This document shows, in pieces, positions 1-64,000 of a DNA stretch of 64,000 nucleotides; position 1 is the first letter of the stretch; each line of letters starts with the position of its first letter. A program made the translations under genes and the position numbers. Source of the stretch: Balanoglossus misakiensis (taxonomy: Eukaryota > Animalia > Hemichordata); NCBI GenBank assembly GCA_040954595.2, contig CM082592.2, positions 9,039,677 to 9,103,676 on the forward strand. Reading direction: 5' to 3'. The notes beneath the pieces were generated by a model that saw only the letters and a program-made list of their open reading frames with translations, was not told where the DNA came from and did not search any database.

Positions 1-637
1 TCAACTCTCTAACCACTGCTGTACGTATGAAATGTGTGTAATTATAAAATGCCACCGGTACTGAGCCCTCTGGTGGTGAGAGCTGACCAGGTCACTCTCA
101 TGGGATGCAACACGCACAAGTCTCTCTTGGTGGCTTTGGCTGCACAAAAAGAGCCTAATTGAATGCCATCTTGTGATTCTGCAATTTGCAGTTCACTTGA
201 CTATTAAGAGCTGGTCACTACTGGTAACATGAGACACTCAGAGCAACTCATCATCATCATCCCCAACCCAACAAACACATTACCCCGCCCACACATACAT
301 CTTCAAGCCACTTTTCATTCTGATTAGCATAATTGCTTTCATAACTCAAACTCCTGTTGAGTACATTGCAACCTTTACATTTCTTTTATTTGTCAAAATG
401 GAACTCTGATACATAATGGTTAGTGGCAAGAGACTTGTTTCTGAGTGTCCCAAAGGAACGAGATTATCCGGTGTTATGAGTCAGCACAGTCCATCTTTCT
501 ATTCTCATATAATAGACAACCTTGTTTTCGTTATGGTGCATCGTGCAATTCAACAACATCTCAGTTTCACAGCCCCCTGTGAAGAACGTTCAAATTAGAT
601 TTGGACCTGAACCATGGTGGTGAAAGTGTCTACTCAC

Positions 638-3600
638 AAGGATGACTTCGGCAAATCCTTCCGCACTCTTGTCCGCAAAGCCATTACCGGCCAGTGTGAT
701 GTGGGTCAGATAAACGTTCTGAAGCAACATTTCTGACATGGCTGCTGCGCCCGCGTCACCAAGACGATTGTCAGACAGGTCCTGCAAGATTAGAAGGCAC
801 ATCAAATGTTATAAACAACAATGAGTGAGGGACTGCTGATTTCTATGAAAACAAGATGGTGAACACCAACCATGTTTTTTTCTTTATTTTCTCCCCACAC
901 TTTATAATATAGCAAATAATTGAAACGTTTGGAGGACTATCATTTTTCTGAAATCTATTCCCGGGGGCACATACATGTACTACGTTTAACTCGATTTGAC
1001 TCTGTTGTATGTTATCTAGGTCCTATTGGTGGAATCAGCGGCCAGCAGTTAATTTCACACCTTGTCCATTCCTTCGCATATAAATATCAGACTTTTCTCT
1101 AGCGACAGCATCTACAAACATTTAACACGCCAGCTGCATTCTTCCTCAGAGACAACAACAGGACACACGGTTATGGCAATGCTGCGATCAGAGAAGCGCG
1201 GAAATCACAAGAGACTGTAATCCGATCAAAACAGGATGTCACGACACGAGCAGAACTTCGTCACGGAATACACGGGTATTAGAGTGATATCTTTGGATCG
1301 TAGGTGTCACAATTTGTACCACTAGAAACTCTTCCACCCTGCTGTCTGCTCAATCTCAGTTCTCAAGGGGCAGTATCCGTTCTCTAGATAAAGTTAACAC
1401 TTGCCACTTGCACGAATGGCATACATGCCACAAAGATGAAACTCACCAGCTCAGCTATGTAACAGTTCTCTTTCAGCATCTCAGCAATGGCGATACCGCC
1501 CTCTGAATCAAGCCAGTTGTCTGATAAGTTAAGCTTGAGAATTGTGGTGTTTGCCTAGGGGAAAAACACAAAGACATACTTGAAAACAAGACGGACAATG
1601 TCCTTTCTAAGAAGTAATGGTAGCTTTCTCAGTAACAGAACTACTATTTTCAAGGCACTGCCTTTAAACCCACCAGGTTTTTGTGTGCGTGTGCGTGTGT
1701 GTTTTTTTACATAAATGCCCCTCATGTCACGGGAACATTGCGTTCTGGTTCTTGTGTGAACCCAAGGCATCTCCGCCTTTACCAAGAGTCAAGTGAGTAA
1801 ATTACCCAATCAGTGAGTGTGAATGCCACGTTCAACAGATGGTGCTTGCGTGAAAACCTTGCGTTATAATGGCACTAATCAGTCCATGTATAACGTCACG
1901 CTTTCACTTCTGCGTAATTGGAGTCTGAATTGCCTGATGTCACCAAATATGGTGTAAAAATTGCAACTTCTTCAAGAAAGTCAATAGTCACAATTAGCGT
2001 ACACGGCCAAATTGAACACCTATACTACTAGCTCAAGGATGAGGAGCTCCTTATCACCGCAAGAGAAAAAAAACATCTGTTGCTTGTCTGCAACTATTCA
2101 ACTATCGTTCTTGGCCTCCATTCAATCAGCTGTCCTTTGGAAGGAGGAATCAATTAATAAACCATAGTAATCTACATACATGTATTACACGGCTGTTGAA
2201 CTTAAATAAATAAGCGCATCTTTGAGATGGACCACGGCAAGTCTGAAACTCCTGCAAGCGCTGTCCAAGAGTCGCCTTTCAATGCAAGTGTTCTGCCGAG
2301 GACAGTACGTTTGTGCTAATGCTTAGGATGATCACCCCTGCGTTTTAGAGAGCGTACTTACGACTAAAGTTATGGCGATGGCTTTGGCTCCGGACGGTCC
2401 CAGGCCGTGGTGCATCATGACCAGTTCCGAATCGGTGATGTGCCTCAAGAAATACGACACCGGTACTACCCCGTTCATCTTGCAGGCTTCTTTGTATGTG
2501 GTTCTCCCAGAAGCGTCGTATGACTCGCGCGTTTCTACGAGAGGGAATCGACAAGACACGTTACAGAAAACAACAGCAAAAGAAACAGTGGTTGCCAGGT
2601 ACAAAAGAACACAAAGAAAGATATTGAAAGAGATATTTTTCTGCCAGATATTGTGACACTGGAGAGATAATAAAACGTGAAAAAATAAACATTACAGACA
2701 TCACTGGTGAAAACAAGTCACAATATTCCACATCAACTAAATCAAATTATCAAAACCAGAACAAAACAGTTCTACAAATCTAGAGTAAACATTAAAAAAA
2801 AACACAGTTCAGGCGTACTTAGAGACAGAAGTCATAACACAGGCAGTGTTGCAAACATGGTGTGAAAAGCACTGTTTAGCTTCACCATTATTTTGGAGAT
2901 GTGAAACTAGAAAGTCACAATGATAGCTGACATAATATTATGGGCTGGGCAGTGGCTTAAATTCAGAAATGTTTTCGGTGTAATAAACAAAATTGTTTGC
3001 AAATTCTACAATGACAAAACAGTAACTTGTTACAAGGTTGCCAATGAAGTCATTGCCCAGTACAGGCTTTGATGCGGTGGCTCAAAATTTGAATATTATG
3101 GCGTATCCATTTACCATTGACGTAAAGACATAGACCGTATGTATCAGGAACCGACGCTGAAGACCTTTAACTTTGTTATTTGAAATATTTACAAATGTAG
3201 GTTTCTCTGACGCCAATTTCAACCTTGGTGCTTTGAAGACTTTTCGTAACAAATTATCAGAGATAATCCAGTTCTCTTTTCCAAAAATTCCATCATACTC
3301 ATAGCTGATTTCTTTTTTCTGAATATCTTAAATTGTTCTTACAAGTGACAGTTCCGACAAAAAGCCGATCAATTTTGGAATGTGTATACCAGTGCCTCTT
3401 TTTTCTATGAAGTCCTTTCTTTACTCATATTGAAAATGATCTATTACAGCTAAATTTTGGACTAAGTATCTTAGAAGCGAGCAGATTTCGTAATGGTTTG
3501 ATATGTCTAACTTTGGGATATAAATATCACATAACACTTTATCTGCTATAATAACATCCCTTGACACATACTAGTCAGTTCCTGCTCAGGATATCAAGGC

Positions 3601-6600
3601 ACAATTTACACTTTTACAAATCATTAATGAGTGGATTCAGTAATAATTCCACATGGACAATGGTTTTAAAAGATGGTCACACACCAACACTTATACAATG
3701 AAAAGCCACTTCTGACGCAGAGTGCTTAATTTTAGGACATCCAGTAGAAAATACCCCACCCCCTGCCAAGATGTAATGTCTCACACGAAAATGTCACTAG
3801 AAACGTCAATGAATGGCAATTTAATGTGGCCGGCAGGGAATTGGTTACTACTGGGGTATTTCTCTGTGGACTTTTTCCTCTATTGGTCTGTACGTCACAG
3901 CATGACTCACGTAAACACTGATGTGGTCCACATTTGATCTCGTAATTCCCACCAGAGACACAGAACAAACACGAAAAACAATTTTTTTATGACAAGTTTG
4001 AATTAAAAAGTACAATTTTCTCTTTTTCTTCCAAGGAACACGACCTGATGAACTGGCAATACTTTCAGCCAAACTCCAGACTTTTAAAACTAAACCACCA
4101 TTTTATTTGAGATGACAATGCTATCAAATATCTTCTCCAAAATATTAGTGATTGAAAACACTACAAAATATGCTATTGAGAAAAAAAAAGAGTACCGTGT
4201 GGAAGTTTAACAGAAATTTATTTTCACACTTGTTAGAAAGAAACAAAAGACCAAACAGGTAAAATGTTACAAAATTACATCATGCACCACAAAACAACAC
4301 TGAAACATGAAATTGTAATGAAATTTCAGATGTCTTACTTCTGCGTAATACTCCTAGAAGGAAGGCCAAATGAAAACAGGAAGAGAGAAATAGTAAATTG
4401 CAAAGTTCTGCGGCAGACTAGCAGCTTTCTTCTGTGGGTCAGAGGTCAAAGGCCAGGCTGCTGGAGTGAAGGTTAACTTGGAGGTGTTCGTTAGTGTGCA
4501 GAAAGTGTTCTACTCTCTTGGGGGGAACTCGCTGGTAAGATTATAAAAGACCATCCTTTATGCAACTTCGGTTCATTTTTTCCGAGGTTATTGCATCATT
4601 TTTGAACAAGATTATCTCTGATTAAATCCATCCTTACGGCGCCACGTTTTGAAACATCTACTGACATGTATTTGTAAGTGACAACTTTTAAGAGTGACAT
4701 GTTCGCCTTCTAATCAAATATTAAAGTTGGTGTATCAATGAGCAAAGCATGTAATGTGCATGAATTCCTCTGTACCATATAGCTGGACATAATCAGCCTC
4801 CAGTTCACAAGCAATACACTGCAGTTACTTTATATCTATAATACAGAGTATCATTTTCCCTTACTTCTTGTTCACCATGCCATGCATATCATAGAAGATT
4901 AACAACAAATGCATCTGCATGATTGCTTTTTAAAATGTCATTTGTGAGATTCTTTTGACGTGTCACACATGGTTGCACACGCACGTAGCTATCGTCGATT
5001 AATTTATTCTTGTAAAGTGACATAACTGATAATGCATTATCATGTATGATAATGAATGAGGCAGGTTAATTTTTCTGCGTTCAGGAAATTATGTTCTCCA
5101 AGCAGATTAGAGCTCCTGATTTAAACATTGACTTGCTTTATTTCAATCACAATAGTGCTGGACAAAACCATTGTTGGGAGACAGATCTGTAGCTGTATAG
5201 GGGAGTTGTTTATGACAATGAATGATTTAGATGGTTTACCAGCGAGTTCCCTACTGGGCTGACAACATTTGTGAGTCAGTGACAGGGTTTAGACGGACAC
5301 TGTGTTAACAAGTTGGTGCAACGGTGTCACTGTAAAATAAGAAAGGGTTAATCAAGCCATGTTCAGAAACAAAGGGGAATGGAGACATTATGCAAATAAG
5401 GAGAGTAACTTCAGGCTCACGATTGGATGAGAGAAAAATTGGAAACAAGTACAAAGACTAAAGAGAAACAGTTGCTGTAGATTGAAAAAGATCTGGTTAT
5501 TGGAGAGAAAAATTGAAATAAAAATTAAGTGAAATAAACGAGGGAAAATACTGAATCAGTGACTGCAAAATTGGACCAATATGCAGTCCCTGGAGACAAG
5601 TGATAGAAGAAAAACCAACGAATCTATCTGTGTCAAAGGTCACAGGGTTTAAGTGCATACACAATGACAGGGTTGTGGAGAATAAAAGAAGAGGGTTTGG
5701 TGAGATTAGTGATCTATTCTATCAGAAACAGTTAGAAGCAGGAATCCACTGCAAAAATCAATAAAGTCATTATTATTCTCATGCAAAGGACAGCAAAAAC
5801 TAACAACATAGGGGCATGCAAACTAGGTGATAACGAACTAAGCCATGCTGAATGAAACAATAAAAATGGGTTACTCAGTTATATGTTAATTCTGGTATGG
5901 AGGACTGGTTGTTTTTGTTAGTACAAATTCTACCAGTGAGTATTGTGTTTTACAGATTCAATGGAAGAATACTAGATGTCAAAATTGGAGTTTTTCTAAC
6001 TGACTCATACTGTATGCAATGTTGAAAGTCACAACTACTGTCCTGTTTATTTTCAGATAACTAAACATCTATCGTGAGAAATGTAATTTTGCAATAGAAA
6101 CTAGAATTTTTCTTATCTATTCATCACAGTCTTTTCAGTCAGTTATAAATTATTTACGGCTTCTGTGATCATGATTATTGTGCCTAGCAGGAAATATTAC
6201 GCTGGAAGAAAATAATTTAATTCAAGACGGAAATATTGATGGCTTTGTGCCGGGCGGTGCAAAAAAGAAAACAACTACATAATGGCATACAAAAGGATCT
6301 TAAAGAGTCATCTATGTGAATTTACTCAACAAATTTTGTATTGACTTCATACCTTCTACCTCCAAGTCAGTATCCCAGCCGCTTTCACTCATGGCATCTT
6401 GTTCTGATGTCGCTCGCGTTCTCGTGTCTTCAGTGTCACTGTCTATGTTGTCTTTGTCTGATCTGTTGGAGAATTTACTGTCTGGCCGTCTGTTGGCTGA
6501 TCCTGCCCGGCTGCTCGGCCTACTGATTGTCTGCAAGGGTTTAGAAAAAAAGATCTAGCTGGAACCACATTTACTTGACGTGGTTGGCTTGCTTGGTGTG

Positions 6601-7591
6601 TTTTTAATGGCATGTTAATTTAGTTTAAGACTAGATTTGGCATATATGTACGTTGTGAAAAATTGAAGTGATACAATTCTCCACTGGTGTACACACAAAC
6701 CATGTGAAGTAATTATACTCTCCCCCCCCCCCCCCCTAAGTTATTAACATCCAACCAACCTCCTAATATTCTGGGAGGAATTTGTCAATAGTGCAGAAAC
6801 ATTTATTTAATCTTTCTAAGATTAAAAAAAAATATTAATAGCGGCTGCGTGTACTGGGCCAATAGTTGTTTGTTCAAAGTTGACATTTCGTGCCCCCCCC
6901 CCCCCCGCTAACCACAGGCGCACGAATCACTATGACTGCAGCCTGATTCCTCATCTGATCAGGCTACCATCAGTGTGATTCAAGCGCCTGTGACGCTAAC
7001 AGGTTGGTGAAGCAAACTATGCCGATCAAACCTTCTCGAAAGTGATGGTGGAAATTTAACCACTCATATCAAATGATATGATTTGGCGTTCGATAATTGA
7101 GGGTGGTATGTAGTTTAGCTCAGGCTCGATTTCGCCTGTTACATTCACATCTTTGGTTACAACTTGTTTACCATCCATCCGTTGAATGATACACATACAC
7201 GTATGTATGTCTTGGTAGCATTCACATCAAAAGTATTTCGTATGTTCTTGCTCAAAATAATCCCTGAACACACACATTTTCACCGTAAACGAGTAAGACC
7301 AAATGAAGATGTTATTCCCAACTTCTGTAATCAACGTGTCTGTCACTGACTGCAGTCAGAGGCGCACGGGCTTTAGCGGTGCGTCTGAGATTTATCTTGT
7401 ATCATGTGTACAGTATGTATGCGTACCTTTCGGGTTTCACTAATGCTGCCACGGCTTTTGGCTCTGCTCGGCGCTCGGCTTCCAAGCGCACTGCCCTGTC
7501 TACTTTGCGATTTTTCATCTTTCTCCCTGCCTTGTCTAGACGGGCCTCTGGACAAGCCCTCCTCCGACGTTGGAGTCTGTTCCCGACCCAT
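638..7591 (-). CDS. LRRC74: Leucine-rich repeat protein 74A/B-like (multi-exon, 3' part continues beyond window start)
   Basis: Spliced exons 7591-7427 (MGREQTP..), 6530-6353 (..GWDTDLEVE), 2534-2362 (YKEACKMNGVVPVSYFLRH..HHGLGPSGAKAIAITLV), 1554-1447 (LKLNLSDNWLDSEGG..) and 781-638 (DLSDNRLGDAGA..), all GT-AG and phase-compatible. The DTDLE / ACK..GVVPVSYF / HHGLGP motifs plus RI-like LRRs match LRRC74A/B. Possible small extra exon near 7284-7349 and a 5'UTR exon ending near 8093. Confidence 0.85.
4339..4353 (-). CDS. Candidate 15-nt frame-preserving microexon in LRRC74
   Basis: Minus strand reads long pyrimidine tract ..ccttccttctag|GAGTATTACGCAGAA|gtaagac; open in phase 1 (GVLRR). Confidence 0.45.
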
Positions 7592-9497
7592 GTCTTGGTG
7601 TTGACGGCCGTTGGAAAACACAGATTACCTACAAAATGGCGTTGTGTATATTGAAGTTGCTATTGGCAATTTGCATCCTTATTTGCATAGGTAATTGTAC
7701 AAAACTTTGGGGAGCAGCGCCCTCTCTTGGCATGGCCTTGGTTTGATCTATGGTTCTCTACATGTATATACATATACGTACAAGTATAAGCACATCTGAG
7801 TCACAAGTCCTCAGGGATATTCTCCATTGGAAAAATGCCGTGTAGAACAGAAGCGGACCATTTTAAGTCGGTGGAGGGTGCTTCAAAGATTTGTTGATAA
7901 AATATATTACTTGTTGTTGATAAAAAAAAACGTCCCTTAACAGATGAGTAAAACATAAATCTCGAAAATACGTTGCTTTTAAAATTGTCAGTGCACATTC
8001 GCCACTGTACCACACTTTCAGACTGGGAACAAAAAGTAACTAAACCTCTTTCGCAGGGATACATATACTAGTACTCATGTGTGTGTACTCACCTATGTTA
8101 CGTCCGACGAAATCACTCCTACACTACCGAAAGGAACACGCATGCCCACAGCATGACCTAGCCGGCATTATCGTCGGTGTGAATCCTCTATTTTAATGGA
8201 AAACTCAAAAGATCCAATTATATTCACTGAATTCGTGTATCACCGAATTCATTTACTGGCTACCGGGTTTTGTAAAAGATTCCATCCACGCATCCATGAT
8301 CCATCCATCCATGAACGAATAAAGAAACTAATAAACTTCAAAAGACTCACAGTGTTAAAATAGCCAATGTGAAAACTCAATTTATGAAAACGATCGATGG
8401 CTTGAGTGCTGCAGTTCAAAGGATAATAAAAGGCAGTTCCAAGTTGGTGGAATAAATCATAGCAAGTGGTTTTACCCCCCCCCCCCCCTCCCCAACAAAC
8501 TTTCTTTACGTTGTTCTGCAAAGGCAAACGTTCCTTTACACAGTTGGGATGGCAACACTTTTCCTTCGAGAATCTTCCCCGTCATCTCCCGAATATCACG
8601 TGATCCACCCCTTAGTGACCGCGGTAGGCCAGGCTGAACTATCCATATATCGTTTATAGTTAGATAGCAAAGAGCATGGAAAAAACCCCGAAGACCATCA
8701 CGTGGATTTTCTCTTGAACAATGAGGCTTCGGAACACTCTCCTGTCTTCAGTATGAAGCCAGATTGTTGGTAGGAGCGTCCACCTCCTGTTCATAGCAAC
8801 AATAATAGTGGCCTTGGTTGGTTGGCTACCTCCATGGTTGGCTGAGTCGTGCGGATGGCTAACAACCAAACCCAACCATCCCACCAAGACTACAATTATT
8901 GGCAGCTAACCCCCTGTCCTATACTCGGAGTCTTGGCTCCTGTGGCTTTGTACCAGCGAAACCCCTCACAGAGGGAGTCTTGGCTTAAAGTATGATATAC
9001 CTCGGGCGACATACTAGTATTTTCAATAGTTCTCCAAGCCTTACAATTCTTTGTAGTGCGGCAGGGTTTCAAGAGAATGTTATGAAAACAAAAAGATTTA
9101 GTTCTCTTTTAAGGTGCACGCAGTCGATGGTCATTCTGTTTTTTTTTTTCTTCTTTTTTTTGCGGGTTGGGGTAGGGGGTGGTGATCTAGTTACGTGTGT
9201 GGAAGCAACTTTTCGCCCCTTTTTAGAGACTCTATTTTCAGTTTAAAGTCCGTTTATTCTCCTATTAAGAAGCGATTTTATTTTACCCAAAGCTACATGT
9301 AAGTCGACCTTATACCCAACATTCCCATAGAATTCTCGAGCCGTTTAAGAAACCAAACATTGATTTTATATTTTTCATTCACATTTTACAAGATACCCAA
9401 GAAACGATTTGTATTCAATAGTGTACTACAAGACAGCGAGCGCTGAGTGTGCAAAAACATTTGGTGTGTGGAAATATATTTACGTTGTGAGGGACGC

Positions 9498-9790
9498 TAT
9501 AAAACAACATACTTGCAGAGCAACGTACAGTGGGGCCACACACCAAGCAGCCCTACCAGTGCACAGTAGAGTGTACGGATATGGCTGCCCCGTCCGGCAA
9601 CAGGGCTAGGTGCAGCCATAGCCGTGCAAGCTCTCTCGCCTTTACCAGTACTAGTACTTGGGCTGGTTATATATCGGGGCTTTCGAAGCTGCGGTTGGTA
9701 GCAAGCTGTTCTCTGTGCGCGATCTCTCCGACTCATCTCAGACAACTCCCTGGTTAGAGCCTTCAGAAGACCTGACCGATAGACTTAGAG
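9498..9790 (+). promoter_or_regulatory. TATA box followed by a GC-richer structured candidate first exon ending in a splice donor
   Basis: TATAAAA 9498-9504; nested hairpin 9548-9665; GAG|GTAGGT donor at 9790/9791. Confidence 0.4.
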
Positions 9791-9879
9791 GTAGGTGATG
9801 GTGTGTGCAATACATGTAGAATTTTTCGGCTACTGGGGACCATCTTTTTCCAATGGCTTAATCCGAAGCAATGTTATTT

Positions 9880-10140
9880 TGTATGTTTGACGCAAAGTTA
9901 TGTTATCCTCCAAGCCAAGGGCCCCCTGCCTCCAAGCAAAACACGGAGGCTTTTATTATAGAGTTTTGTAAGGATGCGTGTGTATGTGTGTGTGTACGCG
10001 CGCGTCTTTGTGTCACGGTGTCTCTCTCTCAGTGCGTCTCTGTGTCTATGTGTGTATGTCTGTGCCGTCGATGTTTCAGGATAAGATTTTCAAATTTCAA
10101 CCAAATTTGGTGACAAAAAGTGGAAGTCTGGTTACACTTT
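9880..10140. mobile_element. Probable non-autonomous interspersed repeat with internal (TG)n/(TC)n microsatellite (HINE/Helentron-like)
   Basis: Microsatellite core tgtgtatgtgtgtgtg..tctctctctc..tgtctgtgccgtc followed by ttcaaccaaatttgg, an architecture typical of invertebrate HINE-like elements; family not verifiable here. Confidence 0.35.
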
Positions 10141-10349
10141 TGTTGAAAAGGTTAGCCTGCGTCACTGAAACCATATTGGGCAACGTTGATTTTGCTAATG
10201 TTCTTATCTCTGTGTTCAATACAAATTGTGTCCCGTGTTCAGTCCAGTTTGTATACTTAAAGTATGTGCTACACGTGGAAATGACAACGCGACATGCAAC
10301 CGACAGCAAGTACTTTTTAAAATATTTGACAATTCCATGTTAATTAACA

Positions 10350-10850
10350 TATGAGCATTTTACACAACCTCTGAATGCCTTAACATTTTACTAAATTCAG
10401 TGTAGGCTAAACACAGAGTTCGTAGGAACGTCAAGTCACTAAACAATGCTGTAATATTGTCATTTTCTTGGCATTTTCACCAGGGGGGAAGAAAGAGAAA
10501 CTTTATCGGTAGACATAAAAGGAAACCATTTTGATAGAGCTGTTCAGATAGCTTGACCATAGGAAAACCGCACCATAGGAATGCAAGAAAAGTGCTGATT
10601 CAGCATTTTACGCAACCTCTGACCACTTCTAGAATTTTGAGAAAACCCTGTTGCAATTGTCATTTTCTTGAAATTTTAACAAGAGGTGCCGAAAGAGAAA
10701 CCTTCATCTTTATCAATTGACATAAAAAGCACTACGTCACCACTATGCTTGATGTTTAGTAGAGCCATTTAGATAATTTTACCATGATGTGGAAATTGCA
10801 CCACAGGAATGCATGAAAAGCGCCGATTCAGCATTTTATACAGCCTATGA
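10350..10850 (+). repeat. Degenerate tandem repeat, ~200-230 bp unit, two-plus copies
   Basis: Shared blocks attgtcattttcttg, gaaagagaaac, gacataaaa, gcacca(t/c)aggaatgca and gattcagcatttta recur at ~10455-10620 and ~10655-10850. Confidence 0.7.
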
Positions 10851-12499
10851 CGTACGACTCTTGATATACAGTAGAATCACAAAATACTATAGTTATCTGC
10901 TTTCTTTTTTGAAATACTTCATGATATTGGGATTCACCAGTACTTGATTTATTTTGTCAGAGATTGGAAGAAACTTCAATGCAGAGAAGACTCACAGCGT
11001 TTAAACGGTCGACTTCAGCTAATGAGAAGCAAGGATTGAGACGTGCATTTTAACATATACCTGCTTTATGCAAATTCCACTGTAGACCGACGGTAGCTCG
11101 AGTCTAGTGAAGCCAATTTGTGCCAACCCAGGTAGGTAATATGCAGCATCACACTTCTTTTTCAGCATCGTCGGAAACTAACTTTTTCCCTGTTGTCCTA
11201 CGAATGCAAAGATTATTCCAATCCCCTCCCGTATATGAAATGGTACATCCCTTAATGACTACCAAATATCCCTGAATATCATGTAATCCAGTCCTTCAAA
11301 ATGTTCTATGCACAGTGTGCTGGCAACAATTTATCTTTGAGAATATTCCAACCCCTCCCACGTATCATCAAAAGGCCATTCCCTTAGTGACCAGGGTAAC
11401 TACCAACGTCATCTAGTCATTCAGAATTTCAGAGGCTTCGGAACACTCTCATGTCTTCAGTATGAAGCCAGATTGTTGGTAGGAGTGTTGGCCTGCTGCC
11501 ATACTCAGAGCATTGGCTTCCTATGGCTCCGTGGGAATATTCCATGCATAGATATGCGCTCATTCAGCGGAAAATCTGGTTAGAAAAAAAACAGACATCA
11601 TCCAGAATAAGCGGCCAATCTGTAGAATAAAGTTGAGTCGAGAGAATTGAACCCCCTTTAGCTTAATGTAACTGGTAGTGGTAATTATTTACAACACCTT
11701 ATTTGTTTCTTGGGTACATAGGGAAGTACATGTATAATGTATAAAGATGTACATGTGTCATGTATAAAGATGAGAGTGCGAAAAGAGATGAATTATCCTG
11801 TCTGCAATGAGATGAGGCATATTACCCAATACATGTACAGTCACTATGCAATTTAGGCGCATATATGTGTGCATGAATTTTCCTGTACAAAGGGTCACCT
11901 GTATGCAAGGGCCACTAGTTTCGGAGAGTCCGTTTTAGTGGCCGTATCAACAGTTGAAGCCGTCGCGATACGTGATGTGATGCATCAGCTTCAGACGCCC
12001 TCCCCGGCTCCCATCCGTCCATCGATGACTCACTCTGCAGAGACGCCCCTCTCTCAGAGACCTGACCATACCCGCCAAAGTAATACTGCGGTCTTTATGT
12101 AAGTTTCACAATATTGTTTACCCTCAAGTAACGTTGGGATTTGATGACACGGAAATGTTGAGAAGTTTGACAGGCATACATGTCCATATGGGAACGGGCT
12201 TCAAACATAACTTACGGTGATACGTATTCTGCGCTCAACATAACGGCGCAGGGAACTGTCATACGCACAACTGATTTCCATCGGCGTGGTTTGCAACGTG
12301 AGCAGAGCGAGGTTGAATTTGCACATGCAGCTGAGCATGGAACTCACTGTGGATAAATTTGATATAAGTTTATTTCCACCCAAGTCGCTGAGACAAGACA
12401 TCAACGATTCATCCCTCTTAAAATACTAGGATATCTGCAAAGTAAAAGGTATTTCTTATATTAATTTAACTTTTGAAGGTATATTGTCATTGCTGCCTG

Positions 12500-13100
12500 C
12501 CTGCTGGCATGGGAGTTTTAAAAGTGCGACCAATGCACAATTTTTGTCGGCGTCGTCGGCGCGAACCTTGCATTGCATTTGCACCGCGTCGTAAACTGCT
12601 TCGAGCTTCGGAAAAATTGCACATATGCATGGAGAAGCAAAACAAGTTTTCCCGGAGCGATCAGCGACTGACGGATAGTAGCTAAAGCGTACTCCATCTG
12701 TGCGCGCGGTGATGAGATGACAACGCGGACGCGCGTTCCTCTGTGAGAAATAAACACAACATCATTGCTGAAAACGTGACCGAGTGTGGCACGTTGCAGA
12801 CAACGTGACAGCACGGCTGCTGGCTGATCGTCGCAACGAAATATCATATGTACATGTGTAACTTGGGAATAGTGTCTATAGCTCGAGTGCGTTAACAAAC
12901 AAGCATTTTATTTATATTAATTGTAATTTGGTCGACGTATTTCAAGTCATGATCAAGGTACGAAAAGGGGTGTGCGTGAGCGCGTCCCGGGAGCGCGTAC
13001 GCGTGTGGTTGAGAGCCTTGGAGAACAATCTCCGTCCACGGTAAAAAGTCGGCATATTCCCAACCACCATTTCTATCCGAAGAGGCAGTCGACCAGGTTT
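12500..13100 (+). promoter_or_regulatory. CpG-rich putative promoter / proximal first exon of the nuclear receptor gene
   Basis: Locally high CpG density (cgcg runs); candidate donor CCACG|gtaaaa at 13040; next acceptor upstream of the ATG is at 16177. Confidence 0.4.
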
Positions 13101-16100
13101 CCAAATTAAGGGGGAAACAATTTCGTGTTTGTTGGGTAGGGGGTTGGAGGCGAGGGGAGAATCTTTTCGTAGCCGAAAGAGACGAGTCGACATAGAGGAA
13201 TACCTCCAATCTACATCATCAGCACTTGTGAATCTTTTGGTTGAAACATTTCCTTACCGAAGCGCAGCTTTTAATTGAACAGAGATCAGCAATGAAGTTT
13301 TACTGGATATGTCATCTTGTTGGAATGACCACTTTTTGGGGGGATAAAAATGAAATTTTGGATGGTCAGTGGCAGTTAAATGAATGTTCACATGGTATCA
13401 ACAAAACTAATTTATATTATTGCAATATAGGAAATTGGAAACAAAAGCAGTTGTGTGAATCTCATTGTCTTCACATTAGGTATGGCATTGATTAATTTCT
13501 GACCAAAAGAAAAGTTTTTTTTTTCCTTCTGTTTTTTGTCAATCATGGCATTTATTCAGCAAATCACAGTAGAATTTGCAAATACGTCCATGATTAGACA
13601 CATGATGGAAAACTTCGACCACTGGCTGATTTCTGTTTGAGAGTCTTCCCACGCATAATTGGCCTATGGATTAAGTCAACAGGGCTGTGGTTGGAGTAGA
13701 TTTGGTTCAAGTACAAAAAAATTAAACCATATGCAACAAATCTCAGTTTGTCTTTTTATATTCAAGTGTCGTACAAACCTACTTGAAGTTTAGCACCAAC
13801 TGTAGTTGGCTGGCTGGGCAGATTTTCATAGCGATAAAATGCATTATGGGTATACTGAGTCTGAGCTGTTGTGAGTATTGGCTTCTGCTGGTTATCCGAA
13901 CTAGAAGGTCAAAATTCCCTCATTTAGAAATACCGGGTATGCCATATAATGACATCCTGTTGGAGTCAATCACTGATAGTCATCTCCGAATATACATGTA
14001 GAACGTGACTTCCGCTAATGAGACATCACTCCTGGGCTACTGAAACGATCCTATTCTTATTTCCAAGTAAAGAAACATCCCCCTTTCTGCACAGAACTGC
14101 ATGCAACGATTCCCAGCTATAGCCCATGGCACTTGGAGTGACAAAATAACACTTTGTGGGGCTGGTGGTGTTCATGTTCATTTTGTGTCACGATGTGATC
14201 CAACGTGGCGCCCAGGGTGCCATTTTGATGTGCTGGGCGCGCTGTAACTCAAAAATCCAGTTTTGCCTATAATACTCTGAGTACAATGCGTAAGATGTTC
14301 AAAATCGTAAGATGTTCAAAATTAACGCTGCCATGCAGCCATTTTGTTGTTAAACGGCAGCAGTCCGGCAAATGCGGAAAGTGTCCTTCTCGTTCCTGCA
14401 TATCGGTATTCTGCTTCCCAATTTTGTGGAGAATTTTATCATCTAGCAGCAACTGCTGTTATGCAACTGTTAATTGTTGCATAAGACACAGCAACAGTTC
14501 TAACCATCAAAGGCAACTGAATAGTCCAAATAAACAATTCAGACAATGATATCAAGTCCTGATACACATGATACTAATCACACTGGAATCGTGAGCTGGT
14601 GATATCAAGAAACTGTACTGCTCTGTTAGAAAAAAATGCCATATCTATTGGATGGTCCAGCCCACCTTCTCCCAGCATATATTATAAAAGCCTATGGAGT
14701 GATACTGATATCAGACTACAGCTAATGAATATTCATGAGAAAGTCTAGATCAAGACAGTCTTATTTGTTAATGTGGGAGATGGAAGGACGGGCATTGTAT
14801 AGCCCCAGGGAACAGGCTCAGAATCAGACATGACAGTGACTTGAGATGAAGTGTTACAAGATCGTCTGAGGCCTAGCCAGCCCCCCACCCCCCCCCAACC
14901 CTTTTTACAACCTTTGCTTCGAAACAGTGGTTCTAGAAAGTATCTGAAATCAATTTTTAAAAGCTTTGAGTCAATTTGAGGATTTCTAAAAAATCTCTGA
15001 GTCAGCCCTATACCTCTGCATGCATTTTGGTTAATTTTCTTGAGTCACCAGTGAGTTTGTCGAGTCAGTGTAATATGGGCTTAGAGGGTACACTCAGCTG
15101 AAATCCCAGTTCCCGTGAAAACAATATATATGGTATATCATTGAACAAATAAGGAGGTTAGATATATCCACATCTGATACTTTATTTGCTTTTAGTAAGC
15201 CAGCTAGATGATAGATAACAATTGGTTGGGAGAATGACTATTGCATAACATTGCTTGCGGGCAAGGTTGTCTGTGTGTCCATGGTGTGTCTAGGTGTATA
15301 TAGCAGTTACCTTGGATAAACATACTAGTATCCATCTGGTTAAAACACACAGACAGTACAGATAAACTTTAAAAACAATAAAAAACTTTAAAATTACTGA
15401 GAATGTGACCAGTAATTCCTGTATGGAGTAACATTAAAAATGTAGGCTTCAGTCCTTCCAATCTCTCAGAAGGCTGCTTTCCAATAGTATTGAAAATAAC
15501 AAAGTCACATTCTCGAGTTTAGAACACGTTCATTATTAATTCATCAGCTTTCGCTCAAAATAAACCCGAGTGCTCATCATGCCCCCTGAATCACTCCACC
15601 CACATGTTAAAGAAAAATTTAATCTCAAGCTAATACCAAGATCTCTTCTGATTTTGACTTTCACTAATGTGTATCAGTATACCTAGTGTATGAAAATGTT
15701 GAAATTGTACAGTGAAACAGACTAAATGTATTTGGTAGGATTGAGACTTTTGATCAGACCAGCTGATGCTTCTGTTGTTGTTGGCATCAGAATTAATATT
15801 TGTTATAATAACCATATTTATCTTCATGTTGTCAGCAAATAATGGTGAGATTGTCATTCTAGTATATCATTGATGAACAGAATAAAATGGGCCAATAGGA
15901 GTTCTCGAAGGGATTCCTGAATCAACAGGTGTCCAATCAGAAAAGGGATCATCTATAGATTGAAAATAGTCATTTTCCTGATACTTGTTTATGTTGATTA
16001 TTGTGTTCCTTCAATAATTTTCGAATTTTGCAATATGTGAATTCAACTTAACATCAACCAGTTTTGGGTTTACATTGTCTGTATAAAAACTGAGTATTTT

Positions 16101-16257
16101 AATAAAAAGTCTTGGAATCATTTTTGGAGCAGACGCATTTTCTAAAATCTTAACCAAAGCTTCCTTTTCTTGGACAGATCAAATACAAAACCAGAAGAAG
16201 CAGGTCAACTTTATCACCAAGACTGTAAGACACATTTGTGTCATTATTGGAGAAACC

Positions 16258-19200
16258 ATGGACGACGACTTCTTTGACTTCGATAGGATAATGGAAGGCT
16301 TTGAGACTTGTGGGGTCACAAGTTCGGGCAGCACAGATTCTAGGAGTCCTGGGGACCCGTACGACAGCGAAGCCAGCCCATTGCAGCCGGGCTTCTTGAA
16401 CTTCAGCGATATGGACTTCAAGTTTGATGGTAAGGCAGAAAATTTTTTGAAAAGTAGGGAGAATGTTTCATGGGTGGCAACTGTTTTAATTGATAAAGCA
16501 ACAAAATGCGCAGACAAAAATATTTCTTTGATAAGGAATCACCATTTGATTCGGCTATAGCTTCTAGCTCAACTCTGCTGATCAAAAAAAATACGTTTGC
16601 AAGTTTCTTGGTCAGATGATTATGGAAAGTGCAACTTTTCCCAGCATGCTTTGGTTATTTTTGTTTGTTCGTTTGTTTGTGGAGCTACTAGCCCACTCAT
16701 CACATATCTGCAATGCTTGATTTTTCTCACAGGTTGTGTACAAGGACAGGACACTATGACTTATAGGCTCATAAGTACTCTCCATGTTTGTGTTGCTTTT
16801 TCGAAATTCATATATTACACCTAGTTGTTACCAATGATGACTTTATTTCAGGTTACTGTATTTTCACAACATGTTAACCACTGCTGTATATTTTTACAGT
16901 TGTCTATCGAATCAACCCTGTTTCTGTGCATGCCAATTTTAAATAGTCTCCACTGTGTGAAATCACTTCAGATTTCTTATATAACACTCACAGTTTCAAA
17001 CAATTTCAGTACCCCTGACCACTTTCTGTTGTGTCAAACTATTTTGGCTTTCCAACAAATTCAAATACAACCCCTCAACAATTCCAGATGTCAGTCAAAG
17101 TTTTGTAAGGGTTAAATTAAGATTGACAAATCCAAACTATCTTGCTGTGTTTCCACATTGAAAAAAACAATCAAAAATTGTTCTAACAATTTTTGAGACT
17201 TATAAAATTAAGTAGAATTCTTAATCATGGGTCTACTGAGCCTCTGTTTTGTTTTTCACAACTGTTTTTGTTGCATTTTATATGTCCATAGTTGGTCTGT
17301 CTATCTGTTCGTCCACCAGTCAAAAGAAAGTTAACTCAGTTCTCAAATAAAATTGTGTGGTCACCATGCTTAATTTTGAGATAAACTTCATAATTTTGCC
17401 ATGAAAAAAAACACTGATTAAAAATCCTGACTTGACACTTTTTCATTACCAGCTAAATTCACTTCACAAACTGGCCCAGTGACCGCTATATTTTATTACA
17501 GATATTGATAATACAAAGAAGTTTTGAAAAATAGAATTTATATAAAATGACAATATTTTCAACTTTACTGATCGTACTTCTGTAAAAAAAAAAGACATAT
17601 GCACAGAGCTCGAGTGGACGATCAGACAAATAGATTATGTTTCCTTATGCTTTGAGCCTATTTGACTCAAAAGGTTTATTATATTGCATCAGTTTGTCAT
17701 ATTTTACACACACCTGTTGTTGGTAAGGTTTGTCCGATGAACCTGTGTGCGTCTGTGTTGTATGCTTGTGGAGAATACTTGTTTATCATCTTCCCTTTTG
17801 CAGTCACTCAAGGTGAAATGTTCACCCTATTTTTATAATGTCCTGTGTGTCGATCTCGGATCCAAAGACACAGTCAAAATCTGCATGTTGATTGTCGTTG
17901 ATGAATGGGTGAAAGAACAAGCAATATTGCTCAGAACACACAGTTCCTTACCCATACTTCGTAGACTTGAGACCCTCTGATCCGTCAGAGACATTAAGTA
18001 TTTTGGCTCTTCAAATATATAAAGCAAAGCACTAGATCCGTCTTTGCTTTGAGCCATTGATGTGTGAAATCGTCACGTTTCACGCAAGAGATGAGGTAAG
18101 GCAATTCACTTGGTTGCAGACACTGAAAATAAAAAAATGGCTCTATTTTTCTTTCTGATATACCTTCAAGCCAACTGATCCACCAAAAGTGGATAAGATT
18201 TTGTTTTGTTTCTAAGCAGCTGGCGTTCTTCACTAGCTAGGCTTGTAGGCAGCCAGAATTAGGCTTAAGTCGCGTCTCAAAGTGGTAAGTCCATTGCTCT
18301 CATTTATGACGACAGTAAGTTTTTTTTCACATATTTTTTTTTTCATTTTATTACCTGTTTCAAAGCACATTTTTCATCTTAAGTTTTGCATGTAAAACAG
18401 AAACTTGAACTCTTTTATGTCCCCCTCCCCCATAACCCGCTTCTTTTTCCACCGTTAAAAGTGGAAGGCTGGACATTGCGTTCCGCTCTTTATTTGCAGG
18501 TCTCTTAGGGTAAATAGCAACCAGACCGGGATCCAAGCCATCATCAGTTTGGTTTTTATTTACACTGTGTACAAAGCCCACAGGGCTGAAAATATTCACT
18601 AGCCAAAGATTCTTATTGAAGAGTTACGGGAGCTTTTCATAATGTTGCACAGCCATGCTCATGGCTGTGGGACTCTGATTGGCTGATCAGTACAGAGGCT
18701 CTCTAGACCACTGATTAAATGTCTTTGACTAGTGAATATTTCAAACCGTGGACACTTTGTATGAGAATCGGGTTTTAGAGACGCTGTGATATGAAGAGAC
18801 ACGCTGACAGGCTCCATATTTTCTTTTTGAAAATTTTTCCTTGGCCTCATGTTTGAGAAAAATCTAAAAAAAAAAATGGCATGCATGCAGCCTGAATTTA
18901 AATATGATGAATAAAAAAATGAAGTCGAAAGCCTGGATTTTCTGAGAAAATTTCAAAAGCAGAATATAGGCAATGAAAAAGTGAATCTCATAGCAGTTGT
19001 CAAAAGTCTGTTAGATCCTCTGCAAATAAATACCTTTCTTTTCAGTTGTTTTCGGCAAAGAGATGTAAGAAGTGACTGTTTGATTGCGAACTATCGGCAA
19101 CTAACCCCCTTCCTTTCTTTTATTCTCTCCATTCTGATATTTCTTTCCATTGGTGAACAGTTGAAGACTGTAAACCAGTCTCCAGCACAACTAGCTCTTG

Positions 19201-22200
19201 CAAGAAGAACACCTCCTGCTTGCCAAACTGCCGTGTTTGCGGTGATGTGTCGTCTGGGATACACTATGGGGTAGTATCATGTGAAGGATGTAAAGTAAGC
19301 AATGACAGTCTTTGACTCCCGTGCCGATCGATCGATTGACCGACCGACCAACCAACGCGTTCCCTACCAATGATTGCGGAGGAGAACGCGTAAAAGTGGA
19401 TGAAAATACATTAGATTTTATGAAAATGTCTTTAATTACAGTTACGACCAGACACTTGTCAAGTTGTTACTGTGTAATCTGGGCCTTAGTCAGTTTTCTG
19501 ATTTTTCAGTGTGTGTGTATGATAGGATAGTTCAAATATATTGATAGATAAAAACGGTTCATGTAGGTGCATGAGGACTTATTTTCATATGTCACATGCT
19601 TGCACTCACATGCCTATTGTGATTCAAGTTTGACGTTGTTTTTTTTTGTGCTGAATGTAGGGTTTCTTCAGGAGATGCATTGCCCAGAAGAACATCATTG
19701 TCAAGTGTCAGAAAGGAGGAGAGTGTTTGATCCGGAAGAGTACTCGAGGAAGGTGTCCGGAATGTCGCTACAAGAAATGCCTGGCTGTCGGAATGTCCAT
19801 TCACTGTAAGTGTACAGGGCAACAGGTTTTGCCACTCAAGTATGTAGTCAAACCTGTGTTAGTGGCCACCTCTATGTAGTGGCCACCTCTATAAATTGGC
19901 CACTTTGTTACGGGCTTTTATTAGGAGTGATTTGCACTTTTCCAGTTGTCACTGTGTATTCTGGGATTTAGTCAATTTTCTGATTGTTCACCCGGGCTTG
20001 AAAGGAGATTATGATGTAGCAAACCAGTGGAGCAGCAAAGATTAGATTGACGCTTTCAAGGATATTATTGCTGCTGCAGGAACTCAATGTCTTATTGCTT
20101 GCTTATTGCTATCAACCCCCTCTACTTGACAATGGTTTGGTCTTCTGTCTTCGGCCAATGGCCTTGCATCTTTCTAAGACAGAGAGAGTTGTAGTTGGAA
20201 ACTGTCAATCATAGATGGTCCTTGTCTGTTCAGTGAAACAAAAGCAGTCTCATTAATAAGGGACCCCCTGGGTCATAATTGAAGATAATGATTCTAATGC
20301 CAGAGGTAATTCTAAACAATTACACGCAGTGGGAGAGTGTTCTAAATTTTCCAAGAAAACGTGTAGAAGTCGAATCTCAGGTTATTTCTCCTCTGCTACA
20401 GATAATGATGGCATATATATTTTCATGTCTATGGTATCTCCTGAGATCACACGGATTAACATAAACTTTTTGTTCACCTACCAGATTTTGTGCACTAATT
20501 ATGAATCCATGTCAAGCACATGTAGACTGACCATTTCAATTGAATGAGGCAGTGCAGGAGTATAACATGGGGTACTGTGTCAAACACAGAGTACCAAAGT
20601 TGCCAGACTGACTGGGCTGTTTTTGCCACAAACAGAATTCTGAGATAACACGCAAAAACATTGTTCCAGGGACGTGTTTTTCCAAAATGAGCTAGATGCC
20701 TGTATTGCTATTAAAGGCTGGGAGGAAAAAAATTGATCTCATCATGCAGCGATTGAAACTGACATTTTAGTGAAATAAGATGACGTTAAATCCTCTTTTA
20801 ATTTGACAGTGATAATACAAGGTGATTATACTTTTATTGGCAAATGTCAGAATAGAGACAGTAATTTGTAGCAGATAATCAGTGGTTACAAATATCTGCA
20901 CCAACATCATCAGAAAATTACATTGGGATTTTATCCTGTATGAATTCATTTTGATTCTATAAATAATAATGCTGATAGCAATTTTCAGAAGAGGAATTTG
21001 TAAAATAACTTGTAGTTAACTAGGACTGGGAATTTTGATACATGTTTAGTTTTGTCAAACAGCATATGTGAACAATTTTCCTTAAAAGTCAGATATTACT
21101 GGTAATTATGATGGACCTTTGAAGAGAAATTTAATGGTACCTTTTGAACTAAATCAATGTCGCTATTTATTTTCTCTCCCTCTTGCTAGCTGTCCGAGTG
21201 GGCCGGTATTCCAAAAGGCAGAAAATGAAAAATCAAGCGGAAGCTGAGAGGCTGAGCGCGGTGAACTGCTCCCCGGAGGAGAGGATCGCGATGGAAAAAC
21301 GGGACAGGGAAATTTACAACAGGATACAGGCGGTGATGAAAGCTCACGAGATGACCAAATTCACCAAAGACTGTGAGAGCAACAAGGTCAGTGGAAGTCC
21401 CTATCATTTGGGTTTCTTTTGAAGGATGTGAAAGAAGTAAGGCTGGAGGCCCGATGTATGTATGACTTGATCTGTGTAGATTTAATTCATAATCAGAAAA
21501 TGTGTTTGAAACAGTGATGGCCCATAGGAGTGGTAATTGTTGATGTTTCCAGTGTTTTGATTCTGTGTCACAGCTGCAATTTCATACATAGGTTTAATTT
21601 AACAACTCCGTCCTTTTTTTCACTCCCAGGTGCAAAGATCGAGCGACGCCAGTGGTGCAGCAGCTAACACCTGCAGTTCTTCCACTCCCGGGCAGCCAGC
21701 CGCGATGACCACGCTGTCCCCGCAGCACGACATCATCTCAAAATCTTTCCAAGATGTACACCTGGCCTCAAAGTTTATCACCGAAGCTCTAGCCCCGTGC
21801 ATCTATCACTTGGTGCAGTTTGCCAAATTTGTGCCCGGTTTCATGGACCTGAACCAGGTACGGAAACTCGCAAGGCAATTGTGGTTTTGTTTGTTCTGTA
21901 CAGTGTATAGCCACAGCCACTTAAACTACTACATCATACTGTGTATACGATACCAGATTTCGATATACAGTTTTTACTACCTTTGCTACTAACTGATTTC
22001 CATTCATTTGTATTATCCAATGTTGTTCATCATCAGGAGGACCAGATGACGCTATTGAAAGGCAGCTTCTTTGAACTCTGGCTCGTCCGATCATCGAGGG
22101 GGCTCTGCGAAAAGTCTGACACTGTTCAATTTGGTCACGGACCAAGTTTCCGGTGCGCGGATCTCTTCAACTTAGCACAACTCAAGGATATCTGGTCATC

Positions 22201-22823
22201 GGTGCTAAGCTTCGCTGAAGGGTTTAACAAGACCAAGCTGATCGAAGCAGAGATCGCCATCTTCTCGGCTGTTGTGTTACTAAGTAGAGGTATGCGTTCA
22301 TAAATTTTTAATTTACCGAGTGATTCGTCCAAAATAGGCTCCAGTAAAGAGGATTAATAAAATCTCACACTCCCAAGGACCTAGATCATATTTCTCGCAC
22401 AAGTTGGGGATATTTTTGTCCCACAAAAAAAATGCCACTGGCTGATGATTTGTGTTATTTTGAGCATACAGGTGCAAACTCGCATAAAAAGTACCATGAA
22501 CTTCAATGGTAGCTTGGAAAAGCGTATTTTACAATATATTGATCATTAATGTTTTTTTTTTTATATTTTGTGCAGATCGCCCCGGCTTGAAAGATCCGGT
22601 GAAGGTGGAGAAACTGCAAGAGCTGTACATTGAATGCCTGGGTCGAGAAATCACGAGGCGGGACTGGAAAAACAAACAGCTGCTTGCAAAGACCCTGATG
22701 CAGGTGACGAAGCTACGGACAGTCTCTGAAATTTACAACTCCAAAATGAAGGTGTTTCGGGAGGAGTGGCCACTTATGGATATGCCACCCTTGTTGGCAG
22801 AACTCTTAGATTACGAGACATAA
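16258..22823 (+). CDS. Nuclear receptor, NR1 subfamily (E78/E75/Rev-erb/ROR-related, divergent)
   Basis: Exons 16258-16429, 19161-19294, 19661-19805, 21190-21386, 21630-21857, 22037-22289, 22576-22823 splice in frame. C4 zinc fingers [59 protein letters not shown] signature [26 protein letters not shown], and AF-2-like PPLLAELLD. Confidence 0.92.
19843..19910 (+). mobile_element. Tc1/pogo-type MITE terminal fragment
   Basis: tgtagtcaaacctgtgttagtggccacctct with internal repeats of gtggccacctcta; resembles TACAGTCAAACCTG-type MITE ends. Confidence 0.45.
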
Positions 22824-24208
22824 TGAATGCCTAAACGACGGCCTCTTTGTACAATGTATGTTGTTTACCCCCCAGGGAGTGGTGGTATATGTGGTATGAG
22901 CAATACTTCGGTCAAGGCTTACCAGTATACTAGTATAACACCTATGTGCAAGTGTGCAGTGCTCACATGACCACATCATGTAGCAGAAATGTCTCAGTGT
23001 TACTGTCGATGCACTGCCATTGTTTTCACTTCTCCACAAGAGGGCGCTTGCTATGCCATCCTGTGTGTTGTGATCCCTAAATCTTTCCAGCCAAATGGAC
23101 CAATGATGATATTCATAACATGTATTATTTCTTTCACTGGCAATTACCAAGGATGAAGGGCTCCTTACATCATATAATTCAGACAGTATTGTTAATTTTC
23201 TCAGAGTATTCCTTTTTCCCAGTTGAATTGTGAGCAAATCGGCCATAGTAATGGAATTCGTTGTTTTGCAACTGCTAAGAAAGTTTCATTTGTGCAGATA
23301 GGAACAGACACACACCCAAACCATCTAAAACGTGGAGTTTTGTATGAAAGCTCACCAAAACTTGTGTGCAGTTTGGTAAACAGAGAATTTGTATTACTTT
23401 GGCCACATCATGCAAGTTGTCACAACAGTGGCGGTAATGGACGGTACGGGAAAGTCCCACTGCGAATGTTTTCAGTATGTTCATAAACTTCAAATTTAAC
23501 AGTTTGGGAGAGTCCATGCACTCTCCATATTCATCAGAAACCCTGTGGGTTTCACTACATCAAACTGGGGGGGGGGGGGGGGGGTGTAATTGGGTGGTGA
23601 GACTTTGGAACATACTGTCAATTATGGCCATTGCGGTAAATATCTGCATTTCCAATTAATTACCAAGGTGACGATCATCTTATGTGCATGTGCCAAACCA
23701 GAGACTCTGGTTACAAAAATTGTATACAGTCAATGCCATAAGGCAGTGCGCATGAAATATGGAAGGAAGCGAAGGCAGTCCACTATTTCAATGCGTCAAA
23801 TGCAAAATTTGCAGAACATTTGGATTGGACGGAATGTTTGGACACACTAAATTACGCACATGCACATATGACGATCGTCAGCCTTTAAATGGATAGAAAT
23901 TGTTTTACCTTTCATTTCTTTGCATTTGTTACCACTTTTTTTCTGTGCTGCTCCCTAAAACATTCTGAAACACTCTGGATTCAGCTTGTGAACATAGTCA
24001 TTGTTATTGACAGCTAGCTGAAAAGTTCAACTGTTACCAGTTGTCATCAATATTTGTAGGGTAGAATATTGCAGGCTATGATATTAAAGAAAACATTGGG
24101 TGTTTCAATATGATTTAGGGAATGGAACAGAGAACTTGGGTTGTTACAGCCAAGAAATATGAAGAAAAATATCACCAAAATATCAAAAGTTCCAGACACT
24201 GCTGATTA

Positions 24209-24425
24209 AGGTAGCACACTTGTCATACTTTTGAATACATTTTTACCCAGTTCTTTTGAAACTACAAAATCAGAGGTTAGATCCTCAGAAATATTTTGAA
24301 TTGAAAAGAAAATTCAGGAACCTTTGGAATTTTGACTTCAGTGACCTATGGCCTTGTGTTTGGGATATCCCCCAAACAGGGAGCAAATTACTGTTCATGA
24401 TTTGTTGCATGAGAGTGTGCTACCT
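24209..24425. mobile_element. MITE with 12-bp TIRs (Kolobok-like) in the probable nuclear receptor 3'UTR
   Basis: AGGTAGCACACT (24209-24220) and AGTGTGCTACCT (24414-24425) are perfect inverted repeats; left end lies in TTAA context, right TTAA not preserved. Confidence 0.55.
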
Positions 24426-27120
24426 CGAATCAAAAGTGAAATCTGGTCCGAAGATGTTTACATGAATCTATTCTATTGCCCATTGCTTCTTCTTTCCAGT
24501 GTTTTGTTTGGAGCTATGAATGACTATAATTTACACAATTGCTGTGACACCTCCCTAGGAAAACGGTGGTGGTAAACTGAAATACTTGAAATTTTAACTC
24601 GGATACCTTGAAAACTGTCAAAAGGTGTGCATGGGAACCCTGGTATGAGAATTTCTTTTACAGATGCTGTCAGCAATAAGGTCAACACAATTTGATGTAG
24701 TAGACAATTGCGTTTTGATTTCAAACCAGTTCTTTGCTGAAGATGCTGTGTTTTAAGGTTTGGGAATATTGTAAGTTAACAAATGTACAAAGTAAAGCAT
24801 CAAAGAGGTTATCAATTTCAAGTAGAACACCTTATACCTATTTCTGAACAAGTTTTTGATTCCTATTTGCCATTATTCTGTTAAAAAAAACAATCTAGGG
24901 CAGTACATCATTATTTTCTCATTATACTATATTGTAATTATGTTGATGTTGTAAAAATTTCACTCAGTTTTAAAATGCCATAATCTTCTGAACTCAAACA
25001 ATTTACTTTTGCTATGGGCCAATCTAATGCTTGGAAGATCCAGCTGCATTGCTATGGAAACCGGTTTAAATGCTGATGATGTGAATATAGCTTTGTCTTG
25101 AATATATCAAGTGTCAAGGAAATAAAGGTTCTTGTTCTGAGGCAAGAAAATGTCTTGCTTTTATACACCAGCAAGACCTCTGTAAAAAATTAAATGTCTG
25201 AATGGAACAGATTCACTTGTTGAGTCAGTGGCACGGATTGTGTGAACACTGAGAAAAACGAGGAGTAGAAAACAAGTAGTACCAGGGTAACAACTTTTAA
25301 AGGTCAAGGTGACCTCACTCAGGGTCGCTGATGCAGATAGCTATTGGTTGGCAATCATTTTTGTAAAAGATTTATCAGAATGTAAAGAGAATGCTAAAAA
25401 AATAATGTGTAACACATTTGTGATTTATTCATGAAAGTTCAAATTTATTTCACCATATATACATATATATATATACATTTAAATAGAAAAAAGAGAGTTA
25501 ATTCTCTGTTCAGAGCACAAAAGATATAATGAAGCATCACTGCCCAGCTTGCATTGATTGATGCTTCTGTGTTCACGTGATGTGGCTCAGGTGATATTGC
25601 TTATTTACAGAGTTTATGAAAAATGTGTCAAATCTCAGGAAGTCTTTTTGGGGCTGTGAATAGGTATGGATCCACAAAAGCCTTTAGATGGCCAACCAAG
25701 ATCCAGTAGTTGGAGATGAACGGAGAAGGGGAAATTTAATTCTCAAAGCGTGCTCTGAAGGTGTCATGGTGTGAGAGTCTGTCATTTTTGGGGGTGAAAA
25801 TCAGTCCCACAGACTGTTGAGCTCTTGTTTGATATTGGAATGATCATGTTTCAATTGTCTGCTGAGAATTAAAAAAAAACAAGTAGTCTTCATATTATAT
25901 TAGTACCGGTAGGCGGATGAATTCAGTCTGTGTAATCAACACCTTGAAAATATTTTCTGTGCCTGATTTAGTTGTTTAAACATGGTGGAATGGTTGTGAC
26001 GTCCACCAATGAGTGTTTGTTTTATCATGCACTGATTGTAAGGCTGAGGCAATGGTGTGAATCTGATGCAATGATAAGTTATAGAGATTCCAATACTTGC
26101 GTGTTGGCTCATGGAATATCACTCTGCTGAGCTGGCAGTGGACTGGCAAGTGACTTTAAAGAGAATTAATAAAAAAAAAAGATATCAAGAGATGCACTCA
26201 ATGTAAAATTAAAACCATCAGTATTAGTTCACTGTTGTATGCATAAATCCCTGATTGCAATTTCCTCCTAAGTTTAAATATGGATAGGAAGCAAGATTCT
26301 AGAAAAGCAGATAGTTTCCCCTCTACCCTTCACTGTGGCATTCAGGATACTTTTCCATTTATTGTAGCAACATTAATGAAACAACAGACAAATTATGGAA
26401 ATAGTAAGATGAAACTGAAAATATGCCTTGTTGATGGTAATTCTCCAATTCAGCGACCAAACACGTCAATCAACTCGCACCCTAAATTAGCAGGTTTGTC
26501 CTGCAGCATATGAAAACCTATTTTTTTCTTTCTAGACTTGATAACAAGGCTATGATTTCTGTGAAATTGCTGTTTCCAAGTTTGTTCACATTCAGCGAAG
26601 TCATTTTAGAAAATAAAATCTTGCAACTTGCAAGAATTATTATGTACAGCCTTATAGTAGCTGGGTGTCATGATCATGTACAATTCTGTCATAAATTTTA
26701 ATGAATTCTTTGTTATTGTTTTATTTACCCAAGTATTTAGGGGTACATATTGAATAGCAAAATATTGATCTGTAACCGGTGAAAAATAAAGGTGTATTGT
26801 TCTGTACACTGTAAATATACACTGTATTATTTAAACATGTAAATTTATGATTAAATGGTGATACTGGAAACTTGCAATGCAGGTCTGGTAGTCGTTGATT
26901 TCACTGTGACTGTATGCAAATCTTTTTACGTATATTTCCATGTATGTACAAGTTCAGCCTCAATCGTATTGTACTGCACACCAGGTGGGTCCAATGTTGA
27001 TGAATACAGCAGTGTTTTAGCATGAAATGATCATAGAAGTTGCATGCCAATTTTAATAACATGTACAACCACATGTGGGAATACATTTCTGATTGATCTC
27101 TCTCTCTCTGAAAGAATAAA

Positions 27121-27162
27121 AGGATGGATGGATTGATGAATGAATGAAGGAAGGAAGGAAGA
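27121..27162. repeat. Compound microsatellite (GGAT)/(GAAT)/(GGAA)
   Basis: aggatggatggattgatgaatgaatgaaggaaggaaggaa seen directly. Confidence 0.8.
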
Positions 27163-27369
27163 CTTGTTCATGGACAAGTACAGTTAAGGCAACGGTGGTG
27201 CATTATGGGTAATTCTTATTTTACACCAATCAGATCGAGCGGCTGTTTGAGCTTGCGCAGTGAACGTCCGCCATTACAGAAATTTCCAGACGACGCGAAT
27301 CCACGTTATACAACATCGTGAACTAATACTTGACGTTCGCATATTCCCAAACAGTACACCAATATCAAA

Positions 27370-28672
27370 ATGCCCCGTGGAGGTCGGAGTAGAGGAAGAG
27401 CCGCTTCTCCCGTGAGGTAGGTCGATCACCGAGGACAGAAATGCACGACATGCCGCCGTGTTCACAGTTGAACCACGTTTTGCGTTCAGTCCAAGTGTAG
27501 TCCGTGTGCACGTATGTATGTATGTGTGTGTATGTAATGTGACCTGATCGCAATCATGGTTCGTTTCCCTGGGCACCCATAGTCCGTTTTGGTAGGCAGT
27601 CATTGCGACAAAATGTGTTAAAACGATAATGTCGCCAATCAATTTTGAAAGTTGCGTAAACTAAGAATAAAGGTCAGTCCCCACAAATGATGACGTAAGT
27701 TTGGGATGTTTGACATCATACGCCTGTACTCTACTGTAGTGAGTATGGTACTATCATACAACCCTTGTGAGTCAAAACTTTTTCTTGCACTCCCCAAGTT
27801 GCTTGATCAGGAGGTTGTTTAATGGGCCACTGACCTATGGTTTAACCTCCCTACTACCACAAATTCTTCTAGGAGTACCTGTAGATCTGCTTCTTTACAT
27901 TTAACTGTTAATGTTTTACCTGGCAGGTCATCACCTCCGAGGACAATGGCTTCTGCCCCTCCACCAGCTCCAGTACAACAGAGAGCACCAATGGCTCAAG
28001 CTCCTCAGCCCACGGCTGTTGGTCAGCCAAGACAGGGACCGGGTCTTCTAGGACAAATGGCCACCACGGCCGCAGGGGTTGCTGTTGGCTCGGCCATCGG
28101 CCATACTATCGGACATGCTATGACTGGTGGTGGTGGCGGCGGTGGTCAAAGCCAGCCTGATGTGACCTATCAGGAGCCACCCCCACAGCAGTACCAGCAA
28201 CCAATGCAACAGCAACAAACACAGCCGCAGGGATACTGTCAGTTTGAGATGAAGCAATTTCTGGAATGTGCCCAGACTACACAAGACATTTCATTGTGTG
28301 ATGGATTTAACCAAGCACTAAAAGATTGTAAATTCAGATATGGTAAGATATGGTTCAGAAAAGTTTGAATTATGGCTGCCCATTTAAATTGAATTCAATA
28401 TTAAAAAAATCAAATATTCACAGCTCTGGCATTGTTGTCAAATAAGTGAGGGTGTATGGACATCTCTGTTTCGCATACAGTACAAACAGATACTTTTCAC
28501 AAGTCAGACAGTACATGGATGCTGTGGGCTCTACAATACTGCACATTTAGCTAAAAAAATTGAACCTGTCCGTGAATGACCATGCACAGTCATGTGTACA
28601 GATACAGATGCTCATCATGTAAAAATAAATCTTGAATGGTTTGTCTTTCTTCTCTCAACAGGTATGCAGTGA
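27370..28672 (+). CDS. CHCHD2: CHCHD2/CHCHD10-family mitochondrial protein
   Basis: Exons 27370-27416 (MPRGGRSR..), 27927-28342 (GLLGQMATTAAGVAVGSAIGHTIG; twin CX9C CQFEMKQFLEC..CDGFNQALKDC) and 28662-28672 (GMQ*). Confidence 0.95.
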
Positions 28673-30528
28673 TTGTAGACCATTGTGGTAGTGTGAGATT
28701 ATTTCGGAATGATGCCAAAGTCCATGTAATTGTATATGGTGTGTACTGCGGTGGAAGATTTCTTTTAAGAAGTCCAGTGAAACACAAAAGTGTGTAGCTG
28801 CGTGTGTAAAAAGATATCAAAACTGTACAAACGTTTTTAATATCTAAATTGGATGAATTTCTAGGAAGACCAATAATTATCTTTTTCAAGATCAGGGGAG
28901 TGAACTGTAGAATTTTGAAAGATTGCTTTCTGTCTTTTTCAAAATGGTTTGTAATTTGGAAAATCTGCATGTTGTTGGAGTGTTGTACATTAAAACATTT
29001 CTGATTTCACAGTATGTGGTTTGGCTGTGCTTCTTTCTTTTGTCTTGTTCCCGAATTAATTCAATGAACTCTGCCCTCTAATGATAAGAACCTAACTTAC
29101 TGGTGACTCTGCATTCAAATGAGGTGCTTCTCCACATTCAAAGCAAACATAGAAGATGCACCTGATTTTATGAAAATACATCATCGAAGGCAGTACCCAG
29201 CTGCATCGATGTGTTGATCCGTGAGAATGCAAGTCTAGACTTCAGATATTGTATCTAGTCCTGTCACGACGCTGATATTCTACACTATGCGTCTGTGTCA
29301 ACTCATCTGGGCATTCAACTCATCATCCAGGCATCTTGGTGTTGATATCATGCATGCGACAGTAATATAGTCGCTAAGTGATAGAATTGTGCAACAGAAT
29401 AATCATTCTTACAAGATGGACTTAAATTCTACTCCTGACATGAACAATTTGTGACATCTGGAATGAACAGACCCTTCTTGAGAATGTCAGAAATTTTAAG
29501 CAGTCAAAGATAATTTCTCATTGAAATTATTGATGACAGTGGTTGTTTGTAAAATTATCTTGAGGTGGTTTACATACACTGAAATAGTACTTCAGCTAAT
29601 TTTTCAGTACATACTGATATCATTTTCTTCTACATTACTGCATTTTATTGTTCCAAAATCTTTCCAGACCTTTGCTAAAATTCGAAAATTATTGGCTTGT
29701 ACCATTAAGCTACCTGGTGACATTTCCAGTATGTGACACCCAATACCTCAATCAGAATGAGAGTACCTGGTAACAGATGGATTGCACATTACATTCGTTT
29801 CTGGCAATCATGCAAATGTTACCATAACTATTACTTTTAATCAGCTGAAACCCGAGCACCCTGGTTTGGGTTGCATCATTTCAGTTAATGCTTGTACGGG
29901 CCGGTACCAGGAAAAGTTAAGAACTTGAAGGCCTTTACTCGGTACTCTGTGGGATGACATAATTTTTCCTGCGGGGGTGGGAGTTGATGTTGGAGGAGGG
30001 GTACTTCAAATGTCGTTTTCTTCCTTCCAGGGGTTCCAATCCCAAGATGGTAAATTGCATTACGAGTAAAAGGTTCTGGTATTTATTACTGCAACATATT
30101 GGAATCATTGATGGAAGGGTGTCGTTTTACCTCGCATGATCGCAACAGACTGCATGCACCCCAGCTCACTTCCAATATGTAGGTCAATTCGGTCAATATG
30201 GCATCATGCATACTGAGCTGTGACCCCCAAAATTGTTTGCTCTGTCTGAGATGATGAACTGAAGTGATCACCTGTAGTGAAGGGAAAGGGATCCCTCACC
30301 TGTAATGTGGGCTAATGGTTTCACACTCTAGCTATAGGACACTACATTTAGCAACAGTTACATACCCGATAGCAGTCATTTTGTTTTGCAATATTTTCAT
30401 GATTTTACTTTCAAACTTACTGCTGGGTATACACAAACATATAATCAATGATCTGATTGCGTCTGTACATTTAATTATGGACAAGTTCCATCTGTTTCCC
30501 CCCCCCCCTCTCTTATATTCAACACAGA

Positions 30529-32041
30529 CTATGACTGATCCATCAATTGTTCTGCCCCCTCTCCTTGTTCCTCGCCTTCCAGTCCAGGCAGTTTGTTGGT
30601 TATCACGTCCAACAGTTCTTCAGTCTGTTCCTCAGTTAGCCTCTCCTCACTTTCCTCTATCATCTGGAGGGGGGGGGGGGGGAGTGAAAAATATTTAGTT
30701 TTAGATAATTCTTGCGACCTTCCCATGCTCATTACAAGAGAATGCGGGATTAACTCTCCTTCAATATGCAGGATGATGACATAAGTGTAGCTAAATGTCA
30801 CAAGAATTCTGGAAAAGAGATACAAAAATATACAGGAAATGGTCTCAACTTACCAATTGTATTTCAACAGCACTCGTTGGCCTGTTATTCAACAACTGCA
30901 ATTTTTCAGCCCTATATAAAAAAATAAAATAAACACAAAACAAATTCAGTTAAAATAGACAAAGTTCTTAGACAGGAAATGATTTTTTTTCTTCATTAAA
31001 AAGAGAAAACATTCAAATATTGCTCAAGAAATAGACGCCACTGTAACATATGATAAATGAAAGATAAATCAAAATGGTGCAAAGGAACGTTGGTGGCGCC
31101 ATTGTACCCAACAAGAAATGGGACAGGTCCCTATACGTTTTCACATGATTTCTTCAAAAGCCAACAAGTCTCTTCCGTTATTTCACCTTGGCTAATATGT
31201 CTACACGGGATTAAAAATCCATATTGTGAGATTTGTATTTCCTGGACTTACTTTGTTAACTTAAATGGTTCCAGACACCCTAGAAATGCCTTGATAACTT
31301 CTTCATTCTGTAGATTACATGGTCTTTTTTCCAGGTATTTTATCGTCTACAAGCAAATGAAATTGAAATATGAAACCTATTATCATCTGATTAAAACCTG
31401 CTGATGGCTGGATCTTTACATTTGCTGGTACTTGTATAATAGAGAAACAGTCCACTGTTATGTAGATATACCTCATATGATATGGTAGCCAAGTTCTGCT
31501 GGCTTGCGTTGGCTTTCCGCTTCCCTTTCATGTTGGCCGTCAACTCTTTCAGAAGTGTTAGCACCTAGGAAATGAAAGGATGTACACCACTATGATGGTC
31601 GATAACATACACACACCTCAGCACCGTGCTAACCGGAATATGTTTGTGAAAATTACTGGAACATTGAAAGAGCAGCTACAAGTGAAAACGATTCTCACCT
31701 CATAATTACTGAGTGTAGCTGCATTTTCATTTATTCTGTGCAAAAGAAAAGTTCAAAACTTGTTATAAAAATCTCTTATGGTAGCTGGATTGTGATGTAG
31801 CTGTGTTTCCACAGCTAGATTATGAACACTGTGGGTCTGTACAAACTACAATGTAAAACACAGAGATATCCCCCCCCCCCACTTCTGTAATCTATGTGTC
31901 AAGGTGAGAGTGTATACGTATATGTATATGAGTATAATACTCTAGTCGACCCATAGAGGGCAGCAGTACTGGCAATGTCATCTGCCGCATGTCTGATATG
32001 ACCCTTGTCATCAAACGGTATTAAAAGACTTACACTTCCAT
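30529..32041 (-). CDS. CRCP: RNA polymerase III subunit RPC9 / CGRP receptor component
   Basis: Exons 32041-32034, 31735-31699, 31564-31472, 31346-31252, 30911-30854, 30663-30529 give [70 protein letters not shown]. Confidence 0.93.
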
Positions 32042-32210
32042 TTTTCCGCCTTGACCAACTATTACAATATAGGATATAATTCGGACCCTTTCAAAGCTTT
32101 CTGAACTTCGACATATTCGTCCGTATCAACACACACGCTTTTCTCTCAACACCCTGGGCGCCGCCATATTGTTTTCTTACACTTGGCGAAACTAAAATCC
32201 CTATAGGTAA
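32042..32210. promoter_or_regulatory. Bidirectional promoter CRCP/CHEK2
   Basis: Head-to-head genes; YY1-like gccgccatatt at ~32160; CHEK2 candidate 5'UTR exon donor ctatag|gtaag at ~32206. Confidence 0.6.
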
Positions 32211-32680
32211 GAATCTGTGTTTAAATTATATTTTATGAAAAATTATGCGTGGCAATGTTGGTATTTTCAAAATGTTCTTCAAAATGTCATCATGGTGTTA
32301 AGAAATGTTGACATCGCTTAATGCTTAGCTCAGATTCGGTCAATAATAACCATTTGTCTGCAAGGAAAAATATCTGATATTCACATGCCCCTGTCATAGT
32401 GATATGGACCAAAGCATTTCCGCATTGCCATCGAGGGACGTGCTGCCCTCTTTCGGCATCTTGTTTGGGCTACCGCTTCTGCGTCAGGGAGGAGATGCCC
32501 GAAAAATAACGCCGTCTGTGGTAAAATGCGAGCATTTTACGGCACACTTCTGCGATAAAACCACACTTCAATAACCCCTAGTCGAACATTTAGTCTATTT
32601 AGAGTTTGGTTCGAAGGGGGTGTGTTTGTAAAACAAGTCTGTACATGTTGTGTATCTGTTCACAAGCGAGTAGCGGCTCC

Positions 32681-35600
32681 ATGAGTCAAAGCGGCCATAA
32701 TACGAGTAGTAGCTTGTCAAGTGGGGGTACGTTATCAAGCATGGAGACTCTACCAACGCAAGACGTCGTCGACGGCGACCTAGATGACGAAGTAGACGGT
32801 GCAGTCAAAGTGTGGGGCCGACTATTTCCTCTTGGGAACACATTTATACCCTTTGGTAAGAGTGGGTGATAATTTAATGCATGCCAGTGTATATTTCCAT
32901 GTGACTTGTAGATTGCAAATGTTGCGGCATTGTCGTCAGTGGTTTGGTAATCGAAGAACCTGTCCCTTTTACACTTGTTGAGTATTATATTTAACAAAGT
33001 TAGCAACATTATACTAGTTGAGTTGTACCATAAAAACACTAGAAACACTTCGTGTTGTTTGCTTTATGGAGAATGGTAAAATGTAAACAATACAACTTAC
33101 AAGCCCCTCCCCCTTCCCTGTTACGTCATTATTTGGAAATATACATCATAATAAAGCAGAATAAAATTCACTGTCTACTTGGAGGCCAAAGGTCACCCCA
33201 AAGTGGCTCTTTCCCTTTCAAAATTTTAACCTGTGCACCATTCTATTTTCCTCATATCAGACTTGGTCAATGATGAATACAGATTTGGACGAGACTCCAC
33301 ATCAGATTATTGTTTTGATGTCCCTCCCATGAAAAAGAACACACATTTCCAAGCCCTTAGTAAAAATCATTTTAGGCTTTTTAAGGTAAGTGCACAGAAT
33401 TTGTAGGTAAGCATACCTTTGAAATACATTTGTGTAAATCCCACAAAGCCAACATGGCCTGAGGCCGGGTTAAACGCTGTTATGCGACTAAAACTATCAA
33501 TATCAGTCATCTTGTTGTCAAAAGATAACTTGCAGTCATGTCTTTTCTCGTATACACACTTAACACACATACACACTGATAGATTTTTCCCCTTTTACAG
33601 GATACCGGTGACCATGTAATCATAGAAGATAAGAGTTCAAATGGCACTTTCTTAAATGGGGAAAAAATAGGTATAAATGAATTTTTAAAGTTAGCTTATC
33701 TCCGCAAAATTGTCGCAGCATTTCACCACAGTTTACCATCTGCTTCAGATACTTATTTAGGGTTAAAAACATGTTTAAATGAATGGCTGTCCTGTCATGA
33801 TCTGTACGACATAACTGAGACATGATGTTCTTTTCTGTCACAGGCAAAAATAAAAAGCAGGTGCTCAACAACAATGATGAAATAGCCCTAGCAACAAAGA
33901 AAAACAAAGCCTTTGTTTTCATGGACAACAATGAACAGGACCAAGAAAAACTACCCGCTGAAATGAAGGAAAAATACAGATTATCTAAAGTGCTTGGAAG
34001 GTGGGTATTTATTCTGGATTGGGTAATAACCTGTGCTCAGAAGGTTATAAACATGAAGGTGTATAACTTTACCACCGAAAAAAATATCTTCCTCTAGACT
34101 GGGACACTTGTTTTACAAGAACTATTTACATTTATATTTTGATATTTAGTCTCTGCTTTATGATTACAGGGGAGCGTGTGGTGAGGTGAAGCTAGCATTT
34201 GAAAAGGGCACTTGTAAAAAGGTGGCCGTCAAGATTATACAGAAGAAAATGTTTTCAATAGGTGGTCACGTGAAGAGGGTGAGATATTCGTTTGCTTTGC
34301 AACTGGCGGAATAGACTTATTCTTACTAAAATGTAATGGGGGAAAAATTTAAAACATTGACAAAAAATTAAGCTGCAGTACCTGTATACTTTTAGAGAAC
34401 GATCTGAAGTTGTGGTCTAACCAAATTTTAGTCATCACGTATACATCATATCTCTCTTAGGACATGTCAGCCACCGTGAAGGAAGAAGTCAAAATTTTGA
34501 AGGCGATGCACCATGTAAGTATTCTCCATTACTGGCCTGTGCCTTTTTGCAGACAGATTGTGTCCGCAGTTGTTGCTAAGCCTGTTGTGACAGCACAATG
34601 GGAAAAATTTGTCTAAACCTTTTGATGTTTATTTTTTCACAGCCGTGTATTATTGCCATAGAAGATGTGTATGAGTCAGATGACGTGTTGTATATAGTCT
34701 TAGAACTGTAAGTATACATGTACAATATATAAATGTCAAAATGAATATCTTACAAAAACTATAAAAGTGTGATGCATTTTGATTTGTCATGGTATTGTCA
34801 CATTACAGTACATCATGCAAGACAGAATGCTAGATTAATCCCAGCTTTCCTCTCCACCAAGACTTCTCTGTCGTCTGATGAGATTTCTTGACTAAATCAG
34901 AAAGCACATGATATGGTTGTAGTACATTATAGAAGTAGTTACAGTGAATTTCTACAAGTTAATCATAGTGGTTTGCCACTAGAGGCAGACTGGTATGGAT
35001 AATCAATAGAATCTCTGATGGAGACGGGTTGTATCCTGACTGATGGATAGACCATCCATGTTTTTTCACAGACATGTGCTTTCTGCTCTAATGTTGCCTT
35101 ATGTTTCCTATCTTCAGTGTTGAAGGTGGTGAACTGTTTGACAGGGTCGTAAGCATTGGTAAATTCGATGAGCCCGCTGCGAAATGTTTATTCTACCAAA
35201 TAATAGTTGCAACCAAGGTAGGTCCATCTTCATTGCTATTATTTCAGGTTTTAAGTAAAATGATGAAAGGCCTATTCAAGTTATTTGATTACGGTAGCAC
35301 TTCATATTTTGTCCTCTTTATTTCAGTATCTCCATGACAGGAATATTACTCACAGAGACTTAAAGGTATGTACAGAACACAAATAATTTCTCTGGGGAGA
35401 AATCTGATTCCATAATATCTCATAATTTAGATTTGAAAGTTAAATATAATGTTGTTTCTTGTCTACTTCAGCCGGAAAATGTGCTGTTGGCCAGCGAAAG
35501 TCATGAGACTTTAGTGAAAATCACCGACTTTGGTTTGTCGAAGTTTGTCGGTGAGAATTCCCTGATGAAGACACTGTGTGGCACGCCGACGTATCTGGCT

Positions 35601-36732
35601 CCGGAAGTGCTGACCACGGCAGGGATGGGTGGTTACGGCAAGGCTGTGGATTGCTGGAGTCTGGGAGTTATCCTTTTTGTCATGTGAGTGTGTAATCATG
35701 GTAGTTTGTCTAGTGGAATATCTTGGATATGTGCCAGTGATTGTGGGCAGGTGTTGTAGGTCTCAAAGAACCTCCATAAACCAGACACCTTTGCACACAA
35801 TGACAGTGTAACATTATTTCTGGCGTTGACCAAACACTCCTTTTACGCTTTCCTTGTCTACAGGCTAGCTGGTTATCCACCTTTTTCGGAAGAAGTCAAG
35901 GAAATGAAACTACACGAACAGATTGTCAAGGGGTATTACAGCTTTCCTAAAAAGTACTGGAACAAGGTATCAGAGGAAGGTAAGATAAATACCCTGTCTA
36001 ATCAGGAAACCTGTCTAGACCGAACACCTTTTCCCGTTCCTTTGACACAAGCAACCGGACACCTCTACAAACCCAACAGTTTCTTCAGTCCACTTGGCGT
36101 TTGGTTTAGACAGGTTTTACTGTATATCGAACATTTGATGCACAATGTAAAACAGACGTTTTTATGAAATCCTCTCTTCGCTGGCAGCCATTGACCTCAT
36201 CAAGAAACTGATGACAGTGGAACCCAAGATGCGGTTCAGCACAGCCGAGGCATTAGCTCACCCGTGGCTGAAAGAAGACGCGATGATCAGAAGAGCGCAG
36301 AAATTAATGTACCCGGAATCCGAAGTTATGCCACCTCCTGCGGGTGCTCCTGTAAGTAGTGTTGCTTTAAAGGGCCATTGCATGTGTAGCTTTAAAGGGC
36401 CACTGCCTGTGTTTTACAATACAGTTTCAAACAGAATTTACGTGCAGTATACAAAATCACATAGTTGCACTGCCTATTCGTTTACAGAATCTACAGAGAA
36501 AATAAAGAGGGATTAGTCTATGCACTGGTTTGCTTTTACTTACACAGTCATCGGCCATATTCTGTGTAGTCATATCTGTTTATGATCCACTTTGCAGGCC
36601 CAGGCAAAGAAACGCATGAGAGACCCGTCAACCGAGAGCACAGATAGTGAAGACGGCGTACCGGCAAAGAAGCCCTCCTTCGATTCAGATGACACAGACA
36701 GTAACGACAACACCACTATGTATCCGACGTGA
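32681..36732 (+). CDS. CHEK2: Checkpoint kinase 2
   Basis: N-terminal SQ/TQ (LPTQD), FHA domain ([24 protein letters not shown]) and kinase motifs ([53 protein letters not shown]) over about 13 GT-AG exons; last exon 36598-36732. Confidence 0.96.
36005..36124. mobile_element. Tc1/pogo-type MITE remnant in a CHEK2 intron
   Basis: aaacctgtctagacc (36007-36021) pairs with ggtttagacaggttt (36103-36117); ends in ..ttttactgTA. Confidence 0.55.
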
Positions 36733-37276
36733 TGTGACCAACCATGTGACTTTTTCTCTCTGGCCAGTGTCTCGTATGTAGACTCTGATTGAAACTTTCA
36801 CTCCCCCAGTATTTTCCTACCCTTGTGTACTTCTGTGAAATATTGCAGGACTGTTTCATGGCAAGTCTTTCAAACAAGACTGTGAATATACATGTTTCAT
36901 TGGTGCAAGGTATTTCTCTATGGAGGTTCAACTTTACCACAGAAAACAATGGATATGGGTCAAACCATGGTGGTGAAAGGGTTAATAACAGTAGAATGCT
37001 TACATCATTGTTTTATTTGCCATGTTTAGTGGCGGAGTTATTCCTTTGGAATTATGAAGTTACCTTTCTTAACATAAGGTCATATACTCTGTAGAAATCA
37101 CATACAGTTCACATATTTACTGTTTTAGTTCATTAGACATATAAAAAATTCAATAAAGACATTTAAAATTTTTATAAGTGGAATAGAATGTTGCACGCTT
37201 TTTCTTCAAAACAATTGCATTTTGACCTGTGGATTTACAGCTGTTTGAAAGTAATCAAGTTGCCAAGGAATGTTGA

Positions 37277-38720
37277 TCAGAGTTTGGCAGCTTTTGTCAT
37301 TTTGTAAATTGGGGTGTGGAATTCATCGAAATAGGGCTGCAGTCGGTTCCTCACTCTCTCCACCCATGCTGCCAATTTGGGTTGATTTGGAAACACATTT
37401 CTTCCTGCAGCAGTCAACTGCATGAACTAGAAAATGGAAAAAAAAAGGTACAATGTGAGCTCTTTAAAGGGATGCTTTGATTTTCTAGGTGTCACTTACA
37501 ATAGTGGGAGTTGGAATTACAGTCTGCATCCAGGCATGCAGACTACATTGTACTCGCTGATGGCGGCCATATTGATTTCCAAGTTGTGAACTATTTCTTT
37601 GTTTAAGATGTACGTTCATCACCAGTGTTTGAAAACTTGCCTGTGGCCACACTTTTAAATATTTCAGTTTTGTGTCCAATTGTAACCGTGAAAATTAGAC
37701 TACTCACTTCAGGCACTGCCATGAGATCAGCGATCGTGATGTCATCGCCACACAGGAACTTTTGGTCTTTCAGAAACATCTTCTCCAAGAGATCCAAAGT
37801 GCCTTCCAGCAGATTCAAGGCTGATTCTAGTTTCGCTTGGTCAACATCTCTCCCCTTAAATCTTGGAATGAGAACCTGTGTGCAAATTGTGGTTAAAGTG
37901 ACGAGAAGATTAAACTACCAGAGATGATGTCACAAAACTTACAAGGCAGAACAGGTAGGATCATTCAGACAGGAAATTTTTTCCTCATTTTACCCTGGGT
38001 ACAAAAAGAATGGTACCTCTGTCCAAAAGACTCTGATGCAGTGCGTTCGTGTGTTGCCATGGTGCCATGCTAGATATTCATCGATTTTGGCTCTTTTAGC
38101 AGGGTTGCTAGGATACCAATGATCAGGTGTGTTGTGCTTAGCTGCTAAGTACTTCAAGATGGCCTCGCTGGAAGACAATTAAGTTAGTGGCACCAAATAA
38201 TTACTCATAGTTGGGAAAAGCAATGTAATTTACTGATAAAACACTAAATGCCCCTCCCCCCGAAGAAATGATTATGAAAACATCAAAACGAAAAGCAATT
38301 ACACCAAATATTAAATCGCTAACCTCTCTGTCAGTGTGAAGTCACCATCCTTGATTGCAGGCACTCTGCCCATTGGGTTGAGCACTTTGAATTCTGCCGA
38401 GTGGTTGTCACCTATATTTGTTACGTAAGAAAATAAAAGGACCTGAATCACAAATTCTGTGAATTTTAGTGGATCCTGGATTGCTCTGTACTGGTCAGAG
38501 GTCAACACACTTTTCATGATTGAGTGATTGTGCTCACAGTCGCCTGAGAGTTGCAATCGCATACGACCCAACCCCCAGGCGACTGTGAAAGGAACATTTA
38601 TACTTTACCGTTGCCAATTGATATGACTTTCTTCTCGTAGGGTATATTGTTCATTTCACAGAAAAGCAGCACTGACCGACATGGTTGGGACATTACGTCG
38701 TAGTACACTGTCACCACCAT
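37277..38720 (-). CDS. GSTT: Glutathione S-transferase theta class (~222 aa)
   Basis: Exons 38720-38609, 38411-38324, 38167-38017, 37875-37708, 37426-37277; motifs SQPCRS, NPMGRVPAIKDGDFTLTESEAI, PDHWYP, DEYLAWHH, FLCGDDITIADL. Confidence 0.94.
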
Positions 38721-38893
38721 TTTGCTCGTGCACGTGTTAGCTTAGTGCAGTGATTGTGTGAAGATACATCTACTGCAGTCTGATATGGATCAGAATTTTA
38801 GGTGTACTGTGCAACAAACTTTGACCTGTTGGTTCAGTGAGCACTGTAAACATGGTCAAAGGTCGGCTTATTAGTCAGGTCCCTTACAAACAT

Positions 38894-39025
38894 ATCCTAT
38901 AGGATTCCTATAGAATTATATAGGACTATCCCATAGGATTCCTATAGGATAGTCTTATAAGATTTTGGCACCTTTCTTAAAGGAATCCTAAAAGAATCCT
39001 TTTAGGGTTCCTGAAGGATTCCTAG
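38894..39025. repeat. Degenerate tandem array of a palindromic ~11-bp unit (CCTATAGGATT)
   Basis: atcctataggattcctatagaattatataggactatcccataggattcctataggatag..ggaatccta.. seen directly. Confidence 0.75.
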
Positions 39026-39370
39026 CTTGTCTCTAAATTCTGTGTTACCCCGACGTCCTGTCATTATCAGTTGCCAATCCGGAATACAAGCTGTACATTT
39101 TCGTTCAAAATATCTCCATACAACGTAGAGACGTTTTATTTATCTGTAGGGTAAGTTGAAACGCCATCAAAATCAATACTGCCACAAGTTATAAAAGTTA
39201 AAACTGATAAATTAGCTATTTGACCATTTCTGAATTGAATCTCTTTTTGCAATGATATATATGAGCAATCTTTTGAGGTGGAAGAAAATATTATTAAAAG
39301 AAAAAAATACTATAAATTTGTAGGTCGGCAAAACCCCATACAAAATATATGAGTGGAAAAAGTTGCTTTC

Positions 39371-39443
39371 AGCCCCCTGTGAGATTCGAACTCACGACCC
39401 CTGGTTTACAAGACCAGTGCTCTAACCACTGAGCTAAGGAGGC
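39371..39443 (-). tRNA. tRNA-Thr(TGT)
   Basis: Reverse complement GCCTCCTTAGCTCAGTGGTTAGAGCACTGGTCTTGTAAACCAGGGGTCGTGAGTTCGAATCTCACAGGGGGCT: full cloverleaf, A and B boxes, anticodon loop CT-TGT-AA, T5 terminator at 39357-39361. Confidence 0.96.
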
Positions 39444-39447
39444 GTTG

Positions 39448-39461
39448 ATGTCACGTGACAT
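39448..39461. promoter_or_regulatory. CLEAR/E-box palindrome ATGTCACGTGACAT
   Basis: Perfect GTCACGTGAC about 450 bp upstream of the TMEM199 ATG; perfect CRE TGACGTCA at 39842-39849. Confidence 0.45.
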
Positions 39462-39904
39462 TTCAGTTCTCTAGAACAGTTTGGCTGACACACAACCGTA
39501 CAGACTGCGTACTGAAGCAAGTAACATCCATTCATATCCATTAATTGTATAATTTGTATATATTTGACAGAATGTTTCAGAAATTACATTAATTAGGTTT
39601 CAATTTCATCACTGTTACAGAGAATCCTTAATATGGCGGGGGCATTGGGTGGTGAATAAGTCGTCATGTTGTTTTTCTGGAACCATGATTTCAGCTGAAA
39701 TACCCAACTTTGTTCTTTGTTGCAGGTGGGACCAGTATCCCTATCATCGTCGCTTGAACTTTTCGCGATCGGGCGTTATTTCAGCACGTACGGCTCATGT
39801 AATTGGATCCGCAGACGTCACTTTGAGGAATTCCCATTCGGTGACGTCATATTGAGCATGTGACCAAATGGGGTATCCCCATCCCAGAATCCCAGGCCGA
39901 AAAA

Positions 39905-41924
39905 ATGGCGATCCGTGTGGTTCTCAGTCAACGGATACGGCGGGTGATAAAAACAGTCTTAACTGATGATACTGTTCCGGACAAGCTACGAGTGGAACTA
40001 GAAAAGTACTGTGATAGTGATGAGGATGAAGTCGAAAGTATTCCATTCGAAATTGTCCGGATGTGTCACCAGCAACTGACGAAAGGTAATGAATCATTCC
40101 ATTCCATTGATTGACTTTGTTTGGACTTCGAGTTTCTGCACTCACAGGGTTTCAGGTAAATGATTACTAGTAATCTATTTTTGTGTGCAAGGCTATATGC
40201 TGCTACCGACTGTTTTATTGGAGACGACTCCATGCTCCGATAACGAACGTGTGCATAAGCCTCCTGATTCCAACGTGGCTTGCGTACGCCAATGAACCCT
40301 GGCCCATATTACTGCTTCGGTGATCACTGCGTCTCACGTGACCAGACAGGCATCTTGTCAAGTGATCTTTTGGCAATTCCACTAAAATGGACTTCCTTTC
40401 TTTGTTTATTCCAGATGGAACATCATCACTGTATTTACATGAGCTCTTAGAGGGCAGTGAAGTTTACTATCCACCCTTGCCAAAACCGAGACGAGTAAGT
40501 CTTAGTGAAATCACACTTGTCATCACAAGCTAACCAGTGCTGGGCATACCATAGACAGTCTACTGTCTATGGGCATACCTAGAGACGCAGATGTAGAGTT
40601 GGCTCGATCTTTACTCTGATGGGTCTGTGCGGTTCTGTTCTCAGATGTCTGCCTCACTACATCTGAACCTGCACCATAGAAACTCTTTTTTTTTCAAAGG
40701 AAACTTCTCAGCCTATCAGAAAGCTGCTAACTCAGCAGTTTTAGGTACATATTCTGACACGTCATAGTGTCTTTTATAATGAGTGCTCTGATTGGCTTGA
40801 GAAAGCGCAAGATTTAAACAAGATTTTCTAAAAGCCAACTTGACCTCAGCCAATTTCTTTACCTGTTGTCTTGCAGAACCCTGAATTAGTAGCAAGATTA
40901 GAAAGAATAAAGACAGTACTAGAAAACAGACAGTATATGGAAATGACAAAAGGAATAAATACAAGGGTAAGGCTGGTAATTCTATATACATGGATCTTTG
41001 TTTATAGAACTATGTAAAAGATAGAACCTTACTAGAAAATGTCATGATACATACAAAGATGGCCTGGTGTAAAGTGCCCAAATAAGCAACAGCGCCCTCA
41101 ACTTTTAGACATTCAATTTCCTATATGAACAATCATACATATTGTATGCATTGAAGGTTTGAAGCATCATTTATTTGCCTTTTCCAACCAACCTGAATAA
41201 TCACAGTAATGTTGGTATTTAGCATTGTTGTCACATTATAATCTTTATTTTTCCCTTGACATATCACAGGCTCAATCAACATTTTCAGAGTTTGGCTCAG
41301 AAGGTGAGATTCTACTAAAAATAGAAACTTCTTATTCCCCTACAAGTTGAACCACAGTGTTCAGATCCAAGCATGAATTCTGGCACCATCTAAAAACAAA
41401 TAGAATATTTGATTGAACACAGTATCATAGATCATGCGACTGTGAGTTTGGACTGTTTTTCCTGGATAAATAACTTTTACCACATCATGCATTTCATGTA
41501 ATTCTTTTTTTTTTCTTGCTGGCTGACGACATCTTTACACTTTTTCAGTGAGATCTGTGAAGAAACATCTGATAACAGTGATGAATTCATTCTTGACGGT
41601 GATTGGAGCATTTGTGTTTGGCTACATGGCTGCAAGCTTCTCCCACCAGCCTTTACCTTTGGTGAGTCGAGTTATTCAATTTGTGGCCAAACTGGACTGG
41701 TATGCATACAAGATTAGAACTCCAACGTGTACAAACCAGTGAAAGAACAGAACTATACGTGATAAACTAACAAAACAATAAGTCAAAATATTCAAATGTT
41801 ACAGCTGATGTAACTTTACTGAGACACTCATTCTTTTTTCTTTCAGTGTGTCATGGTTGGGATTATCTTTTCAACAATTGTTGGCCTTGCAGATTTGTAC
41901 TTTCTTGCCAAGTCATCACTATGA
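39905..41924 (+). CDS. TMEM199: V-ATPase assembly factor TMEM199/VMA12 (~191 aa)
   Basis: Exons 39905-40085, 40415-40494, 40877-40966, 41270-41303, 41549-41661, 41847-41924; motifs IPF, YLHELLEGSEVY, RNPELVARLERIK..YMEMTK, two TM helices, ADLYF. Confidence 0.93.
40550..40571. mobile_element. 22-bp minimal TIR element with 7-bp TSD (P-like transposon remnant)
   Basis: GGCATAC|CATAGACAGT-CT-ACTGTCTATG|GGCATAC. Confidence 0.6.
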
Positions 41925-43604
41925 CGACACCATACCTGAACTTGCTGCGAGAAAGTTGACTTTATACCTTTGATTATATTTTCTGAAGAGACATAAAAGT
42001 TCCAGTTCTGTGGAAAGTTGGCATCTTTCATATCAATGTACATAGATGGTGGAGCTGAAAGTTGACACAAACAGTTCTGACATGAGACTGTAGTCAACTC
42101 ATGATTTGGAAGTGGGGACCACAGTAATCCTTTGAACTTTGCCTCTGAAAAAACTTCTGAATGATGTCTTGAGTCTTAAGGAACAAAGGATATTGTATTT
42201 GATTATTTTTGTGTGTGAGAAGTACTGTTTGTTATTTATTGCATCATGGACATGACATGTGAATACTTTGATGTACTGGCCCAAAACCACTATCCTGTCT
42301 CAGATGGGCTGAAAATGTGACCCACTTTCAGCACCTAGGGGGCTCTAAAAATGCTCCCTCACTTATAGCCAAACAGGAGCAATAATGGGATTCACTCAGG
42401 CAGCACATACCGTAAAGTGATGTAGATAATGGCCTGTCACAGGTCGAAACGCCCATCTGAATTCAGCGTTTGACAGCCAGGCCATAATGATCATAGACGC
42501 CATGAAAACGTTTACATTTACACATATGAGTGTATATAATCAAGTGATTGTGATTCATTAATCATTGAGATCTGTGGACAAATTTAGTCCGAAATAAAGT
42601 GAAATAAATAATACATTCCCTGTTAAAACTGTGGTTCGTGTACATATTCTTTCTCAATAGGAATTACTGTAATATGGTGAGGATCTTGGAACGGGTACGG
42701 TGGCCAGTGAAAGCGTGTTTGTGATATGTTAGAGATCAAAAATTTATAAGGAGTTGACAAAGAATTGTTTGCATGTTTCACACACCACTCAAACAACAGA
42801 ACTGGTTCGATAAACCAGCCGATCTGTATTTAAAACTACGAGAGAGAGAGAGCGAGAGACAGATCGCCACATCAGACATACGTCATCATCTAGTTTTCTC
42901 TGTCTGGACTGAGGGGGCGTTATACAGATCGACCAACATGGCGGCTTGCTCAAAATGGGAGTGAAGTATCACGACGTGAAGAATTGACACCGGTTTGACG
43001 CCTTCACGACAAGTACTTGATATTGTTATCATTCTATCTGGGTCAATAAGTGATCCAAGCCACTCAAGAGCTTCATAGATTCCAGGTATCAGTTGCAGTC
43101 GTCGAGTTGCGCGATAAAACAAGGGCGGGCTCTGCCGGACTGGAAAGACCGGTGTGTACGTGTGTGGAGTTTGTTCCCAGTGTTAGTGTGTAAAGCTGGA
43201 ACTGACAAAGGCTGCGTTGTTCACCCAGCTGACTTGGTGACCGTATTTTTCCACTGATTGTGGGAACGTGTCGGTGTAATTTGAAATTTCCAGGGCATTT
43301 CTAACACTTGTACGCTAACCTTTTCTCCGGAAGTTGCATAGTGTGTACAAACCGCAGTGGGCAGAGGGAACGAGTCTAAATTTGACGTGTGTGGATGTCA
43401 ACACGACGATAGCTCGGTCGAACGGAATGTAACTGGAGTAGGTGGTGAACATTTGCATCTGATAGGACCTACATACTCCCGATCATACCAGAGAAAAGAG
43501 TGACCACACGTGCGAATATCTCCAAAGGGAGGGTATCGACAGTTATTTGCTAATCAAACGCACGATCACAAAGCGCTGCATACATTGAGTTGTTTTGGGA
43601 AACC

Positions 43605-46600
43605 ATGCAAAGTGGCATGGAACTGCATATTCTGGATCACAAAGTTTACTTGATTAGCGTGGAGAAGGAGGCTATACCATTCGTTACACATTCACTGGTC
43701 AAGTTGGCTCTACTGTACAAGTACACAAAGTAAGTTTATTTCCCAGGTCTCACATGTGGCAGTTGTGAGACTGTCCCACCCCCTGGCCTGATTTCATCAT
43801 AAGTATTTCCCCAAACAAGATGGTGTTCTCCATTGGATTGTGCCATGGATATTAGCCTGCGTACATGTCTGTATGTTCCCACACAGACCTGTACGCAGGC
43901 TACATGGATATTAGCATTAACACTATCTTGTTCAGGGGAAATACTAAACTGAAATGGCGCCGTCTTGTCTTCTCCTCCGTGCAAAACAAGCCCTTCCTCT
44001 TGATTTATATTCTAGGGCACTCGGCATACACACCGGGTTCATGACCCTTATAAGTGTCAGTTACCTGACTTTTATCCTACCTGAAAACAGGCCATGTATA
44101 CAAAGTTGTGAACTTTGCAGGGGGTCAGTGAATAGCTGTGTGACTCCTGTAGCAAAGAAGATTACTAGGTTTGCAAAGTAAGGACAGGACCTTAAGCCAT
44201 AAATTTGCTGATTTTTCAGGGTATAATTGGCAGTGTCCCCATCTGTGTCAGGGTCAGTCAGAGTTCAGCTCATGTTTGGTGGGCCACTCTGCAATGATAT
44301 GCATTATGCCCAGAGCCCTGGCACTGGCCTGATGCAGATTTGCATCAGTAGTGTTTGACCAAAAGTCTCTTTGACCCTGTGCTTGAGAGAGGTCATGGTC
44401 ATGGGCCATTGCAATCATTGCAGCTGCACCTAGATTATATTCACCAGTAGAAACATTTTGAAATTTGGCGGTGGTGAAATATGATGCTAGTAGTAAATTC
44501 CTGAAGTTCTAAGATGGGTTAAAAGTTGGTATGCTACCTGCACAGTATATCGGCAACCATCGGCTACATTTGCCTGACTTATCATGTTTGCTCCCAATCC
44601 ATGCTTGACCAACTGACCTAATTTTCTGTCATGAAGGTCATCCTGAGGTCAAGGCTGCAAATTCATATACAAATTCATCTAATAAAACACATCTATCAGG
44701 AAAACTACCCGGGAGACACTGTTGGGGGAATGACTTTTTCTTAAATTCGGCAAGGACTGGACTGGTGTTTGCGTGATTGACAACCAACATTTACTACACT
44801 AGCTGTACACATTTACCTTTGTAAAACCCACCTTTACGTTAATGACATCACACAGATCAAGTCATCCCAGTCTAGATTTGATAACCTTGCACAGGTCAGA
44901 GTTTTTATATGGGACAGCTGGTTTGGGTTCCCATGATGCATCTGAACTCTCTCCAAAATGGATGATACATGTGTCTGTTCCAACAGGCCTGAAACAATGA
45001 AAGTATGGACATGTACATTTATTTTTATAACAGGAATTATTTTTTCTTTTGCAGGTGTCGATTTTTTAGCTACACAGAAACCTGCGATGATTTCTCTGTA
45101 ATTGTTGATGAAGGTGGATACCAAGGTAGGCATATGTAAATAGTGATATTACGGTGATTAGCTGTTACTAAATTTATGGTAATATATTCATACACACACC
45201 TGGAAATTTGGATAGTCATTGTTATTGCACCTGTGTCAGTTAGTATACATGTATTAAAATTTGTCATTTTTGGTGAGTCAAGATTGCTGTCTTTTGACAT
45301 TATTATGGATATTTTTTCCATAATAGTGTTGAACGGCACTGGTGTAGATTCCTGCGTATGTATATTATAAATATTCCATATGTGATCGCGATCGTAGAAC
45401 ACCCTATCAATAAGATGATTGATGAACATTTACTTGTCCAGTGTTAACTCATTCATCACACATTTCATATTGGCTGTTTAAAGTATTGCTGATATTGATA
45501 AGTGCTCTATATTGACATTCATGAATAAAATGAGCCTGTGGCCACAAAAGTATTACATATGGGGTTCGTCAGTTTGTATAATCAATAGCCTCTTAATTGA
45601 TCAATTTCTGAACCGTGTGAATATTACTAAATGTGCATGTAGTGTTTAGCAATATTGACATTTTTCATGCGGCGCCATAGTGACATTGAGAGAAATGGTG
45701 ATTAGTTTTGTCTGCAATAATCATGTTACTCTCGACTGACTGGAAAGTGGAGAGGGGATCTGGGCACAAAAGGTGAAAACAGTGCGAGAAAAATGGCCAT
45801 AGAAATACATGTATTCCTAAGAAACATGCTCACCCACCCACATGTGTTTATTTTTACCACTATCATGTGAAATATTGGCAGTGTGACTATTTCAAAAGCC
45901 GTCAGCATAAACATCTTATTGCTTTTATATCTGTTTAAGGCTGGCAAGAGCTCTGTAACCATGGCAACTTAGTACCAGACTGAACTCTGAAAAATCATGA
46001 TATCAATCACAGGATAGATATTCTTGATAAGGTAGCTCTCGTTTAAAAAAACGATTTCAGTGAAAATTTATTATTCTGTCTACATTGGCAATAGAGTGCT
46101 GAGAGAAATTAGGGCCTACAGCAGAAGCTCAAGTGGAGTTGTTTCTGAAACACGAACAAGCACACCAGCTTGACAGACGACATTCTAGTTATTTCAGATA
46201 TGGTCTTGAAGGTGGATGGCATTTTGATGTGTTTGATCAGGGCCAGTATTATTTGTAAGTAGGTTTTTCTAATCATCAAGAGTCTTTATGTCCAGGTCAT
46301 GTGTAGTATAATATCAACATACAATGTATAGGTTCATGTACTGGTAATTTTGTCTGCTGGTACTTAGTGACTGATACACAGGTAGTATAGAAGGGTCCGG
46401 AAATTACATCCTGACACAGTACTCAACATTATATAGTGTTTGTGTGTTTAATACCAGTATCAACAGTGGGTTCATCCCTCTGACAAATAACTAATTAGCA
46501 GTTACTCTGGATGGTTGACGTCAGTCTGTCCATAACGGTGGAATTCATAGTATGCTGGAATTTATCAGTCGGTACACATTGGTGTTTGCGGTCAGATGAT

Positions 46601-49600
46601 CAGAATAGTCGGTGTGTGGAGATGAGTCACTGACTATCCCAGGTTTACAGAACGACTACTTGTAGCAAAGGGCAGTTACACACCAGAACTTTATCTCCGA
46701 GCACTGTTTGCAGTTCTCGGTGATTAGAAATGTACTTGTACTGGTACGTGTGGTTCTACATGTAGTGCGTCTATAACCTTGTCAATTTTATTTTCACAGA
46801 CAGCTCTGCTTTGTAGAGGCTTATTAATTAATATATGAGCAAATTGAAATCACTCATTTGGGTATTGGCAGCTCATCAAACCTTTCAAATACAAAATGTG
46901 CTAATTGACAAGTCAGGTTAGCTGTCAGGTGTCTGCCTGTAGGGCAAAATACTAATAGTTTATTTATAATGCAGGTAGCTGAATAGGGACGTAGTCTGGG
47001 TATGTGCAACATAGATGTTCTGGGAAACAGGGTTAATACAGATTAAGGTTGTATGGATTAAATTCCCAGAAGGGAGAGAGCTGCATCATTATGCAGGTGT
47101 CGGTGCCAATTTTCATATTGCGTGTTTTTGGGGTCAGCCGGGGTAGAATACATTCTTGATAAATGATTGACTGTACTCTGTGTGTTTGACAGATAGATTT
47201 CGGGGACCAGGGTGGTTTTGATTGCTTCTGAACACAGTACAAATGCGCGCTAAACACTGCCTGGTATTTTTGACGATTTGTATATATGTCAGCTGCTGTG
47301 CCACTTTCCAGAGGGGATGTTCAACTGCATGTTGCTATAGCAACAAAGCTAACCAATGGCAGGTTTGATCATCCTCTTGCCACATGCTTATTTGCATAAT
47401 TATGAGACAGGACGTAATCCGCAATGAAGGGATTTTTTTGCCTCCAATGCAGTGAAGTTGCTATTCTGATTTTAAGAATCGCATTGTCTGTCCTGTTTAA
47501 TAGTAGCCTGTGTGAAAATAATTGCTTCAGTTATCAGCTTCAGAATGAAAATCATGACTTAACACTAGTGTTGAAGATTATTACTAGTCTGAAAGGATTT
47601 ATAAACAGTTGAATGATGCCAGCTGACATTTGCCCTATGTTACATTATGTACATGGATCATTTTTTTGTGCTGTGAATTTACATATTATTTGTTGAGCAG
47701 AATTAAATCTGTCATTGATAAGCAGTTTATATATGGGCAGTATCACCCCATAGTAACAGCAGTTGATTTTAATACCAGGCCTTGACAGAATCGTAGATTG
47801 CACGGGCTGTTATTAATGTAATTTAAGTTCGTTGTACTCGAAGTGATATCTCTGAGTTCTCTTGTCTGCCAGCATACATTGATGAAATCATTACAGCAGA
47901 GCCAGCCGTCTCTCATTAATGTCTCGTCTGAAGATAAAAATCTTCACTGCACGATGAAAATCCATTTGGCTGAAAGAATTGGTTCATTAACCGGCAAATT
48001 GTGATGTCGGATTTATTCGCGTGATGTCTGAACGTTGTCCAACTGTCTGAGAAGTTGACAGGGAAATGTAACCGTTGGAGGATGCTGTGATGATAATACT
48101 GGTGTGCGCCTTTCTATCCAAGACTTGGGTGCATCTCACCAATTCGAAAACTGTTTTCTTTTCAGCCACTGTGCTCATTATTAATTATTGAGTGAGCACA
48201 GTGAGTACAGCCAATCGTGGAAAGGGGATAAAACATCATCAACCCAATCCAGCCAATGAAACCACTTCATCTGACTCCATCCAGCCAATCAGATCACTTC
48301 TTCTAAACAACACTGACCTATCGCGACAGAAGTTACTCACATTTTCCATGTCAATTTTTTTTTACTAATTTCCCCCCAGAAATTCCCAAACACGAGAAGG
48401 TGAAGGTTCAGCCGGATAAATGGCGTGTCCTGAATGTAGCAGTTGGTGCGTACGCAACCAATAAGGTGTCCGGTCTTACCAAGATAGCCAAGTCAGTCAT
48501 CCTCCCATTGGCCGATTACCATGTCTCTGTGTTTTGCATGTCTACTTACCAAACAGACTTTATCTTGGTGAGTGGAATACGCAGCATCACACTTAAAGCT
48601 TGTCGAAATCAAATCATGTCTGGACCTTTTATTTGTGAATTCTTACATGATTTTGAAGACTAGTTTGTATAATATATAAAGAGTGTTACAAGATTTCAGT
48701 TTACAAATTTGGCTCCCAATTGGCACTTATACATTCTCTAATTTTACTGTTGTGACTGATTACATTATTTCTTTCTCAGATAAAGGAAAATGATTTAGAG
48801 AAAGCAATAGAATGTCTGTCGGCAAACTTTAAAGTCTTCCAGGAGAAAGATGGGGAAACGTTACCTGTACCGATCAACCAACCAGTCGATGAAGACAAGC
48901 TGCTGGATCCAGGTGAGTGAAGAATGTAACAGTGTCGCTGATTGGGCACGTCCTTGACGAGACAGCACTTGTGATTGGTTTATAATGAGACAACACTTGT
49001 GATTGGTTATTAAGGGAGTGGTCATAAAATGTGCTGTATTGGTTAGTGAAAGCTTGAATGATTACAAACTCATGTTTTGAAAAGACCTACAAGATACCCG
49101 CCCTGGTAAATTTTTTTTCAAATCTTTCCCCCCCCGTTTCATTTCACCCTGACAGGACTTGAAAAGAACAGACACTACAATGTAGTTACAAATGGGATCA
49201 GAGGTACAGTGAGTCTGGCTTCCCAGCCAATTTCTAACATTAGCGTTCAACTATAAAAAGAAAGGGTTGAAAGGTGTATATTGATTTATTACTATGTGAT
49301 GGACAAGACTACGTCTACGGTTTGGCAAATAGATTGGGTTCTTATCTGTCCAGCCTACCAACCAATTCCAAAGCCTTGGCTTATCTGTCAGAAATGTGTA
49401 AGAGAGATCGTAAGAGATTTATTTTCCAATTTTAGTATAAAAACCAAGCTGTAAGATACAATTTTTTTTGTTCTGTTATATATCTCTTGTGTAATATGGA
49501 GTATAATATATATTTATATACGTCTGACTTTCCTATCTGTATTAATCTGGCTGTTTATTTACATATGTATTGTTTGTACACGTATAATCATATAAATATT

Positions 49601-52526
49601 CTAATTAATATGTGACGATAGAGTTACCAAATGTTCCTTGGTAAATGTGAGGTATGATTATGAATGAATAAGGTGTCTTGGATGTGAATGTACGTGTGCA
49701 GATGATTGTGGTCTCTGCATTACTTGTTTTTTTTTCTTTTTATCCTTTTTAGTCTTTTTTTTATCGTAGTAAATAATTCACTGCAAAGCACACCATAACC
49801 TTTCATAATGACATACAGTCAATTTAAAAAAGCCTATACAGACTACTGAGTTGTAGCTTTTATGGTCTGCTACAAATTCAAGCGTTCGGGTTCACTTTCT
49901 CCATTGAAATTATCTGGGCGACTGCAACCGTGAATCTATTTCCATCAGTGATGGATGAAATTATCTGCTTAATGGCACCTCATAATAAATGGAGTCTAAT
50001 GGATTTATCACCCGGACTGGCTTGCACATGTTTCATGAACTTGAGATCTTCCGTAGTAATGAGATACGTGTCCCAGTTACCTTATAGCGTGGAACGTCCA
50101 TTCAAGTAACCATGACGCTAATTTCATGCTCTCGCTGACAGTTGTAATGCTCATGAATTACAAGAAAAATTTTTTTCACCAAATTTGTGAGTTTACTCCT
50201 GGAACAGAAAAGTCAGTGAGAGCAAGAGGATGACAGCCTGGTGTCAAGTCTGTTCAGCAAACTTCATAGTCATCTCAAAACGTTTTGATCTTTTTTGACT
50301 TGATTTCAGGAACTCCACGGCCGATCGTACACCCGTTCATCGTCCCACTGAATCGCTTCTCTATTCGGAGCCTCCACCCAGAAACACTGCCCAACGTCGC
50401 CTGTGCATTGCTGGAAATTATGTTCTATGCTGAAAGGTAATGAGATTTGCATTTGGGGTCCCTGTACAATTTTGTCCAGAATTAGAAAGTGGCATGAATC
50501 CAAGGCGCATTGTACATGCAGCTTAAAGAACGGCTTCTCTGATTGGCTCCTCACTTGTCCAGCTTTGTAACAGATTCTGTAATCCTTTTTTTCAGTCTGA
50601 TATCTCCCCTCCAGGACGGCCACGACAGATTTTTTTCATACTCGGTTGTCGACGGTGAAATCTCACTGGTTATGGATGCTGATGCTCTCTCAAAGTAAGA
50701 ATAAATTCCCAAAGAATTCATCAAAATGCTTTATAAAATTTACTCAAGGGCATATATTGTCAACACTATTCTTGTTAACCTGTGCTCATTTCTTGACGTA
50801 TCCATGACAGATTTCCCACCAATTCCCTGTTCGGAAGCACAGCTGGAGAGTGTTGGCGAATGATCAGGATAGGTGGTGCCCCACTGGGGTTTGGTAAGTC
50901 AAAAAAAATCTGTCTGTTCTCTAGTAACAGTTTTATACAGAGACTGACATCATGGAAACAGTACAAAGAAAAGTTCTGCAATGTGACTACAGTTACTCCT
51001 ATGTAATGAATGTGTCACATTTAGACTCATGATAACATTCCTGCAGTATTAGTTTATACTTCTGATTCCATGAGATGTTGTCAAATGCCTGAGCTTGTTC
51101 CCAGCAACAAATTAAGTTAATACTGACGTTGGGTGACATCAACTGACTGGTAAAAGTTATCACAAGACACTGTGTTGTCCAATCATACAAACTCCAAAGT
51201 TTCTTCAGCTGCTCAGCAGGCTTGGTTCAATCCAAGTGCAAGGCTGATCCAAAAGTGTGACTGTATTTTCTCCATTCAGAGGAAAGCGGAATTGTTGCAC
51301 AATATACGAATGCCATCTCAGAAGCCAACTGCTCGGCATATCACATCAGTACCTTTACCAAAGGATACACACTGGTAAGCGAAGTCGCGTAGAAGAAACA
51401 TCCCCTCTAACTTCATGCTTCTCCAACCCCTATCACGAATGGTATCTTCCAATGCCTTCCACTGGCTGAAGCACACTGGAAGCATACCACTCGCTCAAAT
51501 AGGGAACATAACATGTAATACAGAAGATACATTTTTATTCTTCTTTTTTTGTTGTTGCCTGTTTCTTTGTTCAGATGAATGTGGCATTGCAGCTCAGATC
51601 TCCCAGCCGCTCGCTGATGCCGACATTTCAACTTATTACATCAGTACATTTCTCACAGATCATACTTTGGTAAGATTCTGCCTTTTTCAATGTGTTTTCG
51701 AGCTTGTAGCTGAATTGTATTATGCCTTCTGTCTGTGTGACTGTTGTGTTACCCATGATTCCTCAGAGTTTCTTGAGTAGCATGTCATGTGACTTAATGT
51801 GACCAATCAACTGTCAATAAGATGAATTATATGCAAAAACAGGAAATATATACAGCAGTTGGACCCAAAACATCCCTGACATAAAATGCGAGAATATGAG
51901 TTATCTACCAAAGTTGTGTAAACATCTGTTAGAAAAATAATGATGTAGAAGCATGGCTACGATCATCTGTATAAAACTCACCATCACCATATGAAATTTC
52001 CTTCTTCACTATCCATTAAAGCTACATCGATTATTTCATGCCATTCCCTGTCATAGACCAGCATCATAAAGAATTTGTTATTGTGGTTTTATGCATTGTT
52101 CTGTCACTGATGTTATGCCCCAGTATTTTTTCTTGATGTGATTTTGTTTTCTGTTTCAAAGTTTCAGTATGACCCAAGATTACTTGTATAGTGTATGACC
52201 TTCCATTAGTTAAAAGTGGCAAAAATCTGCCATCTTGAAATTGTGTCGACAACAGATAACTGTGGAGAAACAGTTTACAGTTTTTTCACCACTTGTCACT
52301 GACTGCACGGTCTCCTCCTTCTCTTCGCCCTCGTTAGGTTCCTGAGGAAGATGCTGACCTTGTCATCCAAATCCTGAAAAGCCGTCAACAGCTTCAGTCA
52401 ATCAGCGAGGAGAATGATGACGGCCAGCAGCACGTCAACACGATCAACTCTGTGCATTTGACCGATGGCGGTGACGAAAAGCTCCCAATCCGACACCAAA
52501 ATGACAAAGACACAGCATACTATTAA
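43605..52526 (+). CDS. CASTOR: CASTOR1/2 (GATS-like) cytosolic arginine sensor for mTORC1
   Basis: Exons 43605(or 43617)-43729 (MELHILDH..), 45055-45125, 48380-48567 (GLTKIAKSVILPLADYHVSVFCMSTYQTDFIL), 48780-48912, probable 49156-49203, 50310-50436, 50596-50694, 50811-50893 (WRMIRIGGAPLGF), [51280-51374 or 51575-51669], 52338-52526; all phase-compatible. Confidence 0.95.
51280..51374 (+). CDS. CASTOR alternative ACT4 exon A (divergent duplicate)
   Basis: ttttctccattcag|95 nt|gtaagc; phase 1 to 0; translates EESGIVAQYTNAISEANCSAYHISTFTKGYTL. Confidence 0.8.
51575..51669 (+). CDS. CASTOR canonical ACT4 exon B
   Basis: tttctttgttcag|95 nt|gtaaga; translates DECGIAAQISQPLADADISTYYISTFLTDHTL. 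Confidence 0.93.
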
Positions 52527-55234
52527 GATTTACAGTACTACAATAAAGTAACCGCTTTTTTTTCTGTCGAAATTTTGTGTTTTAGAAAATTTGTACAGAG
52601 ATTTCTTTTCCTTTTTTTTCCGGCAAGCTGTATTTTCAGGAAAATGTATGACAATCTTTTCTTATACATTAATTAAGAAGCTTGGTAACTGAAAATGGTT
52701 GTTTGCTGCTTAGGTGACCCAAAGAAAACCTTTGAGTTTGTTGACCTTTAGCTTATGACATGACCTTTCACCTTGTCAAAGGTTACTACTGTTCATGTCA
52801 GTTTATCGGGTGCTCGACAACAAAATGAAGTACAGTATTTTGATTATTGTAGTCTCTTATGTTTTGGTCATCAAGTTTGGTTGAAAAAAAAACACCTTTC
52901 CACAGAGAAAATTTCATAAACTCACAGCCAGTAAGATGCTCTTTGTGCTAGTCAAAAACCTCACACTATCAACCTCTGTTTTGTGGCTAGGAGAAGTACT
53001 AAAAATTACTGCATGTCAAGTGTTCAAAAGAAACATACTCCATGGAGCAGCTTGTATGGTAATCAAGGTAATCAATGATATTTACTTGTATATGTATGTT
53101 TAATTACGTTGTATCTTTCAATTGAAGAAAATGACTTTTCCACGTCTGCAAAAACACAAAAAAATTGTTTTACGAAGGAAGCAAATAATTTTTTGAAAAA
53201 TTCTGAAATAGATGGGTCAGACGTCCTGTCAACTCAGGAGATGTACATTATTATATGGCATAGATGATGAGATACATTAACCCCACCCCACCCCACCTCC
53301 TTGGTTTCTAGTGGTATTGCCCAGTTTGACCACACACATCCAGTGGACTATCCCACAAAGCTTGAAAATAGTAGGTGACAGGGTTAAGACGAAACAGCAC
53401 AGAGACGGGTTGGCAGTGTCTGACCCATCAACACTGCCGTACAAAATTCAGTGTGCCTTTTCAGTTTGTCAACATGTTGCCTTTTTTGTCTGAAATCGAA
53501 CAAAATATTACGTTCATCATATGTTTATACTGCATTGATGTGACGAAAAGATACTCTCATGTTGTACAGCTGAGAACAAATTAGTTCTTGAGTCTGATAA
53601 TAAATTTTCAGTCTGTTGAATTTTAAGTGTTTTCTTCCATGGGCATTAAGACCTACACTAAGTGGTGACAAGATTTTGCATAGAAGCATAGTCTTTTTTT
53701 AGGTGTACTTCAAGATTGGCACCCCAAAGCGATAAGTTCTTTAAGCATTCCATGTTGGGGTGCCCAAGCAAATTAAGTTTTCAATTATTCTGTGGTTTAG
53801 AGTATAACATTTCACCTCACAATCTTTTTTTCATTGACTGGGTTTTGGTATATGTACCATTAAGAATTCTACTTAAAAAACAGTTTATGCTATATTGAAG
53901 TGTGTATAAATCCAGACATGAATCTGGGAAATGCTATCAATGTTGACTGTAGAGTTTCAGTTCCTTAAAGGCTGTGTCCACTGTAGCATGAGGAGTCAAC
54001 AGACCCCTGTAGCTATAATTCTGATGCTGCTTGATTTCAGTTATTTGTTCTTCTCACGAAACATCCACCTAATAATGACATTTCCAAGACAACCAAAGAC
54101 GAAGTGTATGTCTGTTTTGTCAGAGATAAAATGCTGGTAGTCTGATATATCCGTTGTAAAATTGCTGAAAATGCTGATAATACAGCGCGTGTGATTGGTT
54201 AGTCATATCATCGTAGCACGCGTAGTTTGTTAGCTTCATCAATCCTGGCAGAGTTTACAAATCTGTTTGTTGAACATATCAGTTGACAAGAATTTTATAG
54301 ATACCCACCTTGCACAAATATTGTCATTCCACCTTAATTTTGTTACATGTTTTGTTCTCAAATTTCCTGAACTTTATTCTATTTTCTGAATTCAGATCAA
54401 GATTGCTACAGTTTATCACTCACTGAAAAGTATAGATCAAACTTTATGACAGAGAGACACTGGACAGTATATTTTTAGAGATGTGATAAAACAGAAATGT
54501 GGTTTAGAAGAATGTGATTATGTATAAAGTTTGTATTGTATCTCCAGATGTGTAGTGTATGACTCAAGCCTATCGGCAAGTTGGCCAGTAGTTTAGACTT
54601 AGTAGCAGATGCATGCAACTTCTTGTAAATATGTTGGCTGTAGCACTTTTCTCCCCTCAAATACTGTTTTTTTTCATCATTACTTACCTATCGCAAATCA
54701 AATGTTCACAATAATTGTGTAAATATTAGAGAGACTAATCAATTCGTCTGGATTTGTTGCCAATGTTTTTCAAAATGGCTGCTTAATGATTCCAAGGGGA
54801 GTTTCTATGGAAACTAGTTGACCCTAATGGCCTTTTCCTTGAATTGAATCTTGTCCGGAGGAGATACCATCACAAAGAGTGGCTCCCATCACGTTTTGAA
54901 ACAAATTAAACTGCCAGGATTATCTTCCAGAAAAGCTCAGTTGAATTCGTGAACACAAATCTAGCAATGGTAGCTGATGTGAACACTACAATGTCCTTTC
55001 CTGAAGTTTGATAATAGACAAACTACCTTGTAATGCAGTGCTGCACATCAGAATAATTCACTCTTCAGTTGACGAGATGTGAACGCAGCAAGTATAAATC
55101 TATATTTGATGGTGAATAATAATAATGCAGTGTTCTGTTTTTTCTCCTTCGATGAATACTCTGATGTACCTTTTCTGTAAATTGCCATTGAGTCAATAAA
55201 TACTTGGAAATGCAGAGGATGTGTCTGTCGTGTG

Positions 55235-55321
55235 CAATCTGATTAAAATCAGATGTAGGGAACAGCGACTTGGTTTTTTTTATGCTGTCGCCGTTCCCTA
55301 CATCTGATTTTAATCAGATTG
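55235..55321. mobile_element. 87-bp fold-back MITE with 35-bp TIRs and 9-bp TSD
   Basis: TIRs 55235-55269 and 55287-55321 (one mismatch); TSD TGTCGTGTG at 55226-55234 and 55322-55330. Confidence 0.88.
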
Positions 55322-56365
55322 TGTCGTGTGCTGAGAGAAAGCTCTAGCCTCGGGTTTTGTCAAATTTCCCATCCTCTCTCGATCAGGAGATCAGAGCTAT
55401 GTCTGCATTTTGAAATGACGGACTTACAAACTATGTAAAAGGTAGAAAAGTTTATTAAACAAAAAATATTTACAAAAAATATAAAAAATGGAGTGTTGAT
55501 GATGAGTGTGAAAAGTTATAATTTCACACAACAGAGAAATGGTTGCTAAATAGATGTACTACATAGACAGGGAAAGGCAAAAATGCTCCTGTGACTTATT
55601 ATGTTCAGATCTCTGTATAATAAAGCTGTACATTGGAAGCTGTATTTAAAGATTCACAACAGAAAATTATAATGCACACAAAAATTTCAAATCTTGTGCG
55701 AGTGTAGCATCAAGCAGGCACACATCTCTTAGAAACTTGTTTTAAACTGAAAACGTGACAGTTGATATGTGACGGAGGCTTTCAATAAAACATCAAACCA
55801 TCAACACTTACTACAAATGTACATGTTGAACTATGAGAATTCTTCAATCGGTAGTTTTGGAAAATTCACACATGTATAAAAGTTGTTTAGGAAGACGATA
55901 TAATTAACGATATAATTACGGGTATCAATCCAAACACCGTCATGATTAGCCAAGTAATGTTCTTGATGTATAAATACAACAACAAATGTGAGGGGTCCCA
56001 ACAGGTAAAAGTTACACTGTAACATGGAAGAAACAGGTACCATGTGAATACACTACACGCTACAATTTCTCTGAAAAATACTAAAATCTGAAAAATAATA
56101 TCATGTTACTTTTATATACACTTTGCATATCAAATCGCTAACTAATATATTTTATATGTGTAATTTATTAGAATTTGACTATGCTTGCAATTAGACAGCA
56201 GTTTTTCTCACTGTAATTTTTATGCATATTTAGTTTAGTTTACTGAACCAAAGGTCTTTTGCTATTTCTTCTTCTGTGATTAGCTGCTGCCGTTTTACCT
56301 TTTTTTTCTGGTTCCTACTGGCTGGCATCTGCGAATATATCAGGTGGTATGATCAAGTTTGACAG

Positions 56366-59300
56366 TCATGGCGAGTGGAGATGGTTGGATAGCGTCTCTG
56401 CCTATAACACAAAAGAGAAGTCAGTCATTAAGACATGTATGGGCAAACCCAGAGCCTTCCTGAGTTAGCGTATTCTGCACCTCACCGTGTGTACAATGCG
56501 CTCATTTACACTATAATCTAATCCATGCAAGAAAAGCCTAAATTCTCACCTTCACTTCATTGCCATCTCCATTACAGCGTCTTTGGTATCTTTTCTGCCT
56601 GTCACGGACTGTCCCAGACTCCCAGTCACGTTTCACTTGATCGGACCTCTTCTGTTTCAGACCCTCTCCTTCTGTGTACGAGCCAGAGGGTGTCGAGTCA
56701 CACTGCAAATTGGCCGGTCTCTCCGAATGGGAAGTTGCAGCATAGCAGTGATCGCCTGCGCTTGGGTCATCTGGGTCTCTGCAGCTCACGATGTCATCCT
56801 CTGCGTCCTGACTGCTCGTGCTGCAAGTGTCGACTGCGGAACTTGACTCGCTGTCCGCCAAGCCTTCGTCCTGTGTAAAAGAACTGGCTGCTATGGGAGA
56901 TGAGGCTGTGCTGATTTTCCTGGCGCAAGTGTTTTGTTTTGTCTGGGAATTCCTCTGCGTAGAGTTCGCAACATCTTTGCTGATTTTCTCATCAGTACAT
57001 TTACTCTCCTTCTTCGCTGGGAACTGTTTGACCTTATCGGGCGACTTGCAGTAATTGTGGTCGGTATCAGCAAAGTTGTAGTAAATTCTGTCCGCACTTT
57101 TCTGAGTAACAGCACAGTTCCTTCCCACATCCAAACCTATTTGTGCGGGACTTGTAGACAGGCTGACTTTACGTTTGGGGGTATTATTCCAAGTGTTTGT
57201 AACGTCTTGGGGCCGGGACTTGGGCGTTGCCGTCCCTTTGCTTTTACCCGGCGTCATCCTGGACGCACTCGGAGAACCCAAGAGACGCTCAGGTCCCAAT
57301 TTTTCCAGCTTTACGATGACGTTTGGATCAACTTCCGTGCCGTCCACAATCATCTTCGGACTCAACCCTAAAATGCCTACGGGCGACAGCACTGTTGCAG
57401 ACGACGGCACATTTGGAACGCTGCTGTCTTTACGGCGTCGCTGGTTGGAGCTACACGGTTTCTTTTTTGCCTGCGGCACTCCGTGACTGAACCCAGACAT
57501 GGAAGAGAGTCTCTTCCGTCGGAAAGTCGCAAGCGGATCCCCGACCTCGTGAGGCTGTGAGTCCCTCGCAATTCCTGTGTCCTTCTCCGGCCTTGCAGTG
57601 CCGGCGTCACCGTAAACGTTCTCTTGCTCGTCGTGTACATGCAACTCTTGCCTCGATTTCACCGGCGTTGCGACAGTGCTGAGTTGCTTGTCCAGTTCGG
57701 ACAACTTGTCCTCCAAGGTGACGGCCACAGCTTTCTTGGTCTTCTGGTTCCTGGTCGGCTTGAACTTCTTCACCCCCAGCTGCTCGAGCTTCTTTGCTTT
57801 CGTCGCTTTGAGCTTGGTCACCACGAAGGGATCTTTAAACGTCATCATCCTTGACATCTTCCTCAAACCTGTGAGGTTTGTCTTGCCGTTTGTGTCTGGT
57901 CTGGGACTTTCAAATATAGTCTCCAAATTCCTCTTTTTGGTTTTCTTCGGCCCCCTTGTAGTGTACAGTTTCTCCACTGCTATGTCCGACTTGGATTTCT
58001 TCTCTTGCTTTGCAGTTTTCCTGGACTGATCGCCGGATTTTTGTGTGTTATCGTTTACTTCTCTGTCAGTGACTCTGCTTTTCCGCCTGTTTGATTTGCG
58101 GGTGTCTTGCTGTTGTTGAAGATCAGCCTCATCTGTGTTCTCAGAGATCGTTTCTGCCGACTGCGGTAAAGCTTCTGCAGGTGACTCGGTACAGGGAATG
58201 TCCTCTGGGGCACAGTCGTTGACGTCCGTTGATTCTGTCATTTCATGTCCCTCATCAGTCTGCACAGAAGAGTTGCCTACAGAAGAAGTCTCACTTTCAT
58301 TGTCACTGGAACCGCAATCAGTTTCTGTCAAATTGTCTGCGTTTCCACCTGGAATTTCAACACCGCAGTTTGGATCTTTGTCTGCGCTTTCTGAATCATT
58401 CTGACTGAGAGACTTTTTCCCGCTCTGTGCATTCTCCTCACGGGACACCGTTCCGACATTTTGGTTCATTGTGGTACAGCAGTAGATGGCGCTTTGAGCT
58501 TCCAGAAAACTCCGCCGCCGTCTACGTTGTTTTCCGCCTCCTTCCTGGGTGGTACACATAAAATGACTGGGGCTTAACAAGGAGTCACTGTACAAAGCCT
58601 CCAACGCTCTGAGGGAAACCCTACGCTGACTGCGTTTCGGCTTGGATGTTTCTACCTCAGGATTCGCTTCACTGTCTGCTTTATCGTCATCAAACATGGT
58701 GGCACAAGAACCGACATCATAAGGAAATATCTCCACAATGTCGCCTTTTTCTGCACAATCGGTTTCCGGCAAGAAGCCATCACAAACTATCTCGTCATCG
58801 GGTGTGATGGTTATGGATAACCTCTTCTTCAGTCGGACATTCCTCCTTGGCTCAGGCCTGATGGATTTATCTTCGTTTGAGGAATCGGTGTGCGCCTTGC
58901 CACATATATCTTCACCTGTCGTTCCAATGGCAGCTGCATCTACGTCTGTTGATTCATGGCTGGCTGCATCCGTTTCTTTGCAACTCTCGGTTTCTGTATC
59001 CACATCTCTGACGACGCAGTGATCAAGGATAGTTTGCTTGCCTTCATCATGAGATCCGACATCGCTTTCCTCATTCAGACCTGAAACAGCGGCACTCGGA
59101 AACTTCCTGGATCTACCCCTTCTCAGCTGCACGAAAACTCCCGACTCTTGCTTTGTGGCTCGGACAGTGACTTTCTGACCCTGAGACTTTACAGCGTCTG
59201 CTCTTGAAGCACCCAGTGGTTGGGTCTCACTCGCTTCCTGATCTCTAGCATCCCTGCTCTTGCCCAGTAATGCATCACCTACAGCTGCCTCCTCCTCACA

Positions 59301-61978
59301 AGCACCGTCGCCTTGGTCACCATCTCTGATGTCTGTTGCCTGGAGATCTGCTGGGAGACCACAATCCCCTTCCGACTTGTTTGCAGGGTCACTGATGGTC
59401 TCTGGAGACTCTTTGGCAATGTTGTTCCACTTTGACGATGAAACAGCAGCGCCATTTTTCCTCCTGCAATTTCTTTTACCTTTTACATTTACTTGGACCT
59501 TCTTGCCAGACTTCTGATTAAGGTTATCACTTCCAAGTTTTCCCTCTGTAATGCTTCCTGCAGCAGAATCCTCCACATCATCACTGCTTTTCACATTATC
59601 ACCCTTATCCACCTCCTCCTCCAAGCTGTTCTCCACAGCACTGACATCCATCTCTCTCTGATCTCCAGCGGCGTCCGCGCCGACACTATAGTTTGGACTG
59701 TCTCCCACCTTGACGGATGTGTTCTCCTGCAAGTTCTTGAGAGAAGTGTCAATCACATCCAAGCTGCTTTCGTTACTCATGTCGCTCAGATCGGGGGTTC
59801 TGGGCGTCAGGCACTTGTACAGAGGCACGTACATGCCACTTGCTCTCCTCTTCTGCTTCTTCTTACCGGAGTAAGCGTAACTGGCCCCAAACACAGAATC
59901 CCTGTCGTCAAAACTCCTGCTGGTGTTATCATCTGTCACGGAGGAGTCCACGCTCACTGAACCGGACCCACCTGCCATTTCGGGAGTTGTAGACGAGCAT
60001 CTCCTCGATGTCTCGGCAGGATGATCAGACACGCCCAGGTCTGCATCATCCGTAGTTTTTTCTGCCTTGACTTCTATTTTAGGTGTTCTGTGTCTGTCTG
60101 AAGCCACATCGCTGCACATGTTGGTACTTCCACAACTGTCCCTTTCACTTTGGCTCCCTTCATCTAAACCGCACTCGTTTTCCTCAACCGTCTTCGCTTT
60201 CTTCCAGGGGCTGCAGGCAGTATGGCAGGCTGAGGTTTCCTCTGTCTCTGAATTGCCCCTCTTCCCTGGAGATACAGCTTTTGGAGGCGCTGTTATCCCA
60301 TGCGGGGAATTGGTATCCGTAGTAGAGTCTGGAGTCAGTGCCTGTGTCTCAGCACCAACCGAGTAATCATTAGCTGTTCCAGGGGTGCCGCTGTTTCTGC
60401 TTGGGCCTGGTTCAGCATTTCCTTGCTGTGAGCATGATCCTTCAAGGGTTGGAGAGTCACCACTGATCGGTGGAAGATCTTCTGGGGTGTCTCCTCCCTG
60501 AAGATTCTGCGTTGGAGGCATTTTACGGGGAGTTACGACAGCGGCAGCTGCATCATCATCCATTTGACCTCTGCCCTCAGCCTCAGTTTTAACAGGAGAT
60601 TGGGAAGGAGAACTGCTGGAATTCTCCGGTGGCGATTGCGGATCGCTTCCTGGACTCATGATAGCCGAAGACATATTCGTCAGCCAGTCCGCGTACATAC
60701 TTTGAAACTGCACGTTTTTCCCCCCGCGCCTGGTCACAGACACGGGCGTGGTGTACCTGGACGCGTTACCGCCGAGACTCCTCCGCGAGGATCGGCGTGA
60801 CGTCGACTGGTCTCTTGGGCTTTCGTCTGAGAGCGAGTCTTGCTTCTGATCAGAATCCTCTGTTTGGCTGACTTTCGGGTATTTCCTAGGCCGGCCCCTG
60901 GGTCTCTTGACTGTTGATTGGAGAGGACTACTAGGAGTGTTACTTGTTGTATCAGTTGAACTGTTCTCTGGCTTGCCTTGTCCTGCTTTGTTGGATGTCT
61001 CCATTTGCCCAGCTCTGCCCACCTTTGGATTCTTTTCGCTCGTGTCTTTAACATCCATTCTTTTGGGCTTATCTACGACACCTCTGGGATACCTCTCTCT
61101 TGTGATCCTTTGATCTGCAGCTTTGCTTCTGGTCGTTATTTGACGTCTGTTTTGAGCCGATCTGTGCTTGGAATTTGGATCTCGGACACTCTTCAGAAAA
61201 GTGATTTCATGATCCAGGGGTACAATGCAACAGTTTTTAAGCAACATTGGTGGAGATAAATTGCCAGACGTCGGTGTTTCAACCTGGGAGGGAAAAAAAG
61301 ATTGAAAACAAATGCTCAAGTCAAAGACATCATCGCAAAATATCCTGTAGGGTTCTCCAAGAAGATTAAAGGGGTAACCCTCTCTATTTCAATCAGCAGT
61401 TTCACTTTTGAAAGACAGAAAAGGGACTGGGCAAACAATAAAAGAAAAACATTCTACGAGTATCTTACCTTTGTTCTATCTGTTTCAGGTGAAGACACCG
61501 GTGTGATGTACGGAATAGTGTGTACCATGGCAACAGTTGTAAGTTTTCCATCTTCTGAATCTATTAGAAATTACAAGGGGACATTCAGTAAGGTCATATG
61601 CCACTGAGCAGTTTGGACCAGCTATCAGACAGCGCAGATGGCGAAATATTACTTTAGACAGTAGAAACAGTAGAAATTCACAAATTTTGACATGTGGCTG
61701 TATATGCAGTGTCAGTTACAGCAGTTACGAATAAGGATCACCTCACCTTTGTTTCCCATTACCGAATTATGTCCCGAGAGAGCATTGCCATTTCTCGAAA
61801 CCTCATCACTCAGCTCATCGTTTTCACCTTCTCCATCATCCATGAAGCTGTAGGCATGAATGTCGTCCATGTGGCCAATCTTTGCAGCTTTTCGGGGACT
61901 TTTGCTCAGGAAGTCTTGCAGCTCCTGCGTGGGCTTGGGCTTACGCTGACTTCTCCGTGGCTCTTGCGTGGCCAGCAT
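56366..61978 (-). CDS. Tantalus-domain PRR14/PRR14L-like disordered nuclear protein (~1697 aa)
   Basis: Exons 61978-61747, 61560-61469, 61283-56550 (4.7 kb) and 56401-56366 in frame. Tantalus-like segment VEKLYTTRGPKKTKKRNLETIFESP..GLRKMSRMMTF; AT-hook KRPRGRPRK; S/T/D/E-rich low complexity. Confidence 0.75.
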
Positions 61979-62383
61979 TTTTGTTTCAATCAGAACTTTC
62001 TAGAATACTAATAGTGAAATAAAACAGTGTTGTCTCATTTGGAGATGCAAAGTTTGTTAACATCGGATCCAATCATGGAGGTTGATTGTATTGTGATGCA
62101 TTGGTATATATGTTATGCATTATGCAAGAGAGCAATGTGACAGTGACACGAGTGAGGTACGCCAAATCTTGGCTAAAAGTTTGCCATAATTCTAGTTACC
62201 TTCAAGGCAGGCAACCTATAAATAGAGATCATCGCATCGGAGAACAAAAATAACAAGCCGATCGTATTTAAACTGGGCTATTAAAATGCTCATGTTTTGA
62301 ACTGGACCCTGATCGAGGTGTCACTGTCAGTTGTTCCACCAATGTTTGAAACTTTATAAAGTCGATTTGAAAGCACTACTTAC

Positions 62384-62869
62384 GTCTTATTAATAATCGC
62401 GATGAAATATATTTTCTTACATACTACTGCACATCCGGATTTCCTAATGAGAATACATATAAAGAATAAATCAATAAGATATCGAGCAACTTCGGTGACT
62501 GTTGTCCTTTTCAGTTGAAATTGATCGAATGTGCCGCTTCGGCTGTTGTGACCTTTACACTAAGGCCACGCAGCCTACTGTTAATTCTTTCCAAGAACGA
62601 CAGTATTTTGCGTTAGTTTAGCGATATTTATCTTATCAATACAAAAATAATTGTGTCTACATAATAAATGGTGTAATACGTAGTGATAATACAGCATTGC
62701 CCCAAATTCTGAAACATTTATAACTAATTTTCTCTAAGTCCTGTATATCACTACTAAGCTGAGGGTTTTTCTGTCCCGTGATGCTTTTTCAAAATGGTGG
62801 CCTAGAGTCAATGTGGTGAACACGTTTTTTTCTGTCTTTCGCGATATCGATAAATGATAACCGTGAGAG
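62384..62869. promoter_or_regulatory. Bidirectional promoter between the PRR14-like gene and RUSF1
   Basis: Head-to-head arrangement; minus-strand donor (cttac) at ~62383 suggests a 5'UTR exon; aaaatggtgg YY1-like motif ~62791. Confidence 0.5.
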
Positions 62870-64000
62870 ATGGAAACTATCGTGTGTGAGGAACAGTATG
62901 GTTCTCACAGTACTGCCATACGCTACAGAAAAGGTGACGATGGTCTCATTCGCAAGATAACTGGAAGAGATCGCCGTTTCTCTTCCGTGTCTCAGTTCTT
63001 CCGGGTGAGAACTGTAATATTGTTTGTAAACATATGTACCGTGATCTGGATACTGAGGGTCATGACCGGCTCGTAAGAGCTAACAAATAAAACTAAAACT
63101 ACCATGGGTACCTTAAGCGAAGATAGCTTTTCGTATCAATAGTTCGAAGTAGAAACAGAGTTTCGGGCTGGATTCCCTACCATCTGCTATGGATCTCCCC
63201 GGGGGACCCGCACATATAGAGCAGTGGGCACTCCTACCTCCATGATACCTCCGTAATTCCCAGGCTGTGCTGCCCCCGTGCAGTGGAATGATAATTAAAC
63301 ACACACCAAAATGAAATATATTGGCAAACTCATTAAAAAATATGCACACACATATAAAAAATACATGAAATGATACGACAATATAATCTAAGTACAATGC
63401 ATTCTACTTTCTTCATGCGTGTAGCATTCAAATTTAAGGAGAAGTAAATCCTTTTTTACCTATTTACTTTCCAGTCTGTGTTCCTACCACAAGGTTATCC
63501 TGAGAGTGTCAGTGAAGACTATTTGACTTATCAATTTTGGGATACTGTACAGGTAACATTTGGTATTTTTGTACTAGAGGATACTGACCTCCATGTTCAG
63601 TTTGCATTGGCGAATCACAACACAGATTATAGATAAGGTGTGTTATAAAAGAAGTTGCTTTCGTGTTCATTCACATCATCATTCTTAATTCCATGCAGGC
63701 ATTTTGTAGCTATCTCACTGGAACCTTGGCAACGCAGGCAATGTTAAAAGGAGTAGGAGTTGGCGATGAAACTGCAACACCAATGGCTGCAACAATCACC
63801 TGGATTCTCAAAGGTCAGATTGGTGTATTTATGAACGTAGTTACACAACCTTTATTACCTAGCTTTCAAAGAGGTTTATGGAATACAGTGGTCTTGTAAT
63901 GCAGGGCCAGGCTTTTCCTGCTGTACACTAGAGAATTGTAAAGTCACACTAGGCACAATCTGGATCTGTTTCTCTTTCAGATGGCACAGGTATGACTGGA
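62870..64000 (+). CDS. RUSF1: RUS family member 1 (C16orf58 homologue), truncated by window end
   Basis: Exons 62870-63004, 63475-63552 (VFLPQGYPESVSEDYLTYQFWDTVQ), 63699-63813 (AFCSYLTGTLATQAMLKGVGVG..TWILK), 63981-64000 (DGTGMTG). Confidence 0.93.

Follow-up and report, generated by a model that had tools for sequence, protein, structure and literature searches.

Tandem alternative exons give an acorn-worm CASTOR gene two versions of its ligand pocket

Results

In mammals, CASTOR signals the arginine level to the mTORC1 growth pathway. The stretch of DNA analysed here (64,000 nucleotides, hereafter the window) contains on its forward strand a CASTOR gene of an acorn worm (enteropneust), the closest proteins being the CASTORs of Ptychodera flava, Glandiceps talaboti and Saccoglossus kowalevskii. 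In our gene model, coding begins in exon 1 (43617..43729, start codon at 43617) and proceeds through exon 2 (45055..45125), exon 3 (48380..48567, ACT2), which holds the common half of the pocket (S111, V112 and F113) and the MIOS triad Y118/Q119/D121, exons 4 (48780..48912), 5 (50310..50436) and 6 (50596..50694), and exon 7 (50811..50893), which carries the common first half of the pocket lid (L273, G274 and F275) and ends in phase 1. Two alternative exons for residues 276-307 follow: exon A (51280..51374), of Gly304 type and matched by A-type isoforms in Ptychodera, Glandiceps and Saccoglossus, and exon B (51575..51669), of the canonical Asp304 type as judged from the gene model and the human alignment. 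The last coding exon, E9 (52338..52526), extends to the stop codon. An optional in-frame cassette exon, E4b (49156..49203), would add 16 residues to the linker between ACT2 and ACT3; at this site P. flava isoforms X1 and X2 carry a 17-residue insert and X3 and X4 do not.

The B-isoform model is identical to P. flava X3 at 337/365 positions and the A-isoform model to the P. flava A isoform at 329/365, and on these alignments the window's enteropneust is close to the P. flava record, yet not identical to it. A single P. flava CASTOR gene was present among the protein matches. For the Pfam and fold tests, the P. flava isoforms stood in for those of the window. All three families (Castor1_N, CASTOR1_ACT-like and ACT_7, the last in two stretches) exceeded the cut-off in both the A and the B isoform. 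The structure predicted for the P. flava A isoform, from an alignment made up mostly of Asp304 sequences, has a four-ACT fold, and its top Foldseek matches were arginine-bound CASTOR1 (E 5.9e-38); pLDDT was 77.9 for the A isoform and 77.4 for the B isoform. By domain content and fold, both P. flava isoforms are members of the CASTOR family.

The earlier note on this DNA had described A and B as two 95-nt exons 200 nt apart, each with a pyrimidine tract, CAG and GTAAG, each entered in phase 1, left in phase 0 and free of stops, and our inspection of 51280-51374 and 51575-51669 agreed in every respect. The two encoded segments share 14/32 residues without indels (56/95 nucleotides), and human CASTOR1 numbering 277-307, checked against PDB 5i2c, holds for the segment, again as had been stated. 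The frame is kept by single inclusion only, with A-only or B-only giving a protein of 365 residues (381 with E4b); double inclusion runs into a stop 40 nt into the last exon and double skipping into one after 8 nt. Because these stops lack a downstream junction, junction-dependent nonsense-mediated decay (NMD) is unlikely to police exon choice, as the note had reasoned, assuming that E9, with its AATAAA at 52542, is the last exon. A tblastn search found no third copy of the exon in the window, and exon A queried together with its in-frame flanks had no match among three candidates. Divergence between A and B is near saturation at synonymous sites (pS 0.72, pN 0.31), pointing to an old duplication in which both frames have been kept. 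Despite this near-saturation, A is unchanged in length and frame and has lost neither splice site, and it is conserved in three other genera; the pair is therefore more than a chance resemblance.

In human CASTOR1, the segment forms the last part of the pocket lid together with helix alpha7 and the loop 300-304 (PMC5020642). Asp304 is described as its sole side chain that binds the guanidinium group, G274, T300, F301 and F303 acting through main-chain atoms, to which five guanidinium hydrogen bonds go (PMC5020642). The D304A and D304L mutations abolish arginine binding (PMC5187391, PMC5020642), and V281A and F303A weaken it (PMC5020642). Isoform B keeps S111, G274, E277, G279, I280, T300, F301 and D304 and is likely an arginine sensor, although Ala281 and Thr303, which together with Phe113 distinguish it from human CASTOR1, may make it a weaker one. 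Exon A has Gly304, as the earlier note had observed, and so lacks the only side chain in the exon that grips the guanidinium; it further carries D276E, P287A and Y297H. The note had also listed T300 and F301 among the guanidinium contacts kept in A. Both are indeed retained, but they act through the main chain, so that their retention says little. Among 120 homologues listed, position 304 is Asp in 115, Gly in four (Glandiceps and three corals) and a gap in one. Isoform A does not have the Asp304 salt bridge expected of a CASTOR1-type arginine sensor and was not filed as one. Since human D304A and D304L abolish arginine binding, A is predicted to be arginine-insensitive, and by analogy with these mutants, from which the Gly substitution itself differs, it very probably has no useful arginine binding.

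A dead duplicate, which the earlier note had named as one refuting case, is ruled out by the conservation of A among database isoforms of other acorn worms. In the computed RefSeq models of P. flava, X2 and X4 carry the A exon and X1 and X3 the B exon, so that X1-X4 represent exactly the four combinations of E4b presence or absence with A or B, and no double-inclusion or skip form occurs among these CASTOR proteins. The computed models of Saccoglossus comprise one A and one B form, and the single model of Glandiceps is A-type, which, as it uses the less canonical exon, suggests transcript support. Seventeen of the 32 residues are invariant among the four acorn-worm A exons, including E277, G279, I280 and T302-K303-G304-Y305; the stretches 277-280 and 302-305 do not vary among the four species, and Gly304 is present in 4/4. 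Fixed differences between A and B across these species are S278, E290, T302, K303, G304 and Y305. The A-type exons of acorn worms formed one clade in our tree (support 98/86), and the duplication is therefore older than the split between Saccoglossus and Ptychodera, dated to ~373 Ma (PMC4729200). The exon pair is real and has been conserved for more than 370 million years.

A matching pair was found in cnidarians. For each of Oculina, Porites and Nematostella, RefSeq contains a pair of isoforms of equal length, one with Gly304 and one with Asp304, which differ in the CASTOR pocket segment only, at 17, 18 and 21 residues, respectively. In metagenome contigs, a scan identified 15 coral-like CASTOR loci. 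Seven of these hold both 95-nt exons in genomic DNA, phase 1 to 0 and with the Gly exon upstream (L007/L008 and L009/L010 being pairs with identical introns), one ends past the Gly exon, and the remaining seven are spliced, completely in five cases and in part in two. All seven spliced loci contain a single exon (four Asp, three Gly) and none both, an exclusivity that applies to main forms, as assemblies drop rare variants. The Gly exon is the better conserved in anthozoans, with 25/32 identities between Oculina and Nematostella against 17/32 for the Asp exon (counted by eye), and in the jellyfish Rhopilema both models have Gly304. In contrast, the database records of echinoderms, amphioxus, Lingula, lamprey and hagfish, in which a second exon may lie hidden, have Asp304 and no Gly304, and the vertebrate proteins sampled are Asp304 versions only. 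The hexacoral pair resembles the acorn-worm pair in segment, 95-nt length, phase 1 to 0, upstream Gly exon, structured intervening intron and, as is likely for the window's gene, single inclusion; it differs in that the Gly exon is the canonical-looking copy in corals, a mirror image of the acorn worm. On sequence grounds, the acorn-worm pair has a counterpart in another phylum.

The question of a common origin of the two pairs was addressed with column 304 left out. Acorn-worm A exons match coral Gly exons at 13.2/31 positions and coral Asp exons at 12.7/31, and the AU test, run on 31 columns under LG+G4 with no mixture, did not reject any of the five groupings compared (p 0.055-0.32). The common exon order fits a single origin, yet would arise by chance with even odds. 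The divergence is mirror-image and the intermediate records contain no second form; because of this we lean towards convergence, which we consider somewhat the better supported account. Convergent tandem exon duplication in orthologous genes is reported to be common (PMC9741552).

Single use of A or B is supported by computed database isoforms in three acorn-worm genera and by spliced contigs in corals, and with these models and transcripts as a guide the two exons are likely spliced one at a time in the window's gene as well. In OGDH, exclusion relies on a distant branch point, a short donor-to-branch distance and a long AG-free zone, with a steric limit of ~50 nt (PMC7969005). An OGDH-type distant branch point was rejected for the 200-nt A-B intron (51375..51574), where five AGs (at 96, 107, 127, 148 and 151) lie between the strict branch motif, located at nt 36, and the acceptor; the arrangement is absent from the coral introns too. 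Docking-site/selector pairing of the Dscam type was assessed in ten block pairs, none of which clearly beat shuffles (best 1/12). A stem between about 51502-51525 and 51731-51754, which would loop out exon B, lacked significance (z -0.59), and an exact inverted repeat of 13 nt (at 50929 and 51966) was discarded, since such repeats occurred in 14/300 shuffles but also in 10/44 real tiles.

The coral intervening intron (303-364 nt) has ends that pair in a long stem at 5/5 loci, with 0/300 shuffles as good at each. Within this stem 94% of cells are paired and covariation is weak (three pairs, 26/500 shuffles as high). With the stem formed, candidate branch points are 29-52 nt away from the donor, which places them within the ~50-nt steric limit or right at it. 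Pairing of intron ends of this type was not seen in the window, where 93/300 shuffles were equally good. The A-B intron is strongly structured (z -3.94, 0/200 shuffles; z -3.3 on rerun; 1/33 control tiles lower), a result that counts as a lead, the test having been run after the coral stem had been seen. Its main predicted hairpin (51428..51504, intron nt 54-130; 27 pairs with p>0.5, -28.6 kcal/mol) leaves 60-86 nt from the donor to candidate branch points, above the ~50-nt limit, by plain counts; a weaker predicted hairpin covers A's donor. We propose that a long RNA stem could shorten the intervening intron, bringing donor and branch point too close together and thereby blocking double inclusion. 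Such a steric block has about an even chance of operating in corals and is doubtful for the window.

The earlier note had also named D292, within the duplicated segment, as contributing to GATOR2 binding. Saxton 2016 may be a source of that claim. The contact was not found in the CASTOR1 literature examined, which included PMC5187391, PMC12507694 and PMC10938194. The MIOS contacts named in cryo-EM work are Y118, Q119, D121, Y236 and S258 (PMC12477443, PMC12507694), all of which lie outside the duplicated exon. Y118, Q119 and D121 are present in the window's CASTOR, on common exon 3, and are invariant in 149/149 proteins; at the peripheral position 236, where human Y236 contacts MIOS, acorn worms have Glu. 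Isoform A is thus predicted to retain MIOS binding through the common triad. Ligand binding is reported to shift alpha7, reorient Tyr297 and move the release loop (PMC12507694).

Discussion

We interpret the locus as one gene with two sensors. The tandem exons for residues 276-307 would be used singly, B yielding an arginine sensor and A a sensor of another ligand with the same predicted GATOR2 output, and we give this reading a probability of roughly 0.45. Because the exon holds the lid end, helix alpha7 and the 300-304 loop, and so the ligand contacts together with the helix that would relay the signal to the release loop, a swap would install a new input and leave the output face largely common. 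What opens isoform A would then be another amino acid, probably not a basic one, or a metabolite related to it. Mixed A/B dimers are possible, as the dimer surface lies in common exons. If arginine binding is indeed lost, a new ligand seems a little better than an even bet against no ligand at all. Gly279, which binds the carboxylate, is present in all Gly304 animal exons listed (its ACT2 twin has Lys there), and across 106 lid-bearing domains position 304 is Asp in 94, Gly in six and another residue in six, making Gly the commonest substitute. The retention of Gly279, the invariance of 302-305 in acorn worms, the frequency of Gly as a substitute, the conservation of the Gly form in anthozoans and its standing as the only form seen in one jellyfish led us to rank a new ligand slightly higher. 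Asp to Gly is a single transition, however, and its recurrence could reflect mutational ease. As to the nature of the ligand, we can only speculate: with its end enlarged and free of charge, the pocket might suit ligands with neutral side chains such as glutamine, citrulline or an aromatic residue, and the fixed Lys303 could favour acidic ligands in acorn worms. The acorn-worm and coral Gly forms need not have a common ligand.

The simpler reading is that A is arginine-blind and ligand-free, since D304A, the standard constitutive GATOR2 binder (PMC5187391, PMC12507694, PMC10938194), loses arginine and gives a raised GATOR2 pull-down (PMC5187391). A would in that case stay on GATOR2 and dampen mTORC1 at any arginine level, with the A/B ratio setting a tissue threshold. 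The position of the MIOS triad in a common exon is consistent with this, and the calcium-insensitive OGDH exon 4a provides a precedent (PMC7969005). We nevertheless consider it rather unlikely and rank it below a sensor of another ligand, because the backbone-binding residues are retained. The lack of variation at 277-280 and 302-305 among four A exons exceeds the obvious needs of an empty pocket, anthozoans conserve the Gly exon better than its partner, and a constitutive inhibitor would be odd as the sole form, Gly304 being all that the two Rhopilema models contain.

It is improbable that A still senses arginine, at a much higher concentration, through the backbone carbonyls of 274, 300, 301 and 303, so that the pair would widen the dynamic range. 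The main-chain character of five of the guanidinium hydrogen bonds (PMC5020642) would allow this, and CASTOR2 sets an example: negative in early ITC (PMC5187391, PMC5020642), it has an arginine-bound crystal structure (PDB 9kpg) and is described as low-affinity (PMC13738686), a dynamic-range role now being proposed for CASTOR1 and CASTOR2. CASTOR2 retains Asp304, however, whereas A loses the charge and adds an adjacent invariant Lys, and D304A and D304L gave no measurable binding (PMC5187391, PMC5020642).

Exon A evolves faster than exon B (19/32 against 29/32 invariant residues in the same three species), and the window's A is the most divergent copy, with the longest A branch in the tree (0.33) and 9/32 differences from P. 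flava, compared with 1/32 for B. Three of the nine changes (P287A, F294S and Y297H) hit sites otherwise invariant in A exons; sites 287 and 297 are invariant in 147/149 proteins, the other two having gaps, and Tyr297 moves in the release mechanism (PMC12507694). One could conclude that A is functional in relatives and decaying or seldom used in this species. This is very improbable in our view, since length, frame and splice sites are all intact, none of the nine changes falls in 277-284, 298-300 or 302-307, and conserved sites are avoided to a degree that indicates residual constraint (P=0.043). Use of both exons in this species is highly probable. Least probable of all is an action of A mainly on the output, in which changes at 291-297 would alter or abolish GATOR2 binding and make A a dominant-negative dimer partner or give it a role outside mTORC1: internal symmetry aligns ACT2 111-113 with ACT4 294-296, so that the exon is expected to line one side of the cleft between ACT2 and ACT4 where MIOS Arg137 is received (PMC12507694), and A exons have Asn or Gly at 292 and, in 3/4, Phe294, but single-exon homologues also vary at 292-295 and the contacts named by cryo-EM sit in common exons.

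Returning to A as a sensor of another ligand, a broader version can be put forward tentatively. The Gly304 CASTOR would be an undescribed mTORC1 amino-acid sensor with a non-arginine ligand, the main form in cnidarians and an alternative in acorn worms, such that a 95-nt swap would switch the nutrient read by GATOR2. This switch would either predate the cnidarian-bilaterian split or have arisen on two occasions, each time from the same exon and in the same order, with the same substitution and the same RNA-stem lock. The question addressed is how the mTORC1 pathway acquires nutrient inputs. The known route is the recruitment of a new protein to GATOR2, as for fly Unmet (PMC10245982); if our reading is true, splicing would offer a second, in which the pocket is exchanged and the face that binds GATOR2 stays. 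Natural isoform pairs exist in two phyla, only 17-21 residues apart, and human family members have been expressed in E. coli and measured by ITC, so that the ligand question is open to direct test. In corals and anemones the pair may be a candidate link from nitrogen supply to host growth control. A caution also follows, as the annotation "arginine sensor" on an invertebrate protein may not mean that arginine is what it senses.

The exon-swapped CASTOR pocket is apparently undescribed. The author of the earlier note knew of no account of it, and we likewise found no description of alternative CASTOR pocket exons or Gly304 CASTORs in the openly accessible literature covered; alignments in supplements may show invertebrate Gly304. 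CASTOR is named nowhere in the main text of PMC9741552, a study of tandem exon substitutions. The isoforms are already public in RefSeq as unnamed X variants.

Compared with human CASTOR1 (PDB 5i2c, 5gv2; PMC5020642, PMC5187391, PMC12477443, PMC12507694), the acorn-worm protein has the same four-ACT fold, three Pfam domains, lid, S111/V112 and Y118/Q119/D121, and B keeps Asp304. In contrast to the human gene, half of the pocket lies on a duplicated exon, one copy of which has Gly304, and Y236 is Glu. The earlier note had proposed a splicing analogue of the CASTOR1/CASTOR2 split. The likeness stands insofar as there are two pocket versions with different predicted arginine responses and mixed dimers are possible in both; it is loose in that CASTOR2 keeps Asp304 and binds arginine weakly, its binding being given as weaker, not absent, in a 2026 review (PMC13738686). 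CASTOR1 and CASTOR2 moreover arose by gene duplication and differ mainly outside the pocket (PMC5020642), whereas the acorn worm has one gene and one exon swap that removes the key charge. OGDH exons 4a/4b are likewise ancient tandem duplicates, the upstream one of which has no acidic ligand-binding residues and produces an isoform insensitive to the signal (PMC7969005). Exclusion in OGDH rests on a short donor-to-branch distance, as is proposed for CASTOR; it is achieved there by distant branch points and a long AG-free zone (PMC7969005), whereas the acorn-worm candidate is a stem collapsing the intron. In PKM, PFKP, KHK and ACTN1, too, the swap of a homologous exon tunes the ligand response (PMC9741552). 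Such tandem exon substitutions generally keep ligand residues (80.6%; PMC9741552), whereas acorn-worm CASTOR changes its one charged ligand contact, and does so in an mTORC1 sensor.

Additional splicing and RNA structure in CASTOR

Besides the choice between exons A and B, the CASTOR gene has a second alternative event: the linker between ACT2 and ACT3 contains an exon (window 49156-49203) that is optional and keeps the reading frame, and to which the 17-amino-acid insert of the Ptychodera flava isoforms X1 and X2 corresponds in an isoform comparison. At the start of intron 1 (43730-43929), a very stable hairpin is predicted (z -5.9).

In coral-like metagenome loci with both 95-nt exons, a long RNA stem, conserved across five loci, is predicted to pair the two ends of the intervening intron (L005:212-575, L007:400-758, L009:1290-1592, L011:108-437 and L015:1059-1418). 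By itself, the modelled stem could already act as a steric lock. Among the isoform models of the sea anemone Nematostella, X4 (P0309) apparently skips both alternative exons, which results in a frameshift, and X3 (P0308) stops shortly past the Gly exon.

Neighboring genes

Directly upstream of CASTOR lies a small spliced gene (39905-42000, forward strand), a putative TMEM199/VMA12 gene, and a tRNA-Thr(TGT) is encoded at 39371-39443 (reverse strand). The window also contains an intronless CHCH-domain frame (27823-28365, forward strand), which we take to be CHCHD2/10-like, and an open frame of 1616 codons with a Tantalus domain (56541-61388, reverse strand), which we assume to be PRR14-like.

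Positions 304 and 111 in related proteins

Glycine at position 304 also occurs in two distant lid-bearing ACT domains, P0234 and P0199. The end of the P0234 segment closely resembles that of exon A, a sequence likeness that possibly represents further convergence. The cnidarian-like CASTOR P0167 has Glu at this position.

The Lingula CASTOR model (P0010) carries a repeated C-terminal half, possibly an assembly or annotation artefact. In the homologue alignment, position 111 is Pro in the amphioxus (P0012) and Lingula CASTORs; the human counterpart, S111, binds the amino group. Judging from this residue, the ligand of the amphioxus and Lingula proteins may also be different.
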